Shown: piece after piece, positions 1-64,000 of the stretch
Layout: each line of letters begins with the position of its first letter
How positions within the stretch are numbered: position 1 is the first letter of the stretch
From: Lama guanicoe
Lineage: Eukaryota
Direction of reading: 5' to 3'
Length of the DNA: 64,000 bases
NCBI GenBank assembly: GCA_013239625.1
Contig: MU055744.1
Span: 1,208,355 to 1,272,354, forward strand
Translations under genes and position numbers: made by a program
The notes under the pieces: generated by a model
Database searches by the model: none
The model's input: the letters and a program-made list of their open reading frames with translations, nothing else
Told to the model about the DNA's origin: nothing

Positions 1-1323
1 TGACCTCCAGCCTTCTGACCTAAGGCAGCACGCAAGAGGGGGCTCTCAGCCAGATGTCCCCTGGCTGGATGTCTGATCGGGGGGGATGCTGTCTGCTAGC
101 TGACTTGCACACCGGCCCAAAGAACCACACACGGTGAAGCTCCAGATGCACCGTGTGCGTGGCCAGCAGGAAGGCCTCTGCCCACCAGGAGCACGGCCAC
201 CCAGCCGTTCAAAGCGTGATGGAAATGCCCTGCCTGTACGGCTGAGCGAGGAAAACAGTGGCAGGACAAGCAGCACACACGCCCTCCCCGCCGCTGACCG
301 TGCTGCCTCTGGGGAGGACGCTGGGATTTGCCTCTTGTATTTCCTTGTTGGGGTTTTCAGCAATCTTTAGGTGTTACTGTTAGGAAAAAGCTGAAGCCAA
401 GTGACCACGGACAAGCACATAAAAATAAGGAGTGAGGCAGGAAGGGGCCCCTAAAGATGTATTTAGCAAAGAAGACTTGACTTCGACAAAAGATCCTTCC
501 ACACTGGCCTTGCCACATGGGCTTCAATTCCAGCAGGCAGCAGAGCCTTTCAAAATGACGTGGAAAACCGTCCAAGGGGGGCCGAGGCTGCCGGTGTGTG
601 GTAATGACCAACACACAATGACCAACGCTCAGGGCAAGGAGGCTGAAATACTGTCAGCTGAGAACCTGCCTTTTGAAGCGCTGTGATTAAATCTGAAATC
701 CCTGTAAGCAACTGGTGTGTAACTTAATGGATTTGGGGTTTCCCTGATGTTTTTTGGATGCATTTGCCCTCAAGTCTCAAGTATTAGGAGGCCAGTATAG
801 AAGCTACATACACGATGCATCACACGCAATCAGTTTCACAATTAGAATCAAAATTCAAGGGCCACAAAGTTCCCGGTGAAATGCCACAGCTGCTGACCAT
901 TTAAGGGAAGTCCACCTTGGTCCTGCAAGTGGGTTTTCGACCACACATGATGCCAGTTCCACCCCGTTTCTAGCTCTGACCCATTCTTCACCAGGCAGAA
1001 GTGAATCCTAAAAACCACCTCTGAGCATGTGGAAGGGCTGTCTGCAACTGCGGCGTCACTCTTGCTTGATTTCTTTGGAAGCATAACCAAAGCTGCATCT
1101 AGAGTGCCCCAGGCTGGGCTGTGCCTGCAGCGCCTGGGAGGTCAGAAGGAGCCCGGAAGCCCAGTCCCCCAGCCCCCTGACTGCTCGCGGGCTGGGGCAC
1201 CATCTCCGAGATTCTTGGGTCCCTCCACTACATCCCAGGCTTGTCCACTGTTCAAAACCTGCCGGTAAGGACTAGGAGTCAGCAAGACAGCTTGGAGCCT
1301 GGGACCGGCTTTCCACCCCAGAA
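1..1323 (-). other. BRD3OS: Probable BRD3OS 3' UTR (continues beyond window start)
   Basis: Lies directly downstream of the BRD3OS stop codon on the minus strand. No recognisable repeats. No minus-strand AATAAA (TTTATT on +) was seen, so the transcript end is probably outside the window. Confidence 0.6.
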
Positions 1324-1578
1324 TCACATGATCGTGCAGAACTTGGACTGCCCCGTGTCCCGGGAGACCTCGAGCTTGCTTCTGTCCCGGACTAGGATGG
1401 CCTCGTTTCCGTACTGTGAGTACCACGTGCTCCGGCTCCTGCTCAGGTACGTCCCCGGCGGCACAGATTCCAACTTCTGCTGCTGCTGCTGCCAGATCAG
1501 CAAGGACGTGTCCCGGTACCGGAGCCGGGCGTAGCCTTCAGACAGGGCTTTCTCCGCCAGTGGGACGCGGCCGCTCAT
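1324..1578 (-). CDS. BRD3OS: BRD3OS (LINC00094/SERLOC) 84-aa microprotein, single coding exon
   Basis: ATG at 1578-1576 (GTG-ATG-A, purine at -3) to TGA at 1326-1324. Translation [84 protein letters not shown] is recognised as near-identical to human BRD3OS. Head-to-head position relative to VAV2 matches human synteny. Confidence 0.93.
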
Positions 1579-2269
1579 CACGGGCCGGAGCCTTCCCTCC
1601 CCTGGGCTCCCGTGGACCAGGCCCCTCTGAGCCAGTCCTCGTGGACAGCCGCCAGCTGCTTTGCACTAAATGCACATGCTTCTCAGCTCTTGAGTTTGAG
1701 GATTCCTTACTTAACTTAATGGTGGAAATGGAAATTCAGGCCACTCGGAGACCACACCCTTATGTGAGTTCTTTGCAAGGAAACTTGAGAGGCACCTCCG
1801 AGCATTCTGAAAAGACACCTAAGACCCACACGTGAGACAGCAAGCAGGTCACCGGCGCCCCGGCCGCAGCGTTTCCCCGGGACGGCTATGTGCGTGTCAC
1901 TAGCTGTGGAGTGGACAGGGGACACGTGCCAGGTGTCTGCTGCGATTCTGACAGCGCGGCTTGGAGCACCTCATCTGAAAAGACGAACCTAGTGTCCCCA
2001 GTGAAACGGCCCCGTACAAGGAGACGGAAACTGACAGCAGCCCCTCTCAGGGCTCCCCGCTCGGCTTTCAACTCAGCAGAGGTGTGCTGACACCGGTCAT
2101 GGTTTTGGAACCAGCATTTGTCCAGTGCTTTTTTTTTTTTCTGGCTAGCCTTCAACTCTTCCCGGAGGTGATGCTGCAAACAAATAAACGTGCTGTCAGG
2201 TGTTGGGGAGAAAAGGGCCCCAACAGCAGTGGCAGAATCGCTCTTAACTCTGGGGGTCAGAGCGTCTGG

Positions 2270-2960
2270 CCACGCTGCCACCGCGCGTCGCTTCTGCAGT
2301 CGCGCGCGTCGCTTCTGCAGTCGCGCGCGCCCTGGGGATGCGCACAGGGGGCCTGGGCTTAAGAGGCAGACCTGCGCCTCAGCCCAGGCCTTCCACTAAC
2401 TAAGCGGGGGCGCGGGGTGGGGGGGCGGCGATCCCGGGGAAACCGCCCGTTGGGGCGTTAATGTCCAGACCTACGACGGAGGTCCCAAGAGCCCGACGGG
2501 ACACGGGTTCGGGGGCCCGACCTGCCCGTGCCGGGGACGCTGGTACCCCCTCCTTTCTGCTCCACGCCCCCGGGAGGCCCCTGGGCCGGAGAGGAGCACG
2601 ACGCCGGGTGAGAGCCGAGCCGGGGCGCCCCCCCCCCGCCCCGCCGCGCGGCCCCGCCGTGCGGGCTCGTCCTCCTGCGCGGCCCCGCCCTCCCCGGGGC
2701 TGCGCCCCGCGCCCCCCACCCTCCGGCTCGTGTCACCCGCGCGGTGGGGCCTCGGCGACGCGCGGACCCCGGGCTGGACGCCTCCCGCCGGGCGGCGCCC
2801 GCTGGCCGCGTCTCCATGGCAGCGCCGCAGGCATGCCGAGCCGAGCGCCGAGCCCGGGCAGGCCGGCGCCACGAGCCGGAGCCATCGATCGCCCCGCGGG
2901 GGGCCGGGGCCTCCCGCTGGGGGCGGGGCCTCTGGAGGAGCCCTGCGCCCAGTTCGCTCC
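2270..2960. promoter_or_regulatory. CpG island / promoter of BRD3OS
   Basis: Very high GC and CpG density with several GC boxes (CCCCGCCC/GGGGCGGGG), about 0.7-1.4 kb upstream of the BRD3OS ATG. Confidence 0.8.
2282..2323. repeat. Exact 21-bp tandem duplication
   Basis: CGCGCGTCGCTTCTGCAGTCG occurs twice (2282-2302, 2303-2323). Confidence 0.95.
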
Positions 2961-3339
2961 TACGTTGTTGTTGGTCTTAGCCTCGTGTTGATGGTGGTTT
3001 TGTGCTACTGCTGCTTGTGTACGTCTGCCACTGCTGTTGCTGTTCGCATTCTTGCCCCTCGTAATTGATGCAATTATTTTTCATAATTCAGTGTTGTGCC
3101 GGGGGTACTCTCTTAAAAATAGGTCTCTGACTGACTCATGTCACCCAGCCGGGCCAGGTCCCCACACTGCCATGAAAATTAAGCACTCCACCTCCAAAGC
3201 ATGCTCCAGTAACACTCTCGTTTGTTATCTGTCCTTTTCCTTACTGAAGTTTCCTTTTCACAGTTTTCCTCAAATGCTAATTAAGGAGGTCCACGTAAGG
3301 GACATTCATAGAACACTGAACCCACAACTGTAGAGTGCC

Positions 3340-3711
3340 ACTCTTTACGAGGACACAGAACATCTACAAAAACTGACCATATGCCAGACAGCCTTAAATA
3401 GACAAGATAATGTACACAGATATGGTGTATATGTGGGGTATATGGAAACACTTGTATTGTCTTTGCAATTTTTATATAAACCTAAAACTTTCCTAGATTA
3501 AAATTTAAAACCTTACTTTAAAAATGAGTGACTATGAAAATGGATATATGTATATCCATGTATGGCATTGTGCTGTACACCAGAAGTTGACACAACACTG
3601 TAAGCTGACTATACCCCAATAAAAAAAGAAAGAAAGGGAAAAAAATGAGTGAAAAGGAAAGTCACAGAGGTGAGAAGAAATTTGCAATATGTATCGCTGA
3701 TAAGGGACTTA
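3340..3711 (+). mobile_element. Cluster of L1 fragments (includes an L1 3' end with A-tail at about 3525-3645)
   Basis: AT-rich. Contains TGTGCTGTACACCAGAAGTTGACACAACACTGTAAGCTGACTATACCCCAATAAAAAAA (L1 3' terminus) and an ORF2-like GAGAAGAAATTTGCAATATGTATCGCTGATAAGGGACTT. Confidence 0.7.
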
Positions 3712-4341
3712 GGGTCCAGCTGGAAGAGGAAATCACGCCAGTGATTTGACCAGAGAGGAATTAATAGAAGAAACTGATCACTAGGTACAAAGTTGTTAAG
3801 TAGGTAACTTTCAGAATAAAATAAAGACCTCTGTAACATCTCTAGGTAGTAACTGCAGGAAGCAACTGCCACCTTAGCAGCTAAAAGACCAAAGAGAAGA
3901 GGATGGAATTATGAGAATGTAGAGACTTAAAGGAGGGACACCAAAGAGCTGAAACTCAGAGTTTTGAGGCGGGGACACCGGCAGCTGGAGCTGGTGTCTC
4001 TGCATCAAAAATAGGCTCCCAGCAGGGCCAGGACTAGACCCTGAGCAGGGGGTGCCAGCCAGCTGCTGCCCCTGAGTGGCGGCCTTGTGGATTTTGTACC
4101 CATTGGAAAAACTGCAGACTGGATTCAGCTGCTACTTCAGAAAAGGAAACGTGAAGAATTGTTGCCAGGGGACTGCACGCTGACGGGAAGCTAGCAGGGA
4201 GCAGAGAGCAAGGTCGCGCTCCCTCCTCCAGCATTCTCATCTCCAGCACCCTCTCCGGGTGGAGCCCCCTGCTCCCTGCAACACAAAGCAGAGGGCGAAG
4301 GACATTTAGATCTGCGTTAATGGGAGAGGTTTACTGGCGGC
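3712..4341 (-). mobile_element. Ancient ERVL-class LTR (LTR41/LTR33-like), probable 3' LTR of the adjacent ERVL remnant
   Basis: GGGTCCAGCTGGAAGAGGAAATCACGCCAGTGATTTGACCAGAGAGGAATTAATAG resembles the reverse complement of ERVL LTR ends. Its position is where the 3' LTR of the minus-strand pol/dUTPase remnant would be. Confidence 0.45.
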
Positions 4342-4509
4342 AGGCAAAAATCGCCCTCACGGGCACAGTCCTGCCGTTTGTATGTACATTTCTACACATG
4401 TCTGAGCCTCCATACAATAAAAGCAAAACGAAGAAACAAAAAGACCCTAACTCTCCATTTCTGCCTAACAAGATGCAACTCTCTTTGATTCAAGAATGAA
4501 ACAGTCTCA

Positions 4510-5030
4510 CCAGCGACAGATGAATGGATAAAGATGTGGTAGATGCATAGAATGGAACACTACTCAGCCATACAAAGGAATAAAATAATGCCAGCTGCAG
4601 CAACATGGGTGGACCTAGAGATGATCACACTAAGTGAAGTAAGCCAGACAGAGAAAGACAAATATTGTATATCATGTATATGGGGAATCAAAAAAAAAAC
4701 CTGATACAAATGAACTTATTTACAAAACAGAAGCAGACTCACAGACATAGAAAATAAGTTTATGGTTACCGAAGGGGACAGAGGCAGGGGGAGGGACAGA
4801 CTCGGAACTGGGGTTTAACAGATGTACACCACTGTGTACAAAACAGCTAAACCACGAGGCCTTCCTCTACGGCACAGGGGACTGTATTCAACACCTTGTA
4901 ATAACCGATAATGGAAAAGAGTCAGAGAAAGAACATACACATGCATGTGTGCGTGCATGGCTGACTCACTTTGCTGTACACCTGAAACATGGCAAATCAA
5001 TTAGCCTTCAATTGAAAAAATAAGAAAAAA
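4510..5030 (+). mobile_element. 5'-truncated L1 (artiodactyl-type 3' end)
   Basis: Canonical ORF2-end/3'UTR motifs (GATGAATGGATAAAGATGTGG, GCAGCAACATGGGTGGACCTAGAG, CTAAGTGAAGTAAGCCAGACAGAGAAAGACAAATA) and an A-rich tail. Flanked by an ACAGTCTC direct repeat (4501-4508 / 5039-5046) consistent with a target-site duplication (TSD). Confidence 0.9.
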
Positions 5031-5359
5031 GGAGGAAGACAGTCTCCCCACCTCCCCAGACAGAGGGGGTACGAGGTCCCGCTGCTGTAGCGTCTGCCTC
5101 TGGGCTGTGTTCTTTGCTTCTCCTCCTCAGTCTCCTGTCTGAATGTTGTTCTACCTGAAACTAAACTGGAAAGTTAGCTTCCAACAAAACGCGCTGAAAA
5201 TCACACGGGGAATGAGGTGGATACAAATGTAGAGATCCTTAATATATAATGTAAATAGATGCAAATGTGGAAGAGTGGCCGGTGCGAGTGTGTGCATGCC
5301 TCCAGGCAGGGGACGCAGGCACTGGTGCTCCTGTGCTGCTCTCTGTGACCGTCACAAGG

Positions 5360-6600
5360 CCTCTTCTTCGCCCTCAGTAGGATCAGCTGGCCAAGATTTC
5401 TTCAGCTAGTGGGCTGACGTACACCGTCGTTCCTGAAGGGCATAAACCCTGTTATCCTGCCATCTGTCTGTCTGTCTGTCTATCTTTGGATGCTGTAGCT
5501 TTCCATTAACTTTGCTATTGGCGGCAGAAATACTAAAATGTACCAGCGACGACGCCCCTGGCTTCCGGACGTGGTTCTCACGCCCTCAACACGAAGCGAC
5601 AGCTCACTTTCTCCTTGGCATTAGGACTCCACCGCCCCAGCCGGTAAGGTGACCCGCTTCTCAGCGTTTGGATCCAGTGACCCCAGACTCCCGAGCAACA
5701 GTTTCCTCCTCCAGATCGCAGAAGCCATTGCTGTGCCCCCTGGCGGGTCCAACCCTCCCCGAAGCATCAGGACTTCCAGGTCATCAGAGCTCAAAGATGC
5801 GGGGCAGAATTAAAACCGATGGGAGGCATTGCTGGAGGTCCAAGGAGCCACTGCCACCTCCGCCCTCCGATTCCCAGACACCCGGGGTCAGGCTGGGCAA
5901 CAGCACCAGGTGTCTCTCCGGATCAGAGCATACACTTGAATCCGTGAGCCGGGACCTCCAGCCCTCCTGGCGTGGTTCCCAAGGGTGCGGCTCCCACTCT
6001 GCAGGCCGCTCACACTCTGTCAGGCGGGCCCTCTGGGTGACGGGGCGAGTGCAAGACCAGTGGCTCCCACGAGTGAGAGACCCCGTGGCCCAGCGTTTCC
6101 CTCCTGGTTCGGGAGCCCTGGGGCGGGGCGGGACGGGCATGGCGGCCACCCCGAGTCTGGGGCGGTGGAGCCGGCCGAGGAGGTAAGGGCGGGGAAGGCG
6201 AGCCCAGGGTCTGCGTGCGTTCCGGCGAGACCGCGTCTCTGCCCCCACCGCCATGGGGAGTCCTCTGGGACGGCTGGGTCCCCGGGGAGCGTGCCGTGCT
6301 GGGGCTCCGCGTCGGCTCCGCGCTGGCGGTGGGCAGGCCAGCTTCAGGGGCGGAGGTGATGCGGCCCTCTGTGCTGAGCCTCCACCCCTCCCACCACGAT
6401 CACTTTACACATGGCCCGACAAGCAGGCCCCGCACTGGCTGGGATGAGAGGCTGAAAACCTCGGCAGGAGGGTCCTCGTGTCCATCTGATCACTGAGAGC
6501 TTGCTCGGCAGTGGATGGGCCTTGGAGACATCCTTCCACCAGGACACAGGGATGGTCGCAGCCAGTGTCCTTTCTAAGAGGTCCATCCAGTGCCTCTTCC
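5360..6600 (-). mobile_element. Degenerate ERVL internal region (RNase H end - integrase - dUTPase)
   Basis: Minus-strand residual peptides STAEQALSDQMDTRT (cf. ERVL TSAEEDFNNQVDRMT) and TRGSHWSC (cf. AHGIHWSY). Nucleotide motifs GTGTATGCTCTGA, GTTAATGGAAAGCTACAGCATCC and CCCTTCAGGAACGA occur in ERVL pol-to-dUTPase order. Frameshifted. Confidence 0.75.
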
Positions 6601-6649
6601 CCGGAGCTCCTTGTCACCAAGCTCCCAGTCCTTTTCTTTCCAAGCGCTT

Positions 6650-7080
6650 AAACGTCCAGCTAAACCGGTGCGAACACCTGGAGAATCACTGTGGACCAAC
6701 GCAGTGGAGGACCATTCAGGCACAAGAAAGAAATGAAGTGCTGATGCAGCCTCCGCACAGCTGAGGATGGCCAGCATCGCGCAGAGCGAAGGGAGCCAGC
6801 TACCAAGGAGCGCAGCTTGTCCGACTGCTCAGACATAAAATGCCCGGGACCGGGCAGCCTGCAGAGGCGGAAAGCAGAACCATGGCTGCCCAGGGCTGGG
6901 GCGGGGAGTAGGAGGACGATGGCTAACAGGGATGGGGTTTCTTTCAGTGAGGCTAAAATCAGAGTGGGTGAGGCTCGCATAATCCCGAGGCGATACTGAA
7001 AGCCTTTGACCCGCGCACCTTAAACGGGTGCGCTGCAGTCGCCTGTGAACCACGTCTCCGTGGGCAGTTTCTAAAAGAAG
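6650..7080 (+). mobile_element. Old L1M (L1MB-like) 3' end, strongly GC-shifted
   Basis: Motifs AAGAAATGAAGTGCTGAT, GGAAAGCAGAACCATGGCTGCCCAGGGCTGGG, GGGGTTTCTTT and CACCTTAAACGGGTG in L1M 3'UTR order. Confidence 0.7.
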
Positions 7081-7888
7081 AATCAACGCTTTCTCAAGAA
7101 GTCCGCAAATGGAATAGGAAATCCGATTCTGCCCCTTCCCAAAGGCAAGGAAAGATAGGCAAAACCCACCGGAACCAACTTCTCTGCAGCTCGGGAAACT
7201 GACCCAAGGCTTGCAGTGACGCGGGGACACTTCTTTTTTCAAGGCTGACTTTTATTAAGAGCAGCCAACTTTGTGGTGTTTTACGTTCTCCCATCCCCGC
7301 TTTCCCACACAGATCTTAAGAGCATCGCACTAGCGTCAGCCCTGCCAGCTTGGTCTACTGGGGCAGAGAAAGTGCAAAACTAGACTACGACTTGACCCCC
7401 CAGGCTTCGAGGCAGGAGTCAGACTTGATGACAACATACTCCTCAAACAACACCCGGAGGTTTAGCAACAAATGCAGCTGCGGTCGTGGGAAAGGAAGGA
7501 TGGAGCCAGGAGCCACGAGGACCATCCCTCGAGCCTCAAGGAAGTCATCAAGTGCCCAGAAATTTAGGAATGTTGCAGGCCTGGGACCACTGTGTGTCCC
7601 CACCTCCGCCCCGGCCCCGCCTCCTCGCTCTGAACAGGAGCCTCTCGGGCAGCGACTCAGGCCCGTCCTGCCTTTGCCTGTTGGGTGTGTGGGTGGGGGC
7701 CGATGCCCAGGCTTCAGTCCGTCAGTCTTTGGACAGACTGCACAGCACGAGCCGAGCCTGATGAAATGCACCTGCACCGCCTTGTTTGCACCTGGACCTG
7801 GTCTTGACGCTGAGAACACGAGGCCAAGATTGACGAGCTTTTGGGGTGGGGTCTTGGAGGGGTGAATTATTCTGCTTGTGCATGGGGT

Positions 7889-7975
7889 GGGGAGGGTGTA
7901 GTTCAGTGGTAAAGTGTGCACTTAGCATGCTCAGGGTCCTGGGTTCAGTCCCTAGCACTCCATGTAAGAAAAAAA
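7889..7975 (+). mobile_element. tRNA-derived SINE (camelid vic-1-like)
   Basis: GGGGAGGGTGTAGTTCAGTGGTAAAGTG...GGTCCTGGGTTCAGTCCCTAGCACTCC with Pol III A/B boxes and an A-rich tail. Confidence 0.85.
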
Positions 7976-8014
7976 TTGATCGTCTGCATGTGCAAGAAGT
8001 ACAAACAGTTCACG

Positions 8015-8493
8015 GCCAGAGCATGGACCGTAACGGGTTTAAACATGTCCGCGAGTTCCTTGACGCCCTGTTGTCAAAAATGGAGCCGGATCGTCCTCCC
8101 CCGGGCTGGGCTGGCCTTGGTGACCCTCTCACGTGGCAGAAGTGACACCGTGTGGCTTCACGGCTAGGTCCAGAGATGGGGGTACGTCTCCCCTGGCTCT
8201 CTGTGTCTCAGAATACTTGCGCTTAGAACTCAGCTGCCGTGCCGCGTGGAAGCCCCGGCCACACGAGGGCCTTCTCGGAGGTGTCCTAGTCAGTAGCTTG
8301 AGATCCTAACTGACGGCCAGCCTTCCAGGTGACTCTGGCCAGTTCCAGCCCCCAGCCCCCAGCCACCTGGGGCACCTGAGAGGCCTCAAGCCAGAATCAC
8401 CAAGCTGAGCCAGCAAATCCTCCGAGCCGTGAGAGATATTGGTAACTGTTGTTAGGTGGCGGGGTTCATTTCTTGGCAAAAGAGAATGAGAAC
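8015..8493 (+). mobile_element. MaLR LTR (MLT1-type)
   Basis: GGGCTGGCCTTGGTGAC, GTGGCAGAAGTGACACCGTGTGGCTTC, AGCCAGAATCACCAAGCTGAGCC and CCGTGAGAGAT motifs; ends ...AACA. Confidence 0.7.
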
Positions 8494-10341
8494 AGATGTC
8501 CCAGGAGTTCGTGCTAATTCAGAGCCAGTCTCTGGTAATGCCCCAGAGGCCCGGCACGCCTGCCCCTGGGGCGCGGCCCATGGGTGCCGGGCCCAGGGCC
8601 CGGGGCGGAGAGCCTGGAGAAAGAGTGACGGCGCGCCTTGCGGCTGCGCGGCCCCTTCCTCCCGGGACCGGGCCTCCTCGCCCCTCACGGGCTCGGGCTC
8701 AGCAAGCTGGCTTAAGCCTGAAACTGGGGGAGAGGCTGTGGATCTCCACGTTGGCCCCTGAAACCAGGTCTGGGGTCGCCAGTCCTGGGGTTCTTCCTGC
8801 TCTCGGGACCAAGCACCATTTCAGTGGGTGACTTCTTTCCTCGTGATGCGGCTGTCGACTACATGGGCGGGTCTTTCTGGCTGTGTTAGCCCCTCTCGCC
8901 CTTTTCAGGAGCGGGGCTCACCTCGGTTTTGGCCATTGTCTCTGCTGCTCTAGGACCCCAGGGTCTCTGAAATCAGGGACCCCAGGGTTTCCCATCACCA
9001 CACTCGGTCGGTCGGACACGGCGACCACAGAGATTTCCAAGGGCCCAGTGCCCCTCGCTGATGCAGTTCCCAGTGCCGGGACCCCAGGGGAGGAGAGGTG
9101 GGCAGGTACACGGGGGTGAGTGGACTCCAGCCCTCCCCTCCGCTCCAGCCCTCGGACTCCTTCCGCGGCGTGCTGGTGAAGTCCTGGCGTTCCGGCCTCA
9201 TTAAGCACAGGCTACCGTGGAGACCAGTCTCAGCCAGTTTCGATCCCAGCCGCACAAGGGACACACTGAGTCCGGGATCTCTGGTAAGGCACTCGTGTGA
9301 GTACCTCTGGCCCGATCCCGTGCTGTGTTCTGTCTGCCTTGATCACACCCTCAGAAGCCATTCCCCGCACGGCTGCCCTGGTTTCCGCCAATCTGTACAA
9401 AATCTTTCCACTCTCTTAGTGTAAAGGCTGTTTCCTCTTGCATCCGCCTTTGTGCTTGGCTTCAGGGCATGCTGAGATCTGAACCTAGATGTGGCTCTGG
9501 GGCAGCAAGGGTGTTTGGGGTGGGTTTTGAGGGGAAGAGCATCTCCTTCCCAGAGTAACAGCACCGCTCCCAGGTAAGGGTGTCACGGCGCCTTTGAGGT
9601 ACTTCCTCTGGCGAGAGAGGCTCAGAGTGGCTGGGGGACTGGAGCTCCTCAGCGCCGTCTGTGTCTAACCGGATGTCCCTTCCCGAGTGTCAGGGTCCCA
9701 CTCCTCCCCAGCCAATGCCACACGTCCGCAGGACGGACTTGGTGGGGGCTCAAGGGATGCTGTAATTCTGCAGCCCACCCAAAAGGATCCGGTGTCAGGT
9801 ATTCAGTAACATTGACCAGGTGGCTGCAAGAAATGTGACATTCCTCTAGGATCGTCATGGAAGCTCCACACTTTTTTCTCGACTCACCACATCCTAGGCC
9901 TGGCTGATTGTGTCCCCACGACGTCACTAAAGTGACCGTCCCTCTATGTGTCCTGAGAACTGGCAGTTAGATCTGCGCCTTCTTCAGACGGGGCTGGCCT
10001 TGTTAACCGGCTGCCTTCCCGGGTGGTGCTGCGGGCTTCCCAGCACCGCACGCATGGGCAGGCGCCTCCTGGGTGCCGCGCGCTCTCCGCAGTAAGGTTG
10101 GCCACCAGCTGTGGGTGTTGGCAGCCTGATCTACTCGCCACCAAATGCCCCATCCGTCTTTCACGGGGTAAGTCTACCTGCCATCACTGATCATAACTCA
10201 GGCCTGTTGTTCATCAAGGATTGCAAATTCAGGACCTTCTGGTGCCGATGTGATTTCTGCCTTTATTTTCTGGAATTCTTCTCCGTAAGGAAGAACTTTC
10301 TTCATCAACTCTGGTTACCCTGAAGGAAAGTAGAATTCAGC

Positions 10342-10710
10342 ACGGACGGACCTGGAGACGGTCGTCCTAAGTGAAGCAAGGCTGACGGAGAAAGACAAAT
10401 ACCACATGAGATCGCTTACGTGTGGGATCTACAGAAAAGGACACGAATGAACTCACCTCCAAAACAGAAACAGACTCACAGACATAGAGAACAACCTTAT
10501 GGTTACCGGAGGGTGAAGCCGGCGGGAAGGGATAAGCTGGGAGTTCAAAATGAGCACCTCCTGGGGAGAGATGGACATGCTAGCGCCCCTGGTGGTGGTG
10601 GTTTCACGGGCGCACGCGTCTACCAGAATTCATCGAGCTGCACATCTGAAATCGGTGCGGTTGCTGTGCAGGAACCCTAGCACAGTAAAGGAGCTAAAAC
10701 ACTTAAATCG
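10342..10710 (+). mobile_element. L1 3'-end fragments
   Basis: GGACCTGGAGACGGTCGTCCTAAGTGAAG, GAGAAAGACAAATACCACATG and AAAACAGAAACAGACTCACAGACATAGAGAACAACCTTATGGTTACC; homologous to the 4510-5030 copy. Confidence 0.85.
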
Positions 10711-10864
10711 AAGAACAAACGCTTCATTCTCTCTCTTCACCTATCCCTTTTCAGACTAATAGATTTAAAAATGTATCAGGGTGACCGCATGAATCACATT
10801 TGATGCCATTCAATCAATGGCCTCGTTATGTTTTTCATTCTCAGGGGCCTCCCTCCCTGGCCAG

Positions 10865-11218
10865 GAGGAAACCCCGTTGCTGGCAGGTCCGCATTCCCCC
10901 TCGAAGCTCCGGCAGGTGTCCCGTGCCGCTCACCCCGCTCCCGGGGCGGCCAGCAAGGCTTGGCCTTCTGCGTCTTGGGCTACATCACCCTGATTTCCAC
11001 CCCGGTCTCTGCCTGGCCGCCCCTCCTCTCCCTGCGTCTGCCCTCTGCGTGTCTCTAGCAAAGACACTTGTCGTTGGATTTAGATAATCCAGGATGATCT
11101 CATCTCGGAGTCTCGTTCGTCACTTCCGCAAAGACGCCTTTTCCAAATAAGGTCACATTTACAGGCTTCAAGGGCTTGATGTGATGTATCTTTCTGGGGT
11201 CCACTATTCAGCCCACTG
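10865..11218 (-). mobile_element. MaLR LTR (MLT1B/C-like)
   Basis: GATAATCCAGGATGATCTCATCTC, GCAAAGACGCCTTTTCCAAATAAGGTCACATTTACAGG and CCACTATTCAGCCCACT match the reverse complement of the MLT1 5' end. Confidence 0.85.
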
Positions 11219-12380
11219 GAAACCCTAACGTGGAAACTGGTGCAGGGAAGATGGAGGAATCTTGGGTTGATTGTCCAGCCGGTCTGTGGCTAAATGTGAT
11301 GTCAATACAGCTTTCTTAGGAGATGGGACACAGGGGGCCGTACAGCTGCGTAAACTGTCTCCCGTGGTCCCCGGGAGGGAGCGACAAGCCCATGGGGAGG
11401 CTCCGGGGGACTGAGGGGTGGTGCCCATAAAAGAGAAGTGAATGGCCGTGGTGTGGGGTACTTTTAAAATGGCTCTTCAAAAAAGAGAGTGAAAAGCTAA
11501 GGTTCTTCCTCCTTAGTCTAAGGCGCAGACCGATGTCCAAGGTGCTGTCGGCCGGAAGCAGAGGTGTGACGTCCCAGACGGCAGAGGGTGTTCTTCAGAC
11601 AGGGGGACTGCTGCCTTCCGGGGATAATGGCCACTTCTTCTGGCCCAGGGGCTCCAGAGGGGGTGTGGGTGGATGAGGTCCCAGTGCACAGACCCAAGTG
11701 TCCCCACCCCCGCGTCTCGTGGCCCCGCCCCTCAGCCAGGTCCCTGGCTGGCTCGGAACTTGACCTCCCCTGGGGCTGCACTGCCTCCGCTGCCTTGCAG
11801 CTACGGGGCGAAGTCTGCTCATTCGAGGGCCTGTACACGCGGCTCCGGCTTTCACGTTCTGCCCCCGGTGGGTGACTAACCACTCTGCCATTCACCAGCT
11901 TTCTCCAGTGTGTTCACAGCTGCCCACCACAGCCATCATTTCCATGGTTCGAGCATCAGCCCTCCCCTACATTCGAACGTCTGAGATACGAGGTACCTTC
12001 TTGCCCCGGCTCACCCCTGGGGAGCGTTCTCGTGCTCAGCCCCCATGCCAGGCGCTCCTGGCGCCCCGCCTGCCGTCAGCACTGGGGCTCTTGCTGCCAG
12101 CTGGCTGAGGCTGCTAGCGACTGCTTCCTGGGACCCCTCCAGAGCCCAGTGTTGGGAGTGGGGGTCGGAGAGCAGGAAGGAACTGGGCGTTGGGGGAACA
12201 GCAGGGTCTGTTTTGCCTGAAAGGAAAGGTGAGTGGGGGTGGCCAGGAAGTCGTCAGGCCGTTCCTGGACCCTGGCTTCGGGGTCCTACTGGCCTCTCTC
12301 TGGCCAGGGCAGCGGTAGGAACAGGGTACAGCTGGGCCGAGCACAGCTGATGCCAGCAGCTGTTGGCAAAGACCTGCCAC

Positions 12381-12864
12381 TGTTACCAAGTTCACGCATA
12401 CTGCTCGCCCCACAGCAGGCCAATAAATCGAGGGATGAGGTGTTGCGGCAAGGACTAGCGACTTCATTCTGAAAGCCAGCAGAGCAAGGAGATGGTGGAC
12501 TCGTGTCCCAAAGAGCCATCTTGCCTGAGGTAGAATTCGGGTTTCTTTTACACTGAAAGGGGAGGGAGTAAAGTCAAACGGCCCTGTGTCCGTCGCCCTC
12601 CGGAGGGCCTGTGCCGACTGCCTCCTCCCCGCAGTCAGTCCCAGGCGGGCCTGCTCAGGAGGCTTCCTGTGAGCGAAACGAAGGCCTTTTAGCTTAATGC
12701 TCTTTGCCTGGGGGCAGGGGTCCCAGAGATGGGCCGTTGTGTGTAATTTAAGCTTAGAGGCAACACCCCTTTAGTGACTAACTTGCAGCCAAAGCAGTAG
12801 ACACAGAAGTTTAAGTAAAAGAAACAGGTCCAGTTCTGGAGTCAGGTTTGTTCTCCCCATCACA
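12381..12864 (-). mobile_element. ERV1-class solo LTR
   Basis: TGTTAC...ATCACA termini (TG...CA), 484 bp, flanked by a near-TSD of 4 bp (CCAC/CCAG). Minus-strand TATA-like and polyA-like signals are degenerate. Confidence 0.7.
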
Positions 12865-13719
12865 CCAGGACGGCAACAATAAAGGGAACCAAGGCCACGG
12901 CCCGGGGAGCCCAGGTGAGTGGGGCTCACGATGTCCCGGGCCGAGGCAGTATGGACCTTGAGAACTCTGACCTGCATCTTGACCCCGGAGGGAAGAGGGA
13001 GAGGAGGCCTGGGGCCAGAGGCAGGAGGGAAGGTGGGTGCCCAGAAATGCCATAACCGGAGCTGGTGAGGTTCAAGTTACAGCGTGTGCAGAGGGGGAGA
13101 CGCCAGCGCTCTCCTGGCGGACACGCTGGTGCTGGGGGGCAGACCCCTCGTTCAGGCAGCTGTGACCGAGGGCGTGAACAGGCAACGTGAGGGGCAGTGG
13201 GGCCTGGGAGGACAGGCCAGCTGGGCCAGGCTCTGAGCCAAGGTCCAGGTGACAGAAGTGGCATGTGCGGGGCTGGGCACCCGGCGGCGCCCCCTCGTGG
13301 CGGAGGCGCTGGGATTCCCCAGGTGGGCTGCGCTCGGGGCATTTGGACAATGGAGGGAAGCGGAGGAGGTTCTGACTTCCTGAATCACAGCAGGAGCGGC
13401 ACGAAGCTGTTGGCTAGGAAAGCTCACGAGCCGACCGCGGAGGGTCAGGCCTGTCCCGAGTGCGGTGTGTGCGTCCGTCTCATTGACTCAGGCCGTGAGG
13501 CCTCTGCCCTGGGATCGCCGTCACGCCCACTTCACAGACAGGGAGGCTGACTCTCGGAGACAAAGCGCTGACTCAGGGTGCAGAGTGGCTGCCTGGGACT
13601 CGGGAGCCCTCACTCGTGGCCTTTCTCTCTGAAGGACCCCAGGCCCTCCTAGGGTCAGCTCAGCACATGGGGAAGGCCAGAAAGGCAAGATCTGAAAAGC
13701 AGTGTGTCCAAGGGCAGCT

Positions 13720-14130
13720 CAGTCACCGTGCTGTGCACCAGACGCCAGCATGACACTGTAAATCAGCTCCACTTTGACGAAACAAAGGCACGTTTCGGGG
13801 AGGGCATGGCTCAGCAGGCACGAGGTCCCGGGTTCAATCCCCAGCACCTCCTCTAAACAAATGAAAACGTGATCACACATCCCCAAAGCAAAGCAAAGCA
13901 AAGCAAAACAAACAAAAACAGGCACGGAGTATTTATTCACACCACTACAACATGAATGGACCTCGACATTATTCTGAAAGAAGGCCACACAGACACGAAA
14001 ATGTCTGGAACAGGCAAATCACGGAGCCAGACAGATCCGAGGCTGCCAGGCGTGGCGTGGGCGGGGAGCGCGGGCCGGCAGCTCCGGGGCGCAGGCTGTC
14101 TCTTGGGGCTGATGCGCTTGTTCTAGGGTT
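13720..14130 (+). mobile_element. L1 3'-end fragments flanking a SINE
   Basis: GTGCTGTGCACCAGACGCCAGCATGACACTGTAAATCAGCT (L1 terminus) and ACAACATGAATGGACCTC...AATGTCTGGAACAGGCAAATC (L1MB-like). Confidence 0.65.
13797..13920 (+). mobile_element. vic-1-like SINE with internal deletion and (CAAAG)n/(CAAA)n tail
   Basis: GGGGAGGGCATGGCTCAG-CAGGCACGAGGTCCCGGGTTCAATCCCCAGCACCTCC; B box intact. Confidence 0.85.
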
Positions 14131-17100
14131 CGGAGCGCTCGTGCGGGGGTCTGGCTGTGCTGACCCATTGCCCTGGGAGGTGGCGGGGCTGCAGGAGGTG
14201 GGCTGTCTCCTGCCCAGGTCGAGGCAGCACTGGACACCAGTAACGGCAAAGCAGGGACAGATTTGGACAGGGCTATCCTTGGCCCTGTGTCCTGAATCCC
14301 TTGGGATGCTGGTCCTTTCCATGAGAGCCAGAGCTCCCAGCAGCCGGAGTGTCACAGCCCAGTCTGCCTACTGCCAGCTTCAGTGACAGTGGCCCCTGGG
14401 CCACCCCTTGGGTCCCATAACGCACAGACAGCTGCACGGGGCCTGGGGCTTCCCTCAGTCAGACTGGATTCCCACGTCTGTCCTTTGGTGAGGTGGCCTG
14501 TTGGTGTCACGATGAGCTGGCTTCTGAAGAAATCCAGGATCTGCCCCCAGTCTGGACTTTTCGGCGTCCTGCCTACAAAGGCGTTAAGTGTGGGAGGCCT
14601 CCTCTCCTTAAAGCCTCAAGTAACCCTGCCCGCACCCTGACCTCACAGCGCCTGCGGAGGAGAGCAGAGCCCCCTTCCAGTGGGCAGGAGGGGCCAGACA
14701 AGGACCCCTGGCGGTAAGACGTCAGCGGTCACAGTTTGGCATGCGATCCGTGGACTACAGTATTGGACTTAATTTGAAAGTCAAAGCAACAAACAGTGAA
14801 AAGTCCTCATTTTGCCTCTTTGAACAAAATGTAAAAAGCCACACTCCCCAACCCAGTGGGCGTCGTCTGACTCCAAGATGGGCCGGATGGTCTTTCTCTG
14901 CACCTATGGTCTCCCGGGAAATTGTGACAGCTGAATTTGCATGATGTAGCTGCAAATGGAATTTGCAAAATGTGTGTGTTCATGTGGTTTGGACGTGAGA
15001 ATAATTCCTTCACCCAGTCATGTTGGGAAGAGTTGAAACGTTCGCTTCCCCCTCACCCCACGAACAAGGCCAGTGCTCGGTACTCTGGACAGAGCCTGGG
15101 GAGGGGGTGGGCTCTGGCTTCGGAGGGGGGCCTTGGCAGGAGAAGATCCCAGTCCTGCCCTGGGACCCTGGCTATGGAGTAAGCACCCCGCCGACAAGAA
15201 GCACTGCGACCTCGCAGCGGCTCTTGGCATTTGGGGTAAAGCTGGGAGGAAGAACCCCCGGTCTGGCTGCGAGTGTTTTTCTGAGGAGGCCTGTGTGGAA
15301 GGGAACAGTCTCAGATGTTTGAAGGCGGCAGGAAGCGCTCCAGCCCTTCCACTGCGGCCCGCACCACACACAACACATGAAGATTCACACGTGTCCTGTG
15401 CAGAGCAAGTTCCTGGTGTCTCCCCAGCCAGGAGGACTCCCACTGATAAGGGCAACTCTGCGGGTGCCCAGGAGGCCTGGTGGAGCGTTTGTGGACTCAG
15501 AACCCCCACCCCGTGCTGCTGCCTGGAGCCCATCATACATCAGCCAGAAGCAGAAGCCAAGACCCCAGCTGGAAGTGTCGCAGGAATCAGACTCGGTCTT
15601 CAGACCAGAGATCCAACCCCAGCTCTGCGCAGCGCCTAACCGTGGGCAGGTCCTCTGAGACCCGCCACCTGCAAGCAGTTCAGTAAAGTGCACGGCCCGG
15701 AGCTGGGCATCATTCCCTGCGAGGCCGGAGTGAGAGGCCCGGGCACCAAGCGGCCTGATCTTCCTCCGAAGGCCCCCTCTGGGACCCACCCAGACCCTGC
15801 TGTCTCCAGGCTCCCAGGAGCTCCGGGCCGGTGGCAGCACTTCTGTGCTGGGACACCAGCTCTTTCCCCAGCAGCCACTTCCCCACCGGCCCCGAAGCTC
15901 CGAGCGCGCGCGCCAGCTCCCGCAGCGGGCGTGCCCGAGCGCGCGCGGGCGAGCCGGCCTTCCCGGCTCTGCGTTCCGCTGCTGAGTCAGTATCTCCGTG
16001 TTTTTCGACACCACAGCATTTTCCCGTCTCCCTCAATTCCTCTCTACCCAAACCAGTGTGTCGCCCGACAGAATTAGGTGCCAGGCACAGAAACTCCTTG
16101 CAACAGCAAGATGTGGGTGGGTGAGCAGGTGCCGGAGAGGCCCGGCGTTTGGGCCCGACTCCTTCACATCCTGCTGTGACGCCGGGCAGCTCCCAATGTG
16201 CTGGATTTCTGCATTTAACAGCGAAGAACAGAAGCGATGACTGTAACTGGGAGGCTTAATGGGGACCAGGTGACACACACAACCCCCTCAGGCCGGCCGC
16301 CCGTGCTCAAGAAATAGGAGCAGCAATCACAATGACGAAGACCGTGAGAATACTGTGCTAAGTCGGTGCAGCTCTTATGGAGTGGAATGTTCTAGATTCC
16401 CTTCATGATGGTAAGATACGCTGCAGTTCAGTGGATTACACAGCCTGCCTTTAAGCCTCTGACTCAGGTTGCTCTTGTCTGACTTCCACGACAGGAGACG
16501 TTCGTTTGTAAGATTGCAGTTGCCGCGCTTCGCTGAGCTGTCGGTTTATTCTTCTGGTGTTGCATTCAACACGTGTTTCTGGACTACCTCCCATGAGCTG
16601 AGCCCAGTTCACGGTGCTGGGAGTGAACTGGGGACAGGACCAGAGGTGGGCCCTGCTGCCAGAGCTGACAGTCTAGAGGGCTGAGACTGAGCCATTCAGG
16701 AACAGACACGGTGGCGAGAAGTGCACAGAAGTACAGGGAGTCATGTGGTGGGAGGAGGCTCAGCACAGGAAGTGAGGGTGCGAGCCACACGGCCATCTGG
16801 GCGAGTCCCAGGCAGAGGGGTGGCAGGTGCAAAGGCCCTGGGGCTGGGGCGTGCTGGGCGTGGCTGGAGAGCTGCAGGAAGTGAGGTTGTTCAGGGGCGA
16901 GGTGCACCACACGGGACTTGCAGGGGAAGAGATTTGATTTTGTCTCTGGTGAAGGGGAGCCCTCTCCGGGCAGGAGAGTGACGAGGCCTCGCTAAGGTTG
17001 GACTGGGTCTTTGGTGGCTGCTGAGGGCAGACTGAGGGGGAACGGGTGGTGCGGGTGGAGGCTGAGGGGCCCAGGAAGAGGGGGCCTGGGACCCTCCTTC

Positions 17101-17513
17101 CATACTTTGGCAAACGTGACTCCCGCCCCTGGGTTCCACCTGCTCCACTGGGCTGGGAGCCCCAGCTTCCTGCCTCTCCTGGGCCCATCCGGCTCACTGA
17201 GGAAAACTGATGGCACCACACGTGGGCCAAGCTGAGCTGCAGCCGCCGGCGGGGACCGTTCCCGTGCAGTCTGCGAGCTCCTCTCCAGGGTGCCCTCTCT
17301 ATAGAACGTGGAGGCAATGGTGCCCCCGGAGGGGTGCCACAGGCGGTTCCGGCAAACAGCTCCGAGTCTGAGAAGACGCGGATGGTGCTAAGAGTTTCTG
17401 GAACGGTGTCCCCTCTTCCTGATACATACTTTGAGCTGACACAGTCCGGACCTGCTCATCACACACCAAGCGTTTGGAAGAGAGTTTCCATCTCTTCCTT
17501 CATTCGGGGGTTG

Positions 17514-17585
17514 GTGGGTACGTACAGCTCGGCAGTAGAGCGCCTGCTTGGCGTACATGGGCTCCCTCCCCGGTGCCTCCGTTAA
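17514..17585 (+). mobile_element. Degenerate vic-1-like SINE
   Basis: TACAGCTCGGCAGTAGAGCGCCTGCTTGGCGTACA...CCCCGGTGCCTCC matches the other copies. Confidence 0.55.
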
Positions 17586-19576
17586 GGGGAGGAGAAAGTT
17601 TCATTCATGCGTTCACAACCATCCAGCCTTCCTGCAGCACCTTCCCCAAATCCTGGGAGGCACCCAGGGTGGGTCCTGTCCTTGTCGTCCACATCAGGAC
17701 ACTGGGAGTCAGGAAGGTACTGTGACTGGCTCAGTGGCGAGGCCTGGGTCTCCGGGGCTATTCTCCAGGCTAAACCTGATTCTTGGTGCCGCTGGGCAGC
17801 GCCCGCCCAAGGGGCAGCCAGGTGGCAACAGTGCCCTCTGCACCCAGCAGGGGGCGGCAGAGGATCATCAGTGCTGCGGGCTGGCGGGTGCCTGCCTGTG
17901 TCCCAGTCCTGGCTCATCGTCTTGGCCGGTTCCCTGCCCAGGCAGGAAGGCCGAGGGCAGCGAGGACATGAAGAGGGTACCCCATCCGGCCCAAGCACTG
18001 TGCAAAGCTCCTGGATGAAGAATCCTGTTCATTCCTCACGAGCAGTTCTGACGGAGTGGGGCGCCCCCCAGTCTACAGAGAGGGAGGCGTCCCTGCCAGG
18101 GGAAGGTGCCTGTCTGTGCAGGCTCTCAGAGTGGGGGGCTGGAGGCGATGAAGCCCACTTTGCGATTTCTTGGGGCGATGCTGGAGGAATCCGCCTGCTG
18201 CCGTGGGGTTATATCCTTTTGTCTTGGGCAAGGCAGGCTCAATCCCCCCCAGCTGAAGCAGCTCTTTTCTGTCCAGGTTCGTGAAGCTGCCGCACCCATT
18301 TCCTCGCAGGAAGGACGCCCGGGCAGGAACTTAGAGGTCACTGGCCACTTGGCCTGACTTTATTCCTGCCAGGGTCTGGGGTGAGCCCTGGGAGGCCAGC
18401 TCCTCCTCCACGTTGCTGCATGAGCCAGAACCTGGCCTGGGTCCCCATGCTTCCTCCTCCGTTTGGGAAGGGGGCAAGTCTGACTCTGCAGAGGGCCCAG
18501 AACAGAGGGCTCAGGGGACCGTTGCTGGGCTCACAGTGAGGTGGGGGTGTCGCTCTGCCCTGGCTCCTGTACCAATACCAAAGGAGGAGGGGAACTGGGC
18601 TACGCGGGCAGCTGCCCCGGGCTGCCCCAGCTAACACGGGTCCAGGGTTCAAGCCAAGTGTGTGGGGGTGCTCAGAGACTGGTCACCCCACCCCCACTCC
18701 GTGCCTGAGCCAGTCTTAGAGAGGAGATCAGATTTCCGTAGAGTCACCCAGCACATCAGTGCTGAGAACCCAGGGCTCCCGACAGCCGAGTCAGGATCTA
18801 CATTATTTCGCGGCCAGATAGGCTCTTTCTGTCCTAGAAGCCCTCCCACTGTCACGGGGGCCAGCTGCAGAGAGCAGGCCCACCCCCTCCCAGAGGGCGT
18901 GGCCCGGGAAGGAGTTCAAGGCGGGGTCAGTGGGCCCCGCAGCCAGCAGGGAGGCGGGCGGCCGCCCGGCGCGTCTCACCACATCTCTTTCCCTCTCTCC
19001 CACTTGCTGTCACGTATTCCATCTCGGACGCCAGGACTTGCCCTCCGGGCAGCTGCGAGTGGCAGGCCTCTGGGTTACAAAACAGGAGACTCTCAGCCTT
19101 TGTGCGGGGTCGAGGTGGGGCGGGGGCTTCCTGCGGGTCCCTGGCCAGGACATAGGATGGGAAGGCGCTCCAGGAGAGTCTCCGGCCCGTGCGCCTCCTG
19201 CCTCGAATGATCCCGCGGGGCCGCTCGACGGACCGCGCGGCTGCGGGACGCCTCGGCCCGGTCGGTGCCCTCGGTAGGGTCTATCCTTCCCGAAGGCCCA
19301 CGCAGAGACGCGCAGCGCGACAGGGGCCACCTCCTGATCTTCTGAAACGCCAGAGGGACGCGGAGACGACGACTGGCTATCACTCCGCAGGCGCGGTCGC
19401 GCGCCCCGGGCGCAGAGCTGCCTGAGTCCTGACGGCCCTCGAAGAAAGTCGGCGGACCCCGGGCCCCGGCCGCGCCGCAGCCCCCGCCCTCCGCAACTTT
19501 CGCGAGCGGTAGCGGGGCAGGAAGTGGGGGGGCGGGGGCGGGGCCAGGCGCGCGCGCCGGCCCCGCCCCCACCCCG

Positions 19577-19613
19577 NNNNNNNNNNNNNNNNNNNNNNNN
19601 NNNNNNNNNNNNN
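19577..19613. other. Assembly gap (37 N) within the VAV2 promoter
   Basis: Run of N. Confidence 0.99.
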
Positions 19614-19985
19614 AGGGCGGCCCAGGCCCCGGACGCGCGGAGCGAGCGACCCGCCGGGCCTTTGTCTCGGGCGGGGCAGAAGCTACGGCGGCCTCCGGGC
19701 GCCCCGAGCTCAGAATGCGGCGCCCGGCAGGGCGGATCGCGGGGCGCTGCGGAGGCGGGCTGCACGGAGCCCGGTCCGGGGCCCGGGGGGACTTGGGTGT
19801 GTGAAGGGGGGATCCAGCGCGCTGCCCTGCGCCCGCCCCGCGACCGCACGTGGGCGGGAGCGGCGGCCCGCGAGGAGCCGGAGGAGGAGGAGGAAGAGGA
19901 GGGGACGCGCGGCGGCGCAGCGGGGACCCGGGGCCGCCAGCGCGAAGCCCCGCCCCGGCCGCCGAGCCCCGCGCGGGCGGGCGGT

Positions 19986-20027
19986 ATGCCCCGCGGCCGC
20001 CGCACTTTGGCCAGAGCGCTGCCGTGA
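19986..20027 (+). other. Candidate uORF in VAV2 5' UTR ([13 protein letters not shown])
   Basis: ATG at 19986 (G at -3), TGA at 20025-20027, ending 50 nt before the main ATG. Assumes the transcription start is upstream of 19986. Confidence 0.55.
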
Positions 20028-20077
20028 GCCTGTCGGCCCAGCACGCAGCGGGCGGGCGGGCGGGCGCCGCGGGCGCC

Positions 20078-20281
20078 ATGGAGCAGTGGCGGCAATGTGG
20101 CCGCTGGCTCATCGATTGCAAGGTCCTGCCGCCCAACCACCGGGTCGTGTGGCCCTCGGCCGTGGTCTTCGACCTGGCACAGGCGCTGCGCGACGGCGTC
20201 CTCCTGTGCCAGCTGCTACACAACCTCTCCCCCGGCTCCATTGATCTCAAGGACATCAACTTCCGGCCGCAGATGTCCCAG
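20078..20281 (+). CDS. VAV2: VAV2 guanine nucleotide exchange factor, coding exon 1 (aa 1-68, CH domain)
   Basis: Optimal Kozak GCCATGG. Translation [68 protein letters not shown]. Donor CAG|GTGAGG, phase 0. Confidence 0.98.
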
Positions 20282-22159
20282 GTGAGGGTCTGGGCGCGCC
20301 AGAGGGGCCCTGGTCCGCGGGTGTTGGCGCCGCCAGGCGGTCCCGGGACCCTGGTCGGAGCGGCTGCTCACGGACGTCGGCAGGCGGGGGGACCGGGAGC
20401 GGAGAGGGGGCGCGTCCCAGGCCTCTGAGCCTGCTCCTCCGAGGGGCGAACCCGGGAGGCACGAAGTTGGCCAAAGTCCCCCAAACCTGGGGCGCGCATC
20501 TCTGCCTGCGGGCACTGCCTGGGAGCGCCCGGGACTGGGGCTGCGCCTCCCGGAGTGAGGGGAACCCTGGCTGTGTGCTTACCACCGCCTCCTCGTCTCA
20601 CAGGCCATGGCGCCAGGACCCAGTGAGGGTTCCTTTCGACCCCGGAGATCCCACCGGGCCGGAGGCCTCGACAGGCGTGGCATACCCCGGCTTTGCGACT
20701 GGTGGCTGGATGCCCCAGAGGATGAAGGAGCGGGCAGCTGGGCTCGGGGCGCAGCGGGAGGGGCCCGGCTGGGCAGGGCTGGGAGCTGGGAGCCCTGGCG
20801 GATGAGGGGGCTGATGGGCTGGGCGTGCCGACCCCCTTGCCGGCCTCTGTGTCCTCCTGAACCCTAGGGTGGGGGTGATGCAAGCAGCATCAGATCCTTA
20901 GGGTCGCAAACTTACTGGCATAGGGAGCCCCTTTGCTTCCTCAAGTGTGGTCTTTGTCGCGGTTGAGGCGCATGTGGCCGCGGGCAGGCAGGAAGATGTC
21001 TCCTTGGCCGGCAGGAGCTGCCTTTCTTGGCCCCTTAAAGGGAACTTGGTTAAGACTTAAGCAGAATAGAATCTCCTGTCCTACACTCCCCGGCTGTGCA
21101 ACCCCCATCCCAGCACCTTTGAAAGTGCCTTAGGTGCCCACAGGGACCAGGGGGCCACCGGAGGTCTGGCCTGTGTTCCTCCGGAGCCACCTTCCTGCTA
21201 GCCCCCGAGCCCCTTCTTCTGTGACCCTCGGCAAGTCCAAGTGGACAACGGCCATTCACAAGCATGACATCGGAAAATGGGCTGGGGGAGGGAGGGATGG
21301 AGTGAGTCACTGCTTTTCCAGGCTGGGCTGCATGGCCTCTGCCCTTTGGCTGTGATTGTGTTTCCAAGGAGATGGGGGCACCCCCCTCCACTCCAGGGAA
21401 GATGGAGGGTGGCTGCTGGCAAAGAAGAGTCCTGGGGAGAGGAAGGGGCTGCCTTCCCACTCTGTAGTGATACCCCAGCACCACGGAGGCGGGTGGCCCG
21501 GTGAGGGAGCCCTGGCCGCACTGACCTGCCTTCTGGTCCTCAGGCTCCCCTGAAGCCAGTGCCATCTTCGGGCACACTCAGCGCTAAGTAGCCCAAGGTC
21601 CTGGGGTCAGCTGTCCTGGCTGCAGGATGCTTTCACAGATCCAGTGCTCTCCTCTGCTGTCACCCTCGGTCCCTGGAGGCTGGGAAGGACTTACCCTACT
21701 TGGTGGCTGGAGGAACCAAGGGGAAGAAGGGCCGCTGAGGGCAAAGCTGGGCCTTGCGCGGGCGTGTCAGCCTCTGGCTGTGAACTGCAGGGGCTGCCCA
21801 GGCTTGCTGGCTCCTGGAGGTTCCCGACTGACTGGCAGAGAGGCTGGGGCCCAGGGCCCAGCCCGGGGTGGGTGGGTCCGCTGGGTTCGGGCAGGATCGG
21901 GGAGGAAGGGGCGCTGGCTGTGGCATATGGCTTGGCTCAGCCCCTGCGCTGGAAGCGCAGTCTTCCTGGGGTCCCTGGAGCCATCCTCGGGCCGGCAACA
22001 CTGAAGCCGGCAAAGTCCTGTCCACGACCCCTGCCCCAGGCTGGGTGAAGTGGTGTTGAGGGGGGCTGGGGAGGAGAACCAGATGGGTGAGTGTCTGTGC
22101 CTTCATGGCCACATGCTCTTATTGACACCTGGCGCTGTCACCTCCCCCGCAGTGACCAC

Positions 22160-22290
22160 CTTTGGGGCCTCAGTTTCGCCATCTATGTATGTAATGGGGG
22201 CTGAGTTAGTGGCCTCATCATAGCCATATTGGGAGGATTTGGTGAGCAAAGTCAGAGAAGGGCCTTAATGCCGCGCTGAGGGGACATCAG
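22160..22290 (+). mobile_element. MIR SINE fragment
   Basis: GGGCCTCAGTTTCGCCATCT...TAATGGGG...GGGAGGATT core. Confidence 0.6.
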
Positions 22291-22739
22291 CGGTTTTCAG
22301 AGGGGCGCCTGGACACTGGCAGTTGCCGCCGAGGGCTCGTCTTCCTGACCTCAGCTTGTCTGTTGTCACGTGGAGGGTGGGGCTGGTCACATGGATCTCT
22401 GTGTTTCGGTTGCTGGCACAGGGATGACTGTGGGTGCTCCGTAAAACCTGTGTCCGCCAGGTCAGGCGGTGAGCTGGGTGGCCCCATCTGTGTCCTCACA
22501 GTGAATGAAACCATTGTTCCTACCACATGTGGCCGTGCAGGGCTTGGGAGAGGAACCCGGTGGGCTCTCTGTGTGGCTGCTCTTTGCTCTCTGGGGGGCT
22601 TACGTTCCCTAGGTGGGGGACGGAAAGGACGTGGTCCTCTTGGTCCCCGGTGGTTGCATCACCAGAACAGTCATGGCTGCCGTTTCTCACCCATCCTGCC
22701 CTAGGCTGGGCACGATCTGAGGAGGGGCATGCCACCCCT

Positions 22740-22840
22740 GCTTCATAAATGAGACTGCAGCTCAGAGAGGTCAAGTGACTTCCCCAGGTCACACAGATAG
22801 TAAGTGGTAAAACTAGCGCCTGAACTTAGGTCTCCCTCCC
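22740..22840 (-). mobile_element. MIR SINE fragment
   Basis: GCTCAGAGAGGTCAAGTGACTTCCCCAGGTCACACAGATAGTAAGTGG. Confidence 0.7.
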
Positions 22841-24339
22841 TGCTAGGACGGTTTAGGCAGATTGTGATTCCACAAGCTTCGCCTCCGCTGTTGGGCGGGC
22901 CCTGCTGGATGCCCGGCCTCCTTCTCAGGTGGTTCGTGGTGTGTCTGTTTCCGTGGGATGGACAGGGAGGGGGGAGTGCGTGCCTGTTTCCTGTGGGGAA
23001 TCTGGACACTTTGCTGGCGAGTGGGCAGGGCCTGTCCCCCTCCCTGCTGTCATGGGGTGCCTGTCCGTGGGCCCGTCCAGCTCAAATGCCTGCCACATAG
23101 CCCCTCGCTCCAGAGTGCCACACTGGCTTCTTCTGGTGACATCCTATTTTTAGAGGACAGCATTTCGAGTCCCCCTTCCGTCTGAGTTGACCTCAGGTGG
23201 GTTATTGGCCCTAAAGGGGCATAATAGCAGTGTGCACTTACTGAGTATCTGCTGTATACAGAGCCAGGTACTGGGAGGTGTTCAGGGATGGATGCAAGTT
23301 GCCCCTTTGTCTTGTCCTTCCGGAGCCAGCAGGGTATGCTTTATTTTTATTTTTTTTATATCCAAAATGCCTGGAAGCCACCTTGGGTTTAATTACACTA
23401 ATTAGGCATGGTCACAATCTGCTGATCTTAATAAGAGAGCGTGTGTGCCTGGAGCAGCTTCGGTTATGAGGCCCTGAGTTTGCTGATGCCAGCAGACAGC
23501 CCCTGCATTTGAACCTTTGAGGCACCGCCGCCCAGACTCTTGACCGCACCACCCGGCAGGCCTTCTCCCCGTAGAACAGACTGGGGACCCCATCTGTTTG
23601 GGACCCGAGCCTGCCAGGGTTTCCCACTGCCCACACCTCCAGCCTCCAGTCCTTCCCGTCCCTGCCTCGTGTCTGACGCTCCAGCCTGCCCCCTCCACCC
23701 CCACACCTTTGCCATCAGTGTCCATCGTGTGCTGTGCCCTTGCTGGAAGACTACCTCTCCTTTTGCCCTGGATCTTCCCGGAGGAGCCAGTCTATTGGCC
23801 CTTCCTCCAGGAAGCCTCCTCTGATTTCATTCTCTTCCCACCCTGCTGCGTTGCGAGCCTGGCCCCTGCCTCCCCATGCTGTGTGCCGGGTATGTACCTC
23901 TAACTCTTCCTTTCCACACTTTGCTTTAGTAAAACCCACATCGTTCGGGAGCTACACCCTTGCTGCTCACTCTCCAAAACCCAGGGTCTGGAGAGCTTCC
24001 GAGTGGGGGATGCCGGCATCCATGTGTGGTGGCCCTCCGCCTCCAAACCAGGGTGAGCCCTCCCCAGGCTTCCTTCCTGGGTCCTGCAAAGCCAGGCCTC
24101 TGCTCCTTTGTTGCTCTGGTCCTTCCTTCGAGGAATGGTCACTGGGCCCCTGGCTGCCAGGCAGGGGTCCATTCCCTGCTCCGAGACGCCTCTGGGTGAG
24201 CAGGAAACACAGTGGGTTGACGAGGTGCCCGTGGACGAAGACGTGGCCTTCAGGTGTCCAGAGAGTGTCCAGAATGCAAGCAGGACACGGTTCCCGAGGC
24301 CGCGGGGTGTGAGGGGCCGATTCTAGCGGAAACGAAGCT

Positions 24340-25200
24340 GTATCTTTCCTCCTTTTTGAGTCTGATTTCTTTTTAATTTTGAAAATATCCTGACACACTT
24401 GAGAGGAAGTTGGTGACTCGGTGCCCTGTATCCCCGAGTGTTTCTGTGTGCTTCCTACAGACGAGGGTCCCCTCCACAACCACAGTGCCGCCACCTGAGC
24501 CCAGAAGACCCATATGTCCACAAATGCCCCTTTCAGCAAAGGGTCAACTTGAGGGCTGGGCCACCCCTCAGCCTGTCTTTGATTTTCCCAACCTTGTTGC
24601 TTTTGAAGGTTCCAGGCAGAACCTTCCCTGGGTTTATTTGCAGAATGTCCCTCCTTTTGGGTTTATTTGCCACCTCCTCGGGTTGGATTCAGGCTTTGCA
24701 CCCGTAGGGGTCGGGCAGCCACGATGCTGCCTTGTCCTGACATCCTGTCTAGCAGGTGGTACATGGTTTCCAAGTGTCCCCTTGCTGGGGGTGTTGGCTT
24801 TGATCACCTGATGAAGGCAGTGTTTGCCGGGGTCTCCACCGTGAGGGCCCTCTGTCCCCCCTCGGAGGTCACAAATATTCCCAGGAAGGAACTTTGAGAC
24901 AGCTTCGGGGTCTAGTCCCACCTTCTGCTTTCTTTGCTTTTTCTTTTCCTTTCTTTTCTCTCTCTCTCCACCACTTTGGTTGACGGTTCCTTGTCTTACT
25001 CTGCGAAGTATTACCTGTGTTTGTCAGTGTTTATTTTGATGCCCAGATCGGCTCAGGTGTGACCAGTGGGAATTGCTTAAAGCTGGCTTCCGTGTGTCTT
25101 CTTGAGCCTCCCACCATTTTTGGAGCATCGTCTCTTTCGGGGCACAAGACATCTAAGCTCCTCTTGTATCTTATCTTGTCCGAGCTCAGGACGCAGGCGT
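24340..25200 (-). mobile_element. Old L1 (L1MC-like) fragments
   Basis: TTTTTAATTTTGAAAATA, TTTGCAGAATGTCCCTC, TTTGATCACCTGATGAAGGCAGTG and TTTATTTTGATGCCCAGAT are typical of reverse L1MC4-like 3' ends. Confidence 0.55.
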
Positions 25201-26514
25201 GTGTCTAAGGAGCTGGCTCCGCAGGGCAGAGGCGTATGTAGGAGCCGAGATCCGGGCGCAGGTGCACCTGCTGCAGGGTGTCCGCACCTCCAGACGCTCT
25301 CAGCAGTCAGACCAGGGCCGTGTGTGCATCTGAGTAAACACAGGCGTGTGTGTGTCCGTGTGCACACATGGGGCTGCACACGTTCACGTGTATATTTGTT
25401 TTCTGTCTCTTCAGCGCTGCCAAGTAGAAATGTGTGACTGCATCTGGCTTTTGAAATTTCTGGGGGTCATGTTTAAAACGTAAAAAGAAATGTATCTCGT
25501 TAATTCTCATAATATATTGTATTTCACCCGTGCCCAGCGGGCTGGGAATCAGATCTGCGGAGGTGAAGAAATCACGTTCTCTTTAAGTGTCAAACACAAA
25601 TGTGCACAGGAAACAAAACAGATACACAGTACGTCTTGTGGCATTAAAATTTCATGCGGGAAGGGCAGTTAGGACAAGGGCCTGGAAAGGCTCCTAAGGG
25701 GGAGGGTAATGACAAGAAGCGTGAGAAACACTGATTCCCCTAACATTAGCATTTCCAGGTGGCAGAGTTTGTGGCCCCCAGCGTGTGGAGGAGGGGAAGG
25801 GCGTGGGGGAGGGAAGGGGAGAGGGGAGTGGAGGCTGGTGGACCTGGAGGCAGGTGTTTAGCACTGACCTGCTGACCGGAGGGGCACTTGCAGGGCTGTG
25901 TGGGGCAGGGTTTGAGGCTGGGGTCTGGAGTCAGCAGGAAAGGCTGGTGGGTGTCACCTGCGCAGGTTGTGGGAGGGCACAAGCTGGCGTTGGTGGCTCA
26001 TGACCTGTTTGTGCCATGTGCGCTGATTATGAAGATCTGTCTTTGGCATGGGCCGCCGGGGTCAAACCAAGAAGAACGCTGTGTGTTGGCTGGGGAGGCC
26101 ATCTTGGGGGACCAACCTCCTCTGTGCCCTGAGCCCCGGAAATGATGTGTCTTGGGGCTTGGGATGGGGGTATGGGGGCTCAGCTGACAAAGGTGGGTAG
26201 CCACAAGGTGCCCCCACCCTGGTGCCTCATTTCAGCCCCCATGAGGTCCTGGTGACCGAGGATGTCCCCTCCTTGGCAGCATGGTGTCCTCTGGCCCCTG
26301 CCTCTTGTCCCTGTGCCCAGGCCATGTCTGTGGCTGTGGCTTCCCAGGAGAAGACGGTGCTGCCGGGCCCGGCGTGGGGTGCCCTGGTTTAGGCCGATGC
26401 CCTGCAGCTCTGGGACTGGGGCCCTACCAGGTGGCCCTCCTCTCTGACTGCCCCCCTTGAATCCAGCTCTTTCTCCCTCGGCACCCAGGCGGCCACAGCC
26501 ACCCCCTCCCAGAG

Positions 26515-26830
26515 CAGCTATTGGCAAACATTTTATGTCGGGGGCCAGGCAGTCAATATTTCTGGCCCTGAGGGCCAGACGGTCTCTGTCGCAAGAGCTC
26601 ACCTCTGCCCTCACAGTGCGAGGGCAGCTGTGGATGATCTGTAAACGAGTGTGTGGCTGTGACCGATAACATTTATTTCTGGGGAACGAAATTTGAATTT
26701 CATATACTTTTCGTGTGTTATGAAATCCTATTCTCCCTCCCCTGCCATGAAATCCTAAAAACCTTTCTACTAAGGTCTGTAGGCTGTACAAAACCAGGCA
26801 CGGAGCCAGCCCGCTGCTCCCCGTCTGCTT
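26515..26830. mobile_element. hAT-Charlie MITE (MER58B-like)
   Basis: TTGGCAAACATTTT...GGGCCAG...GTCAATATTT, GTCTCTGTCGCAA, GTAAACGAGTGTGTGGCTGTG, AAATTTGAATTTCATATA and GGCTGTACAAAACCAGGC. Confidence 0.8.
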
Positions 26831-29029
26831 AGAGCCCTTTCCGGGGCCGGCGAAGGTGGCCGCATCCTCCGGGCTGCCCCCTCCTGGCTCCCATCACAGT
26901 TTGCATGAATCACGGTCGTGTCTCCGTTTGTGTCCAGAGCCCTTGGCGTCAGCTGCTCACACAGGAAGTGTTCCGTAGAACAAAGCTTTTCCACCGCTGA
27001 TCTTGTGCCAGGAAGTGTGCTGAGCGCTGCCTGGGCGACCTCCTTGCTTCGCGGAACGCGTGTGGCTGGGGCTCTGCTCTCAGCCCCACTTCTCCGCCGG
27101 GGAGGCTGAGGCCCCTCACGTCTGGAGCGGCGTCTGGAGCGGCGCTGGCTGCGAACAGGTCCTCCAGCATGTAGTGAGCGAGGTGCGCTGCCTGGCGGCG
27201 GCAGGGCAGCAGGCCCCTGCGTTGTGGCGAGGATCCGGTGATGACAGGTCACTGGCCTGGCTGAGCCCCCATCTCCCCATCTGGAAGGGGGCTCTCGCAG
27301 GCTGTTGGGGGAGCTTAGAGAGAAAGTAAGAGCCTGCCTCCAACCAGGCCGACTCAGTCTCAGAGCACGTGCCCCCTCCCCACGCCCAGGGGCCTGACTC
27401 GCTCCCCACGGCTGGACACTGGTCCTAGCTCCCCGCTGCCTCCTGGGCCAGCTGCCTTCCCTCCCCCTCCACTCTTCACCTGGCTTCGTGTTGCCTCTGG
27501 GGGCCCAGCCGCAGCAGAGCCTGGAGGGTGGACTGCCAGGGCCCCAGCTCTGCCCCTCCCTCTCTTAATTTACCCTTCCACCCCAGGCGGTGGGGGGTGG
27601 GGGAGGGGGAGGGGATGGATGGAGGATCCTTGGCCGAGGGGTGGAGGGCCCAGGGTTGGGGAACGGCAGCACTGCCCCTTCCTCTGAGGGTGATGGGGGA
27701 ACACTTGCCAAAAGGGGTCTCACATCCTCTGCCGTTTCCTTCCGAGGGAGTCTGGGGTTGGAGGGGGCAGGACTTGCTGTCATGTCCTTTGAGGTGGTGC
27801 TGGTCCTCAGCAGGTGCCGAAGCTTGGATCCCTGGGGCCAGGGAGACTGGAGGGCTTCATGGAGGAGGTGGCACTTGAGCTGGTGTTGAAAACTGGATGC
27901 CCTTAGGTAGCTAAGGGTTGGAAATGGGTGGATGCTGCAGAGATGGGCTCTATAGGGGCAGAGGCTGGGGTGGGGGGTTCCCACTCTGCCCCCCAGGCAG
28001 ATGGCTGCTGCCTGGCCGCTCCCTGTCCTGGGAAGCTTTGTTGTCTGCTGCCCAGCCTCGGGTGACGCTGTGAGACCCTGTGAGGCTGTGCCCGGGTTAA
28101 CAGAGAGGTGACAGGCCGTCTTGAGGTCGCACAGCTGCGTGGGGGCCAAGGCCTCAACAACCTGCCCGTGTCCCTCAGTCCCTGGAGGACCCTTCACTTT
28201 GCTCTTCATTCCACCGGAAAACCAGCCCTTGCATGGGCCTCTGCGGATGAGGAGTCTCGGGGACCACGCAGGGCCTGGACCCAGAGATGGCCCGGGGCTG
28301 GCCGGCTCTGCCTTCTGGCTGCTTAGCTTCTGGAGGGGGTCCCCTCACTTGCTCCCAGGTGACTGGGAGAGGGTCACTCTGGCATTACTCAAGTCCCATT
28401 CGCCGAACATCCACCCCCAGGCATCCGGCAGAAGAGAGAACCGTGTCCTTCTGAGTGGAGGGAGACAGAATAAAGAATTCGTGAAGAAAGAGAGATGCAG
28501 AGAAAGGCAGCAGGCAGGAGGCTGGGGGCTGCCACTCGGGAAGCTGAGGCAGGCTTCCCGGAGGAGGTGCTGGGGGCCTCTCTGCCAGCGTGCTTCCTGC
28601 CTGCTCTGAGCTGGAACGGGCGCATGGCCTGGAGTGACGTTCAGGCCTGTCATGAAGGGGGCGCTGCCAGAAGGGGTGGTCTCTGGGCGGGGTCCTCATG
28701 TGCCCAAGACGCAGCCCCCTGGCCAGGCCAGCTCTGCCGTGTGAGCGGCTGTGCCTCTGTGCTTCAAATCTCTGCCTACAGAGTGTGGCTTTTGTGTTTC
28801 TGCCTGCCCCATCCACATCCTCCGTCCAGTTCTGTATGGCTGCCCGCTGTCTGCTCCTCCCTCCATGCACCTGGGGACCCTGGGCCGCCCACTCTGGTGG
28901 AGCTGTCTGGGGGCAGCCCCCCAGGGACCCACCCGTTTTCTCACCCTGCGCCTGGCCTGTGCGCCCCAGGCAGTGGGGTGACCGCTGACTCATCCCTGGG
29001 GTGGGGACAGGCGCAGCACCGGACCCTCT

Positions 29030-29210
29030 GGGACCTGGATTCAAATCCTGGTCTCCACTTCCTGGCTGTGTGACCCCTGCCCCCACCTCAGGCCCCACCG
29101 CCTCTGCTGTAAAGGGGGTTTTGACAGCCACCTCGTGGGGTTTGGCTGAGAGCAGAGGACCCAAAGCTGTCAGCCCAGTGTCTGGAGGTGGTACGTGCTC
29201 AGTGGATGGT
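29030..29210 (+). mobile_element. MIR SINE fragment
   Basis: ACCTGGATTCAAATCCTGGTCTCCACTTCCTGGCTGTGTGACC. Confidence 0.65.
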
Positions 29211-31529
29211 GCCCCCCCCCACTGCACCGAGATCCTCTCCCTCCACGGCCTCACTCTGGGCGTCCGGCCCTTTGGAGCCTGGAAGGAGGGGTGGGGGGGT
29301 CTGCCTCTCCCTGTAGAGGCCCCTCCCCTAGCTCGTGCTCTGGAGCCTGACGGGGGAGAGGTCAGGGCGGGGAGAGGGGTGGCCGCCGCAGGACCCGCAG
29401 ACCTGCTTCCACACTGGGCACCACGCTTGGGCGGGACAAGCCCCTGCCCCGCTCAGCCCTGGAAGCTTCGCGAGCAGCCGGGCCGAGCTCGGGCCGCGCT
29501 CTTGGTCCCAGCTCTCCGCCATCGGGGGCCCCCTGGTCAGCATCCTGCAGCTGCCCTGACTGTTCTGGTTTCTGGATCCAAAAGATAAACAAGAATAACA
29601 GACGTGTGGCTGCAGAGGGAGGCTGGGCTGGGCAGTGGGCGCCCGAACTGCCGGCTGGGACGGGGGGTCCCCAGGCGAGGCTCCCCACCTGCCAGCGTGG
29701 GTTCGGAGGCCTGAGTGCTGCTCAAAACGCACGGTGCTTCTGCTCTGCGGGTTTCGTCTGCAGTCTTCGCAGCGTTCACGTAAGGATTAAAGTAACTACT
29801 TTCAACGCCGACTCCTTGTGCCCTCGAGCCAGCGTAAACTTTAGGCCGCAAGTGCTTCTGTGCGTTTGCTTTGTTTCGTGCTTTTGGTTCTAAAGGCAGT
29901 GTGTGCATGGGTGTCTGGCGAGCGCTGGTCCAGGCGGGAAGGGATCACGGCTGCTGGCCCCCGGCCTCCCGTCCCTCCGGGGGCTGCTCCTCCTCCGGGT
30001 CTTTCCAGGGATGGGGTCCACCCCCAAGTCCTCCGGGGCCCCCGGGGCCCGTTTGTCCTCTGTGGGGGGCGGGGGTGCTGGTCAGAGGACTTGGTAAGGT
30101 GCTGCTCACCGCCTCCTGACCAGCTCGCCCGCTCTGCTCGGGGCTTTGGCGGCTGCAGCAGGAGAGGTGTCTCCCGGGACGCGGCGGGCGGCGGAGTCAG
30201 GTGCGGGGTGGGGGTGGCTGTCACAGGCCCAGACGGAGCCATCTTGCAGGTGGGCGGGTTTGGGTTCCAAATGTTTCTCTGTTCCGTTTGCCTCCTGGTC
30301 CCACCCAGCCCTGCCTCTGCCCGGCCTCTCCGCAGACGTACCGTCCACACTTCCAGTTTCCACCACGCTTGCTTGATTGTCACGTCTGTCTCACCAACGT
30401 AGGATGCCTTCGGGGGTGGTGGTGCAGGCACCGTGCTGAGCGCGTGGACGACCCCAGTGCCGGGGAGAGGGGCCAGTGCGGCCCCGCCTATCAGGGCCAT
30501 GCCGTCACGAGAAGCTGGGTCTGGACTTGCCCGGCCTTCCTCCCGCCTGACTCCCAAGGCCCACGTTTTGATCTCCTCCCTGGGGACTGGCTCTGGTTGG
30601 CAGGAGTGTCCCTGAAGGTGTGGCCCGGTGAGACGGGCGGGCCTCTGCTCCTGGGCCTGGGTGTCCCTCCCGGGAGGACAGAGGTCGTGGATGCAGCACG
30701 GACTGCTCATCTGTCAGCTGCATCCAGGGTGTCAGGTTCTTGGGACTGTTGCCACGTGTCCTGGGCACGCAGGACACTGGGGAGGGTTCGTCCGTTCACG
30801 CCCTGTGTCCAGGTCCCCCTGGGGTGGTGGAAGGTTCTAGAGCCTCACGCTCATGACAGCCACACCCTGAGACGCTCCCTCTCTTGCCCCCGATCTCCCC
30901 CAACTCTTAATTTACTCCTCCGCCCCGGACACCAGGTGTCTGTGTTTTCCTCCCCAGCGCCCAGCTTACCTCAGAGACCCCCGGCAGTCCTTTTGGTGAG
31001 ACCAGGGACCTTTCAGATCCGAGCTGTTTCTGTCCTCAGACGATGGTGACTCACGGGTTCTGAGCGCCCGTCTGGGTGCTGGGGAGGGGGAAGTCTCTCT
31101 CCTCCTGAGGTGGCTTTATCCACGCCCCTCCCCTGCTGTAGGGCCCAGAGGGAGAAGGTGGGAGGCGGGGCCCGGAGACGGGCGCTTGGGCTCCCCGGCC
31201 CCTCCGGCCGCGTCCCCCTGCCCTCTGGGCCTCTGTGCTCCCGGCTGTGGAGGGGCCGGCCGCCGCCGCCTCTCGTGGTGTCTGGGCACAGTCGGTGTGG
31301 CTAGGGCCCAGAGCTGGAGGCCTGGCTTTGCCGCTGACCACCGTGGCCGCCGAGTCTGCCCGTGGCGGGGCCTCGGTCCCGTCCTCTGCAGGACGGGGGT
31401 GAAAGCAGTGTCCTCCTCAGCGGGCGAGGGGACGAGCGGCGTGCGCCCCGTCCAGGCAGCGGGGCGTCACCCAGCCACTCTGAGCGCAGCCCTGACGCTG
31501 CAGCGTGGTCGGGCCTCGGGAGCGTGCTG

Positions 31530-31760
31530 GGTGGAAGCAGCTGGCGCAGGAGGACAGGCGTCGCGTGACTCCACTTACGTGGAAACGCCCAGGAGGGACG
31601 GGTCCGTGGGGACGGAGAGGAGACGGGGGCAGTCCCGGCGGCTGTCCGGGGCTGGCGGAGGAGGGGGTGGGGTGTCTGCTAACGGGGGTGGTGGAGGTTC
31701 TGGGACCAGGTGGGGTTGGCAATTGCACAACGCTGTGAGCGTGCTCAGGTTTATGTCAGG
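31530..31760 (+). mobile_element. L1MB-like 3' end, GC-shifted
   Basis: GTGACTCCACTTACGTGGAAACGCCCAG...CTGCTAACGGG...TTGCACAACGCTGTGAGCGTGCT. Confidence 0.55.
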
Positions 31761-32963
31761 TGTACTGCAGCACAGTGACGGGAGTAGCGCTGCCCTCGAA
31801 GGGTTGGCGGGGGGGGCCTGAGGGAGGAGCCGCAGCAGGTGCCTGCCAGGCGGCGCCCGCGGGCACAGGGCACCTTCCCCGTGAGGGCCTCCTCCGTAAG
31901 GGACGCTAAGTCACGTTTGGAGACCACGTCGGTGTACAGGCAAACACACAAACAGCGTACTTAGATACGTGAGTGTTTAGATGTTGTCTTCCAGCTCAGA
32001 CTCTTCTGCAGCCCCTAGAAGTGCCGCCGGCAGTGCCCGGTGGCGTCGGGCCCGCGCGGCTGCCCTGGCAGCTGCGGGCAGCGCGGGTGGCCGTCGGGAG
32101 GGGCCGGCCCAGCAGGTTCCCGCCGGGGGGCTGAGCCGGGGGTCAGGGGGAGACTGCCCGCCCAGGGGCGCGGCCCGGGGTGGGGCCGGGTATTTCTGTC
32201 TCCACTCCTGCATCCTGGGCCGGCGGCAGCCTCGGGCCCGGAGGGCAGCGCTGGGGAGGCGGGCCGGGTCTGTGGCTGCTGATAGCAGGGACTTGTCCGA
32301 GTCCCCGGTGCCCTCATGGCTCCCTGTAGTGAAGAGGGAAGGCGGGTCCAGGGAGCACCGGAGCTCTCGGGCCACTGGCTTCGTGCTTGTTTCTCAGTTG
32401 CCCCACCTGTAAAATGGGGCCATCATGTCTGCTCTAGGTCCTCCGGGGGCGGGAGGGAGGATGGCCCTGGGCTTCTGCAGTCCCTGCAGGGCCACCCGCT
32501 GTCGGGGCGTCTAGAGGGGACGCACGGGATCTGTGCACGTGGACTCGCTCTGTGGAAGCTGCCCTGCCTCTGACCCCGCGGTCTCCTGTCCTTGACCACG
32601 TCTTAAGAAGGGGCGTTGTCACACGGCGCCCCATGTCAGGCCAGCCGCCTGGGAGCTGTGGTCGCCCCAGGAAGCAGCCTGCGGACGCAGCGCCTGCTTC
32701 CAGGGCGGACGTGTGTTTTCTGAGGTGTCTGGGAACATCTCGGCTTCCTCGCGTTGGCTGATGGTGCGAGGTTCCCGGAGTCTCCCCGCCCTGCAGGGAG
32801 GCTGGGCCAGGACCCCTGGGGACATCCCATCCTAGAGTCACGTGCGGGCAGTGTGCTTCCTGAGTCTTTCCTGGGCTGGAGCTGAGGGGTGGGCCATGGG
32901 GGACACCAGCTTTGTCTGGAGTGAAGGACTGAGTCAGTAAATCCAGACTTTCACATCGCCTCC

Positions 32964-33163
32964 NNNNNNNNNNNNNNNNNNNNNNNNNNNNNNNNNNNNN
33001 NNNNNNNNNNNNNNNNNNNNNNNNNNNNNNNNNNNNNNNNNNNNNNNNNNNNNNNNNNNNNNNNNNNNNNNNNNNNNNNNNNNNNNNNNNNNNNNNNNNN
33101 NNNNNNNNNNNNNNNNNNNNNNNNNNNNNNNNNNNNNNNNNNNNNNNNNNNNNNNNNNNNNNN
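32964..33163. other. Assembly gap (200 N)
   Basis: Run of N. Confidence 0.99.
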
Positions 33164-36100
33164 CTGGCGGAGCTCTGCATGGGCTGTGCAGCTGTGTTCC
33201 CCAGGACTGAGGCATCGCATTTCTGGGGCCAGGTGCATGTGTGAACAGATCCGAGTGGGCGTTGGGGTCGGGAGGCCAGGCTCGGTCTGCCGTCTGCACG
33301 GTGCCCTCTCTGTCTGTCTCCGGCCCTGGTGCGTCTGGACGCTGCCAGCCACCTCTGGATGGGCTCGGAGCTCACGCCCACTTTCCTTCAAGCGGCCGAG
33401 GGGTTTTGCCCACAGGGCTCTGCCCCTCCGTCCTCCCTGCTTGCGGGGAGCCCTGGCCGCATCCCCATGGCCGCATCCCCACTGCGGGTCAGGAAACAGG
33501 TGGTGCAGGTGGCCGCTGAGCAGTGCGTTCTTGCTGCTGGGAACCCTGGACCCGCTCTGGGGCCCCATCCTGCCCCCTCTGCCTGTCTGGGCCTCCTGCT
33601 GGTGGTGGGAAATGCTCAGCCCGGGAAGGAGGCCGGAGTGACATGGCCCCGTCTCACCTTGCCCAGCGGAGGGGCTCTGGCCCTCAGTCTCTCTTCTGCT
33701 TTGCCATCTGGTGGCTTGGGGACTGCAGGTCGGCACCTGGGCTGCCTCTCAGTGGCGGTGGGCAGTGGATCTGGCCAGGACGGTTTCTCGTGCGGGAGCG
33801 CTCAGCCCTCTCTGACGTTCCTTGGTCATGATGGGGTCGCCTGTCTCGCTGTGCCTGCTCTGGGCTGCTCCCAGGGCCACCTGGCGATGCTGAAATGATC
33901 CTAATTAGTCACGAGACTGGAGGCGCTTAGCTGTGGGTCAGGCCCCAGCAAAGGGCAGCCCCTGGAGGGAGAGGAGTCATTGACTATTTGGCAGCTCTGG
34001 AAACCGAGGCTCTGAAAGCACAGGTGCTTGTCTGAGTCTACCTGTGGGAGATGGAGGTGGGAGTTCCGAGGCCTCCCGTGCACCTGTGGCCTCCGCAGGG
34101 TGTTGGTGGGCCTCTGAGACGTGAGGTTTATCCCTGTGTCAACGCTCCCATTGGTAATTCCTACACTGTCACCCACTCTCTGTTCGTAACTCATGTGTGT
34201 AATAAAATTTTTTTCCTCAATAAGGGGGAAGATAGAATTTCCATACACCACTCCCTCCTCATGCAAATAAACCTTAGGAGAAATGGGCCTGTCATCTCTT
34301 TGGGTGTATTTGCGGTAATTTAGCTGCTTAAACGAAACATCTGTCAGCCCGCCGGGCTCAGGCGGGCAGAGCCGCAGATGCAGACGAGAGCGCCTGGGAG
34401 GCAGCGTGTTCGCTGCAGGGGCTCGGACTCGTGGCCAGACCCGCCAGCCTGCAGGTGCCTTTGGCACCTGAGGCCACTGTGACAGGGTGTGGGGGGCTGG
34501 AGCGTTTGTACCCCATCCCCTCGGGTCCCTGAGGACCGCAGGAGCGTCCCTGGTCGTGGCCTGGCCAGAGGCTGGCAGTGGGCCTCCAGGACCGGGAGGC
34601 ACCAGCCTCGCCGCTGATGTGCGGACTTGGCTGGGGCCGGGGCCGGGGAGAGGCTGCCTGCTCCTGCAGCCTGCACACGCCCGAGGGACTTTTAAGCCCA
34701 GGCTGTCCTTGCGCTGTTTCCTCCTTCAGGGAGGGAAGGGTGGGTCCCTGTCGTGGTGGTAGGAGCTAGGCCAGGCCTGAGCCTCAGACCTGCTCCGTGG
34801 CTGACGAGGCCAGTGAGCCCCTAGGCCAGCGTCTTAGTCACCCCTTGCCCAGGTCACTTGGCTCGTCTTTCAGATGGGCTGCTGTGTGATGTGTGAGGTC
34901 CCTGGGGCCTCGGGCCTCGTGCGGGCCCCAGTCCCCGGCTCCTCGTGGGCACCGGATCGTGAGTGCCTGCCCATCCTCCCCTTTGGAAACTCTGCTCTGT
35001 GTGAAATTCAGTTTTGGGACCCGGCAGGCACTGGTTTCTTTTTGAGTCCCGTGTGGTGCAGTGGGACCGTGCCGGGGCACAGCTGGGCCCTGGCTGGAGA
35101 ACACCTGGCCCCAGGCCTTTCTGTGAACACGGTCACTTCACTTGTAGTTTGATTCTTGGGGGAGGGGGCTGCGCCTTTTCTCGAGGCCCTTCCTTCCCAA
35201 CTACCTGTTGGAGATCTCTCTTCCTTTAAGAGCTGCCAGATCTCGCGCCTCCTCCAGGGAGTCCTCCTGGATTTCTCCAGCTCTTCCTGCAACTGCCACA
35301 GGTCACCTGGGCCTCCTGGCTCTTAGGGAACATTTACTGAGCCTGTGAGAGACTTGCCCTCAGGGTGAAGGAAAGATGAGTGAGACTTGGCGTCTCTTCA
35401 AGGGGTCCAGAGTCTCAGGGGAGAGTGGGAGCAGCGGTCATCTCGAGGGGAAGTGACAGGGTCTTGGAGCCACTGCCTTGAAGGAGGCAGGGTGTGGCTC
35501 TTGGGTGGGTGGCTTCATCCTGGGTGCCAGGGAGTCCTGGAAGGAGTTGGAGAGAACACGATGTGCCTGGATTTGGCTTCAGAAACTTCTGCTGTGGCTG
35601 CAGTGCTGGGAGTGGATTGGAGGGCAGGTCTAGAGTCTGGGACGTTGGGGAGGAGGCGGATGTGGTCACCCCCGCAGGAAAGCTGATCGGGCCTGCCCTG
35701 GTGGGGGATGCAGGGTGGGGGAGGGAGAGAAACCAGGGGTCCAGGGCTGTGCAGAGCTGACCGTGGATCGGACACGGGGTGATGAAGAGGGCGCCCTGGT
35801 GTGGGGCTCGGGCAGGGGCGTGGAGGGTGGAAAAAGCCCAGGCCCCGCCCTCGGGGTTGGCTTTGGCCGAGGGCCCAGGGAAGGCCCGGCTCTCCCAGCG
35901 GCCCGTCCGGGATCTGCCCTGACGGGAGTTGGGGGACGTTCCAGCCCCACCCTCTGTGCTGTCTGTCTGGCTTGGAGCTTCCTGCTTCTTTTCCAGTTTC
36001 CATGTGGCTGACCACAGCAGTGTCCAGGCTGGACTTTGTGGGGGGTGTGCCCACCTCTGCACCCTCCTTGCAGAGCCAGTCCACCAAGAGAAACACCTCT

Positions 36101-39100
36101 GGTTAGTGTGGGGCGTGATTCCCGACCCCTCCTCCCCTGGTCCTTCCGTTCTCATCGTGTTACCAGCTTTGCCTTCAAAGTCCATAGTTTCTGCAAAAGG
36201 TTATAAAGATGTAACCAGGGGCGGGCACGCTGGATCCCAGCTCTCCGGGGACCTGCAGACCCCCGTGCGCGGCTCATCTCCAGGCGAACACCACGGCCTT
36301 TGCAGAGACCCAGCAAAGCCGCCTCAAACCCCAGAAGACTTGGGTGTTGTTTCTAAGTGGTTTATGCCTGTGGAAAGAGTGGTTTTTCTTCAAAAGGGCA
36401 TCGCCTCGGACGGCTTTCTTTGGGACTGCTTTATTGCTGTTGATCTGGTAAAGGTTTAATCAGGAAACGAGCGCGCAGCTGGTTCTGTGGAGGGTGAACG
36501 CAGCCTGCTTGGTTTTTGATTTTGGGGTGCTGGCCACACGTGAGCCACCTCTCTGGGGCCTCCTCTTCCCAGGCCTGAGCTTGAGTGGTGCCTGAGCCAG
36601 GAGTGAGCCCAGGGGTGTCAGAGGGTGGTCCAGGGGCCTCTGCCTGACTCCACGTAGGTGTCAGCGAGGAGTAGGTCCTCTCTTGGGCACCCACTCCGTT
36701 TCTGAGGGTCACCAGGGTCTGTGACGGGAGGCTGCATGCAGCAGGAGGTTTGGACGTCGTCTGTGGCTGTCCCCGTTGAGGGCTGCCTGCACAGATGCAG
36801 CGTCATCCAGGGCCCCGGGCTGACCCCGTGGGTGGGGACCCTGGAGGGTCTGGGGCGCCCCCGGCAGCACGCTTCCCCCTCCGCGGGCCTGGTGTGGGCG
36901 GTGCCGGTACACATGTGTATTCCAGGCTGGCGGGTCTGTGTACACCCGGAGGAGAACGCCCTGTGCTCAGCTGTGCACACCCCGCTCTAGTTACGGAACT
37001 GGGCGGGGCCTGCCGGCGGAACCTGCTTGTCCCGCGTCCCCACACCTCTGCAGTCACCTGTCCTGGAGCCCTACAATCAGGCTGTGTCCGAGTCTGTTGG
37101 GCAGTCTTCCTGCTGAGACATGAAGTCGTGCTGCGCACCTGCAGGCGCCTCCCGCATAGGGTGACGTGACATTCATACACCCTCGTGAACAGGAGTGACG
37201 CCAGCTCCCGTGACTGGACATGTCTCCCAGGCCACGTCTGAGGCAGGGCCCCTCCCTTAGCAGCCTGCCCCACCGAGGCGGGGGCTGTGCTGTCCCGGCC
37301 CGTCCAGGGCGCCTCACCCCTACCCGCCCGCCCTCGGCTCTGACCAGTGGCGTCTCCTGGTCTTCCGGTGAGTCCCGGCTGCAGACTCTGCTGTGGGTTC
37401 GCGTCCCTGATTGGTCATTAATTAATACTCAGGGAAGAAATGCTGTTTTCACTGAGCCTCTGGGTGCTGGGACCTGATGACTCCTGTTTCAAGGGAAGGG
37501 AGCCCCGCTTGCCCGTGTCCCCCTGGGGTCTGCCATGCATTTCGGGAAGGAGCCAGCCCTCTGTGTGCAGCCCAGGTCCTACCACATTCCCTTCACCCTC
37601 GCAGCCCTCGAAGGGCCATTGCTGCAAGAATTAAGTATTTTCTCCTGTAAATAATTCACAGGATTCTCATGGGTGAAAACAATCAGCCCCTAAACTAAAA
37701 GTTACCGTCGTTAAAGCCGCACACGGCGACACCCATTACTGACTGCAGGTGAACCGAGGCCTGCAGAAGCAGGGTCTGGGGCACAGGCAGGCTCAGGATG
37801 ACAGGCAGGGACCCCGAGGTGCAGGGAAGTCCGGACGTGGGAGTCCAGACTCCCAGCGTAACAGGGAAGATAATTTCAGCGAAATAAAACTGAAAGGTGA
37901 AGCCAACAAAACCCCACATCAAACTTTGATCTCTAGAAACCGTTCAAGGAATTAACTCCTGGAGCAGAGCTCCTGTCGAATGGCGTGTCCAGGTTCCTCT
38001 GTGTTGATAGAGTCATCTCTGAGGTGTGGGTGTTCCCAGTGTAGAGCCCGGCTGGAGCCTTGCAGGCGGGCGCAGGCCTCCCCGGCTGTGCTCAGAGGCG
38101 GAGCTGGGAGGGAGGGTCTGGGCAGGCGTCCCTGGGCAGCGTGACCTGCGGGCCACCTGGGCAGTGGGGGACGGAGCCCCTCTCTGCAGAGGAGTCCCAC
38201 CCCTGTGCCAAGGGGAGCGGGTGGTTCCTGCGTCTTCATCCCTGTCTTTATGCCCGGCCGCGTGTTCTGGAACCTCTGCTGCTGGGGCCCGTGAGGGTCA
38301 GAGAGGGGAGCGGGTGGGCAGAGGTGGGGCTGGGTGTCTCCCCTGTGGTCTGCCTGCTCCCCCGACTCTCTGGGCCAGCTTATTTTGCTGCATCTGTGCC
38401 CAGCCTCTGGCTTCCAGGAGGCCACCTGGGTGGGGACGATGGTGACCGAGGGCCATTAGGAGGGGGTGTCCCGGGACGGAGCTGTCAGGAGATGGGGGAC
38501 GATCAATGCTAGGGGTCTGCGTGGGCCTGTGGGACGAGGAGTCAGGCTGGGGGTCTTCTGGGGGGTGCCCTTTCCCCGCTCCAGGCCTAGGGCCGGGTGC
38601 AGCGTGAGGGGTGGCTCTGCTCCGGGCGACCTCTGGGGGTCCGAGGCTGCCCTTCCGCGCCCCTTCAGACTTGCTGGTTCACAGCGTGCCAATTCCCACG
38701 TGGCTTTCAGTGGCCCAGACCACTTGAGTATGGTTTGTGCTTGTTTCTTAAAGAGCGAGGTGCTACTGGCCGCGCCATCCCCCGGGCTGGCCGGTGGGGC
38801 TGGAAGTGGGGGATGAAACCGGCCGCCGCTGTGCGTGCCGTGGGAACCAGAGGTCAGCCGCTGGGCCCTGCCGGGCCCTCCCGGCCAGTGTTCTCCCGGG
38901 CAGCCCTGCTCCGTGTCGGGAAGGAGGGTGGGTGGCTGTTGCTGGCCCTCGAGCAGGAGCAGGAGCTGGAGCCATGCTGCTCCTGCCGGAGTGTGAGGCC
39001 TGGGGAAGGGGCCAGGCACACACCCGCTTGGTGCCCCAGGTGTCCTGAGTCGTGACCAGAGCAGAGGGGGTTTCCAGGCCTTTCGTGGGGTCTGCAGCTC

Positions 39101-40261
39101 CAGACACCAGTGTTCCTCGACCCTGGTTCTCATCATGGGGCCTGGCCCGCCTCTGGGTGCCAGGCTGTTAGACAGAGAGCCAGGCTCCCCACTGAAGAGC
39201 TGCATTCTCCCTCCGCTGCTCTTGGCTCCTCGGTCGCACGCTGACCCCCAGTTTCACTGGGGGCTCCACACTGTGGTCCGGGGCCCAGCCTGCCTGAGCT
39301 GAGGACAGGGAGGGGCATGCGGGCACGGCTGCCGCGGGGGCGCAGCTGGATTAGAGATGTCTGCCGAGGCGTGGGTGATGGAGGGGGCGCTCTCCGCTTC
39401 TCTGCCTTCCCTGGTGGAAGGGAAGGCCGTCGGCCTTGGAGCCTGCCCTGGGGTACCCAGCCGTGTGACCTCCTTCCTTCCTCTGAGCGCCTGCCTCTCA
39501 GATTCCTCCAAGTCCAGCCCAAGCTCCCGCCTTGGACGACCTCCCCTGCTCGGTGTGGCCGGCTCCGCTTCTGCCCTGTTGGTGCCGGCCCTGAGGGGCC
39601 TTCATTCCCTGGTCTGGCACACAGGGGGCACCTGAAGGGCCCGTCTTCCCAAGGGAGCTGCTGCTCCCCTCTGATCTCCTGCACCTGGGACCCCTTCTCC
39701 TCAGGTCTGGGACCCCTTTGCTGAACAGAGGGTGTTGAGAAGCACCAAGGCCCGGGCTGGCAGGACATCTGATGTAAACTGTCCAGAGAGAGGAAGGAGG
39801 CTCTCCTTCACGTAGGGCACCTCCTTTCTCTGCGCTGGTGGCGTTTGCCGGCTCCCAGCGGAGAGAAGACCTAAGACCGTCAGCCCCCCGTGTCGGACGG
39901 GTACTGGATTTCCTGGTGGAGGTGGTAACTGGCGGTGCTGCTCAGTGGAGGCAGGTTCAGGGCGAAGCCTCGTGGAGCGATTCTCCGGGTTGGAGGTCCT
40001 TTGACCAAGGCTCAGGGTGAGCCTCTGGGTGAGCAGCGCCCCGGCCGCCTCGGCCTTTGTCTGGGGGTGGGGGCCTCTCCGGGGAGCGGGGGCGGCGGGG
40101 AAGTAGGTCTCGAGTCTCTCGTGGTTTAGAATTGAAACTGGGAGGTGGTGGAAGTCCCCTCAGATCAGACCTTCTTGGGCCTGAGCAGCCCCAGGGAAGG
40201 GCCAGGGCAAAGGAGGTGCCTCGGAGTGAGGCCCAGAGGCGGGGACCGGGCTCCCCTGAGC

Positions 40262-40688
40262 ATCCTGTCCTGGCGAAGTGCTGTAGACCGGGGGCTCACA
40301 CAGCAGAATCTGTTCTCCCAGTTCTGGACGGCGGCGGTCAGGGATCCAGGTGTGGGCGGGGCTGCGCTCACCCTGGGGGCTCCGGGGAGGGCCCTCCTGC
40401 CTCTCCCAGCTTTCGGGGCCCCCGCGGCCCCCTCGCTTGTCCCAGGGCAGACTGCCCTCGTCTCAGGCGGCTCCACCTCCGTGTGCGCCTCTCCTCGCCT
40501 GTCTGGAGAAAGGACACTGTTCGCTGGGTGTTGGGCCCAGCCTGATCCCGGGTGTTTTCCTCTCGAGGTCTTTACCTCAGTTACACCTGACCTTATTCCA
40601 AATAAGGTCAGACCGTGCAGTTCTGGGGGTGAGGACAGGGATATGTCTTTGATTTTGGGAGGGAGGGAACCTAGGTCCACCCACTGCA
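40262..40688 (-). mobile_element. MaLR LTR (MLT1A/B-like)
   Basis: CAGCAGAATCTGTTCTCCCAGTTCTGGA, CCTGCCTCTCCCAGCTT and CTTATTCCAAATAAGGTCAGA; homologous to the 10865-11218 copy. Confidence 0.8.
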
Positions 40689-41164
40689 CCCTGCTTCCTC
40701 TTTCTCCTATGCACACGTTGACTGGGTACTTGGTGCCTCGGAGTCCTGGGCTCCTGGTGGGGAGGGGTGCAGGGTTCAGGGGCCTTACTGAATGGCTGGG
40801 CTAGGGGCCAGAGTGTCGGAGAGGTGCGGACTGAGAGGTGGGTGCCCCCGGGAAGGGAGGGGGCTGGCAGGTGTCTGGGAGGAGGTGGTGTGTTGGCTGG
40901 GCCAAGTCAGATGGGCCCAAGGTCAATGAGGTTGGTCTGGGAGAAGCGTGGGGCTGGGGGGCCCTTGTGGTCTGCAGCTGGTCGGCTGCACTCAGTTCTC
41001 ACCCCTTTGAACCGCTCTGCTGCCTTCTCACTTCCCTCCGCAGCCCCCGCCCCCTTCTCCGGAAAATAACCCCTGGGGTGGGGGTGGGGCAGGCTGGCAG
41101 GTGGTGGGCACCTTGCTGACCCATCCTGGGAGCTTCGGTTTAATGTTTAACTAAGGGTCTCTCC

Positions 41165-41533
41165 CGTGGTGGGTGGGCAAGGGGTGGGTGATGGTTGGAT
41201 GGGTGCATGAAGGTGGGGGATGGATGGTTGGATGGATGGTTGGATTGTTGGATGGATGAAGGTGGGAGATGGGTGGATGGTTGGATGGATGAAGGTGGGG
41301 GATGGATGGTTGGATGGATGAAGGTGGGGATGGATGGGTGGATGGTTAGATGGTTGGATGTTTGGGTGGATGGATGAAGGTGGGGGATGGTTGGATGGAT
41401 GAAGGGGGATGGATGGATGGATGTTGGATGGATGAAAGTGGGGGGTGGATGGATGGATGAAGGGGGATGGATGGATGGATGTTGGATGGATGAAGGTGGG
41501 GGATGGATGGATGGATGAAGGTGGGAGACGGAT
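41165..41533. repeat. (GGAT)n-derived compound micro/minisatellite
   Basis: GGAT/GGTT runs with a recurrent GGATGGATGAAGGTGGGGG higher-order unit; runs into the gap. Confidence 0.95.
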
Positions 41534-41729
41534 NNNNNNNNNNNNNNNNNNNNNNNNNNNNNNNNNNNNNNNNNNNNNNNNNNNNNNNNNNNNNNNNNNN
41601 NNNNNNNNNNNNNNNNNNNNNNNNNNNNNNNNNNNNNNNNNNNNNNNNNNNNNNNNNNNNNNNNNNNNNNNNNNNNNNNNNNNNNNNNNNNNNNNNNNNN
41701 NNNNNNNNNNNNNNNNNNNNNNNNNNNNN
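41534..41729. other. Assembly gap (196 N)
   Basis: Run of N adjacent to the tandem repeat. Confidence 0.99.
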
Positions 41730-42299
41730 CAGGGCTTTGGTCCTCCTTGGCTCAGCCATCTCCCTTTGGTGGTGGCCATCCGGGCTGAAGGCTGTGGGTT
41801 GTGGCGATCATGTTTGGTGGCCCCACCACGATGAACCTCTAGTGGAGGTCGAGCCTTTGGCCCCAAGTGAGAGGAGCAGGGCCTCTGAGGATCAGCTCAG
41901 ACTGTCATGCAAATACAGCAGTGAAACTGTGGAAACAACCAAAATATCCAGCAGGGGGTAGGGGTGGGGACTGGGGGGCACGGGATGTAGAAGACGGGCC
42001 GAGGAAGAGGGGCCAGGCGGGGGGGGGGCAGATTCCACGCCCCTAGCCTGGGAGCCGGTGCTCGTGTTGCCGGTGAGGAAATGCCAGGGCTCAGACTGAT
42101 GAGCTATTCCCAGCAGTCAGTTTTGTTTAAAAGAAATGCAGAGTCAAGAAGCAGAGCAGAGAAAGCCCCGGAGCAGCTAAGTGGAGCTTCAGGCTTTACG
42201 GTGGGAGCGCCTGTGGGTTTTGCTTTAGTCCACGCCCCCTCTTCTCTGGGAGACGTTTCTACTGGGAGAAAAGACAGAGCCACGTTGTTCCCTGTTAAA

Positions 42300-42790
42300 C
42301 CTGCGCAGGACCCCCGGCAGCCGGCAAGGGGGGGGCCCCTCCGTGCCCGTCTGGGCCTCAGTTCCCCACCTGCTAAGGGGGGGTATTCCAGCCCAAGAGC
42401 CCCGGAAACGCCGAGACCAGAGGGACCGGCCGCTGCCTGAGCCCTGGGCGCGCAGGCCGGGGAGCGCGCGGCGGGCGCTGAGGCCCGCCCTCCGCGTGCA
42501 CGCGGGCAGGTGGGGCCGGCGCCGGCCCCGCCCGCCCGCGCGCGGCCTCCCTGCCCGGCTGCCCCCCCCCCCGTGGGGGCGGGGGCGAGTGTGCAGCTGC
42601 GGCCGCGAATATTCCTGACCCGCGGTTCGGGGGGAGGGCCAGCTGCTCGCCTGGCGAACAATGGCGCCCCCGCCCCGCCCCGCTTGGGGGCAGCGCTGGG
42701 GGAGGGGCCGCTGGTGCTGGTGCGGCTGGGATTTCCAGAAAGCGCAGCGTCTCGCTGATCTCCGTTTTCTGACTGTCAGAAGGTGACGTC
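42300..42790. promoter_or_regulatory. Intronic (orphan) CpG island, candidate enhancer or alternative promoter
   Basis: Dense CpG/CGCG, GC boxes, two CAGCTG E-boxes and AACAATGG (SOX-type) at 42657-42664; not repeat-derived as far as can be seen. Confidence 0.7.
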
Positions 42791-43229
42791 CTCAGACACT
42801 CGCTGGCTGCGGCCTGTTTTTAATCCGTGCCCGGGTCGCACTCCTCCCCAAGCCCCATCCACGGCGGAGGAATCTTTTTGAGGAGTCTTGAAAGTAACAC
42901 CTACTCACTGGAAAAATGGAGAGAAGAAACACCTTAGAAGGAGGAAGTTCCCTGGACTCCTGCCCCGCGAAGGCCTGTCCCTGCCGCTGCGAGGCCCCCA
43001 GACCCCCTGTGTCCATCCGGGGCTGCATTTGTTCCTCTTCCCAGGGGAGCCGGAGACCCTCCCGTGCGACGGGAGGCTGTGGGTGGTGGGCACAGGGGCA
43101 GGGAAGGCTGGGGACGGGGTGGGGGGGTGGGCACAGGGGCGGCCCAAAGGAATCACCTGGTCCATGCTGGGGGGGGCCCATGCTGGTAGCCCTTTGCAGC
43201 GTGCGGCCCCGCAGCACCAAGAACGTGCA

Positions 43230-44500
43230 CACTGCTGTGTGGTCATCACCACCGTCCCTGCCGTGGCTCTCTTCATCCTGTAAAACTGAAGCTCTGCCCC
43301 TGAAACAACTTCCCATTCCCCTCCCCCACCCCCAGCAGCCACCCGCTGCCATCTGTCTGTAGGGTTTTGACTCCTCTGGGGACCCCATATAAGTGGACTC
43401 TTACAAGATTTGTCTCTTGGTGACCGGCTTCTTGCACTGAGAACTACATCCTTAGGTCCACCCTGTAGCGTGTGTCAGGAGGGGCTTCCTTTTTAAGGCT
43501 GAGTAATAGTCCCTTGTAGGGCTAGACCACGTTTTATTTATCCACTTAACTGTTTTTTTTTTATTGTTAAAAAATTTTTGTCATTGAAGTACAGTCAGTC
43601 TGCAATGTTGTGTCAATTTCTGGTGGACAGCATGGTGTTTCAGTCATCACGTACATACATATATTTGTTTACATATTCTTTTTCATTATAGGTTACTACA
43701 AGATACTGAATATAGTTCCCTATGCTGTGCAGAGGAAAATTTTTCTTTATTTGTTTTATGTATAGTTGTTAGTATTTGCAAATTTCAAACTCCTAATTTA
43801 TCCCTTCCCACCCCCTTTGCCCTCTGGTGACTATAAGACTGTTTACTATGTCTGAATCTGTTTCTCTTTTGTAGATGAGTTCATTAGTGTCTTCTTTTTT
43901 CTCTTTTTCTTTTTTCAGATTCCTCATATAAGTGATACTGTATAGTATTTTTCTTTCTCCTTCTGGCTTACTTCACTTAGAATGACGATCTCCAGGTCCA
44001 TCCATGTTGCTGCAAATGGCATTATTTTGTTCTTTTTTATGGCTGAGTAGTATTCCATTGTATAAATACACTGCATCTTCTTTATCCAGTCATCTGTCGA
44101 TGGACGTTTAGGTTGCTTCTATGTGTTGGCTGTTGTATAGAGTGCTGCTGGGAACACTGGCATGCATGTGTCTTTTTGAATTTGATACCCACCTACCTGT
44201 TGATAGATGGGTTGCTTCNNNNNNNNNNNNNNNNNNNNNNNNNNNNNNNNNNNNNNNNNNNNNNNNNNNNNNNNNNNNNNNNNNNNNNNNNNNNNNNNNN
44301 NNNNNNNNNNNNNNNNNNNNNNNNNNNNNNNNNNNNNNNNNNNNNNNNNNNNNNNNNNNNNNNNNNNNNNNNNNNNNNNNGTTTTCCACTACGGCTGCAG
44401 CATTTTACATTCCTGCCAACAGTGCACGAGGTCCCAGTGTGTCTGCACCCTCACCAGCACTTGTTTTCTGTTTTGTTGACGGTTGCTACTCTAATGTGTG
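43230..44500 (-). mobile_element. L1 composite: old L1MB 3' end (about 43230-43550) followed by a younger L1 3' end (about 43555-44500)
   Basis: T-rich tail; TTCTGGCTTACTTCACTTAGAATGACGATCTCCAGGTCCATCCATGTTGCTGCAAATGGCATT; TTTTACATTCCTGCCAACAGTGCACGAGG. Confidence 0.92.
44219..44380. other. Assembly gap (162 N)
   Basis: Run of N inside the L1. Confidence 0.99.
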
Positions 44501-46959
44501 TGGGGTTGTATCTCACTCAGACCAGCACTAAGCTGTGGGACCCCCTCCCTCCCCACTCTCCCATGACCTTGTGAGGAGGTCAGCCTCCTCGGAGCTACCA
44601 TTCAGGTAGGCTCTGAGAGGGGCAGCCCTGTCCCGGGACCCCTGGTGAGCTCTGTGCCCGGCGTGGGTGTGTCCCCAGTGTCCTGCTGCCCTCCCAGGCT
44701 GACAGTGGTGACTAAGACGGGACAGGAGAGGCCCAGAGAGGGTGAGGTGAGGCTGGATTCCAGAGAGTTCTGTGGTGCATTGTGCCCCGTTGGAGAGTGG
44801 AGGCCTCTCGTGGCTCGAGGCCGGGCTGGCCTCCCTGAGCCCGAGGTCAGTGGCAGTTGGATCTACTTGGGAACAACAGTTTCTTCCCCACGTGAACAGA
44901 GGAGCGAGTTCAGAGGAGCGAGTTTGGGAGCCACGCCGGAGACTTGCTATGTCAAGGGCACCGTGTGCAGCGGAGGCCCCGGGGGGCGAGGAGGCAGGGA
45001 GCCTGGTGCTAGCATTGGAGCCAGACCCTCACCTCGGCTTCTTCATGGAGGGCCTGGCCCTGCGGGCCCCCGGAAGCTGGGCTGAGAAAGATGCCTGAGT
45101 CTTTGGGGCATGTGTAGTGTGCATTTGGCTGAAGGATTGTGACCGAAGGGGCAGGGACTCCGGCAGGTTGTAGACGCAGGGCCTGGACGTCGCTCCCGGG
45201 AGGGCCCGCCTCTTCCCGGCAGGCCACGCCTGGCAGGCGTCCTGGCCTCCGTGCTCCTGGCCCGGCGGCGTGTCTGCTTCCCATCCCGTGGGTGTCCTCT
45301 GGGGCCATGGGAGGGGCAAGTAAGTGCCTTCTGTCCTCTCCTAGCTAAGCTTACGTGTGAGGCACACACGGCAGTCTGCTGAAAATAAAGTCCAGTTAAA
45401 AACAGGAAAAACGTGCTTACATTTTACCCTCAACTTGCCTGGACATCAGAACCGTTGCCTTCAGTCCACGTCCACCTGCAGACATTTCTGTGCTTGGCCT
45501 CATTCCTCACGATGCAGGCACAGACCCCATCGCCCTGCGAGGCTGGTGTGGGAGTGGATGAGCGGGGGGCGCAGGAAGCCCGCCTTCCATTCCTGGGTGG
45601 GGAGCAGTCCCATCCCCGCTGGAGTTTCCCAGGGATGTGCCTGATATTGGCCCAGATTTCACTGAGCACCTACTACGTGCTGCTCCTGCCCTGGACACTT
45701 TGGGTTCTTTCCAGCACCTCGGGAGAGATGCTTCTTGAAACTCCCTGTGGCACCTGCAGAGAGCGGGGCAGCGGGGGAGCATCGCCTGCTTTGGCTGTTG
45801 CGTGGACACTGTTCCCTGTTGGGCCTTGCTGGCCAGCCCTGGGGTGACCCCCTCCATCCCCGCTCGGTGACAGCTGATTCAGCAGCCTTGGTGGGGACGG
45901 CAGGCCCTCAGCAGGTGGCCCGTGGACGAACGGACCTTGGCTGTGGTGTGTGTCTCTGTCATGCTGCTTCTCAGAGCTGCTGGGAGCCGTGGGGATGATA
46001 ACGGAACGTGACATCTTGTCCTCTCTTCTCGCAGTGATGTGTGCTGACTTCTGAGCGCCCAGTGTGGGCCTTGAATGACAGTTCCTGCAGCATTTGTGGC
46101 ACCTTGGAGAAGGATGTGCGTCTCTGGTGTCCGTGACGGGTGATGAGACCTTAAACATGCCGCCTGTACCGCGCTGGTTTCCCGCACGTGGGAGGCCACT
46201 TGCGTGTGAGGGGATCTCGGCTGCCTCTGGGTGCTGGTTCCAGCCCCTGGCTGAGCAGGGGCGTGGCTCACTGAGCAGGGTCCTCCTCCTGGGGTGGCCG
46301 GTGTTGGTTCCCTGCTTTTGGGGTGTTCAAGCCAGGCACCTTCCCAAAGAAGACTGGGAGGCAGCCGTGGACAGGCAGGTCTGGGGGCCTGAGACGGGCG
46401 GTCAGCCTAGAGCTGGGGTCATGGTGGGCGGAGCACCCAAGGACGGTGTGGCCAGGGGAGGTGTCAGGTTGTGAACCCAGATGTCTCCGCCTGAAAGCTG
46501 TCTGGGTCTGCTGAGCCCCCCACCCCAATCTGGGGTCCAAAGCTGGAGCCAGGTCCCATGATGTCCAGAGCAGGGGCGGCAAGGGGGCGGGGGTGGGGCC
46601 CAGCACGGCGCTTCCTGACTTTGCTACCTGGCTGGATTCTCTCTGGGGCCCTGGCCCTGCAAGTAGGTTGGCCCTGGGGGTCAAAACCACAGTTGCTGAG
46701 GGCCCCAGGGTGCCAGGTCTGGGGTCTGGGGCCCCCCGCTGAGTAGGGCCACGGGGAAACCTGTAAGCAGCAGGAATGGCAGGTGGGAGAAACCAGGGGT
46801 TTTGCCTCAGTTTCTCATTGGAACCCTCTTTATTCGTCTGTTCATCAGCCATCCGTCCACTGCCTAGACCTCTGATGAGGGCCTGCGGGTGGGACATTGC
46901 CTGTAGTGTTGAGGTCGTGGAACGAATGGTTCAGGGCTTCCGGGCACCTCCCACCGGCC

Positions 46960-47355
46960 AGAACCTCGGGCTGCTGGGACGGGACCCCAGGCCACATGCT
47001 GCCGTCCACAGGAGTTCCTTCCCGCCCGGTTCTGGGGGCCAGACGTCCGGATTCAGGTGCCGCCGGGATCTCTCAGGACACTCCAGGGGTGGCGGGTCCT
47101 TCCGCCTCTCCTAGCTCCAGGTGGCCCGGGTGTTCCTGGGCTGTGGCTGCATCACCCTGACTGCTCCATCCTCCAGCCCCTCCTCTCTCTGCACCTCTCC
47201 TCTGTGTGCCTCTTAGAAGGACCCACTGGGTGGTCTCATCTCGAGATCCTTAATTACGTCTGTTAAGACCCTTTTCCCTAATAAGGTCATAGTCACACGC
47301 TCTGGGGGTCAGGGCATGGCATCTTCTTGGGGACTGCCTTTCAAGCCACTGCACT
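46960..47355 (-). mobile_element. MaLR LTR (MLT1-type)
   Basis: TCTCATCTCGAGATCCTTAATTACGTCTG...GACCCTTTTCCCTAATAAGGTCA; CCTCTCCTAGCTCCAGGTGGC. Confidence 0.8.
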
Positions 47356-49416
47356 TGGCAAACAACTTCTTCAAGCCTCAACCTCTTTACCTGTAAAAGG
47401 GGACAGTTCTTTACTTGGACGGTCATGTTAGTGTCTGCAGAGCTGACCTGCCTGAAGCCCCAGGGGTGCTCCCTGGCACGGGGAACAGGACTCACTGTGG
47501 TGGCGGCTCTGTTGCGCAGGTGAGGACGCTGAGGTTGGAGAGGGGAGATGGCGGGCCCATGGCCTCACAGCCCACCAGCTGCTGGGGAGGAGGTGACGCC
47601 GCCCTCCTGCGACTGGGGCTTTGTGGGCCTCCCCAGGAGGGGAGGCGGAGGGCGGGGGCGGGTGCATCTGGCAAGCCCCAGGGGCTCTCTTCCAAGTGAA
47701 AAGTCACCTGGACCCACCTCGCCTCCCACTCTGACCTTCCCCACGTGCCCACTCCTGTTTCCGAGTCCCGCGTAGAAAGGCTGCCCGCTTGGCTGCTTGT
47801 CTCAGAAGAGCTGTGACCCTCGGCTGCATGCGTGGCTGGCGTGGGGCCTCCTGCAGGGGAGGGGCCCAGCCCCCACGCGCCGTGTTCACCCGGGAAGGGC
47901 TGGGTTGGCCTTTGGTCCCAAACGTGGAGAGATGCTTGCTGTTGTCCTCTGGTTTCGGAAGCTGTCTGGTGCTTCAGCTGTTTCCCCGTCACCACTCCAG
48001 CGCAGCCGGAAGGCGTGGTGAGGAGACTGGCTCGTTAAGACCAGAGAGCCCTGGTCTGGGGCAGGCGGGCCATTAAGGCATGCATTTGGCTTTCGTTTCA
48101 GCAGGTGGGAGCAGGGGGCACTGAAACAGTGTGTTCTGTGGGGTCTCTCTGGAGCCAGATTGGGGGGGATGGGGGTGGACGAGTGTGAGGGTGGATGCTC
48201 TGATGTTGACCTTGAGGCCACTGTCAGGAAAGAGGGAGAGATGGAGAAAATGAGGTGGCAGGGACAAGGGCGATGTCACAGGGCTTGTGAGCCAGTGTTA
48301 ATGGCTTGGCTCGGGGCTTCTGGGGTGGGGAAGGGCACCCCCTCAGCCGAGCTGATCTGTCTGAGCCTCGCCTGCCCGAGGACCCGAGCAAAAGGATGGT
48401 GGAATGGAACCCTCCGGCGTTCGGAAGCTGGCTTAGCGATGTTGGTTGCACAGAGAACTACTCGAAAAGCAATTTCCTGTTGGCTTTGCAGAAACCCTCT
48501 GGTTTGACCCTGACCTTCAAGTCTTGATGAGGCGGGCCACGTTTTATCCCTCCGGCTCAAACAGGCCATTAGTTGGAGCGCTGGATCTTTTGAGGACTGC
48601 TGGGAACAATTTCCCATCCCGTACAGAGAGGAAATCATTGATTCTTTCCTCGGACAGCTGCGGGCTCAGAGGAGTTCTTGCCGTACCTCCGTCTGTGTTC
48701 TCTGAGTCTGGGACCCGGGGCAGGGCCTGGCGCACAGTAGGCACTCAGTAAGTGTCTGCTGACTGCGGACAAAGCCGAGGACGCAGCTTCCTCTGCCAGC
48801 CACCCGCTCTGCCCAGACTTCCAAGGTCATACTTCTCCAGGACTGTTTTTCTTGGTGAGTTTCCCCTCACGCGTTGATGAGGAAGTGCACTGAGATCAGG
48901 ATGGGGAGGCCTCGCCGCCGTCAGCGTCTTGGCACAGCCCTGCCTGGCTTGGCTGCCAGAGTGCCTCCCTCCTGCTGGAAGCTGGTCTCCTCACCTTTCA
49001 GAACCTGCTTCCTGTGACTCACCTGAGCCCCCTCTGCATTTTCACTGGGAAGCCCCCTCCTGGTCTCACGACGCCAGTTGTCTGGGGCTGGCGAGCAGGT
49101 GGGAGGTGCGTGGAAGGAGCTGGCTGAGCACAGCAGGGCCGCATCCCCAGAGATACCGGGTGTGCAGCAGCCTCCGCCTTCTTACAGACCAGAGGGGAGG
49201 GGAGTAGCCGGGGGCGGGGTGTGGGGAGGCCAAGGCCCCCGCCTGGTGCTCCTGGAAGGGGCCAGAAGGCATCGGAAATGGGTCAGGGCGTCCTTGTGGG
49301 AGGAGGTTCCGGGATCAGGGGTCAGAAGTCAGGAGGCTTGCTGAGGTGGACTTGTGGTCTGCCTTAGAGGGACCCCCTCTTCCAGCACGGAAGAGGCCAA
49401 GTGTGTTTTTTAAAAC

Positions 49417-49522
49417 ATTTTATTGATAGATTCATTTATTTAATTTGACGGAGGCACTGGGGATTGAACCCAGGACCTCGTGCGTGCTAAGCACGCGCTC
49501 TGCCGCTGAGATACACCCTCCC
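49417..49522 (-). mobile_element. vic-1-like SINE
   Basis: GGAGGCACTGGGGATTGAACCCAGGACCTCGTGCGTGCTAAGCACGCGCTCTGCCGCTGAGATACACCCTCCC preceded by a T-rich tail. Confidence 0.9.
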
Positions 49523-49534
49523 TATTCACGGGTT

Positions 49535-50085
49535 TTTTGGATTGAGGTGTAGTCAGCTTACAGCGTTGTCTCGGGTTCTGGTGCGCAGCGTCACGGTTCA
49601 GTCACACTGCGCGTGCGTACGTTCCTTTTCACGCCCCTTTCACCGTCTGTTACCTCAGGGCTCAGTGCAGTTCCCTGTGCCGCGCAGGAGGACCTCGTTG
49701 ACTCTCTGTTTGGTGTGTGGTAGTTGGTGGCTGCAGACCTCGAACCCCCGCTTTACCCCTTCCCACCCGCTTGCCCCTGGTGACCTTAGGTTTGTTTCTA
49801 CGCCTGTGAGTCTGCTTCTGTTTTGTAAATAAGTTGGTCTTTTTTTCAGATTCCACACTTTAGTGATCTCATATGGCGTTTTTCTTTCTCTTTCTGGCGT
49901 GCTTCTCTTAGAATGACCATCTCCAGGTCCATCCGTGTTGCTGCAAATGGCATTATTTCATTCTTTTTTATGGCCGAGGGGTGGTCTATTGTATAAATAC
50001 ACCACAACGCCTTTACCCAGTCTTCTGTCAACGGGCATTTTGGTTGCTTCCCTGGCTTGGCTGTTGTGAACAGCTGAGCGCAGTT
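49535..50085 (-). mobile_element. 5'-truncated L1 3' end
   Basis: GTGAGTCTGCTTCTGTTTTGTAAATAAGTT and CTCCAGGTCCATCCGTGTTGCTGCAAATGGCATTATTTCATTC; homologous to the copies at 4510 and 43555. Confidence 0.9.
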
Positions 50086-53000
50086 TGAATCACACTTGGT
50101 AGTCTTGGCGGGAGGAGGAGGGGCCCGCATCCCTGGGGAGCACCGTCCTCCCAGGAGAGCTGGGATGAGACAGAGGGAGGCATCAGCCCTAGGAGATCAG
50201 TGCAGCTGCCTTCACCCCGACAGGTGGGCTTCCCCGTCCATGGCGCTGGGGGTCCCTCGCGGCAGGTGTCTTGCTTCATGGCAGACTGGACCAGACCAGC
50301 TGGGTCAGAGCTGACCCTCCCGTCACTGCGGGTTGAACCTGGTGGACCCCAGGGCGTGTCTCCCCCTGTGAAACGGGAGCGCGTATTAGCTCGTGAGCCG
50401 TGCAGAGCAGCGAGCAGACCGCGGGTGTACAGAGCTCTGCTCCCGGTGCAGGCCCAACCGCTGACGATGCCACTGGAGAAAGTGGAATTCCACCCGACGG
50501 CGGCGCAGCACGTCTGAGTGCCAGGCTCTCTCAGAGCGGCCCGATGGCGAGTGGCGGGCACAGCAGTGAGCAGGATGCCGCTGTCCCTCACGGCCTGCCC
50601 TTGGCGTGGGGCGAGGCCGGGCCCTGGAAGACCTCGGTATCTCGGGCCCTGCATGAAGTCCGTAGGAGTTCATCCGTCAGCCCGCGGGCATCGCGTGTCT
50701 CCGTCTCCGGGTCTCCGCTGCGTGAGAAGTGAAGGAGGTGCCCTCCGTGGAGGAGGTGCTCCTGTTAAATTGTCCGGACGTCATCGAGTCCCCGAGCCGC
50801 TCAGTACATCTCCGGCTGGGCCTGCGTGGAGCAGCTGGTGAGCTGGAGCCGCGCTGGCCTTTACCCCGGGGAGGCCCCCTGCGTCCAGTGCTACGGGCAG
50901 ACCTGGCGGCTCGGCCCCCGACGGTGTGGGAAGCTGGGGCCGTGAGGTTGGACAGACCCAGATCCGGGCCTCCCTGTTTCCTCAGCTGTGAGGTGGGTCA
51001 TGAGTGATCCCAGCTTGGGGGGTTGTCCTTGGATGAATGAGCGAGGCGCTATGCCCGGCCGGGGCACAGAAGCCGGCGGGCAGTGCTAACGTGTGCGGGA
51101 GTCAGTGGTCGTGGACCCCGCGTTCTCCCTGCCTGCTTGTTTTTGGAGGAGATGCTTCTGGAAGCGAGAGCTGCCACCCACGTGGCTGCAGCCATCTGTG
51201 GGGCCTTGGACGCCTCTGAAGCCGTCACGGGATCCCTGCTGGGTGGCGGAAGCAGGGCCGTTTCAGAGACAAGGTTAATGCGCCGTAGACGGTCATCCAT
51301 CGACCATTTGTTCATTCATTCCCTCGCTAGATTCCGAGCCCCTGCTGTGGGCCGCTGCCCAGGTGTTTGGCACAGGTGGGGGAGAAGAGGGTCCCAGGCC
51401 CCGCCCCTACAGAGCATCTGGCCAGCTTGTCACCTCAAGGCCACCTGTTTATTTACCCCAAGGGCCCCAAATTTGAAAGCTCCAGTCCAGCAGGCAGCGT
51501 CTATTAAATAGTGATGAGGTCACTTAAAATGGGTTTTGAATGAGCATAGCATAAATAAACAAGGAATTAATTCATTTTCCCATGTCTTATTGATCAAAGA
51601 CCTTGTCATTGGCTGCCAGTCAGAGCATCTGATCGACAGGCCTCCGCCGCCTGGCCCCCCAGGAGTTCGTTTCGCTCCAGAGGAAGCAAAGTGACTTGTC
51701 GTCACCAAGCGCAGTTTTAGTGCCACTTGTTGAAATATTTCAAGAAACTCAGTGCTGTCTCTGAGCCTCAGTTTCCACCCCTGCAAACTGGGGCTCAGAG
51801 TAAAAGTTCCTTGTAGGGATGGAGCGAAGGCCAGGAGTCTGGCCTTGGAGGTTCAGCTGACCCAGACCCGTCCCCGCTCTGTCACCTCCTTGCGGGTGAC
51901 CTTGGGAGGGCTGGGCAGCCTCTTGGGCCTCAGTCTCTCTGCGATGGCTCCTGGTTGCCGTGAGCAGCACAGCCCTTCGCCAGGAGCCTGGCACCGTGGA
52001 AACCTTTGCTACACGAGAGCTTTGGAGACTCTGGGGTGGCAGGGCACCAGAGTGCAGCCCCTCGTAGTGATGAGCCTTGAGCCAGGAGTCAGGCCTGCAC
52101 AGAGGGGTGAGTCCCATCCCAGAGTCCAGCCCCGGGGTGCCCGGCGTCCTGGGGGCTCCGAGGGGCAGGGCAGCCAGCCCACCTTGGACGCTCAGACCCC
52201 GCCTTGTTCCTCTTCAGCAGTGCTTTCCCTCCCTCCTCAGGTAGGGGCCTGTGGTCATCAGTGCCTCTGCACCGTTACGGCATGAATGCGAGCCCACCGT
52301 GTCACTGCTCTGAGCTTCGCTTTGTCCGTCTTTGGAATGGGGTTGCGACGGCTCACACCTCGGGGGCCATCGCAGGCTGTCAGTGGGTTTGTCACTGGAG
52401 CACAGGCTGCCATTGTCACCTCCCTCCCTTGCCTGCCCGGTGCCCGGGCCACGTACGTTCAAACGGCAGATCCCCGGCCAAAGCCAGCTGCCATGTGACC
52501 TCATGCAAGGGGCTTCAGCTTCCCGTGCCTCAGTTTCCCTGTTTGCTGCTGCCTCTCAGAGCTGGGATGCGTGAGCAGCGGGCGTGTGAATGAGCTGCGG
52601 AGGGACCTGCGCTCCGGGGCTCTCCTTCCAGCCCTGCCTGGGGGAACAGCACGCCCAGGGAGGGGCAGCGGGAGGGGCCTCGGGGGCCTGAAGGCTGCCT
52701 GCCCGGTGGGGCAGGACCTCCATGTCTCTCCCACGGACTGGGGGTGTCCCTGGCAGCATCTCCCCGATCAGCAGGGTGGCTGCCAAGTGGCCAGAGTGGA
52801 GCCACTGGAGCTGGGCCAGGAAGCCTTCCCCAGGGTGGACGGGGACCTCGAGGCTCAGATCCAGCCCGTGTCCTCAGGGCCCTGCTCTGCTTCTCACATC
52901 CAGGGTCCCCATGCTGGGGCCCCGGGACAGCTGAGTGACAGGTGACAGTGAGCAGCAGGCCTGGGCTGTCCTGTCCTGCTGCGCCAGGGAGCCTGTGTCC

Positions 53001-53217
53001 TCACGCTAATCTGATTTCAGCCTGATTAGGTCCGAGGAGACTGGAAAGGGCCCGAAATCAGGGGCTGACGTGTCCGGGACACAGGCAGCCCCGCCTCTCC
53101 ACGCAGCAGCTGGGCCCGAACGAGGCACTGCTCAAGGGCAGGAGAGCCCTGCTGTGGCTGGGGTTGGGGAAGCGGGGGGGGGGGCAGCCCACACCCACGG
53201 GGTGCCCTAGACAAATA

Positions 53218-53285
53218 CAGTGGCCCTGCCCCCGTGCTGGGCTGCCTGCCGCAGTGGCACTGCCCCCGTGCTGGGCCGCCTGCCG
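53218..53285. repeat. 34-bp tandem duplication (2 mismatches)
   Basis: CAGTGGC(C/A)CTGCCCCCGTGCTGGGC(T/C)GCCTGCCG occurs twice. Confidence 0.9.
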
Positions 53286-54884
53286 CGGGGCCAGATTTTG
53301 GGGACAGACCCTTATCGTGGCCACTCGGCTGGACTTCTGAGGCCGAGCTTCTGGATGCTGGTGAAGCAGTGACCGCCCTTTGTGGAGGGCCCGTCTGGCC
53401 GAGGAGAGAGAATGCCGCTCGGCCCTGAAGCCACGGGAACACGGCCGCCCATCAGGCCTTCCGTGGCCACAGGACACGGATGGGCAGCTTCTGGCTCACA
53501 CTGGCCCCGGCCCCCTGCTCCACCGTCGCTCTGCTTGTGGCTGGGACGTCCCTGCAGCCGCTCTGGCCCAGCGTCCTGTCACTTGTACCTTCAGGAGTCT
53601 CTCTTCCAGAATCTGAAGCCACCCCTGATGTGAGTGAGGGAGCACGGGGCTCTGATTCGCTGGGCTCTGGCCACACACCCTGCCGGGCCCAGGGGTGGTG
53701 AGGACGGAGCAGAGGAGGACAGGGAGTGGACGTGAACAGCAGAAGCAGCGGCTACCCACTGCCCTTGCTGAGCGGAAAGAGAAGGGGGCCTGTCCTGTCC
53801 TGTCCCGTCTCCATCTCTGGGCCTCAGTTTCTCTCATTGTACAGCGATCATGACCGTATCACCTACTCTAGCCACTTTTAGCGTGAGAGAGTGTTGGCAC
53901 GTACACCGGACAGAAGGGACTGGGACCCAGGGCATTCTGGAGACAGACCCCGTCCCCCCAAAGGGCGTGCGCCACTCTGGAGCAGACACGGGCTCCAGTC
54001 TCAGCTCTGCTGCCTTCTGATCTGGAGCCAACCTTCTCCGCTCTCTGGGCCTCAGTTCTCCTTACCTGTAAAATGGGGTAATTGTTGGTGGGAGGCCAGG
54101 GCAGGCAGCACCAGGACCCAGGAGCCCCATGGATGGATGGGGGTGCGGCTGCTGCCCACTCCCCACCCCCCCCGTGGAGCCCGGTGGTTTCTCCCAGTCC
54201 CGCGGAGTCCCTGGCCCGAGGTCCGAATCCATGTGCACAGCTGTTGTCCAGTGCCAGCCCAGGGAGGGCTTGGGGCGGTTCTGGAAGGTTAGGGGCCTGA
54301 GTGGCCACAGTGGGGGCAGGGCCGGGCCAGGCAGACGCTGTGTCCATGGGGAGCCTGCCCCATTCTGAGCCCCCGAAAGGAAGCCTGGCTGGCCACCTGC
54401 GATTATGGTTAGGAGCTGTGTAATTAGCTCTAAAAATGGGAGGCTGAGGCGGAATTAAAATACACGCTTAGCGGCAATTAGAGACGAGTGGTGTGCAAAA
54501 AATAGTGGAGCCAGACTGGAAGCTGCAGCCGTCCTGCGGGCGGCAGGGGGTGTAGTGGGGGGACCGGGCGGGAGCAGGAGGGTCTGAAGCTGCAGGGCCG
54601 GGCGGGGGTGCCAGGTGGGCTCTGGTCCGGACCCGGCTCCTCCGTCTGCAGGCTGCGCGCTGGTGTCCACAGGCGGGGCGCTTAAAGCACCTGGCGCGTT
54701 TTCAGGCAGGGAGCTGGGAGTCCGGGAGCGTGGTGTCCGCGGGGCGGGCTCCTCCCTGGGGGCTCCGTGGGAGCGCCTGTCCAGGCCTCTCCCAGCTCCT
54801 GGTGGCTTCCCTGGCTCGGGAGCATCACCTCCGTCCTCACCCAGCCTCCTCCCTGCGGTCTGTTTCTCTGTGTCTCTCTGTTTT

Positions 54885-55175
54885 TTCCATTAAGTTCTCT
54901 TATCAGGGTCAAATACACAAAACATGAATATACCATTTTAACTGCTTCTAAGAATGCAGTTGGGTGGCATGGGGAGCCTTCCCGAAAATGCTGCATAACC
55001 ATCACCGCCGTTGTTTCCAGAACTTGCTCGTTATCCCGAAGAGAAACTCTGTCCCTGGTAAACACTGGCCCCCCTCCCCCCGCCCCACCCTGTTTCTGTC
55101 GCTGTGGATTTCCTTGTCCTGGGTCCCTCGTGTAAGTGGAATCCCGTGAGTTTGGTCCTTCTGTGTCTGCAGTGT
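54885..55175 (-). mobile_element. L1MB-like 3' end
   Basis: TACCATTTTAAC, TGCATAACCATCACC, TTTCCAGAAC and GTAAGTGGAATC...TTTGGTCCTTCTGTGTCTG. Confidence 0.75.
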
Positions 55176-55204
55176 CAGGGCAGGCACGGCTGGGAGAGTT
55201 TTAG

Positions 55205-55410
55205 GTCCACACGTCCAAGCCAGTAGCTGTAGCCAGCGTGGCTGTTAAATTTACATGGATTAGAATAAAGTTAAATGAAAAGTGCGGTGGTTCAGTGGGA
55301 CCGGCCGCGTTCCGAGTGCTCGGTGGGCACGTGTGCGTGGCTGCCCGGCCCTCAGCACCCATACGGAGCGTTTCCGTCTCCAGAAAGTTCTGCTGGAGGG
55401 CCCTGCTCCA
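55205..55410. mobile_element. hAT-Charlie MITE (MER3/MER33-like)
   Basis: TAGCCAGCGTGGCTGTTAAATTT...AATAAAGTTAAATGAAAA...GTGCTCGGTGGGCACGTGTG...CAGAAAGTTCTGCTGGA. Confidence 0.65.
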
Positions 55411-56865
55411 GGTTCATGGAGACGAGAGACGTGCTGACCAGCGCCGCGTGTGACAGGGCGGGACCCTGGGCCGGGCTGTCTTTTACTTCTGTCAGCACGC
55501 TTTGCTTCCTTTGCCTTCCTGTGTGGAAGAAACGTCAGGGCGTTTCTTGGCGGGGCGGGGTCGGTGTATGTTAATCTCCTGGTGTTGCCTTTGATGCCGT
55601 GGATGGGGGCGTCCTCGTTCTCAGGAACCACGCTCGTATGTTTGGGGGAAAGGAGGTCACATCTGCAGGTTACTCTCACATGTTCAGGAGAATTGTACAC
55701 GGACACACACTCAGACGCACACACCCAGATACACACGCACACACACAGGATGGTTAACAGGGCACAACCTTGGAGCCGGTGTCGGCTGTGGTAGTGACCC
55801 GCCCGGGCCAGCAGGATGGGGCAGCCCAGCGCAGAGGCTGCTCCAGGCCTGGGCGTGTCGCCCGTTGGGGGCGGGCGGCGGGGAGGTTGGTGTCTCTGTT
55901 GGGGCACCTGCCCTATGGAAGTTCTCGGCGTAGCTAGGTTCTCGCTGGACCTGCCGTCACTTCTGATTCTGGCCTGTCCTTCATCTAAGTCTGTCCTTGG
56001 GTCTAACTCTCCGGCACGCAGTCCCAGGCTCTCGGCAGGTCTCCTGAAGTCGGGCTGTTGGGCCCTTAGTGCTGCTTATGGATGAGGACGACTGGTAGAC
56101 CCCGGGTTACCCTTCAGCTGTGTGCGCCGCAGTCCTCACCCCTCGGTCACCCCCACCCCAAGCTGGATTGGGTGGGCTGATGGCTCCCACGTACCTAACG
56201 CCCACTCTGCCATCAGGGTACACAGTTAACCCAGCCAGGCCCGTCCTGTTAGGCAGCCAGGCCTCAGGAGCGGAAGCCACTCTCTCCAGGTCCCGCACGC
56301 TAGAATCATCGACAGGATTCGAACCCGGGGCTGTGTGACCCCAAGGCCTGCTGCCCCCACGTCCTGACCAGCTCTTTCCCACGGGGACTGGAAGCTGGCT
56401 GTCCGGGTCGGCGCCTGCCCCATCCCCCTGGCTTGGGCTGTGTTGCCAAGCCCACTGCAGGTGCCTGGCTGCCGGGTGGAGGAGGGACCCCAGTGTCGAT
56501 CTGGGAAGTGGGTTTCGGCCTTGTGCACCACCAGCCCCTGCTGCGTCTGGTGTGTGTGCCGCTCCCGGTCCACACGGCTTCCGTGGGGCTTTGTCACGTG
56601 TCGGGAAACGGGGCGTGTCCGTGCCCAGGAAGGCATCACACACGTGTGCACGTGTGCGCGCTGACTGAAAACCAGCGTATGTTGTTCAGTGTTCAGACGT
56701 GTGGATCCCCGCGCAGGGGCGAGCGGGGCCGCCTGTGACCGCAGGGCGTCCTCTGCGCAGGGAGGTGGTGGTCCCTGTTGGCACACGGAAGCAGAGGTTG
56801 CTGCTGGCAGCGTTGCTGCCCTCACAGATCGTGCAAGCTGAGTAATCTTCCCTTCTCTCCTCTAG

Positions 56866-56982
56866 TTCCTGTGTTTGAAGAACATACGTACCTTCCTTAA
56901 AGTCTGCCACGACAAATTTGGCTTAAGAAACAGCGAGCTGTTTGACCCCTTCGACCTCTTCGACGTCCGAGACTTTGGCAAG
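56866..56982 (+). CDS. VAV2: VAV2 coding exon 2 (aa 69-107, CH domain)
   Basis: Polypyrimidine tract plus TAG acceptor. 117 bp encoding [39 protein letters not shown]. Consensus donor AAG|GTGAGT; phase 0/0. Confidence 0.98.
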
Positions 56983-59900
56983 GTGAGTGGTCTCGCCTGG
57001 CGCCAGCTCCGCGGCAGGTGGGCCTGGCCTCTCCACACAGAGCCCACGCTGGGCAGGTGTAGGCTGGGCTGTGTCACAAACAGGAGGGGGCACGTCGGGG
57101 GCTGGGGGCGGCGGGTGGCCCCTCTTGCCTCTCCAGCCGTTCTGGGTGAGGGCATCACGGAGCCAGGAGGATGGAGGGGATGCAGGGTGCAGACAGGCAC
57201 GGAACGGTGATCCCCCCGGCCCGGCCTTGCTGTCTGAGCAGCCCTGAGCATGTATTTCCTATACCTCAAATCTCCGACTCATCATGGGATGACGGGCCAA
57301 TGTTAGCACCTGCTCTGGAGGGGGCGGGGCCGGCAGACATGGTGCGGGTACGCGTTCATTGTGCCACTCTGTGAAAGGAGGCATCGAGGTTGTACCTGAA
57401 ACAATCTCCCCCAGCTCTGAGGAGGCATCGGGCAAGGAGGGTGGTTATCTGAACACCCAAGCGCCTGGAGGTGGTCCCCGAGGTCTGGGGCAGATCGCCC
57501 GGGGCGGCTCCCCGTGTTCTCGGGGAGTGTCACTTGGCAGCGGTGCTGCAGCGTCCCGCCGGCACAGGTGAGGGCGGCCTGGGGCTGGGCAGCACAGAGG
57601 CCGAGGTGGGGCTTGCGGCTCCTCGCGGCTTCCTGGTGATCCTGGGCTCAGAGTCCAGCGCAGGGTGACACGTCCCACCAGGAAGCACTGCAGCCCCGAG
57701 GTCCCTCCTTTGAAAAGATGGGGGCAGGAGCTAGGTCTCTCGGTGGTGGACTGGGGCCGAGGGCTGGAGTCAGCCCGGCTCCCTGCTGCCCTGGGTCCCG
57801 GTGTCTCCAAGCCCCTGCCTGCTGGCGAAGGGCCTGCTGCTGGCACCGGCTCTGCAAGATGGCCCTGGACTACCTGGGGCGAGTTCCCGCCTGCTGCTGG
57901 GAGCTGTCAGAAGACGCTTACTGCCTGCTTTATCTGAGGGCTGTTATCGGGGACCTGGTGTTTGAGGCGTGTTCTATGGCTGCATGATTCATGCAGTGCA
58001 AGGGGAATTTTGTATCTGCAGCTGCAAATGCTGAGAAGTCGGTTCCAGGAGGAACCTTTATTTGAAGTGCCATCAAGTGTCGAATTAGCGTCAGTAACTG
58101 GGGCTTTCCCATGAGCCTCCTGGGTCTGACAGACTCTCCTTTGGGTCTGAAAATCTCTAGAAATGAGATTGGGGAACCTTGTCCAAGGGCCCACCTCTGT
58201 GTAATCAGTCAGCTCTCAGAGGCTTCTCTTCCTCTGAATGACTCACCCAGGTCCCTCCGGCTGCAGGGCGCCGGTCTGGACTCAGGCCCTAACGCCTTCC
58301 TCTGTCCGGGGCTCGGTGCTGGGGCGGGGGCCGCGGAAGCGTGAGTGGAGCCCTGCTGGCCAGTCCTTTCCCCTACGCGGGCTTCTCCGTTTTCAGAGTG
58401 GCTTCCACATGGATTAGAATCTCTCTCCTGTTCCCTCTCCTTGTGAACAGCACCAGGGAAGGCCCTTCGGAACACACACACACACTTTCACAAATGCACT
58501 CATACACACACTGGTATTTAAAATAATCGCATGGAGAAAAAGACGGGCTAGACCCCCGCCAAGCTCCCCAGCTTGGCCCGCTGTGACGCTCAGACGCCCG
58601 CTGGTCTGCACCCCGCTTTCCTTTCCCCTGGCTGCAGCCACGTGCAGGGATGCAGGGAGCATGTAAACTTGGGTGAAACGCTCGTCGTGGGGCCTGCTGA
58701 CTGGTGAGCACCAAGCAAGGGGGCAGCCCCCGTGGCGGTGGGTGGTTTGACCCCCACACAGAGGGCCCGCACGGGGCGAGCCCGGAGTGCAGTGGGTTTG
58801 GACCATTAGTCCCGGTGTAGGTGGGTGCTGGGGACGGAGTGGCGGCGAGGGACCCGCCCAGCCCGGCGTGGAGGCACGGCACGCAGGGTCCCCGGGCTCT
58901 GGGAGCGGCAGGGCTGGCAGAGTGCTGCGATGCCCAGAGCTGGCCTGGTCCTGCCCCTGCTCTTCTGTTGGGTCAGAGGGACCTGGTCCAAAGTCTGGGC
59001 CCACAGAATGGCCGACGACCTCAGCAGATGACCCAGTGACTCTGACCTCTCCCGGTTTGCCGAGGAGTGGGTGGAGCTGGGAGCCCTCGGCGTGGTGCCC
59101 AACCTGGAGCAGGTGCTCGTCAAATGGCGGCGCTGTGGCCGCTGCGGTGCCCTCCCCGCCCCCAGGTCTGCTTGAAATGGAGCCGACCCCTGTGGTTGGG
59201 TGGCAGCCCCTCTCTCTTATTTCTTTGCTGTTACTTTTTCGTGAAGACTTAACATCTGCATTTTGGGAATCAGAGCCCGAGGTGGGGCGGGGCTCAGCAC
59301 ACGGACCGCGGAGCCCTGAAGGCTGCATTCAAGCCCCAGCCCTGCTGTCACCCGTGGCGGCCATGCCCAGGTGACTTTTTCCAAGTCCTGTCTGTAAGCT
59401 GGTGACGAGGCCCGTGCCCTCCGAGGTCTCTTGAGCAGCACGCAGACCCGTGCGTGTGGGCTCTCGGCGCCCGGTGCATGGCAGGGGCTGGCTCTGGTTC
59501 TCGGCCGCACCTCCCTTTGGCCCGTGTGTCCGTGTGTGTGGAGGCCGCCCGGGCTGGGACCGGGCCTCCTGAGGCTGCTGGCGCTGCCCGGGGAGGCGGC
59601 CCTGGTGGGAGCGCGGCCTGCCCGCCGCGTCCTCCCTTCCCTCTGACTGCATGTCCCCGTGCCACTCTCCTTCCCGGCGGTCCGCGCTCCGCGTTGCGTC
59701 TGATGAGGGGCTGGGAGAGGCTGGGCGCCGAGACGTGCTCCCCACATGGGAGCCGCGGACCACGGCCTGTTTCGCTTGGCAAGTCCCTCCTGACATCTGG
59801 GGACGGGACACCCTGGAAAACACACACCAGCAGGGCCCCGTCTCCCCCCGGCCACACAGCTGTCTGCCCTGCTCGGGTATCCGAACACGGGGACTGTCCC

Positions 59901-60508
59901 CGCCCCAGTGCCTCTGGGAAGCGCCGCGGTTGACGGCGGGTAGGGGCGCAGCGCGGGGCTCCGGCCTGCTGGGTGAGGAGCAGGTCTGGGGGGCCTGGGC
60001 CTCTCATTCAGGTGTGATTTATGAGGACGGGCCTGCGGACCAGTCACCTCCGTGCACAGAGACAGCGGACGCTGCCAAGGTCCCCACAGCCCAGGAGCCC
60101 GGCCCTGCGGGCTCACCCCCGCCTGTCCAGCGATGCCCAGCGGTGCTCGGGGATGTCCAGCCGCAGGGATGCCAGCTTGCTCTACCGCCCGCGCCTGCCA
60201 GCCCAGCGGGGCAGGAGGATCTATCTCTGGGGGCAGTTCTGGTCTCTGCTGACTGGAGCCTGCCTGGGCCCGGGTGAGAGCGGAGCTGGGGTTTGTATTA
60301 GGACGCGTGGGAAAGGGGCCGGCTCTCAGTGGTCTGCCGCGGGGACCGCAGGGCAGGGATTTGAGGGGCGAGGTTCCCTGCTGGCTTTCTGCCTGGTCGT
60401 CTTGCACCTGCACACACGGGATTCTGGAGCGAAAGGGACCCTCGTGGGATAGCCGGTTAGTCAGTCTCAGGCTGGTTTGGAAATCCCCAGATCTTTTTCT
60501 TTGCTGTT

Positions 60509-60647
60509 ATTATTATTTTAATTAAAAAATGTTTTTTGGAGGGGAGGTAATTAGGTTTGTTTATTTATTTTCATGGAGGTGCTGGGGACTGAACCCAGGA
60601 CTGCGTGCCTGCCAAGCACGTGCTCCACCACTGAGCTGCACCTTTTC
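60509..60647 (-). mobile_element. vic-1-like SINE with target-site duplication
   Basis: GGAGGTGCTGGGGACTGAACCCAGGAC...TGCTCCACCACTGAGCTGCACC; TSD CTTTGCTGTT at 60499-60508 and 60648-60657. Confidence 0.9.
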
Positions 60648-60789
60648 CTTTGCTGTTGTTTAAGGAAGTTTATGGTGTGCAGGTCCTGTCTGGGTTTAGG
60701 TTTTGTGCTGGTCATTTTCTAAACAGCTGCTTCTCTGCTTCCCAAGGCTCTCACGTTGTCGGGGTCGCCCCTCGGGAAGGGAAGGGTCG

Positions 60790-60880
60790 TTCATTCGTTG
60801 GTTCCTCCACTCATCTCTCCATTAAGCCTTCAATTCACCGAGTGTTTATTAAGCACTTACTGTGCGAGAGATAAAACAGA
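60790..60880 (-). mobile_element. L2 3'-end fragment
   Basis: TCATTC...GTGTTTATTAAGCACTTACTGTGCG. Confidence 0.55.
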
Positions 60881-63800
60881 AGGGCTCACATGACCTTTGT
60901 CCTCCGAGAGTCACGCAGGTTCGCTGTTGTGTGGTTAATGGTGGAAAAAGGGGGGAGACGGTGAGACTCTTCCCCGGGCGCCGGCCGGCTCTGCCTCAGC
61001 CGTGCCACCGGGGCCCTGCCTCCGTGACTTCGGCGTGGAGGGGGCTGGGCGCTGTGGAGGCGGCTGCAACGCAAGCTCCCGTTGCTGGGGAGGGAGAACT
61101 CCTCTCCAGGAAACCGCTGTGTGGAGTCGGGCTGCCTGGCGTCCGCCTGTTTCCAGAACCAGCAGGGCCCTCCTCCTGCCGCTCTGGCCTCTGGGCGTCC
61201 CCTTCCCGCCTTCCCTTTGGGACGGGTGCAGAGAGGAGCTGATGCTTCGGGGTGCTCGAAGTTGCAGGAAAGGGTTTTCTAAACCCAGGAGGAGTGCCAG
61301 GAGGGGCAGCCCCATGTTGTCTGGGACGGACAGCAGGCGGGGGCCCCCTGGAGAGGCTGCGGGAGCCCTGGGGGCAGCCCTGTCCCCGGGAAGCTGGCCA
61401 GGCCCGCGCACTGCGCTGTCCTTCTGGGACCTTCTCTCATCCGGAGCGGGGATGGAGGGGCGGCCGGTGGGGAGGAGGGCTTCCTGTCAGACCCAGTGAG
61501 GGTCGGACCGTCGCATCCTTGGGCTCTTTGAGCTTTTGTTTCTGCAGGGCTAGAGCGAAGTCAGTGACGGCCCAGGGTGCAGCAATGTCATAGGTCCTCG
61601 GAGAGGCGGTAAACGCGCAGTCACACCGTTTTTATGAGTGATTTGTCCCTCTTCTTGCCAGCCCGCCCCGCAAGCTCCAGCAGCTCCAGCAGGAGCTGAA
61701 GGATCCAGAACGTTGGTTCCGGAAGTTTTTTGTTGGCCACCATCCCTGGTATTTTCCCGAAGGGTCACATTAAAGGTATTAGATTTCGGCTCAAACCAGT
61801 CCAGTCGGGGAAGATCGGAGCTACGGTTCAAGAGAAGGGCCTGAGACTGGAGCCAGATGCTGAGTTGGCCCGTGTGGGGAGCCGGAGACCCGGGGCCTGC
61901 TCCCTTCCCTTCTCACGTCCCCCGTGTGCCCTGTTCTGGGCGCCTGTTGGGCGCACGGGGTTCAGGAAGGGAAGGAGCGTGGGAAGGCGGAGCGGGTGGC
62001 CGGTACGAGCTGGGTCTTCCCAGGACGCCACTGTGTGGAGTCTGGTTGGAAACTTTGGCTGCAGGGCCCTGCGGTTTCCTTCTGGTTTTTAGGGCCTGGA
62101 GGTGGTAGACAGTCATCATCACGAAATGGCAGCCTCACCTCCGCCTTGTGAGCTGGGCAACCTCGGTGCACGGGACCCGTTTTGCAGAGCAGCAGGCGGA
62201 GGCTCAGAGGGTGAGCGCCGTGCACAGGGTCACATGGCCTTGGTTAGTTAGCGTCTCCTGTCTGGGAGTTTGCTACAAGCGGGGCAGGGAGGTCGTGGCC
62301 GGCTTCGCCAGCACAGTGCCTGGCCCTGGGTTTGCCGCTGGGGTCAGCTCGGCCCCATCTGCGGCCCCGGGCAGGTGGCTTTCCCTGAAGTTGATTCCCT
62401 CCCCTGGAGGATGGGAGCAGGGCCACTAAGCCCGCCGCTCGGAGCCCCACGGGCGCTGCTACGGAAGGCTCCACCCGTGGTCAGTGAGCTGGCGGGCTTC
62501 CGTCTTCCTCGGGGGCATAGTCCTCTGTGCAATGGCCACTGTCAGCATGTCTCCCACGTGGGAGTGAGACGTGTCCCCTCTTGACCTCCGGGGCCGTGGG
62601 CAGGAGGCAGGGAGGGAGGAGGGAGCCCAGGGGTGAACCCCCGCCTGCAGGAGGCCTCGGCCGGCCTCTGGTTCCGCGTGGTCCTGGGCTGTTCGTCCCA
62701 GGACCCACCGCCGACTTGCCCCCTAGCTGTCTCTCAGCGCTGGGCTCCCCTGCAGGTGTCCTCGGCCCGCCTGGCCCTCCCCGCCACTGCAGGCCCGCCC
62801 GCCCACCCACCGTCCTCGCCTCCCTGGGGCCTGTGCTCAGATCTCAGTATTTGAAACGGTGGGGCTGCCTCCCCACACGGATGCCCGCTGTCTGAGTAGG
62901 CTCCTCCCCTGCCTGGGCCGTGGGTCACCGCCCCCGGTGGGGCTGTGAGCTTCCTCCCCGTAGGGACCTTCGTGCCTTCTTTACTAACGTCTCCAGGGGC
63001 CTGGAATCCAGCTGCGGGGGCGCCAGTCTGTCCTGGTGTGAGTGCGTGGATCCTCCTGGAGGAGCCAAGAAGCTTTTGGTGGGGATGGGGTGGGGGGCAC
63101 CTTGCAGAAGGCCCTGGCACCCTCAGTGGGTCAGGAGGCCCAGGCTGGCCCAGCCGCCTCGCTGGGGCCTGGGGAGACTGGACGTCCAGGTGGCCCTCCA
63201 GGGTCTTCCCCGGGGGTGCCCCGCTGCCCACATCAGGGACCCGGGTCAGGTGAAGTCTGGCGCTGCTTCCCTGCGCCTCCCAGCCCGGCTGCCCTGCACC
63301 TGCAGCTCTGCCTGGTCAGCGCGCCTCACTCTGGCCCCTGTTTGGGTGGATTAACAACACGAGGGGATGGTCCAGGAGGCTGTCTCTCTTGCTTGAGTTA
63401 AGGAGCAGAGCGCACCTTCTAATAAGTGTGTGGAATGCTCCTGTTTATTATCCATCAGGACATTCTGCTGGGCTCAGAATCTCCCGAAGCCGTTAAACCT
63501 GCCCCTCAGCACGGCTTCGGGGACGACAGGCCACTTGTTAAGTTAGCGTGCGGGGGTAGGGGGGTGCAGTGTCCCCCCAAGGGCTGGCCTCGTCGGGAAC
63601 CACGTCCTCTGCATCCACGAGCTCTGGCTGTCTTCAGGGGCCTCAGGAAGGAAGGACGGAAACGGGGCCCAGACAGGACTCACCTCGCTCGTGTCCTGTG
63701 GCAATGGTGACACTGGGGTCGGCTCGGGTCCTGCGGACGGCAGAGATCGAGTTCTTATGTGCTTCACCTGCCCCTTCCCTTCTGCCAAGTGAGGCAGCTG

Positions 63801-64000
63801 TGTGCAGGGACAAGGCGCGGACAGCCGTGTGGAACCCCGCCACCCGCAGGCGGTCGGGAAGCTAGGCTGGAGGCCCGCGTAGAGACCAGGAGGCCGTGTG
63901 GGGGCCAGGAGGCCATGTCGGGGTCAGGAGGGCTGTCTGAGGTGAGGCCAAAAGAGGCCTGATTCAGGAGGGGAGGGCTGACCAGCAGCTCTTTAAGGAC

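Follow-up and report, generated by a model that had tools for sequence, protein, structure and literature searches.

The locus variously annotated as BRD3OS, LINC00094 and SERLOC, names that designate the same stretch of the genome, is handled as non-coding in the papers on cancer and neurology that were sampled here, in keeping with an earlier note on this DNA, which described it as studied mostly as a long non-coding RNA. The same note drew attention to a short open reading frame with a C-terminus that resembles a prenylation signal. Does the locus make a protein and, if it does, is the protein prenylated and where would its lipid take it? The chemistry of such a modification is textbook knowledge; the interest lies in what it would mean for the LINC00094/SERLOC literature. 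The siRNA used in the SERLOC study, in the text of which the word 'rescue' is absent, removes RNA and protein alike, and a protein with a lipid tail would be another explanation for the phenotypes.

The open reading frame and its 5' region

In the window (the whole stretch of 64,000 nucleotides of guanaco DNA that was analysed), the BRD3OS coding sequence occupies positions 1324..1578 of the minus strand as a single uninterrupted frame of 84 codons followed by TGA (ATG, 1578..1576; TGA, 1326..1324). The name is taken from the database names of close homologues. The 84-residue translation begins with Met-Ser and has Cys81 as its sole cysteine. The start codon stands in the context CCCGTG-ATG-A, and a candidate upstream open reading frame of three codons (Met-Cys-Ile-stop; 1666..1677, minus strand), in frame and deduced from genomic DNA, ends 87 bases ahead of it. 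Further 5' the base composition reveals a GC- and CpG-rich stretch (2250..2950, approximate limits; CpG observed/expected, 0.79 over positions 2001-4000), which is probably a promoter or first exon. A genome search found the open reading frame at one locus in the animal's own genome, and no paralogue there (one match among 11 candidates).

A protein family across Bilateria

The homologue search returned 162 homologues among 163 candidates, the best 120 of which, as listed, span mammals to teleosts with 62-95% identity. Among 1.84 billion representatives, 41 matches were found with a profile. The named distant members come from lamprey, amphioxus, Ciona, the starfish Patiria, a stick insect and four hymenopterans, and an annelid member, from Paralvinella, was obtained as cluster mate of a profile match; many other matches are unnamed contigs, and three long repetitive ones (P0145, P0164, P0169) were removed before the family counts. 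In the alignment R20, G57, N58 and C81 are invariant at approximately 30% identity, a degree of conservation that implies selection at the protein level. Compared in this way, the sequences establish BRD3OS as a bilaterian-wide protein family with a predicted CaaX box at its end, and on the same grounds its open reading frame is almost certainly translated. Neither Ribo-seq nor peptide evidence for it was found in the literature and supplements examined.

PMC9406669 had noted earlier that an 84-residue frame is predicted at this locus and that it is conserved among mammals, some amphibians and fish. Databases carry BRD3OS as an uncharacterised protein; the amphioxus records are named BRD3OS-like by NCBI, and the tunicate, echinoderm, annelid and insect members are unnamed database records. 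Pfam yielded nothing above cut-off for BRD3OS (best E, 0.21) or for 31 family members, and the ESM Atlas, with two homologues as queries, returned at a score of at least 0.9 only the family's own chordate clusters, along with a lead to DUF4802 at 0.75. A degenerate vertebrate-like copy (P0150, P0184; Logan only), which ends in CNHM and is devoid of the R-Y-x-D-T motif, is possibly a decayed retrocopy.

The C-terminal CaaX box

The last four codons, for Cys81-Thr-Ile-Met, occupy with the stop codon positions 1324..1338 of the minus strand and form a predicted farnesylation site; bases 1338..1324 read TGC ACG ATC ATG TGA, in agreement with the translation and with the CaaX box CTIM identified in the earlier note. 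C-a-a-M ends are known from K-Ras4B, prelamin A and lamin B1, and BRD3OS orthologues sample the class (CSVM, CSIM, CAIM, CVIM). With Rheb-type farnesylated proteins BRD3OS shares the terminal Cys-a-aliphatic-Met and, in the case of Rheb itself, the lack of a polybasic tract; unlike the C-a-a-M proteins, it contains no GTPase or filament domain.

The proposal of a CaaX box depended on the conservation of the cysteine at position -4 from the C-terminus. It is present in 119 of the 120 listed vertebrate homologues (C-x-x-M end in 118/120), the sole exception being an extended Arapaima model, the sister model of which ends in CSLM. For the counts of the tails a pool of 238 sequences was used (241 fetched proteins minus the three long repetitive ones), in which Cys(-4) is found in 182/192 vertebrate-type and 42/46 invertebrate-type sequences, unnamed records having been assigned to either type by likeness and one of the 182 having an incidental Cys in a frameshifted tail. 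Both core motifs are present in 228 sequences, and 218 of these terminate in C-x-x-x; of the ten that do not, eight carry the CaaX motif internally, before an extended gene model, and two are without it. Three of the eight run on with Trp directly after the Met, as if the TGA codon were read through. The gene models P0095, P0122, P0123, P0230 and P0233, which extend past, or are spliced within, the last codons with loss of the terminal CaaX, are artefacts or minor isoforms.

Because the search profiles included the tail, its conservation is inflated among the distant matches, and these were rescored with tail-free profiles. With the last 10 residues off, 13 of the 20 distant matches were recovered at E ≤ 1e-3, all 13 ending in C-x-x-x; without the last 18 residues 12/20 pass, and again all of them (12/12) end in this way. 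Cys(-4) is retained at a depth far beyond what the earlier note could tell from the sequence. In 21 divergent representatives (less than 60% identity) the linker from the Gly-Asn pair to the Cys varies between 18 and 47 residues with no change in the distance of the Cys from the C-terminus, the set having been picked from sequences with Cys at -4 so that it documents the freedom of the linker rather than the frequency of the cysteine. In the same set, a2 is I, L or V in 21/21 sequences and a1 is variable. Outside the CaaX box, Cys accounts for 0.3% of the family's core region.

The X residue is mostly M, L or V across the family. It is Met in 180/182 vertebrate sequences and Leu, the geranylgeranyl type, in 12/42 invertebrate-type ones, which indicates that it is prenylation as such that has been conserved; the established rule for X makes farnesyl the likely lipid of vertebrate BRD3OS. 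In the accessible part of the PMC9231725 supplement CTIM is called prenylated by SVM, Freq and PrePS, the last being a predictor named in the earlier note, and negative by FlexPepBind; both cleavage predictors indicate cleavage, and the positive training set includes CSVM and CLIM, which are ends of BRD3OS orthologues.

As for a second membrane signal, residues 66-80 comprise four basic and two acidic residues with no polybasic tract (family mode, net +2), and there is no upstream or second conserved Cys, so that the earlier description of the tail holds in both respects. The mean hydrophobicity is at most 0.02 in the 18-residue windows sampled, with no signal peptide or transmembrane segment by this measure, according to which the C-terminus should be cytosolic. 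The sequence revealed no amphipathic helix of note. N-myristoylation was discarded because the protein begins with Met-Ser, and a prenyl-phosphorylation switch at Ser78 was set aside in view of the lack of conserved basic residues just upstream of it. Overall, the features of the C-terminus make it very probable that BRD3OS is prenylated.

The residues ahead of the CaaX box and PDE6D

Immediately upstream of the CaaX box, just outside the segment considered in the earlier note and missed there, lies Ser78-Lys79-Phe80 (1339..1347, minus strand), with Ser at -3 and a hydrophobic residue at -1 with respect to Cys81, which matches the signature of high-affinity PDE6D cargo (PMC5512577, PMC8842248). 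Ser(-3) is found in 177/182 vertebrate and 38/42 invertebrate-type sequences; the -1 residue is F, I or V in 180/182 of the former and I, L, V or F in 39/42 of the latter; the two occur together in 176/182 and 38/42, respectively. The pair is present in 19 of the 21 divergent representatives, as compared with 1.6% expected from the linker composition, and position -2 varies, the commonest residue being found in only 5/21. In the tail-free test the CaaX box was found in 13/13 matches but the pair in only 8/13 (missing from four proteins of insects and from a degenerate copy), so that its conservation is less general than that of the CaaX box. In the hymenopteran proteins P0156, P0159 and P0165, which are without the pair, the linker is longer and includes a Y-x-K-P segment ahead of the CaaX box; Cotesia P0166 retains the pair.

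A pattern search for the tail in the animal's own genome gave 14 matches versus 12 for the control. Ten were inspected, and one of them closes an open frame of 264 residues that encodes an AMPK-related kinase domain (L006 730-1524, plus strand; last exon) and ends in S-K-F-C-S-I-L-stop. We take this exon to be that of NIM1K; with the same S-K-F-C as in BRD3OS, it provides a precedent for Phe at -1.

According to the accessible sections of PMC5512577, the residues at -3 and -1 set the affinity for PDE6D, which is tight for INPP5E (Ser, Ile), 7 nM for GRK1 (Ser, Met) and weak for Rheb (Lys, Ser). Swapping them reverses the affinity (INPP5E-KS, 697 nM; Rheb-SI, 12 nM), and the swapped INPP5E loses ciliary enrichment. 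Tight cargo is released by ARL3 only, and is enriched in the cilium given a retention signal. The -1 residues measured in these sections are Ile and Met, Phe not being among them. In the available part of PMC8842248, the pair put into KRAS increases the affinity up to 26,000-fold and leads the protein to cilia when PDE6D is co-expressed; in several invertebrate BRD3OS members the corresponding stretch is S-T-I-C, just as in this KRAS peptide. BRD3OS, with Ser and Phe, thus resembles the high-affinity cargoes INPP5E and GRK1, which combine Ser(-3) with a bulky hydrophobic residue at -1, rather than the low-affinity cargo Rheb, with Lys and Ser.

A further set of cargoes is described in PMC9857354, where Ser(-3) occurs in 12 of the 25 prenylated proteins that interact with PDE6D; NIM1K, which has this Ser, is a prenylation-dependent ciliary cargo. 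FAM219A, like BRD3OS an uncharacterised CaaX protein (prenylated) with Ser(-3), was shown to bind PDE6D, but its wild-type form was not observed in cilia, to which NIM1K and UBL3 still gained entry when mutated from S to K. Ser(-3) is therefore no guarantee of a ciliary location, and FAM219A offers a model for a protein that binds the carrier without being ciliary. The likeness of BRD3OS to INPP5E, GRK1 and the ciliary cargoes NIM1K and UBL3 is limited to the tail signature, BRD3OS having no catalytic or ubiquitin-like domain.

By analogy with these proteins, BRD3OS would probably be a tight PDE6D cargo through Ser78 and Phe80; its enrichment in the cilium can be put forward tentatively. The earlier note had suggested weak or endomembrane association: the missing second signal is in line with this view, but the Ser(-3)/hydrophobic(-1) pair points to PDE6D binding instead. 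Nothing was found in support of the nuclear-envelope association that it had also considered.

Predicted structure of the core

With the deeper alignment, AlphaFold2 predicted helices at residues 7-11 and 14-38, a hairpin formed by residues 50-53 and 61-64, and a loose tail (pLDDT, 70.0; pTM, 0.34); with the shallower one, helices are found where the hairpin stands in the other model (pLDDT, 58.5). The predicted helix 14-38 (1465..1539, minus strand) contains the conserved R20-Y-x-D-T motif with its invariant Arg, and the predicted β-hairpin (1387..1431, minus strand), present in the model from the deeper alignment only, is built around Y53-x-x-x-G57-N58. The model had no Foldseek match at E ≤ 0.001 and no VIA-align match with Z ≥ 5, a result that does not speak for a novel fold; the model is of low confidence and non-globular, and a PDB sequence search with the single protein found no match. 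Profile matches to ARL1 (E, 0.6) and to the designed Pizza6 propellers (E, 3e-4, from six 3-bit repeats) were rejected as due to chance. Short and invariant, the motifs of this extended chain suggest that the core offers a binding surface to a larger partner, which the free linker would tether to the lipid.

Proteomic datasets and literature

Prenylome data, another source indicated in the earlier note, brought no support: searched by gene name and aliases, as in all look-ups, BRD3OS has no match in the supplements of a study on Th1 cells (PMC12315405; human reference proteome) and of one on multiple cell lines (PMC7902609; UniProt April 2018), in both of which RHEB is present. The Th1 study recovered just 78 (42.6%) of the known prenylated proteins, so that this absence weighs little, though not nothing. 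In silico digestion of BRD3OS gives three good tryptic peptides, which cover residues 23-35, 36-47 and 50-64, and poor detectability with trypsin does not, therefore, explain its absence from the datasets, behind which might be low abundance or database gaps. No match was found in the accessible text and legends of the PDE6D pull-down supplement (PMC9857354), nor in the available part of an Arl13b-TurboID cilia supplement (PMC13232615), in which Inpp5e is present and Nim1k is also absent. The PMC10942399 supplement was uninformative, as no positive control was found in it. That of PMC13307568 has no row for BRD3OS, though the text of the paper names it and reports that CRISPR targeting of the gene did not kill EA.hy926 cells. 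In PMC9346484 Brd3os appears only in an expression list, and PMC13670568 does not mention it.

A search of the literature without subscription journals, bioRxiv supplements, UniProt notes and interaction databases found no publication that links BRD3OS to prenylation, a CaaX box or PDE6D. In the literature searched, LINC00094 in combination with farnesyl led to one unrelated review only, and work on prenylated CaaX microproteins or small open reading frames included none on BRD3OS by title or abstract. The accessible parts of an ESCC preprint (10.1101/2024.07.10.602928) and of PMC13604529 make no mention of an open reading frame or peptide at LINC00094/SERLOC. Thus, the CaaX and PDE6D signature of BRD3OS is apparently unreported, the 84-residue frame itself being already known.

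Proposed mechanism and alternative explanations

In the proposed mechanism, BRD3OS would make a conserved 84-residue protein with a terminal CaaX box, in which FTase would farnesylate Cys81, RCE1 would remove Thr-Ile-Met and ICMT would methylate the product, as in other C-a-a-M proteins. Through Ser78 and Phe80, as the two-residue signature suggests, the protein would bind PDE6D with nanomolar affinity and in a manner resistant to ARL2. Its release by ARL3-GTP at the primary cilium may then lead to enrichment there, a less secure step that also calls for a retention signal. The core, with its R-Y-x-D-T helix and Y-x-x-x-G-N hairpin and no compact fold, may bind a partner protein, which the lipid tail on its flexible linker would hold at the ciliary membrane. 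Farnesylated BRD3OS as a tight PDE6D cargo released by ARL3-GTP at the primary cilium is the full explanation that we favour, with a confidence just above even. The more extended proposition, namely that LINC00094/SERLOC makes an ancient farnesylated microprotein carried by PDE6D to the primary cilium and that its core binds a partner there, is on balance unlikely to hold in its entirety.

If BRD3OS is a ciliary farnesylated microprotein, the phenotypes published for siRNA and overexpression would be due in part to the protein and, to that extent, respond to inhibitors of farnesyltransferase or PDE6D; BRD3OS would be a candidate gene for cilia-related disease. It would also add an unlisted substrate to the prenylome, with a lipid tail that can be addressed by drugs, and, if the signature holds, would be a rare microprotein with a predictable carrier and destination.

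The main rival, close to the view of the earlier note, is that BRD3OS is prenylated but otherwise an ordinary CaaX protein of the Rheb type, endomembrane-associated or cytosolic, the pair serving another prenyl-binding partner, CaaX processing or a ligand of its own. The absence of both a polybasic tract and a second Cys would fit such a protein, as would its absence from the PDE6D and cilia datasets examined, the four insect members that keep the CaaX box without the pair and the statement, in the accessible part of PMC8842248, that PDE6D cargoes as a whole share no consensus motif. However, the pattern of fixed -3 and -1 positions around a free -2 corresponds to the two contacts in the PDE6D-INPP5E structure (PMC5512577, accessible sections), and the pair alone is sufficient to convert Rheb (PMC5512577) and KRAS (PMC8842248), which leaves this explanation unlikely, though far from negligible.

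Tight binding to PDE6D could also mean that BRD3OS acts on the carrier itself, competing with weakly bound cargo, KRAS and Rheb for example, and tuning their trafficking, a role compatible with its small size, the lack of a compact fold (pTM, 0.34) and of any enzyme or domain match. A genetically encoded PDE6D inhibitor related to INPP5E is reportedly the subject of PMC12703448, and would count in favour of this role. High-affinity peptides do displace the Rheb peptide from PDE6D in vitro (PMC5512577, accessible sections), but conservation across bilaterians extends to the core rather than being confined to the tail, and a stoichiometric competitor should abound in PDE6D pull-downs, in the accessible supplement of which (PMC9857354) BRD3OS was not found; competition is thus improbable as its function.

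That Cys81 of a genuine BRD3OS protein is left unprenylated in vivo, and serves instead in S-acylation, a disulfide, metal binding or a C-terminal degron, would account for the failure to detect it in two prenylomes and for the negative FlexPepBind call on CTIM in the accessible part of the PMC9231725 supplement. However, a Cys exactly at -4, an aliphatic a2 in 21/21 representatives and an X that is mostly M, L or V are the rules of prenyltransferases, and no second conserved Cys is available, making this alternative less probable still.

Finally, that the locus acts as RNA with an incidental or untranslated open reading frame, as the sampled papers imply by their treatment of it, as a mainly nuclear LINC00094/SERLOC RNA that binds TCF3 and KLF5 would suggest (10.1101/2024.07.10.602928, accessible part) and as would agree with the lack of any proteomic detection found, is highly improbable, because constraint on RNA cannot be the source of approximately 30% protein identity to amphioxus, tunicate, annelid and insect members, among which some residues are invariant and the terminus is constant. 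Functions of the RNA and the protein may exist side by side.

Neighbouring genes and minor features

A Vav-family first coding exon (window 20078-20284, plus strand; E, 1e-30 to Vav-3) lies head to head with BRD3OS, approximately 17 kb apart, in a CpG-rich stretch; presumably it belongs to VAV2, the expected neighbour. On the other side, approximately 4.3 kb to the left of the window, a Ser-rich terminal frame (L002 5324-5704, plus strand) converges on BRD3OS without overlap of the open reading frames, and we take it to be the last coding exon of BRD3, also an expected neighbour. The CpG-rich upstream region contains a perfect 21-base tandem duplication of 2.3 copies (window 2282-2329). An antisense open reading frame of 68 codons (window 1328-1534, plus strand) with a run of five Cys overlaps BRD3OS; it mirrors a Gln run of the coding strand and is likely to be incidental.
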